Positions 1-64,000 of a DNA stretch of 64,000 bases are shown piece by piece. Made by a program: the position numbers and the translations under genes. The stretch is from an uncultured Thermoplasmatales archaeon. Its GTDB lineage: Archaea; Thermoplasmatota; E2; UBA202; DSCA01. The notes under the pieces are model-generated. The model searched no databases and was not told where the DNA came from. It saw nothing but the letters and a program-made list of their open reading frames with translations. The stretch spans positions 27,193-91,192 of the forward strand of contig CAZESS010000006.1 of the NCBI GenBank assembly GCA_964514975.1. The letters are read 5' to 3'. Numbering within the stretch: the first letter of the stretch is position 1; each line of letters opens with the position of its first letter.

Positions 1-851
1 AGAAACCTTGCATCGAAGAATAGGTTCCATCCTATGATATTCTTAGTTGACAGTATTTCTCCAAACTCTGATATTAACTCAGGAGGTACGACATAGGTAT
101 GATCTTCTTCGAAGCCTATCCCCATCTCTAAAATACGATCGTGTTGTAAACCCATCGCGGTGAACCCAGTTGTTTCACAGTCCACGGATAAGTAGTCTTG
201 TTGCTGTAAGATAGACTTCACTTCTTGCAGGTTTTGAAGGCTTACTTCAGTCATCCTCACGTCATCTTTTGCTTGATGGTAGTTGTTACGTAAGTATCGA
301 ATGCCTGCGCGCATACACTCTAAAAAGTCAAAAGCTTCGTCGGGACGTCTTAAATAGTAAGCGGGGTGCGCAATAGGTACTAACGGCGTTCCAAGATCGC
401 TGAACAGCAACCTTCCTTCATTTTCACGTACTTTGAATTCACGTCCGCAAAACTCTTGCAAAGGCATGTCCCCCAAAGCTAAGATAAGTTTAGGGTTCTT
501 ACTAACTATCTCCTCTCGAAGCCTCGCCCTACAACAGTTCTGTGCTTGTCTTATTTCCGCCGTTGTAGCATCTCCAGGGATTGGGCACGACAAACAATTG
601 GTGATGTAGTAGGTATCTTGCTGTAGCTGGTGTAAAGTTTTCCTAAGGTACTTCCCCGAAGGTCCTACCATAGGCATTTTTTGGTGCAGCTCTTCGGTAG
701 CTGGAGCCATTGCTACTATTACTAAGTCAAACTCTCTATCGTCCCGTATAGCTAGTAGCTTACTAGGGTTTTCCGGATGAGGAGCCGTGCCCAATCCAGG
801 GACTTGTGGTATGTCTCCAAATGGACATTCACTACAATTAGGTTCTGCCAT
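1..851 (-). CDS. SPO1-type DNA polymerase (family-4 UDG-like domain + 3'-5' exonuclease); 3' part runs off the window
   Basis: Not in the ORF track; hand-translated from ATG at 851: MAEPNCSECP...IVAMAPATEE..PMVGPSG..YITNCLSC..NCCRARL..LILALG..HPAYYLR, then ExoI motif VDCETTG and ExoII-like GWNLFFD. The polymerase domain itself is outside the window. Confidence 0.85.
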   Translation of the reverse strand, partial: MAEPNCSECPFGDIPQVPGLGTAPHPENPSKLLAIRDDREFDLVIVAMAPATEELHQKMPMVGPSGKYLRKTLHQLQQDTYYITNCLSCPIPGDATTAEIRQAQNCCRARLREEIVSKNPKLILALGDMPLQEFCGREFKVRENEGRLLFSDLGTPLVPIAHPAYYLRRPDEAFDFLECMRAGIRYLRNNYHQAKDDVRMTEVSLQNLQEVKSILQQQDYLSVDCETTGFTAMGLQHDRILEMGIGFEEDHTYVVPPELISEFGEILSTKNIIGWNLFFDARF

Positions 852-854
852 TAC

Positions 855-2585
855 TTACCTCTCAAAAATTTTGATAGTGCCGCGTTCGTAAACCAGTTCA
901 TAAGGTGCGGCGTGCGGTGCCGACCACAACATTCCAGCAACACTGTCTTCAACTGGCGTGTCTTTATGCGACCTTTGGTTTACTGCGTACCACTTCCCTT
1001 GTACCAACTCTTGATCCACAACGATATATTTTATGTTTAGTTCTCCGATAGCCTGCTCAGCTTCTTGGAAAGTAGTACTAGCGAAAAACTCCGCAGGGAC
1101 AATACCAGCTTGTGTAGGTGATGTAAGCGGGACTCTTTCTCCTATGCGTATAATCCAATTACCGTAGTCCCACCAACTTAAAATTCCGTAAGATGGTTTT
1201 TCTTGTAAAGATGTTTGGTAATAGGCTTGTGGCGTTTGGAAAGGTTCGGGAGTGTTCTCTTTTAACCATGATGACGCTACGTACCAATCTGCGTTAATGT
1301 TATTGGAGATGTGTGCTAGTCGGTAGGTGTTGGTAAAACTAACTCCCACCGCAAATACTAAGATTACCGTCAACACCGCCGCGCGAGCTTCTTTGTTAAC
1401 CCACTTTAAGCAGTATAGAATGAAGAACGCGGATAAGGTACTTATAGGTACAATGGTGTAGTAACCCCAACGACGTTGCCCAACGTTGGCTACTAACATT
1501 GTGATGGCCCAAATCCAAAATAGGGCGGTATGCCTGTCCTTCTTAGCAAACCATAAGCCTCCTGGCAGGAATATAACTGCTAACCCGAACGTTGCCAGTA
1601 ACGTTCCTACGTCGGGTGGACTGGCTTCTCCTATGTAAGTATCGCCGCCCCAAAACATTGTAGACAAAAGTAGTAACTCGTACCTGAAGGTCATGGTAGT
1701 CAAAACTATCGCAATAGGAGTCACTGCTGTGAGAGCGAACAGCAACATGGATTTGTCTTTTATTAGCTTGGTAAGCAGCCACAAAACTAACGGAGCTACT
1801 GCCAACGCCGAAGTTAAAGCCTTGGGTATAGGGCTTGTCAATCCTAGCGTAAAGGGGAAAGCTACGATCCCAGGTATACTGAACAACTTTACCAAAAAGA
1901 ACTGATCTTCATCTGCCTTAAGTCTTCTTAAGAACTCGTACCAAAGCCAGGCAAGTAAGATAAGTATGAACAAGGCGGTACCAGCCCAAGTGAGATGGTA
2001 TAACCCTAAGACAATTCCTGTTAAAAACATCCACCTGTATTTGCCGGATTTTAGAGACTCAATAAACAATAATATACAAGACGTCGCTAGCAAGGTCTCT
2101 AGTACGTGGTGGTCGAAGAACCCTAACATTGAACGGTGAAACAGTTCTCCAGGAAGTATCGCTACAAATAGTGCGGCTATTACACCTACCCAACCATTGA
2201 AAAGTACTCTGCCTAAAAAGTACGTCAATCCCACTATACATACTAGTAGTATGGGCGGAACAAAAGATATGGCGGTCTCGCCACCTATACTTCCTACAGC
2301 ATATCCTATCCACGTGAGTAGCGGTGGGTAGCCGTTTGCAGCCCCGTCAGGAAACTTTGCGAACATATCCCACTCAATTTGATGGGGAAAGTTCGCGGAC
2401 ATCGCATCTACTAAACGCATATGATACCAAGAGTCTACGCCCCTAAACCAAACTAAGTCCTGTACGAAGATCTTGTCCAGCTGTCCTGCTACCCTTAACA
2501 AGAACGTTAAGATTCCTATTCCTAGCAAACACAGGTATTGAGGCTTGAAGTTTGTTTTAACTTCTTGTACCTTACGCTTAGTCAA
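855..2585 (-). CDS. aglB: Oligosaccharyltransferase, STT3/AglB/PglB family (compact, 576 aa)
   Basis: Many TM helices; GVDSWYHMR, FFDHHVLE and SWWDYGNWI (WWDYG) motifs. Confidence 0.93.
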   Translation of the reverse strand: MTKRKVQEVKTNFKPQYLCLLGIGILTFLLRVAGQLDKIFVQDLVWFRGVDSWYHMRLVDAMSANFPHQIEWDMFAKFPDGAANGYPPLLTWIGYAVGSIGGETAISFVPPILLVCIVGLTYFLGRVLFNGWVGVIAALFVAILPGELFHRSMLGFFDHHVLETLLATSCILLFIESLKSGKYRWMFLTGIVLGLYHLTWAGTALFILILLAWLWYEFLRRLKADEDQFFLVKLFSIPGIVAFPFTLGLTSPIPKALTSALAVAPLVLWLLTKLIKDKSMLLFALTAVTPIAIVLTTMTFRYELLLLSTMFWGGDTYIGEASPPDVGTLLATFGLAVIFLPGGLWFAKKDRHTALFWIWAITMLVANVGQRRWGYYTIVPISTLSAFFILYCLKWVNKEARAAVLTVILVFAVGVSFTNTYRLAHISNNINADWYVASSWLKENTPEPFQTPQAYYQTSLQEKPSYGILSWWDYGNWIIRIGERVPLTSPTQAGIVPAEFFASTTFQEAEQAIGELNIKYIVVDQELVQGKWYAVNQRSHKDTPVEDSVAGMLWSAPHAAPYELVYERGTIKIFER

Positions 2586-3265
2586 AGCTCACCCGCTTTT
2601 TCCAGGTCTTTTTTGTTGTTGATGTTTATGTACTGTCCATTAAATGGTACGGCTTTCAACGGTAAACCGCCTTCTACCATACTTTGCAATACGTCAGTAA
2701 TCTCTACCTCGTTTCTTAGAGGAGAAGGTTTTGCGTTTTGAATATATCGAAATACGTCTTGGTCGAAGAAGTACACACCCATTCCACATAACAACCCTTC
2801 CGCGCGTTTAGGTTTTTCCCAAAGACGTGTTATGCGGTTGAAACCATCTACCTCAAAACCGTAACCGGCTTTAATACTAGCTATGTCCGCCTGTTTCCAA
2901 TATCCTACGCCGCTTTTGATGTGTCCGGTGAGATGCGTTTCCCACTCGCCTTTGCATACGCAATCCCCCAGCACTACTACGAACTTATCTCCGACCCAAT
3001 CTTGTGCAGGGAGTATAGCATCTGCGATACCCTTAGGTTGCGTTTGCTGTACTACAATAAAAGGGAGTGTTTCAAAAGTTTGCAGTACTTCGTAGAAGTG
3101 TTCAGTCCACTGAGGGTTGGCTACTATTACAAAACCATCTACACAACTTCTCCAACCTTCCATCACTGTTTGTAGTACGGTTTTGTTGTTTATTTGTACC
3201 AGAGGTTTGGGTACATTTGCTCCTAAACGTCTTCCCGCTCCTGCACACAACACTACACACTTCAT
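2582..3265 (-). CDS. Sugar-1-phosphate nucleotidyltransferase (RmlA-like)
   Basis: LCAGAGRRL, PKPL, QPKGIADA, LGD, EKP and EITD motifs. Confidence 0.9.
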   Translation of the reverse strand: MKCVVLCAGAGRRLGANVPKPLVQINNKTVLQTVMEGWRSCVDGFVIVANPQWTEHFYEVLQTFETLPFIVVQQTQPKGIADAILPAQDWVGDKFVVVLGDCVCKGEWETHLTGHIKSGVGYWKQADIASIKAGYGFEVDGFNRITRLWEKPKRAEGLLCGMGVYFFDQDVFRYIQNAKPSPLRNEVEITDVLQSMVEGGLPLKAVPFNGQYININNKKDLEKAGEL

Positions 3266-4311
3266 TTCGGCTCCTTATTAAATAAGTGCTTCTCTTGTAT
3301 GATCCACTGTAGCAGTTCCACCAGTCCGGACTCGGGTAGAGTAACGGGCCGCCAATCAAAGCTTTGAAGGGCTTTATCGTAGCTACCAACAAACCACCAT
3401 AAGTCTCCTTGTCTGGCAGGGTGTAAGGTTGTAGGGATGTTACACTCCAAGTACTCCTCGTAAAACTTCAGTACGTCGTGGATGGATATAGAGTTTTCGT
3501 CACCACTACAAATATTGTACGTGCCTTTAGGGCAACCGTTCTCAAACCACTTGAAGAAGGCTTCTGCGGCATCACGTACGTATAAGATATCCCTTACTTG
3601 CTTGTCGGTACCGAAAACTTTAATGGGTTGGTTGGTGATAGCTTTAATAGCGAAGTTGGCTACCCACCCGTGATCCTCACTTCCAAATTGTCTAGGACCG
3701 TAAATACCCGTAAGTCTAAAGTTCACTGCAGGAAGATCATATGATTGTGCGAACGACTCCACGTATAATTCACCCGCTCTTTTAGATACGTGTAAAGGTG
3801 TTAAGGTACCCTTTAACAAAGGATGCGTTTCAGGTATTTCGTCGTATTGTAAGTGAAGTAGTTTAGTAGACCTTTCGGTGAGGTGGCGGTTTATTTCGTT
3901 ACCGTATACGTGTATGGAAGAACAGTTAGCTACTGGTACGTTAAACCACTTCGCAGCGTGCAAAACATTGAAGGTACCTAATACGTTTGTTTGCAGGTCT
4001 AACCGCGGTTCGTCGAGCGCTATCGTCATCGCAGGTTGAGCAGCACAATGTGCTATGAAGTCCGGACGCTCGTTTCCGATTGCTCGGAAGATTTCCTCTT
4101 TGCAGGATACATCTTCTGGTATAACTTTTATACCCTCTTGCGCGAACAGGTGTAGGTTGTATCGGCGTACCTGCTCTACGTCGTACGTAGTTCGACTATA
4201 CTCGAACTTGGTAAGATTGTCAAACGCTACCGCTTCCCATCCAAGTTCTAAGGCTCGTGTACAAATATGTGAGCCAAGAAACCCACATCCCCCAGTAACT
4301 AAAACTTTCAT
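3262..4311 (-). CDS. NAD-dependent NDP-sugar epimerase/dehydratase, CDP-paratose 2-epimerase (RfbE)-like
   Basis: TGGCGFLG, AAQPAM, GIYGPRQFGSEDHGWV, QVRDILYV. Confidence 0.88.
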   Translation of the reverse strand: MKVLVTGGCGFLGSHICTRALELGWEAVAFDNLTKFEYSRTTYDVEQVRRYNLHLFAQEGIKVIPEDVSCKEEIFRAIGNERPDFIAHCAAQPAMTIALDEPRLDLQTNVLGTFNVLHAAKWFNVPVANCSSIHVYGNEINRHLTERSTKLLHLQYDEIPETHPLLKGTLTPLHVSKRAGELYVESFAQSYDLPAVNFRLTGIYGPRQFGSEDHGWVANFAIKAITNQPIKVFGTDKQVRDILYVRDAAEAFFKWFENGCPKGTYNICSGDENSISIHDVLKFYEEYLECNIPTTLHPARQGDLWWFVGSYDKALQSFDWRPVTLPESGLVELLQWIIQEKHLFNKEPK

Positions 4312-4351
4312 TCATCCTCCTTTATTATAACTGAGTTGAGTCAATTAGTAA

Positions 4352-4705
4352 CTAGTCTATAGAACTTTTTTCATCTTTCAGCAGCTTCTCAATATCCCTT
4401 AACAACCTCATTTGCTCGCTATCGTGGGCATGCATTTGTCTATTCCTAAAAGTCCAAATGGAGGGTAGTACCAACACATACACAAACGCCATCATCCCCA
4501 ACGCCAGTAAACAAAAGAAACCTAAGAAGTAGTAAACTTTCATCCAAGGAAAAATTACAAGCAGATGAGGTCTTAAGGTTTCGTACAATACGATTGTTAC
4601 CGAAATAAAGTTTATGGCCCCTAGCATAGGTAACATCGTATACAAGGAGTCAATCAAAGCCCCTAACCAAGGGACGTTTCTTTGCTGCCACCACTTCAAC
4701 TTCAT
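4352..4705 (-). CDS. Small two-TM membrane protein
   Basis: Two hydrophobic segments; overlaps the upstream gene by 4 bp. Confidence 0.6.
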   Translation of the reverse strand: MKLKWWQQRNVPWLGALIDSLYTMLPMLGAINFISVTIVLYETLRPHLLVIFPWMKVYYFLGFFCLLALGMMAFVYVLVLPSIWTFRNRQMHAHDSEQMRLLRDIEKLLKDEKSSID

Positions 4706-5430
4706 TTACTAATCCCTTTTACCTTTAAGTTGAGCAGGATTAGAGAACCGAAAGTTTCGGGCAACGTGAACAATATTCCCACTACAACCCCTATAAATAA
4801 GTACCACGGCTCGTTAGTAAAGTGGTAAGTTAAGGGCCCGACAACAAACATAGAAAAAACCGCTTCTCCGACTGTAGGATGAGGATAGGTGTGGTATTTG
4901 TTTACGAAGCGTTTATATGCCGCTGCAAAAAGGGAAGTAGGTTCTTCGTTATTTATCATCCACACGTCTCGCTCTCCTATTTGAACTTTTATACGGTATA
5001 TGGCGGAGGAAAATCTCATGACTAGGTAATGAAAGCTCATCCACACCAACAGTAGTACCGTGAGTAGTACGTTTGCGGCGCCTACAGCTAAGCCGATCGT
5101 TACACACGTACAAACTAATCCGTCTAAGACAAAGTCTTGCATACCTCGTACAGTATCGTCTACTTCTAACATTCGATTTATTCGACCGTCGATACTATCT
5201 GTTAGCAGGAAAGCTAGATACAGTATCGCACCTAATCCTAAGCGCTGGTAACCGAAAGCGGTCGCAGCGCACAAACCTATTAAAAAGGTGGTCAAGGTGG
5301 CGAAGGTGGGCGACAAACCTAACTTTATAGCCAAAAAGGCGAGAGGTGTTGCTAGGTGGTCTAAAACAAGCTTGCGTATCCATATGTCACGAGGTTTTCT
5401 CGCGAGGCGTTTGGCTTGTTGGTAGTTCAT
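4702..5430 (-). CDS. CDP-alcohol phosphotransferase family membrane protein
   Basis: DSIDGRINR...RGMQDFVLD resembles DxxDGxxAR...GxxxDxxxD. Confidence 0.82.
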   Translation of the reverse strand: MNYQQAKRLARKPRDIWIRKLVLDHLATPLAFLAIKLGLSPTFATLTTFLIGLCAATAFGYQRLGLGAILYLAFLLTDSIDGRINRMLEVDDTVRGMQDFVLDGLVCTCVTIGLAVGAANVLLTVLLLVWMSFHYLVMRFSSAIYRIKVQIGERDVWMINNEEPTSLFAAAYKRFVNKYHTYPHPTVGEAVFSMFVVGPLTYHFTNEPWYLFIGVVVGILFTLPETFGSLILLNLKVKGISK

Positions 5431-5436
5431 ATCTTC

Positions 5437-7077
5437 CTACTCCTCCCACATCGGAGTTGTTAGAACGTAAGAATCGCCAGTTTGGAAGACGATGTCATTT
5501 TCGAAATCTAGCTGCCATTCTTCGAAGGTGTACTGCTTTCGCAACCCTATTCCGTTCCACGAAGTAAAAGCTCCATCTTGCGTGTTCCGGCTACGCACGA
5601 AGATATAACCCTCTGGTACCGGGCGTGGAGATTTGGGTATCTCAGATATGTAGTCGCGTTGTGGCCCCATTGGTCCCAACCTTTCGGAGAATAGCTGTGC
5701 ACCATAAACATCTGCAACTACGGGAAAAAGGTCATTGTCTATTACATAGTCTCTAGCAATGTAGTCCTCGGGAGTGGTAGTTGTACCCAAATCTATGCGA
5801 TGGCCACTTAAACTATAGTTATATGGGACGGTAAAGGTTTCGTTATTAGGTACTTTTATTAGTTCGAAAGCTAGCCCAGACGTGAATACGAAGAAGATGA
5901 GGCAAAGGGCTGTTAGTCCTTTTAGATTTCCCGTAACGAACGGCGCTACCATTAAGGTAAGTCCCACCAAGTGAGCTATTCTTGTGATGTTGAGGGTGTT
6001 CGAAAATCCGGGAACGGTGCAAAGCAGCACTACTACTAAAGAACCCGTGCCTAGCAACCAAAAGTTGGGTACTTTACGTAGGTGCCACAAACCCTTAAAA
6101 GCTAGCAATATAATTATCCACGCGAAAAGGATGAATACAAAGGTTAGCGACGAGGACAACTTATAACCAAAAAGGCTTCGAACCGTAGGTTCGTACATTT
6201 TAAGGGATACAGTCGTGTCTGTCTTTTTATTCTCCGCTTCTACTTGCGTTGTACCTTCCGGGGCGGGCTCAAGGAGAAGATCAGGATTGGTTACTTGTAA
6301 ACTAACGGGCGCCCAATGGTTGTAAAGGTGGAACACCTTTCTAGCTACAGCTCCGTCTTGTGCTGTGGGAAAATAAATTGTACTAACTAGCAACATTGCA
6401 GCAGTAAAGACTACTAAAGGTTTGGTTGTGTACATCTTTCGTACTAGGGCAACGACGACTCCGGGAAGCAAAATAACCGCTGCTATAATAGTTACGGAGT
6501 AATGTGTTAAAGGTATAAGAACCCCTAATACTGCCAGTATCACATATTTATATTTGCTGTGTTTGAGTAGTAGTATACCGAACCCTAGAACTAACCAAGC
6601 TTCCGCTAGCATTTGTCGTGGAATGGTGGGAATCTCTAAAAAGAAAGGACTGAAGGCTATTACAAGGAAACTGCCTAAAAGGGCTCGTTTTGGAGTTGTC
6701 CACTGCTTATAAACCGAATATAAAACGCACGGCACGGTTGCGAAAATTGCTGGATAAACGAGTTTGTAGGCCCACATGTTAGGGGGCGTCACGTATGCAA
6801 ATATGTTTGTGCCTTGTGGGGTGTTTATTAGCGGTTGCCACACGTCCGCACCATGACGCAACAAAACAAAGTAGTACTCCAAATGTACGTCTGAGCCCAC
6901 TAAGTACGGGCCCGCGAGAGTAGTGGTATAGATCATGCTTAGTGCAGTAGCGTAGATTATGTGTAGATGGTACTCTTCTGGTATCTTGCCTGACATCGCC
7001 AAATAGATAGCAACACAAATCGAGACTATGGTAAGGATTGCTACGGCCATCACAGGCCAGATTCTCCCCACTGACAT
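5437..7077 (-). CDS. Polytopic membrane protein, DUF2206/GT-C-like
   Basis: GSDVHLEYY, PRQMLAE, LTHYS motifs; >10 TM segments; C-terminal extracytoplasmic domain. Confidence 0.65.
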   Translation of the reverse strand: MSVGRIWPVMAVAILTIVSICVAIYLAMSGKIPEEYHLHIIYATALSMIYTTTLAGPYLVGSDVHLEYYFVLLRHGADVWQPLINTPQGTNIFAYVTPPNMWAYKLVYPAIFATVPCVLYSVYKQWTTPKRALLGSFLVIAFSPFFLEIPTIPRQMLAEAWLVLGFGILLLKHSKYKYVILAVLGVLIPLTHYSVTIIAAVILLPGVVVALVRKMYTTKPLVVFTAAMLLVSTIYFPTAQDGAVARKVFHLYNHWAPVSLQVTNPDLLLEPAPEGTTQVEAENKKTDTTVSLKMYEPTVRSLFGYKLSSSLTFVFILFAWIIILLAFKGLWHLRKVPNFWLLGTGSLVVVLLCTVPGFSNTLNITRIAHLVGLTLMVAPFVTGNLKGLTALCLIFFVFTSGLAFELIKVPNNETFTVPYNYSLSGHRIDLGTTTTPEDYIARDYVIDNDLFPVVADVYGAQLFSERLGPMGPQRDYISEIPKSPRPVPEGYIFVRSRNTQDGAFTSWNGIGLRKQYTFEEWQLDFENDIVFQTGDSYVLTTPMWEE

Positions 7078-8141
7078 AGGCAGTATTCACAAAACTCGAA
7101 AGGCTCCAAAGGCTCTATCATCGGAAGGCCCTTCAGGTTTGTTAATTGGTCGATGCTCATAGTTCTTCCCGTAGGTTGACGGGTGCTACGGAGATGACGG
7201 CGAAGGCTTTTGTACGTAGGGTTTGTCCAAACTTCTTTTAACGTATCTTCAGCGATGTTACCCATCCTATAATCTAAATACGGTGTGGGAAATTCCTTCC
7301 CATTGTACACTTCAGAACGACGGAGATTTGCCATGTAGGTGCACGCGTACACGTCCTTATTTAACAGCACAAAGGGACTAATGAAAGGGTCATAACAAGG
7401 ACTGAATGTTGGAGTGTCGGTACAGGTGCCTGTTACATGTAAGTTGGCTTGCTTCGCGAGCTGGCGAAACTTTTGTATGGCTTGTATGTGAGGCTCGATT
7501 TTGGGGGGATTACCGAATCCAAGTCTTTCGGATTGCATTTTCATGTAGTGTATACCCGTAGCTCCAACTTGTGTTGCTAAGCGTACGTACTGCGGAAGTT
7601 GTTCCACTACTTCGTCAGAAAATAATACTACGTTCATATACAATTGTATACCTGACTCTCCTATCAGCTTACAGTTATGTAGCACCTGCTCGAAGTTTGC
7701 GCCCAGTTTAACTTTCTCATAGGTGTGCTTATCAGCTCCATCAAAAGATATATGGATACGCGTCATACCGTGTTTTTGCAGAAACTCGACCCACTTTTCG
7801 TTTAATAAAGTGCCGTTACAGGTCATCATAGTACGTGCGTTATTGAAGTGACAAAGCCGTACTAAACCTTCGAAGTTGGGATTACACATTGGCTCTCCAT
7901 CCCCTTCAAACCTGACCGCGCGGATCGGGCACGAGGATAGAATATCTTGCAAAGCTGTGGGCGTAAGATGTGTTTCTCCCGGCTCGGAAGAGATGCTTGC
8001 GGAGTAGTTGCGTCGACAACCAGGACACCTCAGATTGCATGATTTGGTAGTTTCTACTTCTACGACTCTAGGTAGTAAGTCGTGTCGCAAAGCTGCCCAT
8101 TTGTAGGTTTGTATCCCTAGTTGTTGTAAATGTTTGTTCAA
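7050..8141 (-). CDS. Radical SAM protein with SPASM/twitch domain (paralog 1)
   Basis: CNLRCPGC, GDGEP, ISFDG, MGNI..W, C-terminal CxxC; TTG start at 8141 after GGAGG. Confidence 0.9.
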   Translation of the reverse strand: MNKHLQQLGIQTYKWAALRHDLLPRVVEVETTKSCNLRCPGCRRNYSASISSEPGETHLTPTALQDILSSCPIRAVRFEGDGEPMCNPNFEGLVRLCHFNNARTMMTCNGTLLNEKWVEFLQKHGMTRIHISFDGADKHTYEKVKLGANFEQVLHNCKLIGESGIQLYMNVVLFSDEVVEQLPQYVRLATQVGATGIHYMKMQSERLGFGNPPKIEPHIQAIQKFRQLAKQANLHVTGTCTDTPTFSPCYDPFISPFVLLNKDVYACTYMANLRRSEVYNGKEFPTPYLDYRMGNIAEDTLKEVWTNPTYKSLRRHLRSTRQPTGRTMSIDQLTNLKGLPMIEPLEPFEFCEYCLCQWGESGL

Positions 8142-8965
8142 CCTTGCCTCCGAAGAATAAGTATATCTTGAAACGAAAGCCCGTCTACGCAACCTGACCA
8201 CTGCCCTTTGTGAACAGTGGCGTTCAATCCCAGTCCGTGTAAAGCCTCTAGCAGCTCGTCTTGTTCGTAAGCTACCGCTAAACGAGGTTTAGACTTTCGA
8301 ACGTGCCACGTGGTACCGATTTTATGATTGAAGTGGTAATGGTTGTATGATTGTAGCTCGCGTTGCTCGTCATTTAGCAAAAAGAAAGTAGCTAAGCAGG
8401 CGCCGTCAGGTTTAAGGAAGACCTTCATCTGCGAAAGGTAATTTAAGGTCTCCTCTAAAAACATGTGGGTGAAAATCGACTTGAAAAGTACGATGTCGTA
8501 AAGGTTGGAAGGTAAGCCGAACTCGTAATCCCTTGCGTACTTACTGCCTTGAGGATTTAGCTCCTCGTCATACACATCTATGTGAAAGTAGTAGCCCTTT
8601 AAGTGGTCGTTGCACCACTGCACGAAAGGAAGATGCACATCGAGTCCTGCATAACGATTAACATCGCACAAAGCGTACTGACCCGTGAAACTTTGTGCTG
8701 TACTACCGCACCCACAACCTATGTCTAAGATGTTGCACGGGGGTTTCAATCCGCACAGCAGCTTTAGGTAAGCTACATATTCAGCACTAGCTCCTTCAAA
8801 GGTGCTAATGGAGCCTACCTTTTGACGTAAAGACAAGGGCGGAACGTTTTTATGTAGTAGTTTGTTGTAAGCACCATCTAAGGGTTCTACGCACTTCAAC
8901 GCAAGGTGCCTACCCTTGCGCGCGGCTTTGTAAAAGCTTTCGTTCACGAGCAAGCCATTCCCCAT
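8138..8965 (-). CDS. Class I SAM-dependent methyltransferase
   Basis: ILDIGCGCG, SIFTHM, LKPDG. Confidence 0.88.
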   Translation of the reverse strand: MGNGLLVNESFYKAARKGRHLALKCVEPLDGAYNKLLHKNVPPLSLRQKVGSISTFEGASAEYVAYLKLLCGLKPPCNILDIGCGCGSTAQSFTGQYALCDVNRYAGLDVHLPFVQWCNDHLKGYYFHIDVYDEELNPQGSKYARDYEFGLPSNLYDIVLFKSIFTHMFLEETLNYLSQMKVFLKPDGACLATFFLLNDEQRELQSYNHYHFNHKIGTTWHVRKSKPRLAVAYEQDELLEALHGLGLNATVHKGQWSGCVDGLSFQDILILRRQG

Positions 8966-10056
8966 CTAGCCAAACAATACTTACAATGTTCGAACCTACC
9001 AGCTTCAGGATCGGTAGAGGCAAGTTTAGTAAGTCGCAACAAGCTGTCACGTTCCATGACCGTGCCTCTAGGAAGCTCTGAATCTTTGTACACCTGTCTT
9101 AACTCCCGGTAAGCAGGGCCATACCAAACCTCTCTAAAACCTTCCTTGAACATATTTCCCATGTTATAGGTATCCTCAGGGATCTCGTACTCGTAACCCA
9201 TGTACCAAACTTTTCCTCTACCCAAGGAATAGCAACATGCGAACAGGTCCCCTTCGATTGTAATCTCTGGACGTATGAACGGAAAGCTGAAACGCCTCCA
9301 GGTGGGATTCAAACCCAAAGGGAAAATCCACTTTACACCCAACTGCTTACATAACCTTGCACTCTCGTTGAAAATGTTTTGGTTGGTGGAGTTGTTTTCG
9401 GGACGAACTTTAGTGTCGTCGCCGTACGTACAAATAGGCATTAAGAACGTAACTTCTTTTGCTCCTACTTGTTTTGCTAATTTTACTATCTCTGGCATCT
9501 CGGCAATGTTTTGCTGCGTTATGACAGTGTTTATGCATAAGGGAATGCTACTACTACCCAGTAGCTTTAAGTTGTGCAAAGTTTGTTCCCACTCCGCCCC
9601 AACTCTCATAGCTTCGTAAAGTTTCTTTTGCGCAGCGTCGACGGACGAGTGCACCCTATACACCTTGTTATTTTCCCAATGCCTGATGGTCTCGGGATTT
9701 ACTAGCGTAGTGTTGCTGGTTACGACGGTGTGAATGTCTTGTTTAGCCGCGTACTCGATTATGTCGTTAGTTTCCGGGTTCATGAGAGGCTCGCCGTCAC
9801 CCATAAAGTTGAGAGTTGCGAGTGTAGGAATTTGTTGATGTATCTCTCGGAACCTTTGCAAGGTGCAAAAAGGTTCTTCTGCACGGCTTTGCGCTAATGA
9901 GGAGTCGGCTCTTCTCATACAAGCGGGACAGCTAAGATTGCATACCCTTGATACTTCTAGGTCTATCATCCTGGGCATAAAGGTGCGTTGTCTAATCGCC
10001 CACTCTCCCAAGTGTTGTGCCCATCCTTGTGTTTCAGGTATCTTTTTCCAGTTCAT
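8944..10056 (-). CDS. Radical SAM protein with SPASM/twitch domain (paralog 2)
   Basis: CNLSCPAC, GDGEPLMN, GDLFACC, MGNM..W, CKYC. Confidence 0.9.
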   Translation of the reverse strand: MNWKKIPETQGWAQHLGEWAIRQRTFMPRMIDLEVSRVCNLSCPACMRRADSSLAQSRAEEPFCTLQRFREIHQQIPTLATLNFMGDGEPLMNPETNDIIEYAAKQDIHTVVTSNTTLVNPETIRHWENNKVYRVHSSVDAAQKKLYEAMRVGAEWEQTLHNLKLLGSSSIPLCINTVITQQNIAEMPEIVKLAKQVGAKEVTFLMPICTYGDDTKVRPENNSTNQNIFNESARLCKQLGVKWIFPLGLNPTWRRFSFPFIRPEITIEGDLFACCYSLGRGKVWYMGYEYEIPEDTYNMGNMFKEGFREVWYGPAYRELRQVYKDSELPRGTVMERDSLLRLTKLASTDPEAGRFEHCKYCLARWGMACS

Positions 10057-10232
10057 TAGTCAAACCATTCTCCCCATGTCGTTTTGCAATCTTTGCACTC
10101 CTTCCAACCCACATGTCCTCGCGTTACACGACATATGTTGTGAGAAGAGCACGAGGGGCATTTTACATTCTTTTGAGCTTCTAATGCGTCCCTGAGTATT
10201 TTAGCTAACAGCTTGTCGCTTTGTGCGCTCAA
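10056..10232 (-). CDS. 58-aa zinc-ribbon protein (not in ORF track)
   Basis: AAGGAG + TTG; MSAQSDKLLAKILRDALEAQKNVKCPSCSSHNICRVTRGHVGWKECKDCKTTWGEWFD; TAATG coupling to the radical SAM gene. Confidence 0.65.
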   Translation of the reverse strand: MSAQSDKLLAKILRDALEAQKNVKCPSCSSHNICRVTRGHVGWKECKDCKTTWGEWFD

Positions 10233-10241
10233 AATATCTCC

Positions 10242-10469
10242 TTATACTAGTTGTAGTTGTTCCTTTGCAACTTGCGGCGCTTTTACAGGTTTTTCACTAA
10301 CGTCTACTACGGCTTCTATGCCTAGTACTTCCACTCCTATTATGCTACCGTTACTGTCAAAGTCTATAAATACTCTACCGTTCGCGAACTCCATTGTCAG
10401 TTCCACTTCCTCGTGTCTGAGGTAAGCATATAAAGCTTGAGCCTCAGGATCGTATGTTGCTTTTGGCAC
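10242..10469 (-). CDS. DUF2283-like small protein
   Basis: YDPEAQALY...IDFDSNGSIIGVEVL pattern. Confidence 0.75.
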   Translation of the reverse strand: MPKATYDPEAQALYAYLRHEEVELTMEFANGRVFIDFDSNGSIIGVEVLGIEAVVDVSEKPVKAPQVAKEQLQLV

Positions 10470-11502
10470 TAAGTAAACCCCCTAATTGCTGTACTACTTG
10501 TGAGCAGTATTTATCCCAAGTAAGTTCGGTTTCGATAACGACACGTAGCTGTACGTCATAGGTACCCTTAATAGTCGTGCATATTTGCGCTGCGTGTTTG
10601 GGGGAAGACGCTACGTTATCGAACAACTGACTTTCCTGAAATTCGGGTATAGTAATAACTGGCAGCTTGGCGCAGGTGGCTTCTAAAGGCGCTAGCCATC
10701 CTCCCTGACCTGTCACTGGATGCAGCAGTACGTCATAGTTGTTGTAAGCCCTTCTTACGTATTCTCGATTTCGCTGCCCTAAAAAGTGTACTCTACTTTC
10801 CAAATCCCAATCGGCGATATAGCGCTGTAACTTCTTTAAGTAGCTTTTGTCGGAAGCGTCGCCTATGAGGGTTAGTGATGCGTCGGAGGCTTGCCCGTCA
10901 GGCATGTGGTCCAGCAGTTGACTTAGTACTTGCAAACTCCACAACTGGTTTTTTAGTGGAGTGACAGTACCTACTTGTAGTAAGTTTAGGAAATGTCTGG
11001 GAGTTGTTATAGGTTCATATACTTTTTCCGACCACCACTCAAAGTCTATACCGTAAGATATGATAGTTGGAGTAATACCGTACAAGCGTTGGAAGCGTGC
11101 TTGGTCATAAGTGGTAGCTACAACCATATCAACAAAAGGATGACTAACCCACCACTTGTTAAACTTCTCCAAAGGTTTTCTCCACCATTTGCTAAACAAC
11201 TCTGGGGGTTCATTGACGTACCACAACAAAGGTTTTTTACGGGGAAAAGACGTCAGCGACGCGGGAAAATTGAAGGCGATGATCGCGTCACTCCCCAAAG
11301 CATTAACTCTTTCCCACATTCCTAAGTAGGTGTTTACAGTTGAGTACTTGCCTTCGAGATCAATTAACATTTCGTAGGGAGGATCTTTGAGAACCAACTC
11401 GTAACAGTAGTTATGCTTGTGTAACCAATTGTCCAAGCGTACAACAACCTCTTCTGCCCCTCCATAAAAGTGTTGACATGGATGTACGACTACTATCTTC
11501 AA
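10444..11502 (-). CDS. GT4 family glycosyltransferase
   Basis: GGAEEVV, VGTVTPLKNQ, GGWLAPLEA...PVI. Confidence 0.85.
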   Translation of the reverse strand: MKIVVVHPCQHFYGGAEEVVVRLDNWLHKHNYCYELVLKDPPYEMLIDLEGKYSTVNTYLGMWERVNALGSDAIIAFNFPASLTSFPRKKPLLWYVNEPPELFSKWWRKPLEKFNKWWVSHPFVDMVVATTYDQARFQRLYGITPTIISYGIDFEWWSEKVYEPITTPRHFLNLLQVGTVTPLKNQLWSLQVLSQLLDHMPDGQASDASLTLIGDASDKSYLKKLQRYIADWDLESRVHFLGQRNREYVRRAYNNYDVLLHPVTGQGGWLAPLEATCAKLPVITIPEFQESQLFDNVASSPKHAAQICTTIKGTYDVQLRVVIETELTWDKYCSQVVQQLGGLLSAKSNIRS

Positions 11503-11828
11503 AAAGCCCCCTCTGCTACTAGAACACTGCTGCCTCGACTTTTACGATTAGAATCTGCGTCTATGATTGTGATGGAGTCGCTGGGGATAGTTCTTGTGAT
11601 ATACTTATGTCCCGGCAAGTCGGTGTATACTTTGATGTTGGACGGAACACAAATCTTTAGTAACGCCAAGTTCTCTTGGTAGTCTTCAGGGTCAACTGCC
11701 CTTAAACAGTCTTGCCTGCAATCGAATACAAATCTGCGTTGCCCACCTACCGTTTTTAAGCCGGAGCTTTTTATGTGCCGCAACTCGCTTTCGGGTACAA
11801 CAGTGTAAACTAAGGTCAACTCAATCAC
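11499..11828 (-). CDS. Small ADP-ribosyltransferase/Tpt1-like fold protein (divergent)
   Basis: YTVVPESELRHIKSSGLK...LLKI...IPSDSI, similar to 20846..21286. Confidence 0.4.
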   Translation of the reverse strand: MIELTLVYTVVPESELRHIKSSGLKTVGGQRRFVFDCRQDCLRAVDPEDYQENLALLKICVPSNIKVYTDLPGHKYITRTIPSDSITIIDADSNRKSRGSSVLVAEGAF

Positions 11829-11834
11829 TCTCCT

Positions 11835-12158
11835 TTATAAATACCGCCATTGCTCGCACGTAGTACGTGCTATGTCCGTAACGGTTCTTCCTTTGGTACA
11901 TTTTTGGGATTGCAAGTCGCAAAACTTACACCAGTTACAGGTATGAGGTCCTGGATAGGTCTTAAACGGCCTTACCATCATCTCCCTGACTTCCTTTAGA
12001 GGCGGTTTTTGTTGGAACCTTGCCGCCAAATGTTCCCATTCGTCTTTGGTAAGGAATCTTTCGGCTGTAGCGGGCGCGTCCACAATGGCTATGCAAGTGC
12101 CCGTATCTTCAAGATCCAATACCGGAAAGTACTTAAACATCACCCTTCCACACTCCAT
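11835..12158 (-). CDS. Hypothetical Cys-rich protein
   Basis: CxxCxxC...C...C at the C-terminus; within the operon. Confidence 0.5.
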   Translation of the reverse strand: MECGRVMFKYFPVLDLEDTGTCIAIVDAPATAERFLTKDEWEHLAARFQQKPPLKEVREMMVRPFKTYPGPHTCNWCKFCDLQSQKCTKGRTVTDIARTTCEQWRYL

Positions 12159-13359
12159 ACTTTTTTACTCTGCTGAGAGTGTTGAAAGCTCTACAACCTA
12201 CACACACTTCTGGTACCGGCGCGTGCGGGTCTACCACCTTTTTACGGAACTGCTTGTAATGCGGTGTATTCCAGATTTCTTTGAGTGTAGATTGGTGTAT
12301 GTTTCCAAAAGCTAAACGCTCTAAGTTAGGTCGATCGTTGCTCATTAAAACAGCACAACAAGGTACCACGTGACCTGTTATCATTATGTAAGGCTCGCTC
12401 CAAAACGTGCAAAAGTCTACAGGCGCTTTGTTTTCTTCTATATGCGTTATATGAGACCAGTAGTTTGTGAACCCGTACAACTTGCTTCGCCTGTCTGTAA
12501 TGGCAACGATCTCTTTAGGTATCTCTACCGCCAAACCTTTTGTTTGCTCGAACTCTAGTAGGGCGACGATGTTGATGGAAGGGTCATCTCCGTAATCTCG
12601 TACATCATCTACTAATGAGGACAGGAATTCGGGTATTCGCGTAACTTCGTGTACGTTGTGTTTAAGAAAACAGAACCTAAAGCAAATCTCGGGAAGTGGG
12701 CTATTTAATTGCTTTTTAGCTGCGACTAACTTTTGTATGTTGGATTTTACCGCTTCAAAGTTCGAACCTACTCGGATCTTTTCGTAGGTGTCCTTCGTAA
12801 CACCGTCAAAAGACCAGTAAATGCGGTCGACACCCGACTCTACTAAAAAGCGTATTTCGTTATCACTTATGCGGTAAAAGTCGTGACTAAAGTCTACGTA
12901 GATGCCCTTGGCCTTACAGTACAACACCATTTTAAGGAAATCAGGGTCTAAGAAGGGGCTACCTTCCCCTGTAAGGTTAATCCACTTTAAGTTAGGTATC
13001 GCGTCAACTATCTTGCGGAAGTCGTTGAATTGTAAGTGTTGGTTCAAGTACGACTTATCCGGCCAGTAGGTATGCTCACACATGATGCACCGCAAGTAGC
13101 AAGCCGTAGTTACTTCAACTTCTATGTCCCACAAAAAAGGCGCCTTACCCGTAAGCTTCCATACGGGGTCAAGTACGCCTCGTCCGCAATCTTCGCCTCG
13201 TACGAAATAGGTTACGAACAAGTGGTTTTTGAGGGATTGATACTCTCCCTTTTTAAGCAGGTATTTGAGTGTCCTGCGGTGCTTCCACAATAATTGTGTA
13301 GCAGAAAAAGGCCTGTAGGCTACGTTTGCAACAACATCGAGATTTTCTTTGAAAGTCAC
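12133..13359 (-). CDS. Radical SAM protein with SPASM/twitch domain (paralog 3)
   Basis: CYLRCIMC, GEGSP, SFDG, GHVVPCC, FGNIH..W, CVGC. Confidence 0.9.
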   Translation of the reverse strand: MTFKENLDVVANVAYRPFSATQLLWKHRRTLKYLLKKGEYQSLKNHLFVTYFVRGEDCGRGVLDPVWKLTGKAPFLWDIEVEVTTACYLRCIMCEHTYWPDKSYLNQHLQFNDFRKIVDAIPNLKWINLTGEGSPFLDPDFLKMVLYCKAKGIYVDFSHDFYRISDNEIRFLVESGVDRIYWSFDGVTKDTYEKIRVGSNFEAVKSNIQKLVAAKKQLNSPLPEICFRFCFLKHNVHEVTRIPEFLSSLVDDVRDYGDDPSINIVALLEFEQTKGLAVEIPKEIVAITDRRSKLYGFTNYWSHITHIEENKAPVDFCTFWSEPYIMITGHVVPCCAVLMSNDRPNLERLAFGNIHQSTLKEIWNTPHYKQFRKKVVDPHAPVPEVCVGCRAFNTLSRVKKYGVWKGDV

Positions 13360-14000
13360 TCATCCTCCAATCCATGTCTAGTAAGGTAATTGTTTACGTA
13401 CTTGACAGCGCGTCGCAAGCTTTGCGGAGGTATGCCCATCTCAGGTTGAAGTTCTTCAAGCGCCTCACGTACTTCGCGCCACTCCACGCCATCCCTAAGT
13501 ACCATTGTCACGGCGTTGTCAATCAGGGCATCAGTCCAACTATCTCCAGTATGTATACATGCTTGTAGCTCTCTCTTCATCGCCTGTTTTGAAGTTATTG
13601 CCTCAGAGGCTTTAGAGAAGCTTGATAAGTGTTTGTGGTACAGGTGCGCCAACTCATGTCTTAAAGCACTCTTTGCTCTGGGCTTAGACATGCCTTCGGG
13701 TATAGATATGACATATTTGCCGGGCGCAACAACTTCAACTCGCGGGTCAGAAGTTCTCTCGCCGATTATTACTTTAGGAATTTTACCTGTATAGCCGACT
13801 TTCTTAGCTTCCTGCTGAACTAACTCTTTAGGAATTTCTTTGTAGCCGCCGTATGTGGTTATGTCGTGCCCGAAGTACTCACGTGACAGCAACTTGTCTA
13901 CTGAGGTACCGGAAGGTATGGCATCCCAATCTTCCCCAAGTTCTTCGAAGTATTCTTTCCAAGCTTGTTGCTGCCTAGACGTTAGGTCTCTTTTCTTCAA
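13356..14000 (-). CDS. Putative HExxH zinc metallopeptidase-like protein
   Basis: ALRHELAH with a downstream E (RELQA). Confidence 0.55.
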   Translation of the reverse strand: MKKRDLTSRQQQAWKEYFEELGEDWDAIPSGTSVDKLLSREYFGHDITTYGGYKEIPKELVQQEAKKVGYTGKIPKVIIGERTSDPRVEVVAPGKYVISIPEGMSKPRAKSALRHELAHLYHKHLSSFSKASEAITSKQAMKRELQACIHTGDSWTDALIDNAVTMVLRDGVEWREVREALEELQPEMGIPPQSLRRAVKYVNNYLTRHGLEDE

Positions 14001-14002
14001 CC

Positions 14003-15034
14003 TTACTTACCCCTTCTCAAAATTGACTCGTAAACTCTTTCGTAAGCGTCTACGGTCCTTTCCCAGTCGTGATTCTCCTTAGCCCACAAATAGTTTGCCT
14101 TAGTATCCACCGTTTCTACTAAGTCGTACAAAGACTCCTTAGTTTGTAGTACTCCGTTGAGGTCGGGGGCTAAAGCGCATCCGATTATGACCTCGAACGG
14201 TAGAACCGCATCGGTCATTACTACTACAGGTCGGCCGCAAGCCATTGCTTCAACAATGGGAAGTCCATAACCTTCAATCCACGTAGGGAATACTAGTACA
14301 TCAATGGAGTTGTAGAAGTCTACTAGTTGATTGTCGGGTATTATATCTAAAAACTCTATTCTAGGATCGCCCCCTGCAAGCCTTTTTAATCGAGGAGCTT
14401 CAGGCCCTATTCCCGCTATTTTAACGTGCCAGTTTTCCTTACTTTCCGTAACTGCTAAGATTAGCAATTCTACCCTTTTTCTACGGTCTAACTGCCCTAA
14501 GTAACCCAAACGTAAGTAGTTGTTATCCACGGGCTCTTTAATATCTAAGTTGGGAAGGATGCCTGACCTTATTGTACAAATAGAAGAGGGGCTTACATTC
14601 AAGCATGAGGAGACCTCAAGGCTAGTTTTGTCGCTTACGGCTACGATACTCTTACTTTTCGCAGCACGTTTTGCGGCGTATTTGAAATAGGCTACACCCA
14701 GATCATGTTTCAGCCCTTTCTCTCCTAAGCCGCTTCCTAACCTTTTGGGATGTGTAATTTGAAACAAGTCGTGGAAGGTCACTACACTTTTGTCTCGCGG
14801 GAGCCACATGGCTTCCATAGGAGTTAATGCGTGGTATACTTGGGCATCTTTTGGCATCTTCTTGCGTATCTCGTAAAAGGTGTACCAAAAATAAGAGTAT
14901 AAGGACATACTCTCTGCACTAATGCAAACTACTTCGTGACCCCTTTTTTGCAGGCGGTCGCGTATTTCAATAGATACGCGTCCCAAACCAGCGTTGCGAA
15001 GATCGAAACACTTTGTTAGTAAGCAGATCCTCAT
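14003..15034 (-). CDS. GT4 family glycosyltransferase
   Basis: TFHDL, RKRV, EGYGLPIVEAMACGRPVV. Confidence 0.92.
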   Translation of the reverse strand: MRICLLTKCFDLRNAGLGRVSIEIRDRLQKRGHEVVCISAESMSLYSYFWYTFYEIRKKMPKDAQVYHALTPMEAMWLPRDKSVVTFHDLFQITHPKRLGSGLGEKGLKHDLGVAYFKYAAKRAAKSKSIVAVSDKTSLEVSSCLNVSPSSICTIRSGILPNLDIKEPVDNNYLRLGYLGQLDRRKRVELLILAVTESKENWHVKIAGIGPEAPRLKRLAGGDPRIEFLDIIPDNQLVDFYNSIDVLVFPTWIEGYGLPIVEAMACGRPVVVMTDAVLPFEVIIGCALAPDLNGVLQTKESLYDLVETVDTKANYLWAKENHDWERTVDAYERVYESILRRGK

Positions 15035-15247
15035 CTACCAATCCTCGCGAGGGACAATGGTACGTGGCTTTCGAAACCCAGCCTTGTGAAAGATAGTGTT
15101 TGAGGGAGCATCTCTTAATATAACAGGTTTGACGTCTTCGTATTTACCTTCGTACTCGGGTATGGGCTGACCCTTGCTGTCAAAAGCTCGTACCATACCG
15201 TTCTGCCACAAATGTACTATTGCGATAGTTCTTGCCATGCCGCCTCC

Positions 15248-15715
15248 TTAGTCTAAGTAGTATCTTTTCCAGTGGAGCTTGCGATAGTCACGCAACCACA
15301 ACACTAACAAGGTTATAATCATAACAGCTAAAACAATTATTACGTAATAGTACCACTGAAACGAGTCTGAAGACGGAGGAGGCGAAGGTTCTTCCACTTC
15401 CTTCAGATCTTCTGGGGCCTGTTCGGATTGTTGCTTGTCTTGCAAGTAGTCCAAATACCATTGTTGGAGGTGGATTACTTGCGGAGGCTTAACTTCAGAC
15501 TCCTCAAAAACGGAGAAAGGGTCTCTACCATAACTTTCCGGAGGACACCCGTACGGACCTGAGTCCCACGAGTACTGCCTTTTAGGGTCTGGCTGTTCCT
15601 GCTCTTCTTCTACGACTTTTACCCGCAAACTTACGTCGTCCTCTCCTTCACAGTCTGCTAGTAAAGGTTGAGGTAGCAAAAGTAGTAACAGGAACGGAAA
15701 AACCCACTTAACCAT
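15248..15715 (-). CDS. Secreted, C-terminally membrane-anchored protein
   Basis: Signal peptide, Pro/Ser linker, C-terminal TM with basic tail. Confidence 0.6.
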   Translation of the reverse strand: MVKWVFPFLLLLLLPQPLLADCEGEDDVSLRVKVVEEEQEQPDPKRQYSWDSGPYGCPPESYGRDPFSVFEESEVKPPQVIHLQQWYLDYLQDKQQSEQAPEDLKEVEEPSPPPSSDSFQWYYYVIIVLAVMIITLLVLWLRDYRKLHWKRYYLD

Positions 15716-16210
15716 TTATCTCCCCCGGGGCGCAAGCTTTATGAAGGTAAGGACCGCTAACACCAGTACCATGAAACCTATGATAATGTAATATAGTTCA
15801 GTTACGTGTCCCTCGAAGTCAAGAGGACCGTAAGGCGCTGCACCCTTCACTGTTAAAGGTATTTGTATTCCTACACCCACAGCAGCACCCGTCATAGGCT
15901 TCAACCTTAGAAACCCTTCATGAACTCCGCTAGCAACTACTTTTATGTCTAAAGTGATAGTACGGTTGTTCTCGTCAAGCGTTACATACGTAGGACTGTA
16001 CTGTAGTACCGTTGAAGGAATGTCTTTTAAGGTTATGCGAACATCTCCTACGTATCCTGAGGTTTCTGTAAGGGTGATGGAACTGTCACCTTCCTCGATA
16101 ACAACATTGGTAGGGGTTATGCCAAACTGACTAGCGCTTACGGGTTCACATAAAGCAAGTAAAGCCGCTAAACCTATAATGAACCACGCTATAATCTTTT
16201 CCAACAACAT
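15716..16210 (-). CDS. Secreted Ig-like protein with C-terminal TM anchor
   Basis: Signal peptide, beta-rich FGITP...GVGIQIPLTV, C-terminal TM, NRT sequon. Confidence 0.6.
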   Translation of the reverse strand: MLLEKIIAWFIIGLAALLALCEPVSASQFGITPTNVVIEEGDSSITLTETSGYVGDVRITLKDIPSTVLQYSPTYVTLDENNRTITLDIKVVASGVHEGFLRLKPMTGAAVGVGIQIPLTVKGAAPYGPLDFEGHVTELYYIIIGFMVLVLAVLTFIKLAPRGR

Positions 16211-16245
16211 TTTTGCCTCCGAGGGGGATGAACCCCCTCAAATGT

Positions 16246-17148
16246 TTATACAGGCGTAACCCAGAAGGTTAAGGTACCTGTTTCCGTTCCGGGCGGTGTA
16301 GCTACGGGAACTCCCAAACGCGCATCTACGTCAAAGGAACCTGCAACTGCAACACCTTCGCTCCACATGTTAAGGAAAGCCCATCCGCCGCCAGAGTCGA
16401 ACTCCAGGTTTCCGTTAAAAAGATCTGTAGCACTAGCTTCAACAGTCACGTCGACATCTCCACAATTACTTACTGTCAACGCGTTACCTATCTCCACTTC
16501 TGTACCGGGCTGTACGCTTCCAAAGTCTAAAGAGCTTGGCGTAACGTCTATACATACGCAATGTGCATCTTGCACTTCTACGGTAAGGTCTACCTCGTCG
16601 TTACCTGAGCAAGGTTCAGTAACGAACTGTACCCAATCAAAGGCTACTTGCCCGTAGGTGTCGAAGTATTCCCACTGTACTCCTGTAGCGCAAAACTCCA
16701 CCACGTGCTGCATTTGGTTAGGAAGCCCGAAAACTGTTAAGTCCACAGTTTCGTCAACCCACGTCTCTGCAGGATCGCTAGGATCAGGGTCGTTGTAAGT
16801 GAAGACAGTTACACCATCCACCTTCACTTCGTAAGAGTCGTCGCCGATGCCTTCTAAAGCTGACCATGAAAGTTCCAGCGGATTCGCGCACTCGCAACAT
16901 TGGAAGGTGATGTCAGCGCAAGGATCTTCGGTAGTTTCCCATACTACGCGACAATCGTCTACGCCTCCATAGTTACCTCCAGAGTTTGCCGGCTCGATCG
17001 GGCCCCACCCGTTCATCACAACAGAGCTTTCGCTAGTGGTATTCCCAATGTCTACGTCCCATGTCCCGGGACAAGACGTGTCCGCCGTTGCCATGGTTGG
17101 TACTAAAAGTACCGCAACGACTGCTAGGGCTGCAATAAGTTTGTGCAT
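16246..17148 (-). CDS. Secreted two-domain surface protein (C-terminal pilin/WxL-like Ig domain)
   Basis: AGGAGG + ATG at 17148; signal peptide; PSSLDFG..LTVSNCG..GTLTFWVTPV; NTT sequon. Confidence 0.6.
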   Translation of the reverse strand: MHKLIAALAVVAVLLVPTMATADTSCPGTWDVDIGNTTSESSVVMNGWGPIEPANSGGNYGGVDDCRVVWETTEDPCADITFQCCECANPLELSWSALEGIGDDSYEVKVDGVTVFTYNDPDPSDPAETWVDETVDLTVFGLPNQMQHVVEFCATGVQWEYFDTYGQVAFDWVQFVTEPCSGNDEVDLTVEVQDAHCVCIDVTPSSLDFGSVQPGTEVEIGNALTVSNCGDVDVTVEASATDLFNGNLEFDSGGGWAFLNMWSEGVAVAGSFDVDARLGVPVATPPGTETGTLTFWVTPV

Positions 17149-17207
17149 GTAAAACCTCCTCCTTTTCATACTTTCGTGTAATTAACCCCCTACACGTAAT
17201 CTACCAT

Positions 17208-17237
17208 ATTATACATGAGTGTAGCAAGTTTTTTCAA
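17208..17237 (-). promoter_or_regulatory. sigma70-type promoter for the surface-protein genes
   Basis: TTGAAA-N18-TATAAT on the minus strand in an AT-rich gap. Confidence 0.55.
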
Positions 17238-18075
17238 TAGTGTATAGAAAGTCATTCATAAATGTTTGTAAGTCTCCCGTCCGGCAAATAGCGTTCCCGA
17301 GAGGGTTTTGCACCTAGAAATACGGATCTTAAGGACGGATCCGATAGCAATAGTTCGATTGTAGGAAGCCCGTATTGAGCATATACTGCGCCCATACAAT
17401 ACAACATTTGTTCCTGGTGACGTGTCTTATTAAACCAGACACGCCTTACATCGTTATAGTAATCGCGCCTCATAACTTCTCCAATAACTCCTGCAACTGG
17501 AAACCATCCATACTAATGCATATTTGGTGATCGCGGGAGCCCCACATTATACCTTCGGTATGCAGATACTTTAGCAAATGATCTGCGCAACAATAGTAAA
17601 GGTCGTACATCTCGTCCCCGTGCAAGTAGCACTGCATGGAGAGACCTTCGTGTTCAAAAGGGAGGAGACACCAATCACAAGTTGTCACGCTGATTTCTCG
17701 TTGTAGTATCGTCTTGCCCATGTCTCCTCTTTCCTCGTTTGCACAAAATGTAGACGTCTGTTTCTGGTTTGATGAAAGTAGTATGATATTAGCGAGTTTA
17801 GTTGAGGAGAGGGTCTCCTGTTAAAGAAACCCGCAACAGGGTCATACATTTCAATAAACGTATTTACTAACTCACTTATGCTGGGCTCGTTGGTTCTACT
17901 CTCTTCCATAATGGTGACCTCTTAAAAGATTTTCTACAACTTGGGACTCGGGGACGTTCTCTTGTTCTGCCGTTTTTGCGATGAAGTCTTTTATTACCAG
18001 CTCAGCGGCAAACTCGAAATCTCCCTTTTCCATGTTAGTTAGATCTTCTCCCATCTTGCCCTCCTAATATTCGTA

Positions 18076-18372
18076 CTACCACTTCCACACTACTAAAGGT
18101 GAGTATATCAGCACTGTTAGTGTGACGGTAGCTACAACGCCTAAAACCAATTTAGGGTATAATCCTGTAATACGTGAAGCCAAATAGCAAATGACAATGC
18201 AAGCCAAAATGAAAATGGGTGTATGGAAGATCCTTCCGTGAGTAAGGTTGGGAGCCACGGTTTTCCATAACAACATCGAGAAAAAGTGGTCCAGGTCAAC
18301 CAATACACTAGCAAACCCACACAACCCGAAGATAAGAAGTGCAGTAGCGGCTTCCATATAAAATTCGTCCAA
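18076..18372 (-). CDS. Membrane metal-dependent hydrolase-like protein (YdjM-like)
   Basis: SVLVDLDH...HGRIFHT between TM helices. Confidence 0.55.
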   Translation of the reverse strand: MDEFYMEAATALLIFGLCGFASVLVDLDHFFSMLLWKTVAPNLTHGRIFHTPIFILACIVICYLASRITGLYPKLVLGVVATVTLTVLIYSPLVVWKW

Positions 18373-18399
18373 CCTTCCTTAAGAATTATTTGTAGTATT

Positions 18400-18792
18400 T
18401 CACTCATCTTCGCTGCGACTCATTATAGCTTGTGTACACAGTGCGGCTACGCCTACGCCAAGCAACATTGTGGCGATTCCAGAAGCTACAGGAAGGTTAT
18501 GTAGTTCGTCGTCCTTATACGGTTGGGCTTGTAAAAGGGCAAAGACGGGAGAGTTTTCGGCTTTACCTGTGATGTGGTAACGAATTTCTAACATATCGTT
18601 ATCGTCGACATTTAGGACCTCTACCAACTCTTTATTGGTTAAGTATTGTTGCACAAGCAGGTACTCTTGAATGGTAAGAGTAGCTTCGCCCTCAGCACCG
18701 AATATAGTATCGTCGGCGATAGCCGAATAGGATGGGACTCCAAACGCAAGAAGTACAAGGGCTGCCGCTCCTATAGCTAATACTACCCTCAT
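18400..18792 (-). CDS. Two-TM membrane protein, paralog A
   Basis: GAEGEA motif shared with the adjacent gene. Confidence 0.6.
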   Translation of the reverse strand: MRVVLAIGAAALVLLAFGVPSYSAIADDTIFGAEGEATLTIQEYLLVQQYLTNKELVEVLNVDDNDMLEIRYHITGKAENSPVFALLQAQPYKDDELHNLPVASGIATMLLGVGVAALCTQAIMSRSEDE

Positions 18793-19220
18793 TGCGGCTC
18801 CCTATCGACGCTCTCGTCAAGCATTCTATTCCTACGTACGCTGCATGAGATAAGTGTTCCAAATACTAGTATAATTACCGCGCACATAAATGACAGTCCC
18901 CCAATTAGGTAATAAGACACTTGTGTCAGAAAACTTTTTTGCGGATGGGCTTGCAGGATATCAAAAGCAAGTGCGTCTTTTGACACATTTTCTATACTGT
19001 AAGCTACCTTTACAGAACTTTCCCCGGCTTCCACAATTTGTACTTCTCCCGAGAAAACCTGTGACTGCAGTTGAATAAGTTGCGATAAGGTGATAGCAGC
19101 CTCCCCTTCGGCTCCGTAAACATCCCCATCGGTAAAAAGTAGATATGAAAGATAACCGAAAAAAGCTGCAAGTATTAGAGTGGTTACTAAAGCAAGCGTT
19201 TCGGATATGCCAATTTTCAT
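18789..19220 (-). CDS. Two-TM membrane protein, paralog B
   Basis: GAEGEA and LQAxP motifs shared with the adjacent gene. Confidence 0.6.
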   Translation of the reverse strand: MKIGISETLALVTTLILAAFFGYLSYLLFTDGDVYGAEGEAAITLSQLIQLQSQVFSGEVQIVEAGESSVKVAYSIENVSKDALAFDILQAHPQKSFLTQVSYYLIGGLSFMCAVIILVFGTLISCSVRRNRMLDESVDREPQ

Positions 19221-19233
19221 TTATTCGTCCTCT

Positions 19234-19587
19234 TTAGGTCCTATCGTAGTCATCGTCCTTTCGGATTATGTCATTAGGCTCATACTTAGGTACCACTTCA
19301 ATGAACTTCAAATCGGTAAGAGCTTCTACGCGGTGCCATGCTTTTACAGGAATGCTTACAATCTCTCCGGGGCTTAACAAATGTTCTTGTACCTCTTCAC
19401 TGCCCTCGAGTTGCACAATTACCCAACCTGTACCACTTATACCATACCACGTTTCGTGTCGATGAGAGTGTTGTTGTAGAGAGATCCTACATCCAGCCCT
19501 TACGGACAATACTTTAGCACCACAGTCTTTGCTATCGACAAGCAGCAATTCGTATCCCCACGGTTTATTTGTGCGCAGCGGTATCAT
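19234..19587 (-). CDS. Cupin, mannose-6-phosphate isomerase type II C-terminal-like
   Basis: KPWG, SLQQHSHRHETW, HRV, DIIR. Confidence 0.85.
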   Translation of the reverse strand: MIPLRTNKPWGYELLLVDSKDCGAKVLSVRAGCRISLQQHSHRHETWYGISGTGWVIVQLEGSEEVQEHLLSPGEIVSIPVKAWHRVEALTDLKFIEVVPKYEPNDIIRKDDDYDRT

Positions 19588-20288
19588 TTGAACCTTTCTG
19601 TAAGGAGACGTTTGCCGATTTTGAGACCGTCTACTACTTTCAACTTAGAGTGAGAGTCTTCGGGTCGGGAGTAGTAGTCAATAGGTATTTGGATGATGCT
19701 GTAATGATTTTTTACCGCTTTTGCGAACAACTCCGCTTCTAAGGTAAACCCGTCGCTGTTCAAATGCAATCTTCTAAAGCTGGCAGCTTCGCCCACCCAA
19801 AGACCTGTACACACGTCGGACATCTTCACTCCGAATAACATGCTAGCCCACAACGACAAAGCTTTGTTGCCAAAAGCGTTTAAGGCTGTCATAGAGCCCT
19901 TTTCACGCGTTTTTCGTATTCCTACTACAAAGTTACGCCTACCCATATTCATTCGGTGTTTTACATAAGCTTGGTAAACAGCTTGAGGGGGATATGTATA
20001 GTCCGCATCGATCATAGCCATGAAGGGTGTATTAACGTGGCGCAGCGCGCCTCGAACTGCAAAACCCTTACCACGTGCCGGCAAGTTAACAACCCGCGCA
20101 CCAGCTTCAGCAGCTATTAAGCCAGTATCGTCTGAAGAGTTGTTAGCGACTAATACATCGCAGCCGGGCATACAAACGTATAAATCGCGTACAAGAGGGC
20201 CGATAGTAGCTGCCTCATTTCTGGCTGGCAGTAGGATAGTCAAACGATGCAAGTCTGGAACTAGAGAATGGTAAGTCATAGCCTCCAA
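19584..20288 (-). CDS. GT2 glycosyltransferase, polyprenol-phosphate hexose synthase (DPM1)-like
   Basis: PARNE, GKG, DADYTY, SDVCTG, FTLEAE, SKL. Confidence 0.88.
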   Translation of the reverse strand: MEAMTYHSLVPDLHRLTILLPARNEAATIGPLVRDLYVCMPGCDVLVANNSSDDTGLIAAEAGARVVNLPARGKGFAVRGALRHVNTPFMAMIDADYTYPPQAVYQAYVKHRMNMGRRNFVVGIRKTREKGSMTALNAFGNKALSLWASMLFGVKMSDVCTGLWVGEAASFRRLHLNSDGFTLEAELFAKAVKNHYSIIQIPIDYYSRPEDSHSKLKVVDGLKIGKRLLTERFK

Positions 20289-29195: not shown

Positions 29196-30149
29196 CTACG
29201 CGCTTACCCCTACGAACTTATGAATCTCTTCCATCAACTCTTGAAAATTACAAACCCATGAGTACTTTTTACTTGCGCGAGCAACAGCCACGTACAATAC
29301 ACGTTCTTCCTCTCCGGGTTTGTTGGGGTACCAATCATACACAATCACGTTATCGAACTCGTGCCCTTTACTTGCGTGTACAGTCATCAGCCTAAGGTCA
29401 CTAGGACCTACTACATCGTACTCACGATTTGTACCAAACCTAGCCGACAACCTTACCCTATGGGGGATTTGCTTCCCCTTCAAGTAGTTACTTACTTCGA
29501 AAAGCTGATCGTTACGTCTACAAAGGATTGCAGTAGTGCCGGAGTCTCTTACATCCGCGCTAACTAATCCTCTCTTATAGATTTTGTTAAGGAGCTCCAC
29601 TATTTCGGGGCAAGAGCGATAGTTGTTTATTAACGGAATCTCTTTACATCCGCACTTATGGAGAATGTCCATTACAGATGGTCCTAAAGCTCCCTGAAAC
29701 CCGTAAATAGATTGGTAAGGGTCTCCTACGGCAAATATACGTCTATTTACAAGGGACAATACTACGTCCATTTCCATAGGGTTGAGGTCCTGACACTCAT
29801 CTACTAAAACCCAATCAAATTGCATTGGGTCTGTGTGTTGAGCCCACAAGAACCTTTGCAACAGATAGGTATACCCTTCCTCTTCTTCTCCACCATAAGG
29901 TACTTGCCACCCTACGGCTTGACAACATAACGAATGTATGGTAAGAGAGGGTACATGCGGTACCCGCGATGCCATCTCTAACGCAGCAGAACGCGTAAAG
30001 CACAAGCAAACTATGGTTTCGTTGTTTTCAATGAGCGCGCGGGCCTTTTCTGTAAGTACTCTAGTTTTACCAGAGCCGGGACCGGCAACACAAATAACGC
30101 TCTCGCTCTCGTTAACAACCGCCGCCTGTTCTAGGTCAAGATTAGACAT
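29196..30149 (-). CDS. Minimal UvrD/Rep SF1 helicase (317 aa)
   Basis: AGPGSGKT, DECQD, VGDPYQSIYGF, NYRS, TVHASKG, YVAVARA. Confidence 0.9.
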   Translation of the reverse strand: MSNLDLEQAAVVNESESVICVAGPGSGKTRVLTEKARALIENNETIVCLCFTRSAALEMASRVPHVPSLTIHSLCCQAVGWQVPYGGEEEEGYTYLLQRFLWAQHTDPMQFDWVLVDECQDLNPMEMDVVLSLVNRRIFAVGDPYQSIYGFQGALGPSVMDILHKCGCKEIPLINNYRSCPEIVELLNKIYKRGLVSADVRDSGTTAILCRRNDQLFEVSNYLKGKQIPHRVRLSARFGTNREYDVVGPSDLRLMTVHASKGHEFDNVIVYDWYPNKPGEEERVLYVAVARASKKYSWVCNFQELMEEIHKFVGVSA

Positions 30150-30864
30150 TTATCTCTTTCCTAAGAAAGGCTATGTTCCTACAAATGCCCGCCCAAGTGT
30201 CTTTGTTCAAAGGTATTCTAGAAGTGTCAGTTGTGCGATCGAAGTCGTCGAAGTCCTTTTGAGCTAATCCGGATCTTACGGGCACGTCCGTGTCTATGCT
30301 GACGACGTTAGGTAAACCTGCATACCACCTAAACTCGTCTAAGGTAGTAAGTCCTAACAGATGCACTTGGATATTTTCGGGGATGTGCTTTACCACCAAC
30401 ACCCTTCTTAAGGTTTTCAACCAATCGGGGTCTTCCTTTTTAGAACCGCCTACCCTATAAGGTACCAAGACTACACCGGAATCGTAGTATTGTAGACACT
30501 GTAAAGCCTCTTCAGGAGAAGAACCTTGTAACACCCCTGCAATTATGGGGTCACAACCCTCAAACTTGGTATTCTTAAACTGCAGAAAAGCTTCTACAGT
30601 CTTTTGAAAGTCGTTTATCCAATCCGGGCTCACTATTATCCAAGGTTTAACAGCGTTTGCTACTTCGATAAGTTGCTCCGGCTGCAACGGTTCGCCTTTC
30701 TCCGTTACCGAGTTATCGACTACCTTCAAGTTAGTGGACTCTTCAAGGTAGTACTTAGCGTACTCTTCGTCGTCCAAAAACCTGTCTGCTAATATCCAAT
30801 CAAAGTCGGCGAAAGGTTGAACCATTCCCAACAAGCTAGTCGGACATTCTAGTGCGAGCTTCAT
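30142..30864 (-). CDS. TGT-fold base-exchange protein, candidate DpdA-like DNA transglycosylase
   Basis: VDNS, SPD, VLQG, HLLG and SIDT in TGT order; adjacent to folE. Confidence 0.65.
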   Translation of the reverse strand: MKLALECPTSLLGMVQPFADFDWILADRFLDDEEYAKYYLEESTNLKVVDNSVTEKGEPLQPEQLIEVANAVKPWIIVSPDWINDFQKTVEAFLQFKNTKFEGCDPIIAGVLQGSSPEEALQCLQYYDSGVVLVPYRVGGSKKEDPDWLKTLRRVLVVKHIPENIQVHLLGLTTLDEFRWYAGLPNVVSIDTDVPVRSGLAQKDFDDFDRTTDTSRIPLNKDTWAGICRNIAFLRKEINV

Positions 30865-31123
30865 TTGCGCCTCCTGGATTATCGATGTGCCAAACTGCTA
30901 AAGCGCCCCAACAAATAAGGTCTATCAGGTCTTCGCGAAACTTGGGTGTCGATACTTTACCTTTTTCTAATCTGGTTCGCAAGTACTCCGCCTTACGAAA
31001 AACCTCATGTATGCAAGTCTTGTCTCCTGCACGAATCCAAGAATCTCCGTAATCGTCTTCCTTCCCTTGCAACATGCTTTCAGCATCAGCCCATACGTAA
31101 GACACCCTTTCAAACGTATTCAT
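30836..31123 (-). CDS. Nucleotide-modification-associated domain 1 (DUF1599/MazG-like) protein
   Basis: KEDDYGDSW...K..L...EDLIDL pattern. Confidence 0.7.
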   Translation of the reverse strand: MNTFERVSYVWADAESMLQGKEDDYGDSWIRAGDKTCIHEVFRKAEYLRTRLEKGKVSTPKFREDLIDLICWGALAVWHIDNPGGANEARTRMSD

Positions 31124-31713
31124 ACTTTTTGCCCTCCTGTAACTAATGTAAGAAACTCGGCACGCGAAGCAGGATTGTGGAACATGGCTCCCGTTAAAAA
31201 GGAAGTGCTTACACACGCCTCTTGTTTTATTCCCCTAGATCTCATACAATCATGTTCGCCAACGACGTAAACGCCCACACCTTTGGGATTAAGCTTATTT
31301 TGTATGACCTTTGCCACCTCTCGCGTGTACATCTCCTGAATAACTGGACGGTGGGCTAAAGTCTCCGCGACCCTTGCAAGTTTACTTAAACCTAATACCA
31401 AGTCGTCTGGAATGTAACCAACGTGTACGGTAAACTTACACGGCAAAAGGTGGTGTGGACATAAAGTCCAAACCCTTACAGGACCTGCAACCAACATTTC
31501 GTCGTATTTGTCTACAAACGCCGTACTAAGGTGACGCTCTAGTTCCGAGTCGATCTTTTCATTAGGCCAGCAAAACTCTTGATAAGCTCTTACCAACCTT
31601 TCTCCCGTACCCGTAAACTGATTACGACCATCCCAACCGTAGTAGCGCTGCTTTAACCACGCCTCTAAATCATTAAAAGTAGCGCTAACATCTTTACTGT
31701 TCTCTTGCGACAT
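31120..31713 (-). CDS. folE: GTP cyclohydrolase I
   Basis: LCPHHLLP, GLSKLAR, IQE, HDCMRSRG. Confidence 0.95.
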   Translation of the reverse strand: MSQENSKDVSATFNDLEAWLKQRYYGWDGRNQFTGTGERLVRAYQEFCWPNEKIDSELERHLSTAFVDKYDEMLVAGPVRVWTLCPHHLLPCKFTVHVGYIPDDLVLGLSKLARVAETLAHRPVIQEMYTREVAKVIQNKLNPKGVGVYVVGEHDCMRSRGIKQEACVSTSFLTGAMFHNPASRAEFLTLVTGGQKV

Positions 31714-32718
31714 TACTACTCCCTTATACGAAACTTTTTGTTAACCCATCGAGCGATTGCCCAACACAACAACAGTGTAGTGAATATGATCCACGCGGGT
31801 GCGACGAACGACAGTACCTGCCCATAAGTGCTTGTACCAAAGATTTGCGGAGCTAAATGTCCTAATCTTTGTGCAGCTGTTACGCTGTACACCAGAGCAA
31901 ACACCATCCAGGTAATCAAACCTGCCCATACACACACTCTCACTACTGTCACGGCTTTGGGATCCTTAGGTCTCCACATGTTACCTCCTTCTACTTGGAA
32001 AGTACAAACTCTTTTTACGGCGAGCTGGGTAGTAAAAGTCCCTACCTTGCCTCACGTATAAGCTCTTACTAAGTGCGGAAAGGAACTTTATAGTAGCCCA
32101 TCCCAAAGCGACAACCGCCAATACCAGTAAGACGGTGCCACCTATAACGGCTATGAAAATCTTTTTGCCGCTACCAGAGTTGCGCCACTTGGAGTTAACG
32201 ATCTGAGAAGCTTGTTGTAGCACGTGCATCTCATATCCCTAACAACTTTCTGAAAATTGCGGAATCGGGTTGTGAAAGTTTCCTCAGCCCAGAAGCGTTG
32301 AAGCCTGGTTGAGTGTGTTTGCGGGGAATGTAGGTATCGGGAGACTCGGGAGGAGCTTCGGCCGAACCTTCTTCAATCTCGGCTTCCAGCTCCCTTGCCA
32401 ATTGTAGCAGTTCCTGTACTTTTTGTGAATCCATTTTTGCCTCCTGCCTCGGGGTTTCAGCCCCCGAGGACTTGTTTAACCTACTTTCACTACGTGCTCC
32501 GGATTGATAGCACATTCGTGTCCACTATCCGACACAAACTGCCTATCCTCGGGGTAGTACCATCCTAACTCTCCTGCTTGTAGGTAATCTTCAACCAACC
32601 TTCTCCCTACTTCCGCTGGGATGAGATCACCCACTTCGTAATCCTCTGCTTCAGGGGAATAGGACATCCAACCTTCCTTCACCCTAGCTCTAAACTCTTC
32701 TGCCATCACTTTAACCCC

Positions 32719-33387
32719 CTACACGTATGCTATAGGATCTTCTACTCCTGCTTGTTCGAAAGCCCGTAGTCTAATACGGCAGCTATCACAAGCGCCGCAA
32801 GCCTTTTCTTCACCCTTGTAACAAGACCACGTAAGCTCGAAAGGTACTCCTAGCTGCAACCCCATTTCAACCTCTTCAGCTTTACTCCTGTAAATAATGG
32901 GCGTTACGATACGGATGTGTTGGCCTGTCTCTACGAATCTCTTACTAGCAAGATTCAACGCAGAATCCATAGCATTGAAAAACTCTGGCCTGCAATCCGG
33001 GTACCCGCTATAATCAACTACATTAGCGCCCAACCATACTTCTGTAGCTCCGATAACTTCGGCCCAAGCGTAAGCTAACGTAAGGAACAAGCTGTTACGT
33101 TGAGGTACCCAAGTTACAGGTATTCCACCTTCTTCGCCTTTATCGGGAACTTGGATTGCGTCGTCCGTAAGAGCCGATCCGCCTATTTGGTCAAGAGGTA
33201 CTCCTGTAATGACCTTATGTTGCAAAACTCCTAACTTCTCCGATAACGCCTTAGCGCATTGTAGCTCTTTGTCGTGGCGTTGCCCGTATTGGAAAGACAA
33301 AGCATACAAATCTACATCCGGCTCATTTGCTAACCAAGCCGTTACGGCGGAGTCCAAACCCCCCGACATCAGCACTACTCTTTTCAA
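32719..33387 (-). CDS. queC: 7-cyano-7-deazaguanine synthase
   Basis: SGGLDS, YGQRH, VPQRN, YPDCR, TWSCY, CGACDSC. Confidence 0.97.
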   Translation of the reverse strand: MKRVVLMSGGLDSAVTAWLANEPDVDLYALSFQYGQRHDKELQCAKALSEKLGVLQHKVITGVPLDQIGGSALTDDAIQVPDKGEEGGIPVTWVPQRNSLFLTLAYAWAEVIGATEVWLGANVVDYSGYPDCRPEFFNAMDSALNLASKRFVETGQHIRIVTPIIYRSKAEEVEMGLQLGVPFELTWSCYKGEEKACGACDSCRIRLRAFEQAGVEDPIAYV

Positions 33388-33589
33388 ATCATTCCTCCTC
33401 TTTTTAACGCGTTAACGTAGTTAGTTACCTGCACACGCGCTTGCCTACTGTAACCCTTTTTACTTAGGTGAGTTTTCATTAAATCGAATCGCTTACGCAA
33501 AGGTGTACCCTTCATTGATACTCTGAGGTCTTGCCATTCACCGTCCTTAACCGCACGTTGTATTTCAGCTTGTCCGTATATGCCGAAGA

Positions 33590-33940
33590 TTAGCTCGTCC
33601 CAGGACATATTGTTATTACCACCTCTTCTCGTTCGCTGCACTCAACGCAACCTTCATCCACCATAATAAAGTATTTGTCGTTTACTTGTAACCCGTCTTG
33701 CACCGCGTCGGAAATAATTTTGAACAAATTGGAGATGTCTGGCCTGCGCTCATCCTTAAAGAACCCTTTTACACCTATTTGGTAGCGAGAAGCTTTTGGC
33801 AAGTCTCCTTTTTCAACGTGTTCCGTAAGTAAGGCTTTCCAAGACTTTACTACACCTTTTGTATTGTAGTTACGACGTTTATAGAAGTTCTCGCTAAGCA
33901 CGCCACCGATATAAGGCATTCTAATCATCAACGTCTTCAT
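33590..33940 (-). CDS. RusA-like Holliday junction resolvase
   Basis: RPDISNLFKIISDAV...VNDK matches DxxNxxKxxxD. Confidence 0.8.
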   Translation of the reverse strand: MKTLMIRMPYIGGVLSENFYKRRNYNTKGVVKSWKALLTEHVEKGDLPKASRYQIGVKGFFKDERRPDISNLFKIISDAVQDGLQVNDKYFIMVDEGCVECSEREEVVITICPGTS

Positions 33941-34164
33941 CAGCGTCTGGTTCAGGGTAGTCTTCGTCTAGCCAACAATCCATTATCTCCATCTTAGCTC
34001 GTTCTAGGAAGCCAACTATCTTGGAGCAATCCATCTTAGTACACACTACCCTAAAAAAGCCTTCTCGGTCTACGTAAATACCTATTAGGTGTTCAGGGTC
34101 TGCCTTTACCAACGATTCTAGCAACTTTTGTGGTCCGTCATCAGGTGCCATCATACCAAATAAC

Positions 34165-34530
34165 TCACTGAGCTTGTCCGGAATTTCTTTGCCCATACTC
34201 CTCTCTCCTTTTTTCAATTCTGGAACGACACTTCACACACCTACGTGAAAGCTCACGCACATTCTCTTCATAGTCTATACAAGGAGTGTATGAAGAAGAG
34301 TAAGTAACTTGTTGCAAAGGGGAAGCATGAGCAAAACCCCTTTTTTGCATTTCCTTTACGAGTTCGTCATGTCTTGCGTCCAACTTGCTTTCGTCAAACA
34401 GTCCCCCAAGAACATACCCCGATACAGAAATGTTTTTGAGAATACTGCCTACAAACATGTGACACTCTTTGTGTTCACCTAAAAGGTGTTGATCGCAAAG
34501 GATGGTAGGGTCTACACACCATAACCTGAT
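34165..34530 (-). CDS. Pyrimidine-dimer DNA glycosylase (T4 endonuclease V-like); apparent ATC start
   Basis: AGGAGG-N6-ATC AGG TTA TGG gives (M)RLWCVDPTILCDQHLLGEHKECH...RHDELVKEMQKRGFAH. Confidence 0.8.
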   Translation of the reverse strand: MRLWCVDPTILCDQHLLGEHKECHMFVGSILKNISVSGYVLGGLFDESKLDARHDELVKEMQKRGFAHASPLQQVTYSSSYTPCIDYEENVRELSRRCVKCRSRIEKRREEYGQRNSGQAQ

Positions 34531-34540
34531 TTTTTGCCTC

Positions 34541-34655
34541 CTGGTACCCCTGACGAAGCCCCGGCGTTCTTAAGACTTTGATTAAAAGAATGCCTCGTCA
34601 ATTATGACGCACGTCCAACTTACTCTCAGAACCCGGGACCCGTCAAGGGTGGCTA
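34541..34655 (-). ncRNA. Candidate rod-shaped structured RNA
   Basis: Nested stems ACCCTTGACG/CGTCAGGGGT, GGTCCCGG/CCGGGGCT, GTTCT/AGAAC, GTCA/TGAC; wobbles favour the minus strand. Confidence 0.55.
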
Positions 34656-35280
34656 GTGTCCGAAGGCGAGTTAGCTACTTACGCAGCGTGCTGTTTGTCG
34701 TAGCGGTCGGCCGGGTAAATGCGGTCTACGCGAGGGCGGATCTGCTCCTCGAACGCCTCATTGTGGAGCTTGGCGGAAGCTTCCATACCAATCCAGTCAC
34801 CCGGCTTGAATACGAATGCCTCGTTAAGCTGCACGTCAGGGTCGAGAGCCTTAAGAAGCTGGTAAAGGAAAGGTAGCGCCTGTGACTGCAGGGAGAACTC
34901 CCTAAACAGCTTACGCCCGGAGGCTTTAACAGTGCGCTCGCTATAGCCCACCTTCTTCATGCCGCCTTCGGCTTCCTCATCGGGCTCCCACTCCTCTATC
35001 GCGACTTCTTCAGGACCAATGATGGTCATCTCGCAGGTAACCTTTTTCTGGTTACTGCGGTTGGAGACACCCTTTTCCATGTTGGTGACGCGGACCTTGT
35101 AGATCTCGCGATCGTCCAACGGCTCAAATGGCCTTACTTCGGAAAAGTCTAGAATCTCCTCGTTCTCAGCTTCTGGTCGTCTTGCCAATGTGTTTCCTCC
35201 TACTACAAACAAATTTTTACTGTTCCAGTCAATCCTCAGCTAATACCCGGTTCCCCGTACTAGCCTCTTCGGACACTAGC
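34652..35280. repeat. 14-bp perfect inverted repeat enclosing the SSB-like gene
   Basis: GCTAGTGTCCGAAG at 34652-34665; CTTCGGACACTAGC at 35267-35280. Confidence 0.9.
34679..35188 (-). CDS. Putative OB-fold ssDNA-binding protein (DUF669-like)
   Basis: AGGAGG + TTG at 35188; DFS..FEPL..Y.V.V, GRKLF, ALPFL, DWIG; neighbours are Rad52-like and RusA genes. Confidence 0.6.
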   Translation of the reverse strand: MARRPEAENEEILDFSEVRPFEPLDDREIYKVRVTNMEKGVSNRSNQKKVTCEMTIIGPEEVAIEEWEPDEEAEGGMKKVGYSERTVKASGRKLFREFSLQSQALPFLYQLLKALDPDVQLNEAFVFKPGDWIGMEASAKLHNEAFEEQIRPRVDRIYPADRYDKQHAA

Positions 35281-35399
35281 GCATCATGAGTTAAGAAAGT
35301 GGATTTGGTAGTCGACATCTTCGGGAAGGCATAACATTCCTGAGCCTTGTCTACTTTCAATGGCCATTTCAGCTTCCTTCCACTGCTTGTAAAAGTTGC

Positions 35400-36197
35400 T
35401 CATCCTTGTTTCGCCATTCCTATTAGCTCCGCTGTAAGACTTAACACATCTTTCTTAGGAGCCTTGTCCAAAGGTTTGCCCAACTTTTCTTCTACCCACT
35501 TATCGGTTTGTTCGTCTGACCATCCAAGCTTTTCGGCTCGGGTGTAAACAGCGTTTACTTGCGCGTTGGAAGGTCTCTCTTCCTCATCTTCGTCTTGTGG
35601 TCCGTAAACGTCGAGAAACACACCTAACTGCGTACCACATTTTTTCATAGCATCTGTTGCGGCGCCCTTGTAGTCGTTACCTAACTCTAAAGGATCGCCC
35701 GCGCGGTGTTTGTACAGGACGTTACCTTGACTATCCTTTTGAGGCTGACCTTTACTATCCCTTACGGGATCAGCAGAAGTCCACTTTTTAACTTCAGAAG
35801 ACCCATATTGCTCCTTCACAATCTCAAAACCTTCTAGGTGGATTGTTTCTTTGACACCGCTAGGATATTCACGCGCAATGGTTCTTCCGGGAACCTTGAG
35901 AGTAAAACGGCCCTTAGCTACTATGTGACCATCTTGTTCGAACCTGTCAGGAACTTCGAACGACCACAAGAAACCAAAGGCCTCGTTAAAGCGTTGAATG
36001 AAACGCTGTCCTGGAACGTATTTTATTGTTTTGCCGCCGCGTATAGGTCTAGGCTTTTGCCATTCTGACGGTGTTGGGGAGTTAAGGATGTCTACGAGCC
36101 GCTGACTCTCGTCCCTATCCAAACCCATGAACTTTTGTAGCATCAACAACCGATGCTCGTCTATTCGCTGCTGTACTTCGATTTGTGCCTCTGACAT
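35400..36197 (-). CDS. Rad52/Sak-like single-strand annealing protein
   Basis: YVP..FIQRFNEAFGFLWSF, KGAATDAMKKCGTQLGVFLDVY. Confidence 0.85.
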   Translation of the reverse strand: MSEAQIEVQQRIDEHRLLMLQKFMGLDRDESQRLVDILNSPTPSEWQKPRPIRGGKTIKYVPGQRFIQRFNEAFGFLWSFEVPDRFEQDGHIVAKGRFTLKVPGRTIAREYPSGVKETIHLEGFEIVKEQYGSSEVKKWTSADPVRDSKGQPQKDSQGNVLYKHRAGDPLELGNDYKGAATDAMKKCGTQLGVFLDVYGPQDEDEEERPSNAQVNAVYTRAEKLGWSDEQTDKWVEEKLGKPLDKAPKKDVLSLTAELIGMAKQG

Positions 36198-36695
36198 GCT
36201 TCTCCTAAGATGTCTATATATAATAAATGTTTATTCGTGGTTATTTACGGATACTCGACTATACTAGGATGCTCTGATCTGATTAGGTGTACCAAAGTAC
36301 TTCTTGGAGGTAAGGGTTTATCTGATGCTGCGATAACGTCAACATCCCATTGATCCGGATTACATTCCTTAAGAAACAAAGGTCTTCCCAAAGATTCCTG
36401 CAGACTCTGTAAGTCCTTCAACCCTTTTTGATATTCGTCGTTAAGTATTAGGTAAATGACTTGTTCCAAGTTGTATTAACCCCCTCGTTCATCCCCCGTC
36501 TCCCGACATCCTCGTGTGAGTTAGCCGGTTTTCTACCCATGAAATAGTGTACTTAGGATAAGGAAACCTGGCGTTGAGGTTTCTCCAGGCTTGAGCGTGG
36601 CTGTAAGCGGAAGTGTATTGATAAGAAGAAGCTCCGTTAGATCTATCGCGCACCAACGCGATGTACCTGTCGCGTGCTTTCTCAATCATACCTAT

Positions 36696-36805
36696 ATTAT
36701 AGAAGCTAATTCTCTCAAAATCAATATTATATAGAATTTTGAGAAAACTTCACATTTATTTTTAGATTTTTGGGTGTTGATAATTTCAATATAATGCTAT
36801 ATTAT
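36696..36805. promoter_or_regulatory. Divergent sigma70-type promoters with an operator-like inverted repeat
   Basis: Minus strand TTGATT-N17-TATAAT; plus strand TTGATA-N17-TATTAT; TCTCAAAAT-N14-ATTTTGAGA at 36713-36744. Confidence 0.75.
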
Positions 36806-36811
36806 TATAGA

Positions 36812-37096
36812 ATGATAAATGATGAGGAGTTGCTAAACAAGGACGCAGCCGATCGCATTGAAGAAGCACAAAGGAGGTACTTTAAGTCTGATAAGGGGAA
36901 AGCAGCACAAAAGCGCTACGCGCAATCCAAACAAGGAAAGAAAACCTTAAGTAAAGTGCAAAAGGACTACTACGAACGTAAAAAGGAGAAGGAAGCCGTC
37001 GCGAAAGCTTGTAAGGAGTACCTACTAGAAAACCCAGGGAAAACAGTTGAAGACTTTTTACAGGAGTATAAAAGTGGGAACATCTGCACCAGTTAA
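36812..37096 (+). CDS. Basic helical protein with repeated (R/K)Y..S.(K/Q)GK motif
   Basis: AQRRYFKSDKGK / AQKRYAQSKQGK; ATG lies 6 nt after the -10 box. Confidence 0.6.
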   Translation: MINDEELLNKDAADRIEEAQRRYFKSDKGKAAQKRYAQSKQGKKTLSKVQKDYYERKKEKEAVAKACKEYLLENPGKTVEDFLQEYKSGNICTS

Positions 37097-37391
37097 ACGC
37101 GAATATGATCTACCCCTTCCTACCCCTCGACATGTCCCATCAAAACCTAAACAACTCTCACCGCCGATTAGCGCACCCGCTCCGGACTTTTCCCCATTTC
37201 GAGTTCCTAAGAGCGGAGTACGCCCGTATTTTATGTGTAATAATCTTTCCCAAACCTTCGGTACCTTTGGAAAGTCTGATGCAAAACTACCCTAACGTCC
37301 CCTTTTACATACGCACGCAAGAACAAGCGCAGCAAAGCGCTATGTTTGTTCATTTAACATACCAACTGAAACAAGGAGAGATGTTTGTAAT

Positions 37392-37760
37392 ATGAGCGAC
37401 GAAAGGGTAGAGGTATCGCAAGAGTTCTTAGACAAACTATTGAAGAATCCCAAGCTACTGCAACAATTGAAGAGGAAGGATGAAAAGGAAAAGTTCCTAA
37501 ACACGTACAAGGTAAGTAAAGCTACTCCGTTTAAGTGCCCTGCATGTTCGGCGTACTTACAATCAGGGGGTACGTTGTGGGGACCCGCTGAAGGTAGCGA
37601 CAATCAATACGTTTGCCGAAAATGTATGTTGGTTTGGAACGTTCGATGCATTACCGAACCCAACGACGTAATCGCGTCAAAGGTACGAGAAATTAAAAAA
37701 GGGAAAGCGGGAAACCTTTTAGGGGAATCCCAGTCGCAGGTAATAGAAGATGATGACTGA
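37392..37760 (+). CDS. Zinc-ribbon protein
   Basis: CPAC...CRKC. Confidence 0.55.
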   Translation: MSDERVEVSQEFLDKLLKNPKLLQQLKRKDEKEKFLNTYKVSKATPFKCPACSAYLQSGGTLWGPAEGSDNQYVCRKCMLVWNVRCITEPNDVIASKVREIKKGKAGNLLGESQSQVIEDDD

Positions 37761-37901
37761 CGAACAATTTGCACAATTAAAGATTGCCAGGGAGCTAGCC
37801 GTATGGAGAGTGTTGGAAGAAACCCAAGGAGACTTCCAAGCGGCAAGAGAAGCAGCTAAGGTACAGCAGTGGCTACAGGAAATTTTTCCACAGGGGATAA
37901 A

Positions 37902-38117
37902 ATGAAAGCATATGTGTTGGTCGTAAGCAAGGATGCGCAAAAAGTGAAGCGTGAGAACTTATCCGACTTCACCGACATGGAAGAACTTACAGGCCCATAC
38001 GATTTGTTGGTTACTATACACAAACCTTCTATGAAAGATTTCTCGTTAGCGTTTAACTCTTTACGCAGTCGGGATAGTGTTGAAAGGATCGTTCCGTGCA
38101 TTGTGCTAGATTCATAA
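37902..38117 (+). CDS. Lrp/AsnC ligand-binding (RAM) domain protein
   Basis: KAYVLV...TGPYDLLV...LR...V..IV. Confidence 0.7.
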   Translation: MKAYVLVVSKDAQKVKRENLSDFTDMEELTGPYDLLVTIHKPSMKDFSLAFNSLRSRDSVERIVPCIVLDS

Positions 38118-38351
38118 CATGTAATGACATGGGCGAACACTACTACCTGCGTACCGACGGTAGTACAGTGCAAGTCAGCAAATCTATTATGAGAGATGGT
38201 GAAGCCCATAGAGTATGGCCTGAATTGGGGATGCCAGGCTACGACCCTTTTTGGGATTACCACTGGCATCTTAACCTAAGACGTATCAAGGAAGAGCGGT
38301 TTGTACAATCCCTTACCGCTCAGCAACGTGAAAACATTTTAAGAGGAGAAT

Positions 38352-39785
38352 ATGGCGATAGCTGAACAAAACCCTATAACGAATCAACTTAGCTTGCCCG
38401 AAGACCTATACCCCTACCAAAAGGAAGACGGCGATATGATCGCAAACTCCGACCAAAATTGGTTGGTGTTGCATGAAATGGGTGTAGGAAAAACCCCCAT
38501 TAGTATATGGGCAGTAGAAAGCGGTGGCTATAACCTACCATTGATAGTATGTCCTAACTCCTTACGCTTCGAGTGGGCAAGGCAAATAAAGCAGTGGACT
38601 GGAAGAGATTCGGCCATTAGTCGCACACATGCATATGGTCGTAGACTAACAGACATTGTAAAGTCCATGACTCACAACCCAGAATGGAAATACCGCATCA
38701 TCAACTATGAGTTGCTGAGGTCGGAAGATGGCGACATTTTGCAAGCCGTTCCTTGGGACATTATCATCTTCGACGAGATACACAAGTTGCGCAATCCTAA
38801 AACTAAGTTAGTAAAAGGTGTTTGGAACTTCATGTCCAAATACCGCAACTCCAAAATAGTGGGATTGTCTGGTTCACCTATCATGAACTACCCAAACGAC
38901 CTATTCGGATCTTTAGCTACCGTCTTTCCAGAAAAGTTCCACCGAGACACCTTCGCTTGGCGGCAGTTTATGGCAGACTACACTTATTGGTCTGAAGGAA
39001 GGTACGGTACATACGTTTACGGCTCTAAAAACATGGATAGGTTAAAAGAGCGTATACAGGGTCTTACTATGCGGCGTACCAAGCAAGAGGTGCTGTCCTT
39101 CTTACCAGACAAATACTACCAGCGCCCCGAGCTAGATATGAAGGCCGACCAGCGCAAGGTGTACGACAAAATCGAAAAGAACCTTAAAGTAATGTTGGAT
39201 ACGGGAGAAACCTTATGGTCTCCTGGGGTACTCGCTCAATTAACGCGTTTAAGGCAAGCCAACTTAGACCCTAAGATATTAGGTACAACAACTTCTTCGG
39301 CTAAAACTGAGTTCCTGTTTGACCTCATTGAATCTACTGACGAGAAGCTGGTTATCTTCTCGTGTTTCGAGAGGTACATATACCTGCTCAGCTTGATGCT
39401 AAAAGAGCAAAAGCGCGACGTAGCCATGGTTACGGGTATGGTAAAACCAGACTCAAGGTCTGCGCAGGTGAAAAAGTTCCAAGAGGATGACAATTGTAGA
39501 ATCTTCTTGGGAACAATACAAGCCGCCGGTGAAGGTATTACCCTTACATCTTCTTCTACTGTAGTTTTGGTAGACAGGTGGTGGAACGAGCCCACCAACC
39601 AGCAAGCCATTGACCGTTTGCATCGTATCGGGCAAAAGAACGCGGTGCAAGTGATTTTACCCGTTTGCATAAACTCGGTAGATGCTAACTTGGACTCGGT
39701 GCTACAACGTAAGAGGGAAGCATCGCAAGCTTACTACGACGAAAGCGACGTTAGGGCCAGCGTATTCAGTTCGTTGAGGTTTTAA
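38352..39785 (+). CDS. SNF2-family helicase
   Basis: EMGVGKT, DEIH, LSGSP, GEGITL, QAIDRLHRIGQ. Confidence 0.93.
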   Translation: MAIAEQNPITNQLSLPEDLYPYQKEDGDMIANSDQNWLVLHEMGVGKTPISIWAVESGGYNLPLIVCPNSLRFEWARQIKQWTGRDSAISRTHAYGRRLTDIVKSMTHNPEWKYRIINYELLRSEDGDILQAVPWDIIIFDEIHKLRNPKTKLVKGVWNFMSKYRNSKIVGLSGSPIMNYPNDLFGSLATVFPEKFHRDTFAWRQFMADYTYWSEGRYGTYVYGSKNMDRLKERIQGLTMRRTKQEVLSFLPDKYYQRPELDMKADQRKVYDKIEKNLKVMLDTGETLWSPGVLAQLTRLRQANLDPKILGTTTSSAKTEFLFDLIESTDEKLVIFSCFERYIYLLSLMLKEQKRDVAMVTGMVKPDSRSAQVKKFQEDDNCRIFLGTIQAAGEGITLTSSSTVVLVDRWWNEPTNQQAIDRLHRIGQKNAVQVILPVCINSVDANLDSVLQRKREASQAYYDESDVRASVFSSLRF

Positions 39786-40371
39786 GCGAACAGGACATCC
39801 ACTCATCCAAAACGCGCAGGAGAGATGAATGAACGAGATTCTTACGTGGCTAGCAGGATTTACAATTACCATCGCAATCGTTTTATACGGGGTGGCGACA
39901 ATAGCAGCGGTTCGTAGACGCGAGTGGATGGTTCCCGACTTGGTAGGAGGGCTCGTAGTGTCGCTGACGATAGGCGCACTGGCGCTATTCGGCATCATTT
40001 CAAACCCATAAGAATGTGAAGGATATAGTAAAAAGTAGGAGGACATAATGTCACCAGCACCAGATGTAACCTATGAGCAAGTTTCAAGGCAGATTACCGA
40101 GTGGAGATGGTTCCACATTTCAGACCGGCTTTGGTTAACTCCTAGCGGCCTTATAGTAGAGGTACGGGACAATGGAGAAGGTCAGTTGGTTTCTATTGAA
40201 ACCAAGAGTCTTGTAGAATTTTATGATGACGGAATCGAAGGTAGGACCATTTGGGAGGCTTTACAGTGAAAGAGGCTTCATGGCCAATATCCGAAACACT
40301 TAGGAGTTTTGTATGCGTTCCGATATAAGAAAAGAAAATCTGAGAAAATAGCAAAAAAGCAGCAAAAAAGC

Positions 40372-40400
40372 TTGCTTTTTTCAGATAAATGATATATTAT
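40372..40400 (+). promoter_or_regulatory. sigma70-type promoter with A-tract UP region
   Basis: TTGCTT-N17-TATTAT with the shared ATGAT(A/G) pre--10 motif. Confidence 0.7.
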
Positions 40401-40646
40401 ATAAACAATGAAAGTTCCAGCTAGGATAGCTCAGGAAGCAGACAATCTTTCGAAGGAGACGCACCAACCTTTCGAGAGTTGTTTGAACGAACTCATGAGC
40501 GATTTCGCTGGCAGCGTCTCGACCGGTCTCAACGCTGTGAGGGGTACGACCTCTGAGACCGAATTTAAGAAAGTAACCTTTTATATAAGTAAAACAGAGA
40601 GGACGAGGGAAGGTGAGAGGCTTCCCGAAAGAGGAAAGGAGTTCAA

Positions 40647-40862
40647 ATGGCTGAGGAACAGAAGAAAGAGCAGACCGTCCAGGTTCCGGTCCCCGAGGGC
40701 ATGACCGCTGAGCGCCTCGTCGAGCTCGTGCAGGGCTACGAAGAGCGACGCATCAAGAACAAAGCCCGTCAGGACGCCCGCAAGAACGCCGAGCGCGATC
40801 TTCGTGAGAACCACAAGGACGAGTTCGAGCAGCTCGTAAAGAAGTACATGCCCAAGTCCTAA
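40647..40862 (+). CDS. Small helical protein with strong codon bias; paralog of 46297..46581
   Basis: AAGGAG RBS; TVQVPVPEG...AR..A...L.E.HK.E. Confidence 0.75.
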   Translation: MAEEQKKEQTVQVPVPEGMTAERLVELVQGYEERRIKNKARQDARKNAERDLRENHKDEFEQLVKKYMPKS

Positions 40863-40869
40863 CCGACCA

Positions 40870-40906
40870 AGGGGGAGACGTTACTAAAGCGTCTTCCCCT
40901 ACTTTT
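40870..40906 (+). terminator. Intrinsic terminator-like hairpin
   Basis: AGGGGGAGACG/CGTCTTCCCCT followed by ACTTTT. Confidence 0.65.
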
Positions 40907-40919
40907 ACAAGGAGGAGTT

Positions 40920-41090
40920 ATGGCGGAACGAAAAGAGTATACGCAAGACGAACTGATTGCAATCGGCCAGAAGATCGTTGCTGATCGTCAGAAACGGCAG
41001 GAGCAGGCCAAGCAGGCTCGCCGGATCAAGACCGCTCTGTACAAGATGTACATGAACGGCGAACTGGGCGACATCAAGATCAAGGTGTAA
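40920..41090 (+). CDS. 56-aa basic protein (not in ORF track)
   Basis: AGGAGG RBS; MAERKEYTQDELIAIGQKIVADRQKRQEQAKQARRIKTALYKMYMNGELGDIKIKV; hairpin at 41108-41141. Confidence 0.7.
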   Translation: MAERKEYTQDELIAIGQKIVADRQKRQEQAKQARRIKTALYKMYMNGELGDIKIKV

Positions 41091-41739
41091 ACCAGGCTGA
41101 TGATCAAGCAGGGTAGGCTATCTACGGATAGCCTATTCTGCATTAAATGTAGGACAACCAAATGAAAAGATGGTTTATAGGCACCAACTCCTATTACAAA
41201 ACGGCCAGCTACATCCTACAAAAAATTCCTTGGTGGGCGCACGTTGTAGAGGAAGCTAACTTTGTCATTATCCACCTCATAGGTAAGCTACCTTTCGTGC
41301 ACTGGGGAAAAGATTCTGACATCTTTACCACGATTTGGATTTACATCTACAATCCCATCTTTCACTGGTGTGAACGTAAGGCTGCGGAGTGGTGGGTAGA
41401 AATGCCGTATGACCTGATCGTACAACGACACAACATTAAGGAGTTACAATGAAGGTACGTATAACCATGACTACGGTGTGGGACGTAACGCCAGCCGACG
41501 AGAATATGGCGCGAAAGTTGATACAAGAGCAACCTGCGGACGCTGCGCTGGACTACTTAACCGATGCAGCTGAAGGCTCGGTGGATCTCAGCGAGACGGA
41601 AGTAACTTGGGAACAGGTATAAAGGAGGCACAAATGGACTTGGAAGACATTCGCAACTCGCAGGAAGAGACTAGGGAATGGGCGAACAACTATTTTGGCA
41701 GTTTTTACGAACGCGAGGAAGCCGTTCGTAAAGCTTTAA

Positions 41740-41979
41740 GTGGCGAAGACGAGGACTAACATTCGCAAGTTGTGGGTTGCTAGTGAAGGCGTGACGCACA
41801 GGTTCGGTATAGGACTCACAGCCCACGAGGCCTTAGCCGATCTTGTGGAGAACGTTGTCGACTACCGCAAAACGCTCGAAGCAAACGAGGAGTACCTTTC
41901 TTCTTCGCTACAGCGCGACTTGGAAACGTTACGCGAGCCTCACAACAACCTTTCGGTAAAGCTTGTGCAGGAGGACTGA
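41740..41979 (+). CDS. HicB-like small protein
   Basis: GIGLTAHEALADL pattern. Confidence 0.45.
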   Translation: MAKTRTNIRKLWVASEGVTHRFGIGLTAHEALADLVENVVDYRKTLEANEEYLSSSLQRDLETLREPHNNLSVKLVQED

Positions 41980-43607
41980 AGTGTACATAGTATGCAAAGC
42001 TTGCGGACGCAGCACATTTATCAGCTATAAGTGCCATGTTTGCGGTGCGAACGTGTAGGAGAGCTTACCTCGGACAAGCACGACGACGACATCAGCCTTT
42101 GTCCTACTTACTACGAACGGGTTCTAAACTATGTCGATAAGCTGAAATGTTGGAGTGATACTACCCGTCAACACGCGAGCCTTGTAGTAGAGCTCATACA
42201 ACAGGAGAAAAGTAAGGCCGCCATACAAAAAGGGGACTAATGTCGTACATGGCGTTGGCCAATTGGGTATTGCTAGGGCTGCTTATTGCGATATGGGTTG
42301 TCAAGGGATGCTACTACCTCGGCGCTCGGATGCACCAACGGAAATAGGAGGGCAAAGATGGCACACGCAGAGAAGTGTCCGATATGTGAAGGCTCTGGCG
42401 TACGGTGGCCTAATGGCAATGTTTGCTATGAGGAAAGACCAGTGCGCTGGATACGGAAGCATCGCGATTTGCCTATATGCCACGGCTGCAACGGCAAGGG
42501 ATGGGTAACGGTGGTCGATAACAGCGACAGAATCGAGTGGGGGCCTAATGAGCCATATTGGAGAGGGATGCCGCGTGTTGACACTTGGATGGAGAGACTC
42601 CAGGAACTTATACAAGGGCGATATAACCCATAGGAGGGACGGATGAAGTATAGGAAGCGGTGGCACGAGCTTGAAGCTATCCAGTGGACAGGGGACAACT
42701 TCGATGAAGTGAGCGACTTCCTAGAGTCGTCTTGGTGGGAGCGCGAAGACAACAAAAGGACGTATCTAATTGTCTCATATCTTGACGAGGATGGTGAAAG
42801 GGAGTTCGTGCCCCGCAACGATTGGATATTGAAGCGGCCCTCAGGAGGGTTTGACCACATATCTCCACGAGAGTTTGATCTTTGCTACGAGCCGATTTAG
42901 GAGCTTCCCTGGGTAGTTATAGTCTCTGTAGATATTCGATTGGAGGTACGACGTGAAAACTTACGTAGTGACAAGAACAGTAGAGTTCTCCTGGCGCGTG
43001 GAGGCCGACAGCAAAGAGGTCGCCGAAGAACAGGCACGCGACATGGGAGAGGTCTGCGCCAACACCCGGGTTGTGAAAGAGTCCGTCAAGGAATCCCGGT
43101 TTAGGAGTCGGCCTACACCAATTCGCGACTGGTGACAACAAGAACGTAACCCACAAAAACGTAGGAAAGGGTTGTTCAATACAGGAGAACGGAAATGAGT
43201 GAAGGCGAGCCGCTTAGCGGCGATTGGTGGCATGGAAGCAACACAGACCGCAAGTGCCACTACATAGGCGGATACAAAGTTGGTGAGATGTTGCGGGCAG
43301 CTGCCGATTGGGTAGAAGCAAATCAGGTGTCGGTTCGCAGCGTTGTCTTCTCTTGCGGGGTGTGGAATTCACTCAATATCTACTACATAGAACCTTTAGG
43401 GGGAGAATAGAAATGGGTGAAAGGGAACACGCTCGCAAATTCAGCGCAGAGGAGGCGTGGCGCAATTGGCAACAGCTGTTTTCTTATTTCTGTCACGAGC
43501 GCGATGAGGACGAAATTACAGAGACCACCTTTGAGACAATGACAAATTGCTTGCTGATATTCAAGCCTAATGTTAACATTGAGTGGGAATAATGAGGAGG
43601 AGTTGTT

Positions 43608-43823
43608 ATGGAAAATAACGTATGGCATACTAAGGTACGCGCACCGCACTTTGAATTACGCGAAACAGAAGCGGAAGGCAGGCCATACTACGCGGCGCGG
43701 GTGACTTCTATTGGTCTTACTAGTTATGGATGGAGTCAAGACGAGGCCATAGATGGACTTCATGACATGTTCTCCAAGTGGCTTGAATTGAATCGCCGTG
43801 CAGTCAAGGCGGAGAACGTGTGA
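43608..43823 (+). CDS. HicB-like small protein
   Basis: YAARV..IGLTSYGWSQDEAI..L pattern. Confidence 0.5.
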   Translation: MENNVWHTKVRAPHFELRETEAEGRPYYAARVTSIGLTSYGWSQDEAIDGLHDMFSKWLELNRRAVKAENV

Positions 43824-43911
43824 GTCAAGAATACTCAATCGGCGCAAGGAGGTGAAACGCACAAACAACACACTACTAGGTCGTAACAATACAAATAAAG
43901 GAGGACGTACA

Positions 43912-44751
43912 TTGAAAACCAAAAGAATTGTAGCATCAGTGCTGACCGCGTTGATGCTGACGCTTGTAGCAGTTGTACCAGTGGCTGCTGACGAAACAAG
44001 TGTGAATGTTGACTGGGGTGGAAGTGGAATCATAGGTGGTAATGTAAATGCTGGAGACGACTCTTCTATCTCGTGGATAGCTACTGGAGACTACATTGCC
44101 GGGTCATTCAAAGCTACCGACCACAACAACAACTCCTATTCCTACGGGGTTGACAGCGTCAACTCCTACATGGTATCTGAAGTTGCTAACGGTCTTTCCC
44201 AATACCTTGTAACTCGCGACGACGCTAAAGAATCCATGTATGGAAGTGCTGGACAAACTTCGCTTTCATACATCGAGGCTGTTGGCGGTACTGCCGAGTT
44301 TGCTATGGGTTCATCCACTAACTACGCCTCAATGAAGAATCCCACTTACGGTAAGCCTAAAACATCTAGTGGAAAGAACTTTGAGGCGAATGCAAGTGTT
44401 TTTGTACTTCGACAGTGGGTGGGTAATGGAGATCCGACTTCTTCAGAATTACCATCCGATTGGGCTACCTTCAATGTTGTAGGCTCTGGTACAGCTTTAG
44501 TGGATGTCATGAGCTCAGAAGCACGCGAAGGACAAATCAAACTTGGCCATGGTTGTGGTTGTTATACTAATGCAGACATGCAATTGAGTGGATCAGGTAT
44601 GGCATCGTTTGAAGCTGTTGGTGCTAACGGAGCTTCTGGATTTGGCCTCAACGTTCCGGGCGACGGGTCTCTGCAAAGTGCTTCACTTAGCGTTGTAGCT
44701 GACTACGCCGGTGACTTCTCTATCCCCGACTTCTCTATGACCTCAACTTAA
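43912..44751 (+). CDS. Secreted Ser/Gly-rich beta protein
   Basis: AAGGAGG + TTG; signal peptide ending VAA; NNS and NAS sequons; hairpin at 44759-44793. Confidence 0.7.
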   Translation: MKTKRIVASVLTALMLTLVAVVPVAADETSVNVDWGGSGIIGGNVNAGDDSSISWIATGDYIAGSFKATDHNNNSYSYGVDSVNSYMVSEVANGLSQYLVTRDDAKESMYGSAGQTSLSYIEAVGGTAEFAMGSSTNYASMKNPTYGKPKTSSGKNFEANASVFVLRQWVGNGDPTSSELPSDWATFNVVGSGTALVDVMSSEAREGQIKLGHGCGCYTNADMQLSGSGMASFEAVGANGASGFGLNVPGDGSLQSASLSVVADYAGDFSIPDFSMTST

Positions 44752-44804
44752 TACAACCAAGGGTGCGAGGGGGAACAAAACCTTCGCACCCTTAAAGGAC
44801 TAAA

Positions 44805-45485
44805 ATGAATAAAGGAATTTTCGCCTTAATAGCAGTTATAGTAGCTATGCTACTTTCTCCTGCCGTAGCTTTTGCGGAAGAGGAAAGAACGACCCCAGGA
44901 GAAAAAGGGCCTCCAATGCAAGAAACCAATGCCGACCAAGGTATGGACGTAGACATCGGTATCATCGGAGACAACTCTGATGTAGACGTGAACGTAGACG
45001 GTGACAACAACGACGTCAACGTCAACGGAAGAAACGTTAACGACCCGGTCGCTATACATAACCACATCAACAAGTCTGATAATAGCGACGCATACCGGAG
45101 GCTTAAAAGCAGGTTGGAAAGTGTAGAAGCTTTGTTCGGCCAATGGGCGGAGACTTTGGACTTGACGGTAAGAGCAACTGCTAAAACTATTGAAGACCTC
45201 GCCGCAACCAAAGAACAGGCAGCCGAACGCGCAGATTCGTTACAAGAATCTTTCAACACAAAAGTAGGTACTATCGAGCACGAGATGGCTGAAGCAGACG
45301 CGAGTCTTTCTGATACCCTTAAACAGCAACAAGACCGCATCACCGCTCTACAGGAAACTACCGACGCTCTCGCCGAACGAGACGAGCAGCTAAGCTCCTG
45401 GCTCTTGTTAGCCGGATGCATCATCATAACGCTCGCAATCGCAGTCATCTACTTGCTTACAGCTCTAGCAAATGAACGTGCATAA
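44805..45485 (+). CDS. Secreted coiled-coil stalk protein with C-terminal TM anchor
   Basis: Signal peptide (AFA), DVDV/DVNV beta repeats, heptad region, C-terminal TM. Confidence 0.7.
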   Translation: MNKGIFALIAVIVAMLLSPAVAFAEEERTTPGEKGPPMQETNADQGMDVDIGIIGDNSDVDVNVDGDNNDVNVNGRNVNDPVAIHNHINKSDNSDAYRRLKSRLESVEALFGQWAETLDLTVRATAKTIEDLAATKEQAAERADSLQESFNTKVGTIEHEMAEADASLSDTLKQQQDRITALQETTDALAERDEQLSSWLLLAGCIIITLAIAVIYLLTALANERA

Positions 45486-45967
45486 GCGCTCAATGAACAT
45501 GCGCAAGTATATGCCAGCTACTATAGAACTGGTAGACTACGCGTTAGGCGACGACCCCTGCAGCAAAGACTCCGGATGGTTATTCGAAATGCTGTTCATT
45601 CCATGGGTTACACTCCTTGTCGCACTTGTAGAATTGCCGTGCATCCCCCGCAGGTATGCGCAGGTCCGTAAACTCCGTAAAAACCGTTAGTTTCAAGAAA
45701 TCTCGGAGTTCCAGGATTTCGCGTTTCCGCGGGGGTAAGCTTTTTTCTCGGGGGTCCGCCTTAGAAAGTCGCTAGTAGTAGGATATAATATAGTAATTTC
45801 CAAAAACCTTTCAACACATGCCAAACTAGTCCTTCCCCACTTCAACAACGGCATTTCAATGAATCCCGAAACTCACGGAAATCCCTGTTTTGCCGTAAAC
45901 ACTGAAATCCCGCACATTACGCCTTATCTGGACACTTCCAGTTTTCTTACATATGGGGTTATGTTAG

Positions 45968-46250
45968 ATAATCTCACATGATTCGTTCAATTATATGAAA
46001 TATGATGAGGGGTTGATAGCTCAAGTGTGATGATGTATTATTATCATAGTCAATAGTACATTACAAACTGAATAAGTCGATTCGACGTGTGAATTACGTA
46101 CTCGTACGTACTTCCAAATCCAACCTGAACTACACGTCGATAATCTCACATGAGAAGTTCAATTTCTGAAATTATGATGTGGGGTTGATTATCAGAGTTT
46201 GATGATGTATTATTATCATATTGAGATTGTACATTACAAATTGAATAAGT
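45968..46250 (+). promoter_or_regulatory. Tandem duplicated ~110-bp promoter units (period 172 bp), each with a boxA-like element
   Basis: TTGATA/TTGATT-N17-TATTAT at 46013 and 46185; GTACATTACAAA(C/T)TGAATA at 46056 and 46229. Confidence 0.85.
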
Positions 46251-46643
46251 AGTTGGTGTTTGGTGTAGTCTATCTATTGCTTAGGAGGCAAGACCAATGA
46301 CAGACAACACTGAACGCAAAGGCCAGACTCAGCCGAACAAAGCTGAACAACCTGCAGAGAAGACCGTTACTCTGAAAGTACCGGCGGGCGTAGACCCTAC
46401 CCTGTACGCAAAGAAGGCCGAGAAGGCAATCGAACGGCAGGAGTCAGACATGGCCAGGCGCGAGAAGTACAACGCTGCTCGCGGCGCCGCTCGCACTCGG
46501 CTGGTCGAAGCCCACAAGTCAGAGTACAACAAGTACCTGGCAGAGGAGAAGGCCGCGCGAGGCATCAAAGCCAGCGCCTAGCACACAGTACGTAGCAACC
46601 CCAGCAAGTCCGTAGTGTACAATTCGCACCAAACACCAACTAC
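46249..46643. repeat. 17-bp perfect inverted repeat enclosing gene 46297..46581
   Basis: GTAGTTGGTGTTTGGTG at 46249-46265; CACCAAACACCAACTAC at 46627-46643. Confidence 0.92.
46297..46581 (+). CDS. Small basic helical protein with strong codon bias
   Basis: AGGAGG RBS; TVTLKVPAG...ARGAARTRLVEAHKSEY. Confidence 0.8.
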   Translation: MTDNTERKGQTQPNKAEQPAEKTVTLKVPAGVDPTLYAKKAEKAIERQESDMARREKYNAARGAARTRLVEAHKSEYNKYLAEEKAARGIKASA

Positions 46644-46651
46644 CGCCCAGC

Positions 46652-46684
46652 ACACACAGCCTGCTTCTTGCGGGCTGTTTGTGT
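46652..46684 (+). terminator. Terminator-like hairpin
   Basis: ACAGCCTGC-TTCTT-GCGGGCTGT followed by TTGTGT. Confidence 0.6.
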
Positions 46685-47180
46685 ATCCTTGAATTGGTCC
46701 AGCCCATGAAAACCCAATCGACCTCACCTCCATTACACAACATGAACGTTGCTGTAGGTAATACGTACTTTCAAAGCCGTCGCGGTCTATGCACTGCAGA
46801 CGGCTGTAGTACTATCCGACCGAGAAAACACGGAACTCCAGGATTTGCCGTATTACTATGAAAACACGTACGTGCGGTAGGGTCACTGCACGTTTGTCAC
46901 TACATCATTACGGAGGTGCATATGGATGACATGTTACAACAGTGGGAAGAAGGTGTAGCGGATTCAGGTCTGTCAGGTAACGAAAAGGCAGAAATCGTCG
47001 GATGGGTGAATCGGATGAATGCCGTTTACAATGACGGGGCAGATGACCTGCCTGCGAGGTTCATACTGGATGGCGTCCTCACCGTCCTTCGGAAAAACCC
47101 TGACGTAATCATTCCTTAGAGACTCGGGAGTGTCGTGGGTTATGACCCGATTCACGACGCCTATTGGGAAAGGAGCGTGT

Positions 47181-47918
47181 ATGAGCGGGAAACCCAACGA
47201 AAGAGCGATGACGGCGGTCCGCGAAGCCCGCGAAGAACATCCCGAGTGGACTTTGAGGCAAGTCGGAGCTCAAGCAGGGGTGTCGAAGCAACGTGCCCAT
47301 CAGCTTTTGTGTAAAACGGAACTGCCCACCCGAAGCGCGGGTTACGGAAAGCTCAACGTATGTGAGACCTGTGGAAAGCTCACCAGGAACAAAAGGTTTT
47401 GTAGTCACGACTGTCAATTCTTCCTAAACCGACGTACCTTCGTTTGCAGTCACTGCGGAAAGACCATCACAAGACCAGTCCAATACCGTGAAACCGCTTC
47501 CGGCAGATACTTTTGCAATAAGCACTGCCAAGGAAAGTGGCTTTACGAAAACCACGGGCCAATCATTAAACGTGTACAGGTACGTTGCGACTTTTGTGGC
47601 AAGGAACTTCTGCGTCGTCCGTCAATGATGGGCAAACGCAATTACTGCAACCCGGCTTGCTACCACGCTAGTCGCAGGCTCAAACCAGGCGTATGCAGGT
47701 TTTGCGGTAAGTCTTTTGACAAAGCGGGAAACAGCCGCAGAAAGTTTTGTAGTCGTGCTTGTTACAACGCCTATCACAGTGAGCAAGGGCGCGTGGCGCG
47801 ACAATGCGTACGTTGTAGAAGATGGTTTACCCGCAAAAAGTCCGAAGCCCTCAAGTCGAAACCTTACAAAACGTACTGTTCCCGGTTCTGCAGTCAAAGG
47901 CGAAATAAACATTTATAA
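47181..47918 (+). CDS. HTH + five tandem treble-clef zinc-finger repeats
   Basis: TLRQVGAQAGVSKQRAHQL; repeated CxxC(GK)...(F/Y)CxxxC. Confidence 0.75.
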   Translation: MSGKPNERAMTAVREAREEHPEWTLRQVGAQAGVSKQRAHQLLCKTELPTRSAGYGKLNVCETCGKLTRNKRFCSHDCQFFLNRRTFVCSHCGKTITRPVQYRETASGRYFCNKHCQGKWLYENHGPIIKRVQVRCDFCGKELLRRPSMMGKRNYCNPACYHASRRLKPGVCRFCGKSFDKAGNSRRKFCSRACYNAYHSEQGRVARQCVRCRRWFTRKKSEALKSKPYKTYCSRFCSQRRNKHL

Positions 47919-47947
47919 TAGAAACGCAATACAAGAAGGAGCAGGTT

Positions 47948-48412
47948 ATGAAGTATGAGTCGTACGGTATCCGCATGGTTACGGTAAAACGCCCTTCGAA
48001 CGGGTCCAAGCAGCACTGCCTGATAATCCCACGAGGTTTTATGCGCAAAGCGGGTTTGGAAGACAACGAAGATGTCGTAGTTCACGTCGTACAAACCAGC
48101 CACCGACAGTTGCGGTTAACCTTTCTCTCCACCGAACCGATGAAAGAGTTCCTTGAAAAGAGGGCAAATTATTTGGAGGCAGGAGAAGATGTAAAGCGTG
48201 TCGAAGATACTTGGGGGATAAAGGTCCTCGGAAAGGCCCACTTCCGCAGAATTCCCATCTATGTGATGGAAGACAACTCGTACGTTCTTCTGGCTCGCGG
48301 CACTGTACCCGCCGCAAAGTTTGGCACTTTAGACCAAGCCCAACGTTACATAGCTTGGGAATATGCCGCAACTACTCGGGAGATTGAACAAGGATACTAC
48401 AACCCAAAGTAA
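47948..48412 (+). CDS. AbrB-like N-terminal domain protein
   Basis: LIIPRGFMRKAGLEDNEDVVV. Confidence 0.45.
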   Translation: MKYESYGIRMVTVKRPSNGSKQHCLIIPRGFMRKAGLEDNEDVVVHVVQTSHRQLRLTFLSTEPMKEFLEKRANYLEAGEDVKRVEDTWGIKVLGKAHFRRIPIYVMEDNSYVLLARGTVPAAKFGTLDQAQRYIAWEYAATTREIEQGYYNPK

Positions 48413-48513
48413 CTTTTCCCTACAGCCTAAGAGGTTCTGCTTCTTAGGTTGTGAGGAGACGTTAGTCTCTGATAAGACCGGAGTTATAAGACCCGGCAAT
48501 TATAAGGAGGCAG

Positions 48514-48849
48514 ATGATGCCAGACACTAAGCATGTGGACGTGGAGATTCCAGAGTGGTTGGACGAACAAAAGGCGCAGGAACTCATCGAACGTGCCCTA
48601 AACCCGGAACATGGAAGCGGTGACCAAATCATCTTCAACCGCATCGAAGTCGGTCACGAAAAGGAAATTCGGATTTCCCGCGACATCTACAAGAACCGCG
48701 TGATGTACAACATTCGTCAATGGTACGTAGACAACTACGACGAATGGCAGCCGGGAAAAGGGTGCGTAGTGAAGCCGGAATCCCTCCACGAAATTATTGA
48801 GGGCCTGCTAACAATGGAGTTTTGGTGTCAGCTCACTTCCTCGGACTGA
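48514..48849 (+). CDS. PC4-like ssDNA-binding/coactivator protein
   Basis: EIRIS..YKN...NIRQWY....EWQPGKG. Confidence 0.75.
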   Translation: MMPDTKHVDVEIPEWLDEQKAQELIERALNPEHGSGDQIIFNRIEVGHEKEIRISRDIYKNRVMYNIRQWYVDNYDEWQPGKGCVVKPESLHEIIEGLLTMEFWCQLTSSD

Positions 48850-50860
48850 GGTGAACGAGAAATGTACAAGTTTCCTACGGCTAAAGAAAAGAGAGTCATA
48901 AGTGATGCTCTTAGGCATCACGAGGAGTCCCGTAGCTCCTACGATAAGAGAATACGTGAGCAGTTCATCGAGAGACAGTGCTTCAAGCCCGCAGGTACTC
49001 TCGATACAAGTAAATTCCTATTAAGGGAAGCACCTCTCGCAGGTAAGACCTTCTTTCTACACCGAACCCACAGCATGGTCCAGGTAAAGGAACTTACCTC
49101 GAGGGGACTTATCGTAGGGGGTACCTGCTTCTTCTACAGAGATGCTCAAACAAACATCATACGCTACCTCTCCTCCCTTCGAAGTTTCGTCGCAATGTGG
49201 CCAGAGTACATCAAATCTCCTGAGGACTGTACCTTCCTACAGCCCTGCGAACTTTTCGGAGACATAGCGTACGAGACAGCGGACCGGAAAAGGTGGGACC
49301 GTCCATTCGGCTTGTATACTCCTTGCCCCAACTCCATCCTTCTTGGATACACATGGCCGCAAGGCGGAGATTGGGAGATACACGGTAGAGCTCCGTACGA
49401 CCCCGTAGATCCGTACTACTACGACGACTCGTTCGCGGGCGAGATGAGCTACGAGACCCTTTGAACCAAATGTTCAACAATTGAAGGAGGTGCCTACAGA
49501 TGTTAGTAGAGGAGGTTTGTTGCACACATGCTATCGAAGGTGAATGCTCCAACTCCAGTTGCCCCCATTGGCGCATCCACTCGCCGATGGACTTGGGTTT
49601 AGGCAGAAATTGCAATGAAGGGTTTCGATGCGACCGATTTCAAGTGCGGAGCATACAATGGGTTGAAGCCCCAGTAGTACAAGCTCGGTGTGGGGTGCTC
49701 CTAGATTTCTAGGAGTTCCCAGTTTTCAGAAAGGAGTTTTATTACAATGAAAGTCCGATGCAGTCTAGCCGATGAGTGCAAGGCGACTTGGGACGACGGA
49801 GAGCCGTGCCCCCATCGAGAACCACACGAACCCACATCTCATTTCGAGTGTGCACGACCTGTACAGTGTATGCACTACGAAATTACGCACGGTAAAAAGG
49901 GTATAGCTCAATGCGTAGTTGTGAAAGAAGGCCCGAAGGCGGTAGAGGTGAAACCTACACCTACAGGTTATGCATTGTCACTGTGCACAATCATTCAATA
50001 CAACCCGAACCCCGAAAACCGCCATTGGGCTGTTGAGCAAGTGTGTCAAGCCTTTAGATGCGCCGCACAAATAAATCCTGAACAATGGGCCGAGGAATAG
50101 GGAGCTGCGCTCCGGTACTTGGGCTACTATTCGTTATGCCTGTAGAATCGGTAAGCCCGTACAAATCATCTCTCCTAACGGGAGCATGACAAGGAGGAAC
50201 TATGATTGAATACCTAGGCGCGAAAGTCTTTTCAACGAAGGAGGCAAAGGAATGAAAATCTACCTAGTGGAGGACGACAGCAACTACACTCCAACTTCCC
50301 GACTCGTAACCTCGTTACAAGAAGACGACAAAATCTTACAAGAGTGGGACGTAGTGGTGATGCAAGGTGACGAACTGCAACTGTCAACACTCATCGATGA
50401 AACAGGAGGCCTTCCTTCATGAAAGCACACGTTTGGCATCCGGGCGATCCTTCTGTAGGTATTTGGGATGGCGAGGCTGACATCGAAATGAACCTCATGT
50501 CTTTTCAAGACGAGCAGCAACGCCTTAACACTCGCGTAGCTTTGCAAGAAGCCTTCCAAGAAATCTTCGACGGACATTGCGAAGTTTGGTTTGAGGACGA
50601 GTGTCAAGATTGCTTGGGGCGCAATGGTGTACACGACTATAGCTGCCCCTCAGCGCCGATACAAGGAGAGGGCGATGAACAATAAAGACTACAATGACCC
50701 CGAACTTACATGTCTATTGGGTGAAGCTCGAAAGACTCTCCAAGCGTTCGAAGCTACGCAAAACGTTCAAAACATTGTAGATATCATCGTACGTACAGCA
50801 TATCTCCTAGGCAGTAACGCTGCATTGCAAGACGAGTTACAGTGGCTGCGTAGTCGAGAA

Positions 50861-50926
50861 GATGACGATGATGATGATGATAACGATGGCGATGATGATG
50901 ATGATAACGATGGCGATGATGATGAC
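50861..50926 (+). repeat. Poly-Asp coding tract containing a 24-bp tandem repeat
   Basis: GATGATGATGATGATAACGATGGC x2 inside ORF 50591..50980. Confidence 0.85.
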
Positions 50927-51109
50927 GAGCCGGGTGGGCCAGTTGTAGAAGCCGAGAACATACTTAAAGGGGTATCGTAATGACTATCGAGATGGAGTCC
51001 TACAATAAGGGTTACACCGAGGGTTGGAACCAAGGGTACTTGTACGCACTGCGGGAGATGCAGGCGCGGTGGGATGAGAAGATTCGAGCATTGCAGGAGG
51101 AGCTGGAAC

Positions 51110-51508
51110 ATGAAAGCAAGTAAAGGGCTACCAACACATCTGTATAACGAAATACGGTCTCGAAACTTAGAGCCCCTCATTTACTACCTACGGGATTACG
51201 ACGACCGCCCTGTCGTCACTCGATGTATCTTGGTACAACCGGATGGCACCCCTATAGCTTCCGGTACAGCCTTTTGTTCATCAAAAGATAACCCCAACAA
51301 GGCAGTGGGCAGAACCCTTGCAACGTCAAGAGCTCTTGCGGCGTTGCGTGAAGGTTACAAGGCCGTACACCTAGGACCAGGTTGGCAACAGTACACCGCC
51401 CTCACCAAACAAGATTTGTACCCAACCGGTAAAGCCAGCGCTCGCTATCTTTCAGTCTTCGAGCGTAGATTGATTGACAGGTGGCTCATCGGACAAAAGG
51501 AGCAGTAG
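51110..51508 (+). CDS. Phage protein with G.A.CS..D...K..GR..A motif
   Basis: SGTAFCSSKDNPNKAVGRTLA. Confidence 0.55.
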   Translation: MKASKGLPTHLYNEIRSRNLEPLIYYLRDYDDRPVVTRCILVQPDGTPIASGTAFCSSKDNPNKAVGRTLATSRALAALREGYKAVHLGPGWQQYTALTKQDLYPTGKASARYLSVFERRLIDRWLIGQKEQ

Positions 51509-54134
51509 TATGCAATTTCAGTACGAAGCTCGTATTTACGGCAAGGACAACGAAGGTGAGGAAATAGTATGGGCAGGGCACCTTGGTAATACGGCTACCC
51601 AAGCCCTCAACAAAGCTGTACAAGCAATACATCATGGTACAAATGGTTCCTACCCGTACGAGGACACCTGGTTTATGGAGATTAGGGTGTTCGAGCTCCA
51701 TCAAGTAATGCGTCGGGACGTGTTTACCATTGATTCTAAGGGAGTGGCCCTTCTGGACTACGCAGGAAACAAAACTGAATATCCGAGGTGAGAAATGTTT
51801 TGTGAAGGCTGTGAATTTTACATAAACAGCAGGTGTACAAAAAGAGAGTGCGTGTACGTTGAAGACCTATTAGCAGAAGTAGAGTACGAAGAAGTATTGT
51901 ACGAGATCTGCCATCCAACCGAAGACACCGTGACGGTGAAAGGAGACGAACAAGATGAATGAAGGAACTAAGCTAGACAGCACGCACTTACGTACTGCGG
52001 GAATGTGTCTCTACCTCTCCGGAAATCTCGATGACTGGAAAGATGAACTAGAACGTGAGGGCTTCTCCTTTGAGGAACAACAAGAGTTCGTACGGCGCTA
52101 CTTCTTTCTTATCCGACGTATCGACGAGGCTCTTGCCCTATGGGTAGCTGAAGGCGACGTACAACCCCTCGTACACGTATCTGAAGAGACATCTCTACTT
52201 ATGGAGGCAAACAAATGAGTGATTGGAGATGGCAAGAAGTAAGTGACAAATTCCTAGTTACCCCTGAGGGCCGTTGCCCTATGTGTAACTACAACGTTTT
52301 CAAGATAACTTTCAGCTTAGGCAACACAACTCTCACCACGTCCCCCGACGATGTACAAGTGGTATGTCACGGAACTCCGGTTGAAGTGGTAGACGCGGAG
52401 TGCCAGCAATGCTATGAGGACCTCCCATTAAGAGTTTTCCCTCCTTTCTACTTCGTAGTTGTCATAGGAGACGAAATCACTATCCACAAACCCTCTTGTG
52501 ATGACATCTTACAAGCTCTTGATGCTTTTAGCGACGCGTTGTACAAGGAGAAGATCTCCCTAGACCGTTATGACCTCATAGACTTATTGAAGTACGGTTC
52601 CCTAGAACGTCCCAACGTTTGGATATGGTTCGTTAACGAACCTGTAAAGGTGTTGTAATGAAAGCTACACCATCCGTACTCAAGGACCAAATCCTTCACC
52701 CAGAATTCGCTAACGAGAGTTTACGGTGCCCGGCGTGCGGAGACGTATGGTCCGCTAACGCCGGAGACTACTTCATGTGGAAACCTGACTCGCCCATCAA
52801 ATGTGAATGCGGTGAACAGCTTGAACTTGTACGCATTCGCCGAAGCGTTACCATTGAGCAGGTATACAGATGACCATGCGTATGCGTAGTAAAATGCATA
52901 AGTACGCCAAGGGTGAAAGCAATCCTACTTTCAACCGTGTCAACCAAAAGTCCATCTGCGACCACGCTGAATATTGGGTAGAAAGGATTGACCAATGCGG
53001 GCCTTACACAGAAGACGTGGACATGGTACTGCAAGAGTTAGTGGATTGTGCAAAACGTGAGGAGGTGAGTGTAGACATCGTACAACAAGTTTTACGTCGC
53101 AGGAAGATTCGCAGCTCGATTGAGCACATCCTTAAAAACATGGGAGGCAGAGAATGAACTATGAATGGTCACCAACTAGCGCCGTAGGAAAGTACCTTAC
53201 CCAAAAGTTGAAGTGCCCGCACTGCGGTGCGATACCAACTACCGTAGTAGCATCTCTACAGGTGTACGGAGTCCAACACGACGAAGCTTCAGGAGGTTGG
53301 AGACCTGCGCACGGTCCAGACCAAAGGCCTGGAGACTTGGACCGAATGCACATTTGCGATGAATGTGGCGAGCCGTACGACGTGAGCGACGTAACGTTCG
53401 TCATTGACGACGAAGCCTTAGTTCCTAACTACCCACCTCTCGTATACGACGCTCTTCAAGAGGAGTTCGGAGAGTGAAAAAGTGCCTCTTACCAACTACA
53501 GGTAATAGAATGTAAGACAGGAGCATACCCTTACTGTCAAAAGGAGAAGAAGATGTCAGAAAGATTTTCCGCGCTGAACCTACCCGTTTATGGGCTGCGA
53601 GTGTCGTCTGAGTACCTGCTGAAGCACCCTTCCTTTACACCCGATGTGGCTCAGTCAGCCTTCTCCCGAATACTAGAAGACGGAATGCAGGAAGGTTTCA
53701 TTCAACTTCCGCCCACCTGCCCTGCCTGCCTCTTGGAGATTGACCGAATCTGCACGGACCAAAGAACCCACCTAGTGTTTGCGGAAGGAAAGTGGCAAAG
53801 GGAGATAATCCCAATAGACGTTTTCTCTTGCCCCAACTGCGAAGCAGAGTTTGGCCCCCAGGACCTAGATTTGTTAGGCGTACCTAACGAACTGCGCTAA
53901 TGGTAAGGAGGTTATGATGTCCACAAGATTACTATACTTCAGAGGCGAGGGTGAAGGATTGCAGGAGTACGTCACAATCGTAGACACCGAAGGTATGACC
54001 AAAGAAGAGCACATGGAAAGCCTTCAACCCGCACCGGGCTTCTACCTAAGAGGCGTATTCGACCTCCTTCCCGACAACTCCTTAGTAGACTCTCAACTAC
54101 ATGAGTTGCCCTTGGAAGAAATGCTCGCGAGGAC

Positions 54135-54407
54135 GTGGTAATGAAGTACGAACTTCAAGTAATAGGTACCGACGCAAGCAAGGAAGATGTGCAGCTAGAC
54201 CGTTCCCCTACTTTACAGGAACTGCAAGACTGGGTAAAAGGTCCTATCGAAGTGTTGCACCTTAACTTTCACGGTAGAGTAATGCAAATGGTGGTAAACG
54301 AAGAAGGGTACATCCAAAGACTCCCACCTAACTACCTTGCAACTACTTTGTATGGACAGCGCATATGCGGGCCTGTAGTACTTTTCCTGAAAGGGCAGTT
54401 GGAATGA
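54135..54407 (+). CDS. DUF3846-like protein
   Basis: LQELQDWVKGPIE...VNEEG...LPPN..AT...ICGPV. Confidence 0.75.
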   Translation: MVMKYELQVIGTDASKEDVQLDRSPTLQELQDWVKGPIEVLHLNFHGRVMQMVVNEEGYIQRLPPNYLATTLYGQRICGPVVLFLKGQLE

Positions 54408-55703
54408 CCTCTGAAAGAACGCATCTCGTTGAGAGGAGATTCAGCCACTCTAAGCTCCGTCAGCTAGACGTTTGGTTAGGAGACAAAACGTGCGACATAC
54501 GTTATGCAACCGCCGAAGTAGAAGGAGACAGCATCGCCAACTTTCGTGAGCATTGGAAGTACGACCTACCTTACGTAAAGGTTGCGGACGTCATGAGAAA
54601 CTGGCACGCTAAGTGCAAGCAAGAGGGCTTAACGGGGCTAGTAAGACAAAAGAACGACGAAGTACTCGAAAGTGAGGAGGCAAGCAGTTGTTAAGACCAG
54701 CAGACCTTAGTGTTAGAAAGGGAAGGTCAAACGCTATATGCAAAACGTGCGGCACCCCTATCGGTACAACTGGCGAAAGAGTAGTGTATAGCTCGGCCAG
54801 CAATAGCTCTCCGGAACACCACCACGTACAGTGTTTCCTGATGTGGAACTCCAGGGACATCGCCAAACTGTACGAGCTCTTACAAACAAGCGGTATCGCG
54901 CGGGAGGTGAAAGATGGACGCAGAACAGGCTGCTAATCTCGCAAACGACTTGCAGGACCTTTCCCTAAAAGGAGTAGTCGCAGTTTTATGGGAGCATGAG
55001 TTTAGACAACGCGTAAACACTTTCCCCGACGACAGGTTCACCGTGTCGCAACTACACGCTCTCAACCAAGAGATGGCAGATTGGGCCTACCAGGTTACGC
55101 GGACGTTAGTAGACCAGCACCACGCAAGCCCTTCTATACTTGGTCTTCCAGCACGTATGCAAGAAGAAGTACAAAAGGTAATACACACAAGGTTACAGGA
55201 AGCCCAATACCAACACTCTTAAGTTTCGTCATCTTACAAGGAGGCTTTCAAATGTGCACTATACTAGCTACTCTCGTATTTGCCGGAATTGCGTATCTTG
55301 GGACGCGCTTAGTAAAAGTAGCCGACTACTTTTATTACCGCCGCCCGCGTCGCCATGTTCACTATCTTCTCGCTAACGTCTTCGGTATACTTATGTGGCT
55401 ACTTGTCCTCGTAGGTGTCGCTGGGGCTATATTGATGCCAGGGATCAAACTCCTAACCTGGAACGATAACATACAGATGGCATCATATTGGGACAACTGT
55501 ATACAGCCTAATATAGCAGAAACTCACGACAACTACGTTGTGGTTACGGGCTTAGTACCAGGTGTCTGGCAATCCGGTAGTTTCAATCTACCCAAATACA
55601 ACTCCAGCCTATCTTTTAGAAAAGTTTGGTTGGACATCCCTGTAGTTGGTTGGGCGGTTGACAAACCTCGAGAGGATCTGAAGTTTGTAAAAGTGGTGCA
55701 GTA

Positions 55704-56282
55704 ATGTTTCTAGGAATATACGGCATGTGCATACCTACAGAAAGTGTATGGGTCACTTCCGACTTTCACTTTGACCATACAAACATCATCAAGTACTGCA
55801 ACAGGCCTTTCAATTCCATCTCGGAGATGAACTGCACCCTAATGACCGAACTTTGGGAAAAAGTGAAGCCTTGGCAATACTTGTTGTTCCTGGGAGACAT
55901 GAGTTTCGGTAGAGGTTCTCGCAAACCTAAATGGTGGCTACAACAAATGCCCGGCCGTGTAATCTACGTTAAGGGTAGTCACGACAACGGGATAAGATCG
56001 ACCATGGTTTATCCACATAACACCTTACTAGTAGTAGAAGGCTCCCTCAAAGCGGAGCTGTACCAACACTCGCATGCCGAACTTATTAAATTCTCCCATG
56101 AGCCAAGTTACGGCAACGTTTGGAATGTGCACGGACACACGCACGAAAACCGTCCGTACTACATGCCCCGTAACAATCGTATCCATATCGGAGTCGACGG
56201 GAACAAATTCTCCCCCGTACCGCTAGACAACATAATAGGAACCATACAACTTTCACAAGGAGGCGAAAATGCCAGTTCGTAA
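55704..56282 (+). CDS. Calcineurin-like metallophosphoesterase
   Basis: SDFHFDH, LGD, GSHD, SHEP, HGHTH, GVD. Confidence 0.9.
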   Translation: MFLGIYGMCIPTESVWVTSDFHFDHTNIIKYCNRPFNSISEMNCTLMTELWEKVKPWQYLLFLGDMSFGRGSRKPKWWLQQMPGRVIYVKGSHDNGIRSTMVYPHNTLLVVEGSLKAELYQHSHAELIKFSHEPSYGNVWNVHGHTHENRPYYMPRNNRIHIGVDGNKFSPVPLDNIIGTIQLSQGGENASS

Positions 56283-57579
56283 GATGCCCATTGACGTCGA
56301 CTACTGTAGTAATTGGTCGATCAGAGACGCTATCAGGGAGTTTATACAAAACGCCCTAGATACGCATACGATCACCTCTATCAAACACTTAGGAAGCTTC
56401 GCCATCATTCAGGACCAATCAACTGGAGTAAAGATGCGAGACTTCCTTTTGGGGCGTACCACTAAAAGGGACGACAACACCGTAATCGGTCAGTTTGGGG
56501 AAGGTTTGGCTATCGGGTGTTTGGTTATGGCTCGCGCAGGACGCCTGGTCGAAATAAGAACAAACGAGCAAGTGTTCAAAGCCTCCATCAAATCGGATAG
56601 GGTATGGGGAGGTAAAATCCTAGCCTTTGAAGTAGGGAAAGCCGAACGTCCTCAAACTGGCACAACCGTTTACGTAGAGTGCTCTCAAGCAGAACTACAA
56701 GACGCGGAGAGTTTGTTTCTACAACTGTGCCCTAAAACCTTGATAACCCCAACTTCCGCCGGCGATATAATCGACTCCCCTGGCAACTTTTACGTAAACG
56801 GTGTAAAGGTAACTACAGGAGACTCTATTTTCGGTTACGACTTCCGTCAAGCAAAATCCCTTATCAACCGAGACAGAGGCTCCATCGACCATACAGCTGT
56901 ACGTGTAGCCGTTAGCAACGTATTGTCCGCTTGTGATGACGTAGAGGTTGCAAAACAAATACTAACTACGGCAGAGAAAGGTGTTGTAGCTAATGGACAA
57001 AACTTCATCGAACTAGCTACAGATTTCCGACCAATCGTACCTACGTGGAAAGAGGCCGTGCAAAGCTTGTACGGAGAAGACGTTTGCTTGTATCGTGCCG
57101 GTGATACGCTAGCAAACAATGACATGAAAAGTAGAGGATGGAGAGTACTAGAGTTTCCATGGAATTTAAGTTTCCTACTACACATGGCAGATGTACTACG
57201 TTACTCCGACGAAACCCGCAAGGATTTTCAACACGTAGTCGAAGTGCATCCTACGCCCGAAGAGCAAGAGATGTTAGCCACAGCTGAGCGCGTATGCAAG
57301 CTTCCTTGCGAGCTATGTAGGTTACGTACGGACCACTTCACCTCAATAGTAGAGTTCCCGGACGACAACCAATACGGACAAACCGTTTACGAAGAGGACC
57401 GCATAAACATATCCAGAACAGCTTTGCAAAGTCTCGAACAAACGGTAGCAACTCTTCTACACGAACGTGTGCATCTTACCACCTTTCAGCCCGACTACTC
57501 ATCAGGGTTTGAGGCAGCCGCTTTTGAAAGTCTTGCAACTCTCGCGATAGCGATGTCCGAAAAGGAGAAGGTATGCTAG
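56269..57579 (+). CDS. GHKL (HSP90/MORC-like) ATPase fused to a C-terminal HExxH domain
   Basis: REFIQNALD, IQD, IGQFGEGL, GT; ATLLHERVH. Confidence 0.8.
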   Translation: MPVRKMPIDVDYCSNWSIRDAIREFIQNALDTHTITSIKHLGSFAIIQDQSTGVKMRDFLLGRTTKRDDNTVIGQFGEGLAIGCLVMARAGRLVEIRTNEQVFKASIKSDRVWGGKILAFEVGKAERPQTGTTVYVECSQAELQDAESLFLQLCPKTLITPTSAGDIIDSPGNFYVNGVKVTTGDSIFGYDFRQAKSLINRDRGSIDHTAVRVAVSNVLSACDDVEVAKQILTTAEKGVVANGQNFIELATDFRPIVPTWKEAVQSLYGEDVCLYRAGDTLANNDMKSRGWRVLEFPWNLSFLLHMADVLRYSDETRKDFQHVVEVHPTPEEQEMLATAERVCKLPCELCRLRTDHFTSIVEFPDDNQYGQTVYEEDRINISRTALQSLEQTVATLLHERVHLTTFQPDYSSGFEAAAFESLATLAIAMSEKEKVC

Positions 57580-60416
57580 TAAGCGAAGATGAAAGTATCG
57601 TATGGGACTTTTGGGCCGAACGCTACCGAATAACAGTCGAGGAGCTACAATCATGGAAAGACGATCCCGCAAAACCTATGCACTGCGCTTCTTGTGGATG
57701 GCACGGCACGTTACAAGACATCCCTAATAAGCTGTGCCCGAACTGTAATGCCCACGGCAACTTCGAGCCTTGTATCAACGGGCGATGTATGTTTGGAAGG
57801 AGATAAAAATGGCAATACCGACTAAAGTACTGGTTCTTACTGAATTCAACTTTCCTGCACTTTTCAAGGGCACTATCAGCGACCAACTCGCGCATTGGGG
57901 GTTTTGGCTGCACCTACACGAAGTTACGGTCGTTGGAAAGAACTCCGATACACCTTCTACTGAGTACGTCTCCGAAGTGTGGATACCTGCAGATAGAATT
58001 TTATACGTACAAAAGCTCGCCGAAGGAAAGGGGGAATAATGGATAAGTTAGTACCCGTCCTCAACGAACACATACAAGTACCTTGTTGGATAGAAGACAT
58101 GGGTAACTACAACAAACTGCCTACTCCTTATAGAGAAGTTCCTAGCAGGAAGTTTTGGTACCTATTCGACCAATGGCCCATTGTCTTCATAGAAACCCGG
58201 CAAGTAAGCTTACCCCAAAGTAAAACCCTTCGGCACACTTACCTCTTTTGGAAGCACGACCAAGCCTTTGCAATTGTTATACCCGAACGTGTAGCTTCTG
58301 GAGAATATGCATCGGAGCCCACCTACTACACGATCGGTTGTGAACACGATTGGGGTCCGGACCCTGATAGGCCCGGCCGTATGCACCTACATCCATATCG
58401 ATGTCGTGTATGCGGGTTGACCAGAACACTTGACTCGTCCGGATAAAGGAGACGCGGAGATGAAAGTAACCTATAGCGATTACCTGCAAACCCGTAAGTT
58501 CAACCGCAAGTTGTATGAGTACGTTGCTAAGGAAATGAAAAGGAGCCTAGTGCTTTGTGACGACGTACACGTAGAGTTCAGTATGTCGGCAAAACACCAA
58601 ACGCCTTTCGTGACAGTTGTAGGAGAGGAGGCTACCGACGCTGTAGACATCATACACCACATACTTGACACGTTTTTCCAAGTGGATGAACCAGAACCAA
58701 TCCCAAACGGATGGAGTATAGATTTTCAGGACTAGGAGGCTGACATGAAAGTACGACAAGAGCCAAGCACCTTCACCCCTCTACAAATAACGTTAACAAC
58801 ACCGCAAGAAGTAAGAGCCCTATTGCTAGCCTTGAACGAGATCGGAACCTACGCTACGTGCCGCGACATGGAAAAGCAGTACGGGGAAAGACACATGCAG
58901 CTGCAAGACCTGTACCACAGTATGTTCCTTACCCTCAACTCTCATACCTTACAAAACTACAATATAGGCTTCACTCTTACTGCTCAAGACGAGTGGTTTT
59001 GGTGCAACGGCGAGGAGACGAAATGCGTATAACGGACTTACGACATAAGGGTGTTGTTTGGGATCTACAGGGCGATGTATGGACGTCCGTCTCCCCTTTA
59101 AGCGTCAAAGGTGAAGCGTACATTAGTACCTTATGTGGCTACAGAGTATCTTTTGACATAAGTGACCTTCCTTACCTAAGAGAGCTTGTGAGGCTACTCG
59201 AACTCGAACAAGAAATAGAAGAGGAAGAAGCGGGTAGTACACCTTCAGCTAGGACGAGACAGTATAATAGAAGACGCAAGTAGTTCAAGTAAGGAGTAGA
59301 GATGAGCATACTACTAACACATGACCAAATAAAAACCATCGAAAAACGAATGTTACGGAAGGCAGAGCTGGCAAGGGCTGCTGGTACCTACTTCGATATG
59401 GACATAGAGTTCCCCTTAGCAGTACTTCGTGCACAAGTAGGAAAGGTAGCCAAACTAATAGACACTGACGCTTCCGGTCCTGACCTAGAGAATTTCGTAA
59501 GACTACTTAAACTAGAAGCAAGGGGAAAAGGGAGTATGCCCCATGCCAAGAAAGTATTGTACGACCGTGAGAGACGCAAGTGGAGGAAACGTGAACGACT
59601 TGAGTAGGTACTACTTTATCGTAGGACTGATAGCGGCCGTATTGCTGGGAGCCTCCATACTAGGACTGAAGCAAGGTTTTCAGTTCGCTCTGGGCTACGT
59701 CTCGATTACTGCAACCATTGTGTTTGCAAAATATCTCGACGTAGGAGGAAAGAAGTGACTACGGAAGACGGGATAGACGCGCAAATGGTATGGCACCTAA
59801 TAACGCAAACTGCTACAAAAGAAACGGATCGACAGGATGCAAAGGTCACTTTTCTTCGGTTTGAAAGACAGCGGCAGGACCGCCTGTTGCAGGAAGAATT
59901 ACGCGAATACAGCCGACGACAGTTAAAAAGAGACAGGCTAGTAAGGTTTATACCTGAGCGACTGGCCGAGATTATAGCAAACCCTAACGGTTGTTTCAGA
60001 TCTTAGAAAAGAGGTACACAGTGCAATGGCTATCGAAACGTTAGACGACATCATCGAAGAGCTCGCCGACAGATGCGGAGTTTATGGTACCTACAATTCA
60101 CAGAACGATACGTTTGAGGAGCACACTTTTGACTGCGACTGCCGCATATGCTTCACCCGGGAACTAGAGAGCCGTATACGTGAAGCAATGAGAATCGAAC
60201 AAGTTCTGCAAGAAAGGAAAGTAAGTAGGAAGTGCCCCATATGCGGTAGATTCACAATCGACTGGGAACCCAGGTGGAATGCCTTCAAATGTTTCGCTGC
60301 AGACTGTTCTTGGTACGGTAACGTCCCGCCTCCCATCTTAGACGAAGACATCAGCCAAACGGCTAGACGACTTGCAGAGCATAGACCCCCACCTAGCCCA
60401 CTTTAGAAAGAGGAGT

Positions 60417-60902
60417 ATGATGAACGAAAAACAACAAAGGCTTCGAGAGCTGGTTCTGGAGTATAGTAACTCTGCCACTTTACACGTCGACTCTACCATA
60501 CACAGCAACTCTACAATAGTAGACCTATGCATCGATAGTCTCGACCTTATCGATATGATCGTACGTTTGGAAGCAGAATTCGACATCGACCTGTCAACCA
60601 TAGACGTTAGCACCTACGGAGAGATGTACGACTTGTTAGGAGACAAGCCCGCACGATCCGGCAACACAGCTACCCGTAAGTGGATAGCTTACGACGCACT
60701 TCAAGGACGGGTAGAAGAAGCACTACGCGATATAAACGAAACTAACTGGGAAAGCGCCTGCGAGCAACTACGGCAAGCCCTAGAAGAAGTACGTACACTA
60801 CAGCACCTTAACACTCGCCACACCTGCGACGTTTGTGGTGAAACCTTTGATAAGGACATTCGACCATACTGTCCGCATTGCACACACGGGCTACACATAT
60901 GA
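60417..60902 (+). CDS. Acyl-carrier-protein domain fused to a helical region and zinc ribbon
   Basis: DLCIDSLDLIDMIVRLEAEFDI; C-terminal CDVC...CPHC. Confidence 0.7.
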   Translation: MMNEKQQRLRELVLEYSNSATLHVDSTIHSNSTIVDLCIDSLDLIDMIVRLEAEFDIDLSTIDVSTYGEMYDLLGDKPARSGNTATRKWIAYDALQGRVEEALRDINETNWESACEQLRQALEEVRTLQHLNTRHTCDVCGETFDKDIRPYCPHCTHGLHI

Positions 60903-61901
60903 AACTTTCCCACTTTTTCAACAGCCAAGTAAGTCCTTCCCGCATAAATGCGCTTCTTAGCAAGTATACAAGTACTCATTTGGGTACTCGCGGTACCTTA
61001 GACTTTTGCAGCTCCCTAGACCTACAAGCTGTGTACATATGGCCGCAAGTTGACAAGATGTCCTTAGAGTACGACAACCATAAAAAGATGTATTGGGCCG
61101 ATGCCATCAAAGGTAAGGAGTATGAGTACGGAATTGAAGACGTGAGTCCCGGCATAGCTTTAGCAGCTGCCTGTTGCAGGGCCCTTGTAGGAAGATTCGC
61201 ATAGACAAAGGAGACACATGTACCTAGAAGCCGCAGCAGTAGCTACGACAATTGTCCTAACCGTCAGGTACCTAATAGTCCGCCGTACTGTCAACAAACT
61301 AAAACATGAGGAGGAACTATTCAGAGCCGAACTAATCTACCATGGAAAGCTGCCTCCCAAGTTGATGCGCAGATACGTATGTATACCCGACTGCCTATCT
61401 ATAACTCTTACCTTGGAATCAACGAAGAAATACCACAGACCTTTAAGACTGTGTTACCTTGACTGTTTTGCAAAAGGAGGTAAACAAGATGACAACTCTC
61501 GCGTTCGAGTACTACCGCGGGTGGATAATACAACGACACCCTAACGGCTTGTACGCCTACCCACGCAATGACACTTCGGTCCCGTCAGGTTTTTGGTTTC
61601 GTAACCCAGTTGAAGCCACCCTATTCATCAGAGAGACACAAGGAGATGAATAATGAAAAAGTATTTAGTAAGGGTTCAAACCAGTGGTGTAATAGGTTAC
61701 GCTAAAGTAATCGCTGAGGAGCCCGCCCTTGCCGCCGCTATGGGTATCTCAATCATTACCAAGCACAAAGAGCACTACATAGTCCCTACGATGTTAATCA
61801 GACACACCGAGTCCAGTGTTGGGCCCATTATACCCTTGCACTATCACATAAACAACATCTATGCAGAAGTAGTGTCGATACAGGAGGCGTAACGTAAACA
61901 T

Positions 61902-61967
61902 TCCCGCGTTGTGTAACGGTAGCACGCCAGACTTTTTGTCTAGGTTCGAATCCTAGCTCGGGAACCA
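61902..61967 (+). pseudogene. tRNA-like element (Gln-like) lacking the 3' strand of the anticodon arm
   Basis: Acceptor TCCCGCG/CTCGGGA + ACCA, D arm GTGT/GCAC, T arm CTAGG-TTCGAAT-CCTAG; only 66 nt. Confidence 0.75.
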
Positions 61968-63501
61968 ATAAAGGAGTAAAATGGAACAACAAAAATGGGT
62001 TCCACACATTATTGAACAGGGGGCTAGGTTTCACGTAATCAGTTGGCACACTCAAGGCCAAGTGTGTTCCTGCCCAAATTGCGTAGTTAACAAGCCTCCT
62101 GACGAGCCTTACGACGGGCCCTACTACGTATTGTCTGCACGGGAGCAAATCCGTAGACGGTACTGGCCCTACACCAACAAGCCCTGGCCATACCTCGAAG
62201 ACGTCATAGCACAACGCGACCGGCTTCTTAGGAGAGGTCGTAAATGAAACCAAAGAACTTCGTAAGGCACCCCAGAGGAGGCCACGGCAAAAGGGAAGTA
62301 AGACAGACCATCAAAGACCTCGAAAAGCAAGTCCGCTACCTAGAGTCCATAGGTGACCCTAAAAACCAACTAACCTACTTCCAACGAAGGTTAAAGTGGG
62401 CCAAGAAGAAACTGAGCAGGTTCAAGGAGTAAAACATGTTAAACGAACAACTGCAGGCGATGGTTTATGAATGGATGTCCCCTGACAAAGGGAAGGTCCT
62501 AATAACTCGTCGTACAAGCAACCCCGCTCTAACGGAAGTCACACGTCTTAGATACCATGAGACCCACACAACTTTGGAAGACAGCCTCTACATAACTCCA
62601 AACGAACCTAACATCCAACTGTTCGTAATGGTTATCGAACCGTATCTACTAGTAAGATTGAAGGCTGTAGTGTGGAAGATTGAAGAGGGCTGGTACGTAA
62701 ATTGCAACAACAAATGGTTTTACGGACACCTAGACCCTTACGTAGCGCTCGTACAAGCCCTAAATGATAAACAATTTGAGGAGGCATTGCAATGGGAGCA
62801 GACTTAAGACTACTAGCCGTAGGACCTTTTCATAAATCTTTGCTGCAAACAGAGCTCTTAGACTATCCTGCACAGTGCTACAAGAATGTGCCAGAAGGAG
62901 CCACCATAGTAATAACTGCTTACGTGGCTCCTTCCACACACCTGTCCGACGAGGTCTTGGATGCCTTCAATGTAGGCAGTACGGACTTTCACCTACACTA
63001 TATGATTGAACCTTCCATAGATACGGCCACCTACCTACGAAACCTGTCCGAAGTAGGAGCTGTCCCTGGAGACGTAGAAAGGGCAGCTAATCTAGTAGAA
63101 CGAGGTTTCAAGTTCATCATACTTCCAGACTTTTAGAAGGAGACGATATGTCAGGACATAAGCCAGACGCAATAATTTTACTAGAAGCTCTATTGGAAGG
63201 GCAAACGATCACAGCGCCCGATGGTACTCGCTACATGATGGCTGAAGACGGAGAAGTAGTGATCCCCATGACCGTATTATCAGGTCCTAACAAGGGCGAA
63301 GAAATATACGTCCACGCGGACTTAACGCTGCAAGCCCTTGTCAATATGGGGGAAAACATGAGCTTTAAGGACCTATTCATCATTTCGAGTAATACGGCTC
63401 TGAGACGAATACATAAAAGGGAAGAAAGAGGTATGATAAGTACATAAACACCAAAGTAGTCCACAAGGAGACATGGACGTAAGACTAACACACAAGGAGG
63501 C

Positions 63502-63882
63502 ATGGTGTTCAAAGAAGTTTTTGCACTAATCCTTATCCTGGCAGTAATTACGTGCGGAATAGCAACAGTATTAACTTACCAGTGGGAACAGGACAATCCT
63601 TATTACACGTACTCTGGTTTCGAGGGCCTGGATGAGCAACGATACTCCCAATTCAAACAGGCTTTAATAGATTCCAACTTCAGGGACCAGGTAAGTTCTG
63701 TACAGGTACTGTCTTCTGAACCACCCATTATAGTAAAGTGGGACTTCACAGCTGACTACAAAACAGATTTCCCATTCGGCAGCATTGAAGAAAAATCTTA
63801 CAACACCTGGAGAGCTTTCCTGGCTTCTGGGATAACAATTCTCATAGCACTTGGATGCTTCATAAAGGCAGAGTGGGTATAA
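63502..63882 (+). CDS. Two-TM membrane protein with extracytoplasmic domain
   Basis: N- and C-terminal TM segments. Confidence 0.55.
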   Translation: MVFKEVFALILILAVITCGIATVLTYQWEQDNPYYTYSGFEGLDEQRYSQFKQALIDSNFRDQVSSVQVLSSEPPIIVKWDFTADYKTDFPFGSIEEKSYNTWRAFLASGITILIALGCFIKAEWV

Positions 63883-64000
63883 TGTCAAAACTCATGAACA
63901 ACTTATGGATTCAACTTCTACTAATCTTCTTGCTAGGCCTCACAGCCTTTGCACTCGTAAACTCCTGTTTGCCGTCTTCAACTGCACAAAGTAGTGCAGA

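Follow-up and report, generated by a model that had tools for sequence, protein, structure and literature searches.

The window analyzed here, a 64,000-nucleotide stretch of one contig (C6), carries on its plus strand an open reading frame (46297..46581) for a 94-residue, Lys/Arg/Glu/Ala-rich protein, preceded by a Shine-Dalgarno sequence, AGGAGG (46283..46288), that lies 8 nt 5′ of the ATG. The structural model of the protein comprises a disordered N-terminus and two long helices (pLDDT 78.8). No Pfam, PHROG or PDB match was found for the protein, a fold search with its model returned nothing at E ≤0.001, there was no usable Atlas match, and a word-indexed search retrieved the protein itself alone. 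It was found in 0/12 other genomes of the family to which the archaeal bin holding the contig belongs, and a DNA search of a phage collection for near relatives gave no match. Alignments define a small family, restricted to uncultured viruses, with four small homologues (P0002, P0003 and P0005 are among its members); the long proteins P0004 and P0006, which match in many short stretches, were excluded from the family alignment. Scans of viral contigs and an initial scan of genome contigs found no loci of this family, and a metagenome scan found one (L013), in which the gene overruns the contig end and leaves the 3′ flank out of view. By GC3, the gene ranks second of 174, an indirect proxy for expression in a ranking whose first and third places are held by doubtful small ORFs from crude gene calls. 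This rank, the AGGAGG and the duplicated promoter units described below make high expression plausible; the very abundant mRNA proposed in the preliminary description is credible to that extent, its abundance being a prediction.

Predicted promoter units, leader box and closing helix

Upstream of the gene, the two promoter units of ~110 bp that the preliminary description had proposed, each ending in a common box, are present where it had placed them (plus strand, 45967..46077 and 46139..46250). Two blocks of direct repeats (45967-46048 and 46139-46220, 82 nt, 79% identity; 46053-46077 and 46226-46250, 25 nt, 92%) are resolved by pairwise alignment into one repeated unit of about 111 nt with sharp borders, the copies being separated by a 61-nt unrepeated spacer (46078..46138) that contains a short palindrome at 46091-46114. 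Each unit includes a sigma-70-like TTGAT[A/T]-17-TATTAT (46013-46041 and 46185-46213); as matches to a consensus, these are predicted promoters. In unit 1, an upstream box, GATAATCTCACATGA, is accompanied by the -35-like hexamer GGGGTTGATA (46013-46018) and the -10-like hexamer TATTAT (46036-46041); unit 2 repeats these blocks, with TTGATT at 46185-46190 and TATTAT at 46208-46213. Both units terminate in a 22-nt leader box, GTACATTACAAA[C/T]TGAATAAG, represented by AGTACATTACAAACTGAATAAG at 46055-46076 and TGTACATTACAAATTGAATAAG at 46228-46249.

The leader box recurs in two relatives of this virus, G013 and G014; there are no further copies in contig C6 or elsewhere in G013, and there are two in G014. 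Since it is conserved in three related viruses, the box is probably functional. The box pattern also occurs in 43 viral stretches; 40 of these were screened by tblastn with the family proteins alone, none gave a match below E 0.5, and they were taken as chance occurrences. An Rfam search of 45600-46900 with E up to 5 yielded nothing but a chance-level sRNA match, and a search of the whole window yielded two tRNAs and no other RNA family. A reading of the promoter units as C/D-box sRNAs, based on ATGATGA and CTGA motifs, was rejected by eye, as the spacing of the boxes is wrong and the motifs are absent from unit 2.

The gene is enclosed by an inverted repeat. The 5′ arm, GTAGTTGGTGTTTGGTG (46249..46265, plus strand), begins on the final base of the second leader box and is separated by 17 nt from the ribosome-binding site; the 3′ arm, CACCAAACACCAACTAC (46627..46643), lies 45 nt past the stop codon. 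The arms are 361 nt apart and complementary at 17/17 nucleotides. Twelve nucleotides beyond the 3′ arm stands an intrinsic-terminator-like hairpin, ACAGCCTGC-TTCTT-GCGGGCTGT (46656..46678; nine pairs, six of them G-C, and a loop of five), followed by TTGTGTATCC. Folding of 46220-46690 placed the closing helix in both the minimum free energy (MFE) and centroid structures, extended it to 18 bp with one G-U pair, and gave a z-score of -4.54, with 0/100 shuffles as stable. A second pairing, 46226-46237 with 46612-46623 (12 nt, 92%), does not nest with the main helix; it was attributed to chance.

Pairing was judged by the length of the perfect complement and its rank against shuffles; RNA.duplexfold energies looked inflated and were set aside. 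Of the 173 upstream/downstream pairs of this contig, two have long perfect gene-enclosing complements (17 and 14 nt), the rest being ≤10 nt, and the longest complement among non-cognate upstream/downstream controls is 11 nt (n=1500). The 17-bp pairing, its distance from the stop codon and the hairpin beyond it were thus all found as first described, and the long-range stem, which forms in the folds, exceeds what chance produces.

Recurrence of enclosing helices in related viruses

The 14-nt complement encloses a gene on the minus strand (34679..35188) for a 169-residue SSB-like OB-fold protein, an assignment that rests on its model (pLDDT 91.2), for which PrgE and bacterial SSBs are the best PDB matches, and on 74 homologues, one of which, P0009, is 73% identical and encoded on a 52-kb contig. 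The gene adjoins a Rad52-like gene and ranks 4/174 by GC3. Its arms, GCTAGTGTCCGAAG (35267..35280) and CTTCGGACACTAGC (34652..34665, 13 nt past the stop codon), both read on the minus strand, form a perfect 14-bp helix in the MFE and centroid folds (z-score -4.1). This helix sits within an operon and no T-run adjoins it. Single-protein scans with the SSB-like protein and a 154-residue neighbour protein found nothing, and neither did a second scan of genome contigs.

We compared three genomes: this contig, the syntenic G013, and G014. In G013, a gene-enclosing complement of 15 nt occurs at 1/99 genes (control maximum 12, n=1000), and in G014, one of 15 nt occurs at 1/208 (control maximum 13, n=1500). 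The G013 gene aligns as a paralogue of the 94-residue protein family; it is preceded by a homologous promoter, TTGACA-17-TAAAAT, and a leader box, with spacing identical to that in the window, and its arms, GAATAGGCAAGGGGG and CCCCCTTGCCTATTC (15 bp), occupy the same positions while sharing no sequence with the arms of the window. Three nucleotides (GCG) separate the 5′ arm of G013 from a GGAGG ribosome-binding site, and a TTTTTT begins 4 nt past its 3′ arm, with two T6 runs in all and no local hairpin. The G014 gene is a distant homologue (hhalign probability 91%) and the positional equivalent of the SSB-like gene, with arms GCTAATCCCTAGGAA and TTCCTAGGGATTAGC in place of GCTAGTGTCCGAAG and CTTCGGACACTAGC. 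In all four cases, each arm falls between a neighbouring signal and the ORF, within the presumed transcript. Stem covariation in related genomes, which the preliminary description had named as a check, thus takes the form of whole arms replaced with pairing intact. Because arm sequences have been replaced and perfect pairing retained, the pattern is a comparative signature of selected RNA structure, and the closing stem appears to be under selection and not a product of chance.

The architecture is not universal among orthologues. G013a, the positional orthologue of the 94-residue protein gene, ends in a local terminator and is not enclosed by a complement (127/300 shuffles do as well), and none encloses the G013 orthologue of the SSB-like gene (82/300 shuffles do as well). 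The four helices, 61 bp in total, are 61/61 Watson-Crick, with zero G-U pairs and abrupt ends. Such helices would be odd for old RNA structures, and a constraint at the DNA level would equally give the same picture.

A proposed expression cassette and competing readings

[quoted passage not shown] The locus would serve an uncultured virus as a self-contained cassette for high-output expression, ordered as duplicated promoter unit, 22-nt leader box, 5′ arm, strong ribosome-binding site, gene, 3′ arm and terminator. In the transcript, whose start and end points we infer, the arms would pair over 17 bp and join the two UTRs just ahead of the terminator, forming a panhandle; whether it protects only, as in hbs (see below), or is also cut by a double-strand-specific nuclease, this closure would control ribonuclease access and, through a presumed stabilizing effect, yield a long-lived monocistronic mRNA. 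The product would be a small helical protein needed in bulk, consistent with the predicted high expression. The SSB-like gene inside its operon is bracketed by the same device.

The enzymes that would act on such a message depend on whether the host is a bacterium or an archaeon. An archaeal virus is a possibility to which we give appreciable, if clearly lesser, weight: an AT-rich block, TATTATTAT, would then be a TATA box, transcription would start a few bases 5′ of the 5′ arm, and the extreme 5′ end, paired with the 3′ UTR, would be shielded from archaeal exonucleases, with Nus factors and RNase III uninvolved. The bin that holds the contig encodes four TBP genes and no sigma-70, and the STT3 of the contig has an AglB core domain and scores 289 bits against the archaeal model TIGR04154; that score is below the cut-off of 450, however, and the best STT3 match in the bin is only 28% identical. 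The tRNAs of the contig read the AT-rich codons TTA and AGA, which fits a host of higher GC. The contig is nonetheless compositionally foreign to its archaeal bin (46% GC against ~59%), and the search for spacer-like matches from bin to contig returned a single 20-nt chance match. The MetK of the contig is no argument for a bacterial host, because the bin itself has a bacterial-type MetK; the MetK and QueC of the contig are, even so, only 48-50% identical to the bin copies.

Transcription signals also bear on this question. Runs of T6 are an archaeal kind of terminator, and the G013 3′ arm is followed by two of them. Sites of the form TTGACA-N16-18-TAnnnT show no genome-wide enrichment in any of the three viruses; another count of sigma-70-like sites gave a weak signal, with 4/14 strong sites in the 10% called non-coding. 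Against the archaeal reading, the homologous promoters retain GGGGTTGA(C/T)A exactly 17 nt 5′ of the AT-rich hexamer, which is sigma-70 geometry and not that of BRE/TATA; more TTGACA-17-TACAAT sites stand 5′ of family genes in G013 and G014; and a TTGATT-17-TATAAT at 36696-36724 ends 6 nt before an ATG, a bacterial leaderless geometry. Hairpin-plus-T terminators also occur, a family A polymerase is among the proteins of the contig, and the phage-database matches listed are all to phages of bacteria or to unassigned ones. An archaeal host alters the enzymes concerned and leaves the closing-helix idea intact.

A second reading, which we regard as unlikely, is that the virus mimics a ribosomal RNA (rrn) operon, with the leader box serving as a boxA that loads NusB/NusE and renders RNA polymerase resistant to termination, and the helix as an RNase III processing stalk from which the message is cut out in the manner of 16S rRNA. 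Given an archaeal host, mimicry of Nus/boxA and RNase III would not apply. The locus has the layout of rrn operons, in which promoter(s) and a conserved leader box are followed by one strand of a long-range helix (5′), the product and the other strand (3′); a long-range duplex enclosing the product forms in the folds at both genes of this contig. The leader box is kept in three viruses and is otherwise absent from C6 and G013, and one of the two G014 boxes is followed by ~590 nt that is left untranslated, RNA of a sort that has to be protected from Rho.

The likeness of the box to boxA, which the preliminary description had claimed, is weak. Against the E. coli consensus UGCUCUUUAACA, the five copies score a mean of 7.8/12 in one register, a value reached by 196/20000 column permutations, and the best copy (G014a) has, by eye, one mismatch to GYTCTTTAANA. 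Both C6 copies have 3/11 mismatches to GYTCTTTAANA, a chance level for this gamma-proteobacterial consensus, the leader contains no boxA match with ≤2 mismatches, and sites with ≤2 mismatches number 120 across the window against 146 expected. Consensus position 3 (T) is A in 5/5 copies, and the box does not resemble the B. subtilis consensus (13615/20000 permutations). The consensuses were taken from PMC5725501 and PMC13753749, the archaeal bin having no rRNA gene whose leader could serve for comparison.

The surroundings of the box and helix argue further against mimicry of an rrn operon. One G014 box stands directly after a terminator and immediately 5′ of a ribosome-binding site, an odd place for antitermination, and the 94-residue protein gene has its own terminator 400 nt downstream. 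Classical RNase III sites span roughly two helical turns, more than helices of 14-17 bp provide. The bulge-helix-bulge motif of archaeal rRNA-type processing stems is absent, all four helices being uninterrupted perfect duplexes. A cis-encoded duplex in a bicistronic S. aureus transcript is described as an RNase III substrate in part of bioRxiv 10.64898/2026.09.18.752551; the equivalent 14-nt perfect duplex of B. subtilis hbs mRNA works without RNase III and, in the sections of PMC5737220 that treat it, is unaffected by rnc deletion. A broader version, in which a clade of uncultured viruses expresses its most-used protein genes in rRNA style, is slightly more doubtful still: the boxA-like box would recruit host elongation factors, perfect helices of 14-17 bp, cut by a double-strand-specific nuclease, would release an exceptionally stable, closed or even circularized mRNA from any longer transcript, and the arms would be free to change if complementary.

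It is improbable that the helix acts as a regulatory switch in place of a stabilizer, either by forming a terminator hairpin over a long range or by competing with ribosome binding and thereby coupling translation to termination or decay. The G013 arrangement would suit both roles, with one arm 4 nt from a hairpin-less TTTTTT and the other 3 nt from GGAGG, and hbs mRNA offers a precedent in which decay is set jointly by ribosome occupancy and the long-range interaction, as described in part of PMC5737220. In the window, however, 17 nt lie between the 5′ arm and the ribosome-binding site, the 3′ arm has a distinct local terminator hairpin beyond it, and the T-run-free helix of the SSB-like gene lies inside an operon.

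The reading that the inverted repeats act on DNA, as an invertible or mobile cassette or as hairpins in strands displaced during protein-primed replication, is very improbable: all four pairs are perfect and sharp-ended and the contig encodes a protein-primed type B polymerase, but it has no serine or tyrosine recombinase (Resolvase, Phage_integrase; the 1 and 9 matches of the bin all lie on other contigs), the arms are unrelated between homologous loci where recombinase sites are typically conserved, they lack flanking target-site duplications and bracket the ribosome-binding site and ORF alone within the transcription unit, and no strand-changing joint or other form was found in the assembled contigs of one DNA run, which break at 46476-46594. 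A MITE or transposon reading was rejected, the target-site duplication being absent and the arm sequences unrelated.

Relation to known systems

Few cellular genes are documented to have a bacterial-type mRNA whose two ends pair with each other, and a full-text literature search, assessed on titles and abstract openings, found no account of such pairing as a device that recurs across a group of viruses. In the genomes compared here, it appears four times in three related viruses and across two unrelated gene families. If the helix raises the lifetime of a message or defines its ends, it would be a compact, portable expression booster or insulator that serves operon genes as well, and it would provide a simple sequence rule that flags the most strongly expressed genes in the genomes of uncultured viruses. 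The conserved 22-nt box next to the helix, a putative regulatory signal, lends itself to binding studies.

Like rrn operons, the cassette combines tandem promoters, a conserved leader box partly similar to an E. coli-type boxA, and strands of a long-range helix that flank the entire product. It differs in that the product is a translated mRNA, the helix is perfect and 14-17 bp long, and the box has a different base at a position on which all the published consensuses agree. In hok-type type I toxin mRNAs, a 5′-3′ fold-back (tac/fbi elements) stabilizes the full-length transcript, so that, as proposed for this locus, the entire mRNA of a small gene is closed by pairing of its ends; the protein encoded here is hydrophilic and helical and not a membrane toxin, an antisense RNA is not evident, and the pairing in the window leaves the ribosome-binding site untouched. 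The S. aureus icaR mRNA likewise pairs the 5′ UTR with the 3′ UTR of one bacterial mRNA. There, by the title of PMC3868564, the pairing controls translation; in the window, the helix does not include the ribosome-binding site.

The B. subtilis hbs mRNA is the nearest documented parallel. It is transcribed from two promoters, its ribosome-binding site is very strong, and a full complement of 14 nt joins its 5′ and 3′ UTRs just upstream of the terminator; the interaction limits cleavage by RNase Y, as compensatory mutations confirmed (Braun, Durand and Condon 2017, PMC5737220). Such a limit on cleavage, demonstrated in hbs, is predicted by analogy here. Unlike hbs, the gene in the window belongs to a virus and does not encode an HU-like product, its promoter unit stems from a recent duplication, a conserved 22-nt box precedes the arm, and the device also encloses an internal operon gene. 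Both genes encode a small protein of about 92-94 residues, abundant in the case of hbs and probably so here; each lies behind a tandem pair of promoters and has a structured leader as well as a strong ribosome-binding site. Where hbs has its full UTR complement of 14 nt upstream of the ribosome-binding site and just before the terminator, the locus described here has one of 17 nt (17/17 pairs, 12 nt from the hairpin), and the other three cases have complements of 14-15 nt.

Organization of the cassette

The preliminary description had placed two promoter units, 17-nt arms, a 94-aa ORF and a terminator-like hairpin in the window, and repeat, ORF and fold analyses bore out every detail. The region 45691–46296 is among the longest non-coding stretches of contig C6, the contig of the archaeal bin to which the window belongs. 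Repeat analysis and pairwise alignment delimited two units of ~111 nt (unit 1, 45967–46077; unit 2, 46139–46250), separated by 61 unrelated bases and composed of conserved blocks (GATAATCTCACATGA, GTTCAATT, GGGGTTGAT and TGATGATGTATTATTATCATA) interspersed with diverged spacers. Both units contain TTGAT[A/T]-17-TATTAT, and each is closed by a 22-nt leader box, [A/T]GTACATTACAAA[C/T]TGAATAAG. The 5′ arm (GTAGTTGGTGTTTGGTG, 46249–46265) overlaps the end of the second box by one base and is followed by AGGAGG, the 94-codon ORF (46297–46581) and 45 nt of 3′ UTR; the 3′ arm (CACCAAACACCAACTAC, 46627–46643) is its exact complement, and 12 nt further lies a 9-bp hairpin with a T-rich tail (46656–46678). 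When 46220–46690 was folded, the minimum-energy and centroid structures alike contained the long-range helix (z-score −4.54). On both sides of the cassette lie copies, three in all, of a ~21-nt motif with partial palindromic symmetry (CGGAACTCCAGGATTTGCCGT and variants; 45704–45724, 45876–45896 and 46831–46851), which could be an operator or insulator. The contigs of the single public run with window DNA end at 46475 and restart at 46595; the gap, 46476–46594, surrounds a GC-rich palindrome within the ORF.

Sequence comparison establishes the ORF as a genuine gene. Four small homologues, with 43–55% identity over the matched parts, were recovered by an exhaustive profile-free search, two long proteins matching in many short stretches being left out of the family; R55, Y58, N59, A61, R62 and L69 are invariant. 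The structure model consists of two long helices and a disordered N-terminus, and the protein had no match in family libraries, structure libraries or Atlas clusters. The small helical family has two to three paralogues per virus genome, some in tandem (L015 1501–2009 and L018 7982–8227 in G013, L033 740–1541 in G014, both related uncultured virus contigs). In a metagenome contig (L013), a distant homologue cut by the contig end has its own promoter-like TTGCTT-17-TATAAT and lies downstream of two ~65-nt direct repeats (4338–4400 and 4598–4660), each carrying TTTTTTTGAAAAAA.

Two copies of the leader box, searched as GTACNTTANNAANTGAATA, are present in C6, one in G013 and two in G014; these records contain no further copies at ≤2 mismatches. 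In G014, one copy follows a terminator and directly precedes the ribosome-binding site of a gene adjoining family members; because this copy abuts the ribosome-binding site, the box itself cannot be a −10 element. The other precedes ~590 nt without an ORF (L052 3985–4585, minus strand), for which there was no Rfam match and the fold energy was not unusual (z-score only −1.6). The box would act either as a signal in the leader RNA or as an operator on the DNA. By consensus comparison, the proposed resemblance to boxA is weak, and we take it as a lead rather than as family membership.

Gene-enclosing stems recur and appear to be selected

For every gene of C6, the longest perfect complement between the upstream 150 nt and the downstream 120 nt was determined. 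The 94-aa gene (17 nt) and a minus-strand gene at 34679–35188 (14 nt) stood out from the other 171, which reached ≤10 nt; the maximum among 1500 mismatched upstream/downstream control pairs was 11 nt. The second helix pairs 35267–35280 with 34652–34665 and is present in the minimum-energy and centroid folds (z-score −4.05). The gene that it encloses lies directly downstream of a Rad52-like gene, had no obvious promoter of its own when the flanks were inspected, and encodes an OB-fold protein whose best matches in a structure model search were PrgE and bacterial SSBs. By GC content at third codon positions, the two enclosed genes rank second and fourth of 174 crude gene calls, which points to special codon usage as in highly expressed genes.

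Alignment of SSB-like homologues led to G013 (an IMG/VR contig, 47 kb, 44% GC), which is collinear with C6 at 29–63% protein identity; the box pattern led to G014 (110 kb, 41% GC), also syntenic. The same scan gave a single 15-nt outlier in each, one of 99 genes in G013 (control maximum 12) and one of 208 in G014 (control maximum 13). In G013 the outlier belongs to the 94-aa family as a paralogue, and its upstream region aligns with the window's units at identical spacing: repeated CTCACATATGA boxes, GGGGGGTTGACA-17-TAAAAT, the leader box TGTACCTTAACAATTGAATAGG, the 5′ arm GAATAGGCAAGGGGG, the ribosome-binding site and ORF, and, 36 nt past the stop, the 3′ arm CCCCCTTGCCTATTC followed by T runs. 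No sequence is common to the G013 and C6 arms. The upstream box, present once per unit in the window (CTCACATGA, 45973–45981 and 46145–46153) and as four to five tandem copies of the related CTCACATATGA with 15/30-nt periodicity in G013 (L018 7654–7859), is probably a binding site for a cassette-specific regulator. The G014 outlier is distantly homologous to the C6 SSB-like gene and occupies the equivalent position; its arms are GCTAATCCCTAGGAA and TTCCTAGGGATTAGC, the 5′ arm starting 4 nt past the stop of the upstream gene.

Each of two gene families thus has the helix in two genomes, and since the arms have been replaced and yet pair perfectly, the stem passes the covariation test proposed in the preliminary description: it is selected and recurrent. 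The trait is not universal among relatives: G013a, the orthologue found in the position of the 94-aa gene, is flanked by a dedicated promoter and a strong local terminator but has no enclosing complement, and the G013 SSB-like gene also lacks one.

The virus and its host

C6 (91 kb), of which the window covers all but positions 1–27192, is compositionally foreign to the bin, with 46% GC against 56–61% in the other large contigs (bin ~59%); the bin is archaeal, with four TBP genes and no sigma-70. By gene content, C6 has the appearance of a large virus from a group not yet described. Encoded on it are a protein-primed type B polymerase (PolB), a family A polymerase with a fused uracil-DNA glycosylase domain (PolA-UDG), a Zot/AAA ATPase, UvrD-like and SNF2 helicases, a Rad52-like protein, PC4, an HNH-like zinc-finger protein, a phosphoesterase, FolE and QueC (7-deazaguanine pathway), three radical-SAM/SPASM proteins, MetK, an STT3/AglB-like oligosaccharyltransferase with glycosyltransferases, and two tRNAs; no PHROG matched the region presumed to be structural. 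A divergent control region at 36690–36810, with facing TTGATT-17-TATAAT and TTGATA-17-TATTAT sites, separates the minus-strand replication/recombination block from the plus-strand block; its minus-strand site stops 6 nt before an ATG, a leaderless geometry.

We consider a bacterial host roughly twice as probable as an archaeal one. Sigma-70 geometry in the homologous promoters and at other intergenic sites (one with leaderless spacing), hairpin-plus-T terminators, the family A polymerase and the phage-database matches listed, all to phages of bacteria or unassigned, favor a bacterium. Binning with an archaeal genome, a score of 289 bits for the C6 STT3 against an archaeal subfamily model, and the bin's ownership of a bacterial-type MetK favor an archaeon. 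Because the bin has this S-adenosylmethionine synthetase (G000:C18:42585–43679; the family matched in zero of four archaeal control genomes), the C6 MetK is uninformative on the host. Strict promoter patterns showed no genome-wide enrichment, no spacer connected the bin to C6, and cellular-type proteins common to both are ≤50% identical to the bin copies.

Nature and role of the closing helix

Four observations agree with an RNA helix rather than with recombination sites: the arms always lie within the presumed transcription unit, bracketing the ribosome-binding site and ORF only, their sequences vary freely from one homologous locus to another, C6 encodes no recombinase, and there is no target-site duplication. 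All 61 pairs are Watson–Crick with zero G–U, which counts against RNA and which constraint at the DNA level would also produce. Inversion of the arm-bounded DNA is compatible with the available reads.

For the RNA helix, the preliminary description had proposed rrn-operon mimicry. Its Nus/boxA, RNase III and circularization parts are unproven; stabilization or excision is plausible. A double-strand-specific nuclease may cut within the helix; we favor a protective or end-defining role, given the hbs precedent. For the operon-internal SSB-like gene, the helix would carve a stable unit out of a longer transcript. The closest documented case is the Bacillus subtilis hbs mRNA, which has two promoters, a very strong ribosome-binding site and a structured leader, 14 nt of which pair with full complementarity to the 3′ UTR immediately before the terminator; this interaction, verified by compensatory mutations, restricts RNase Y cleavage, and the mRNA is unchanged by RNase III deletion (PMC5737220).
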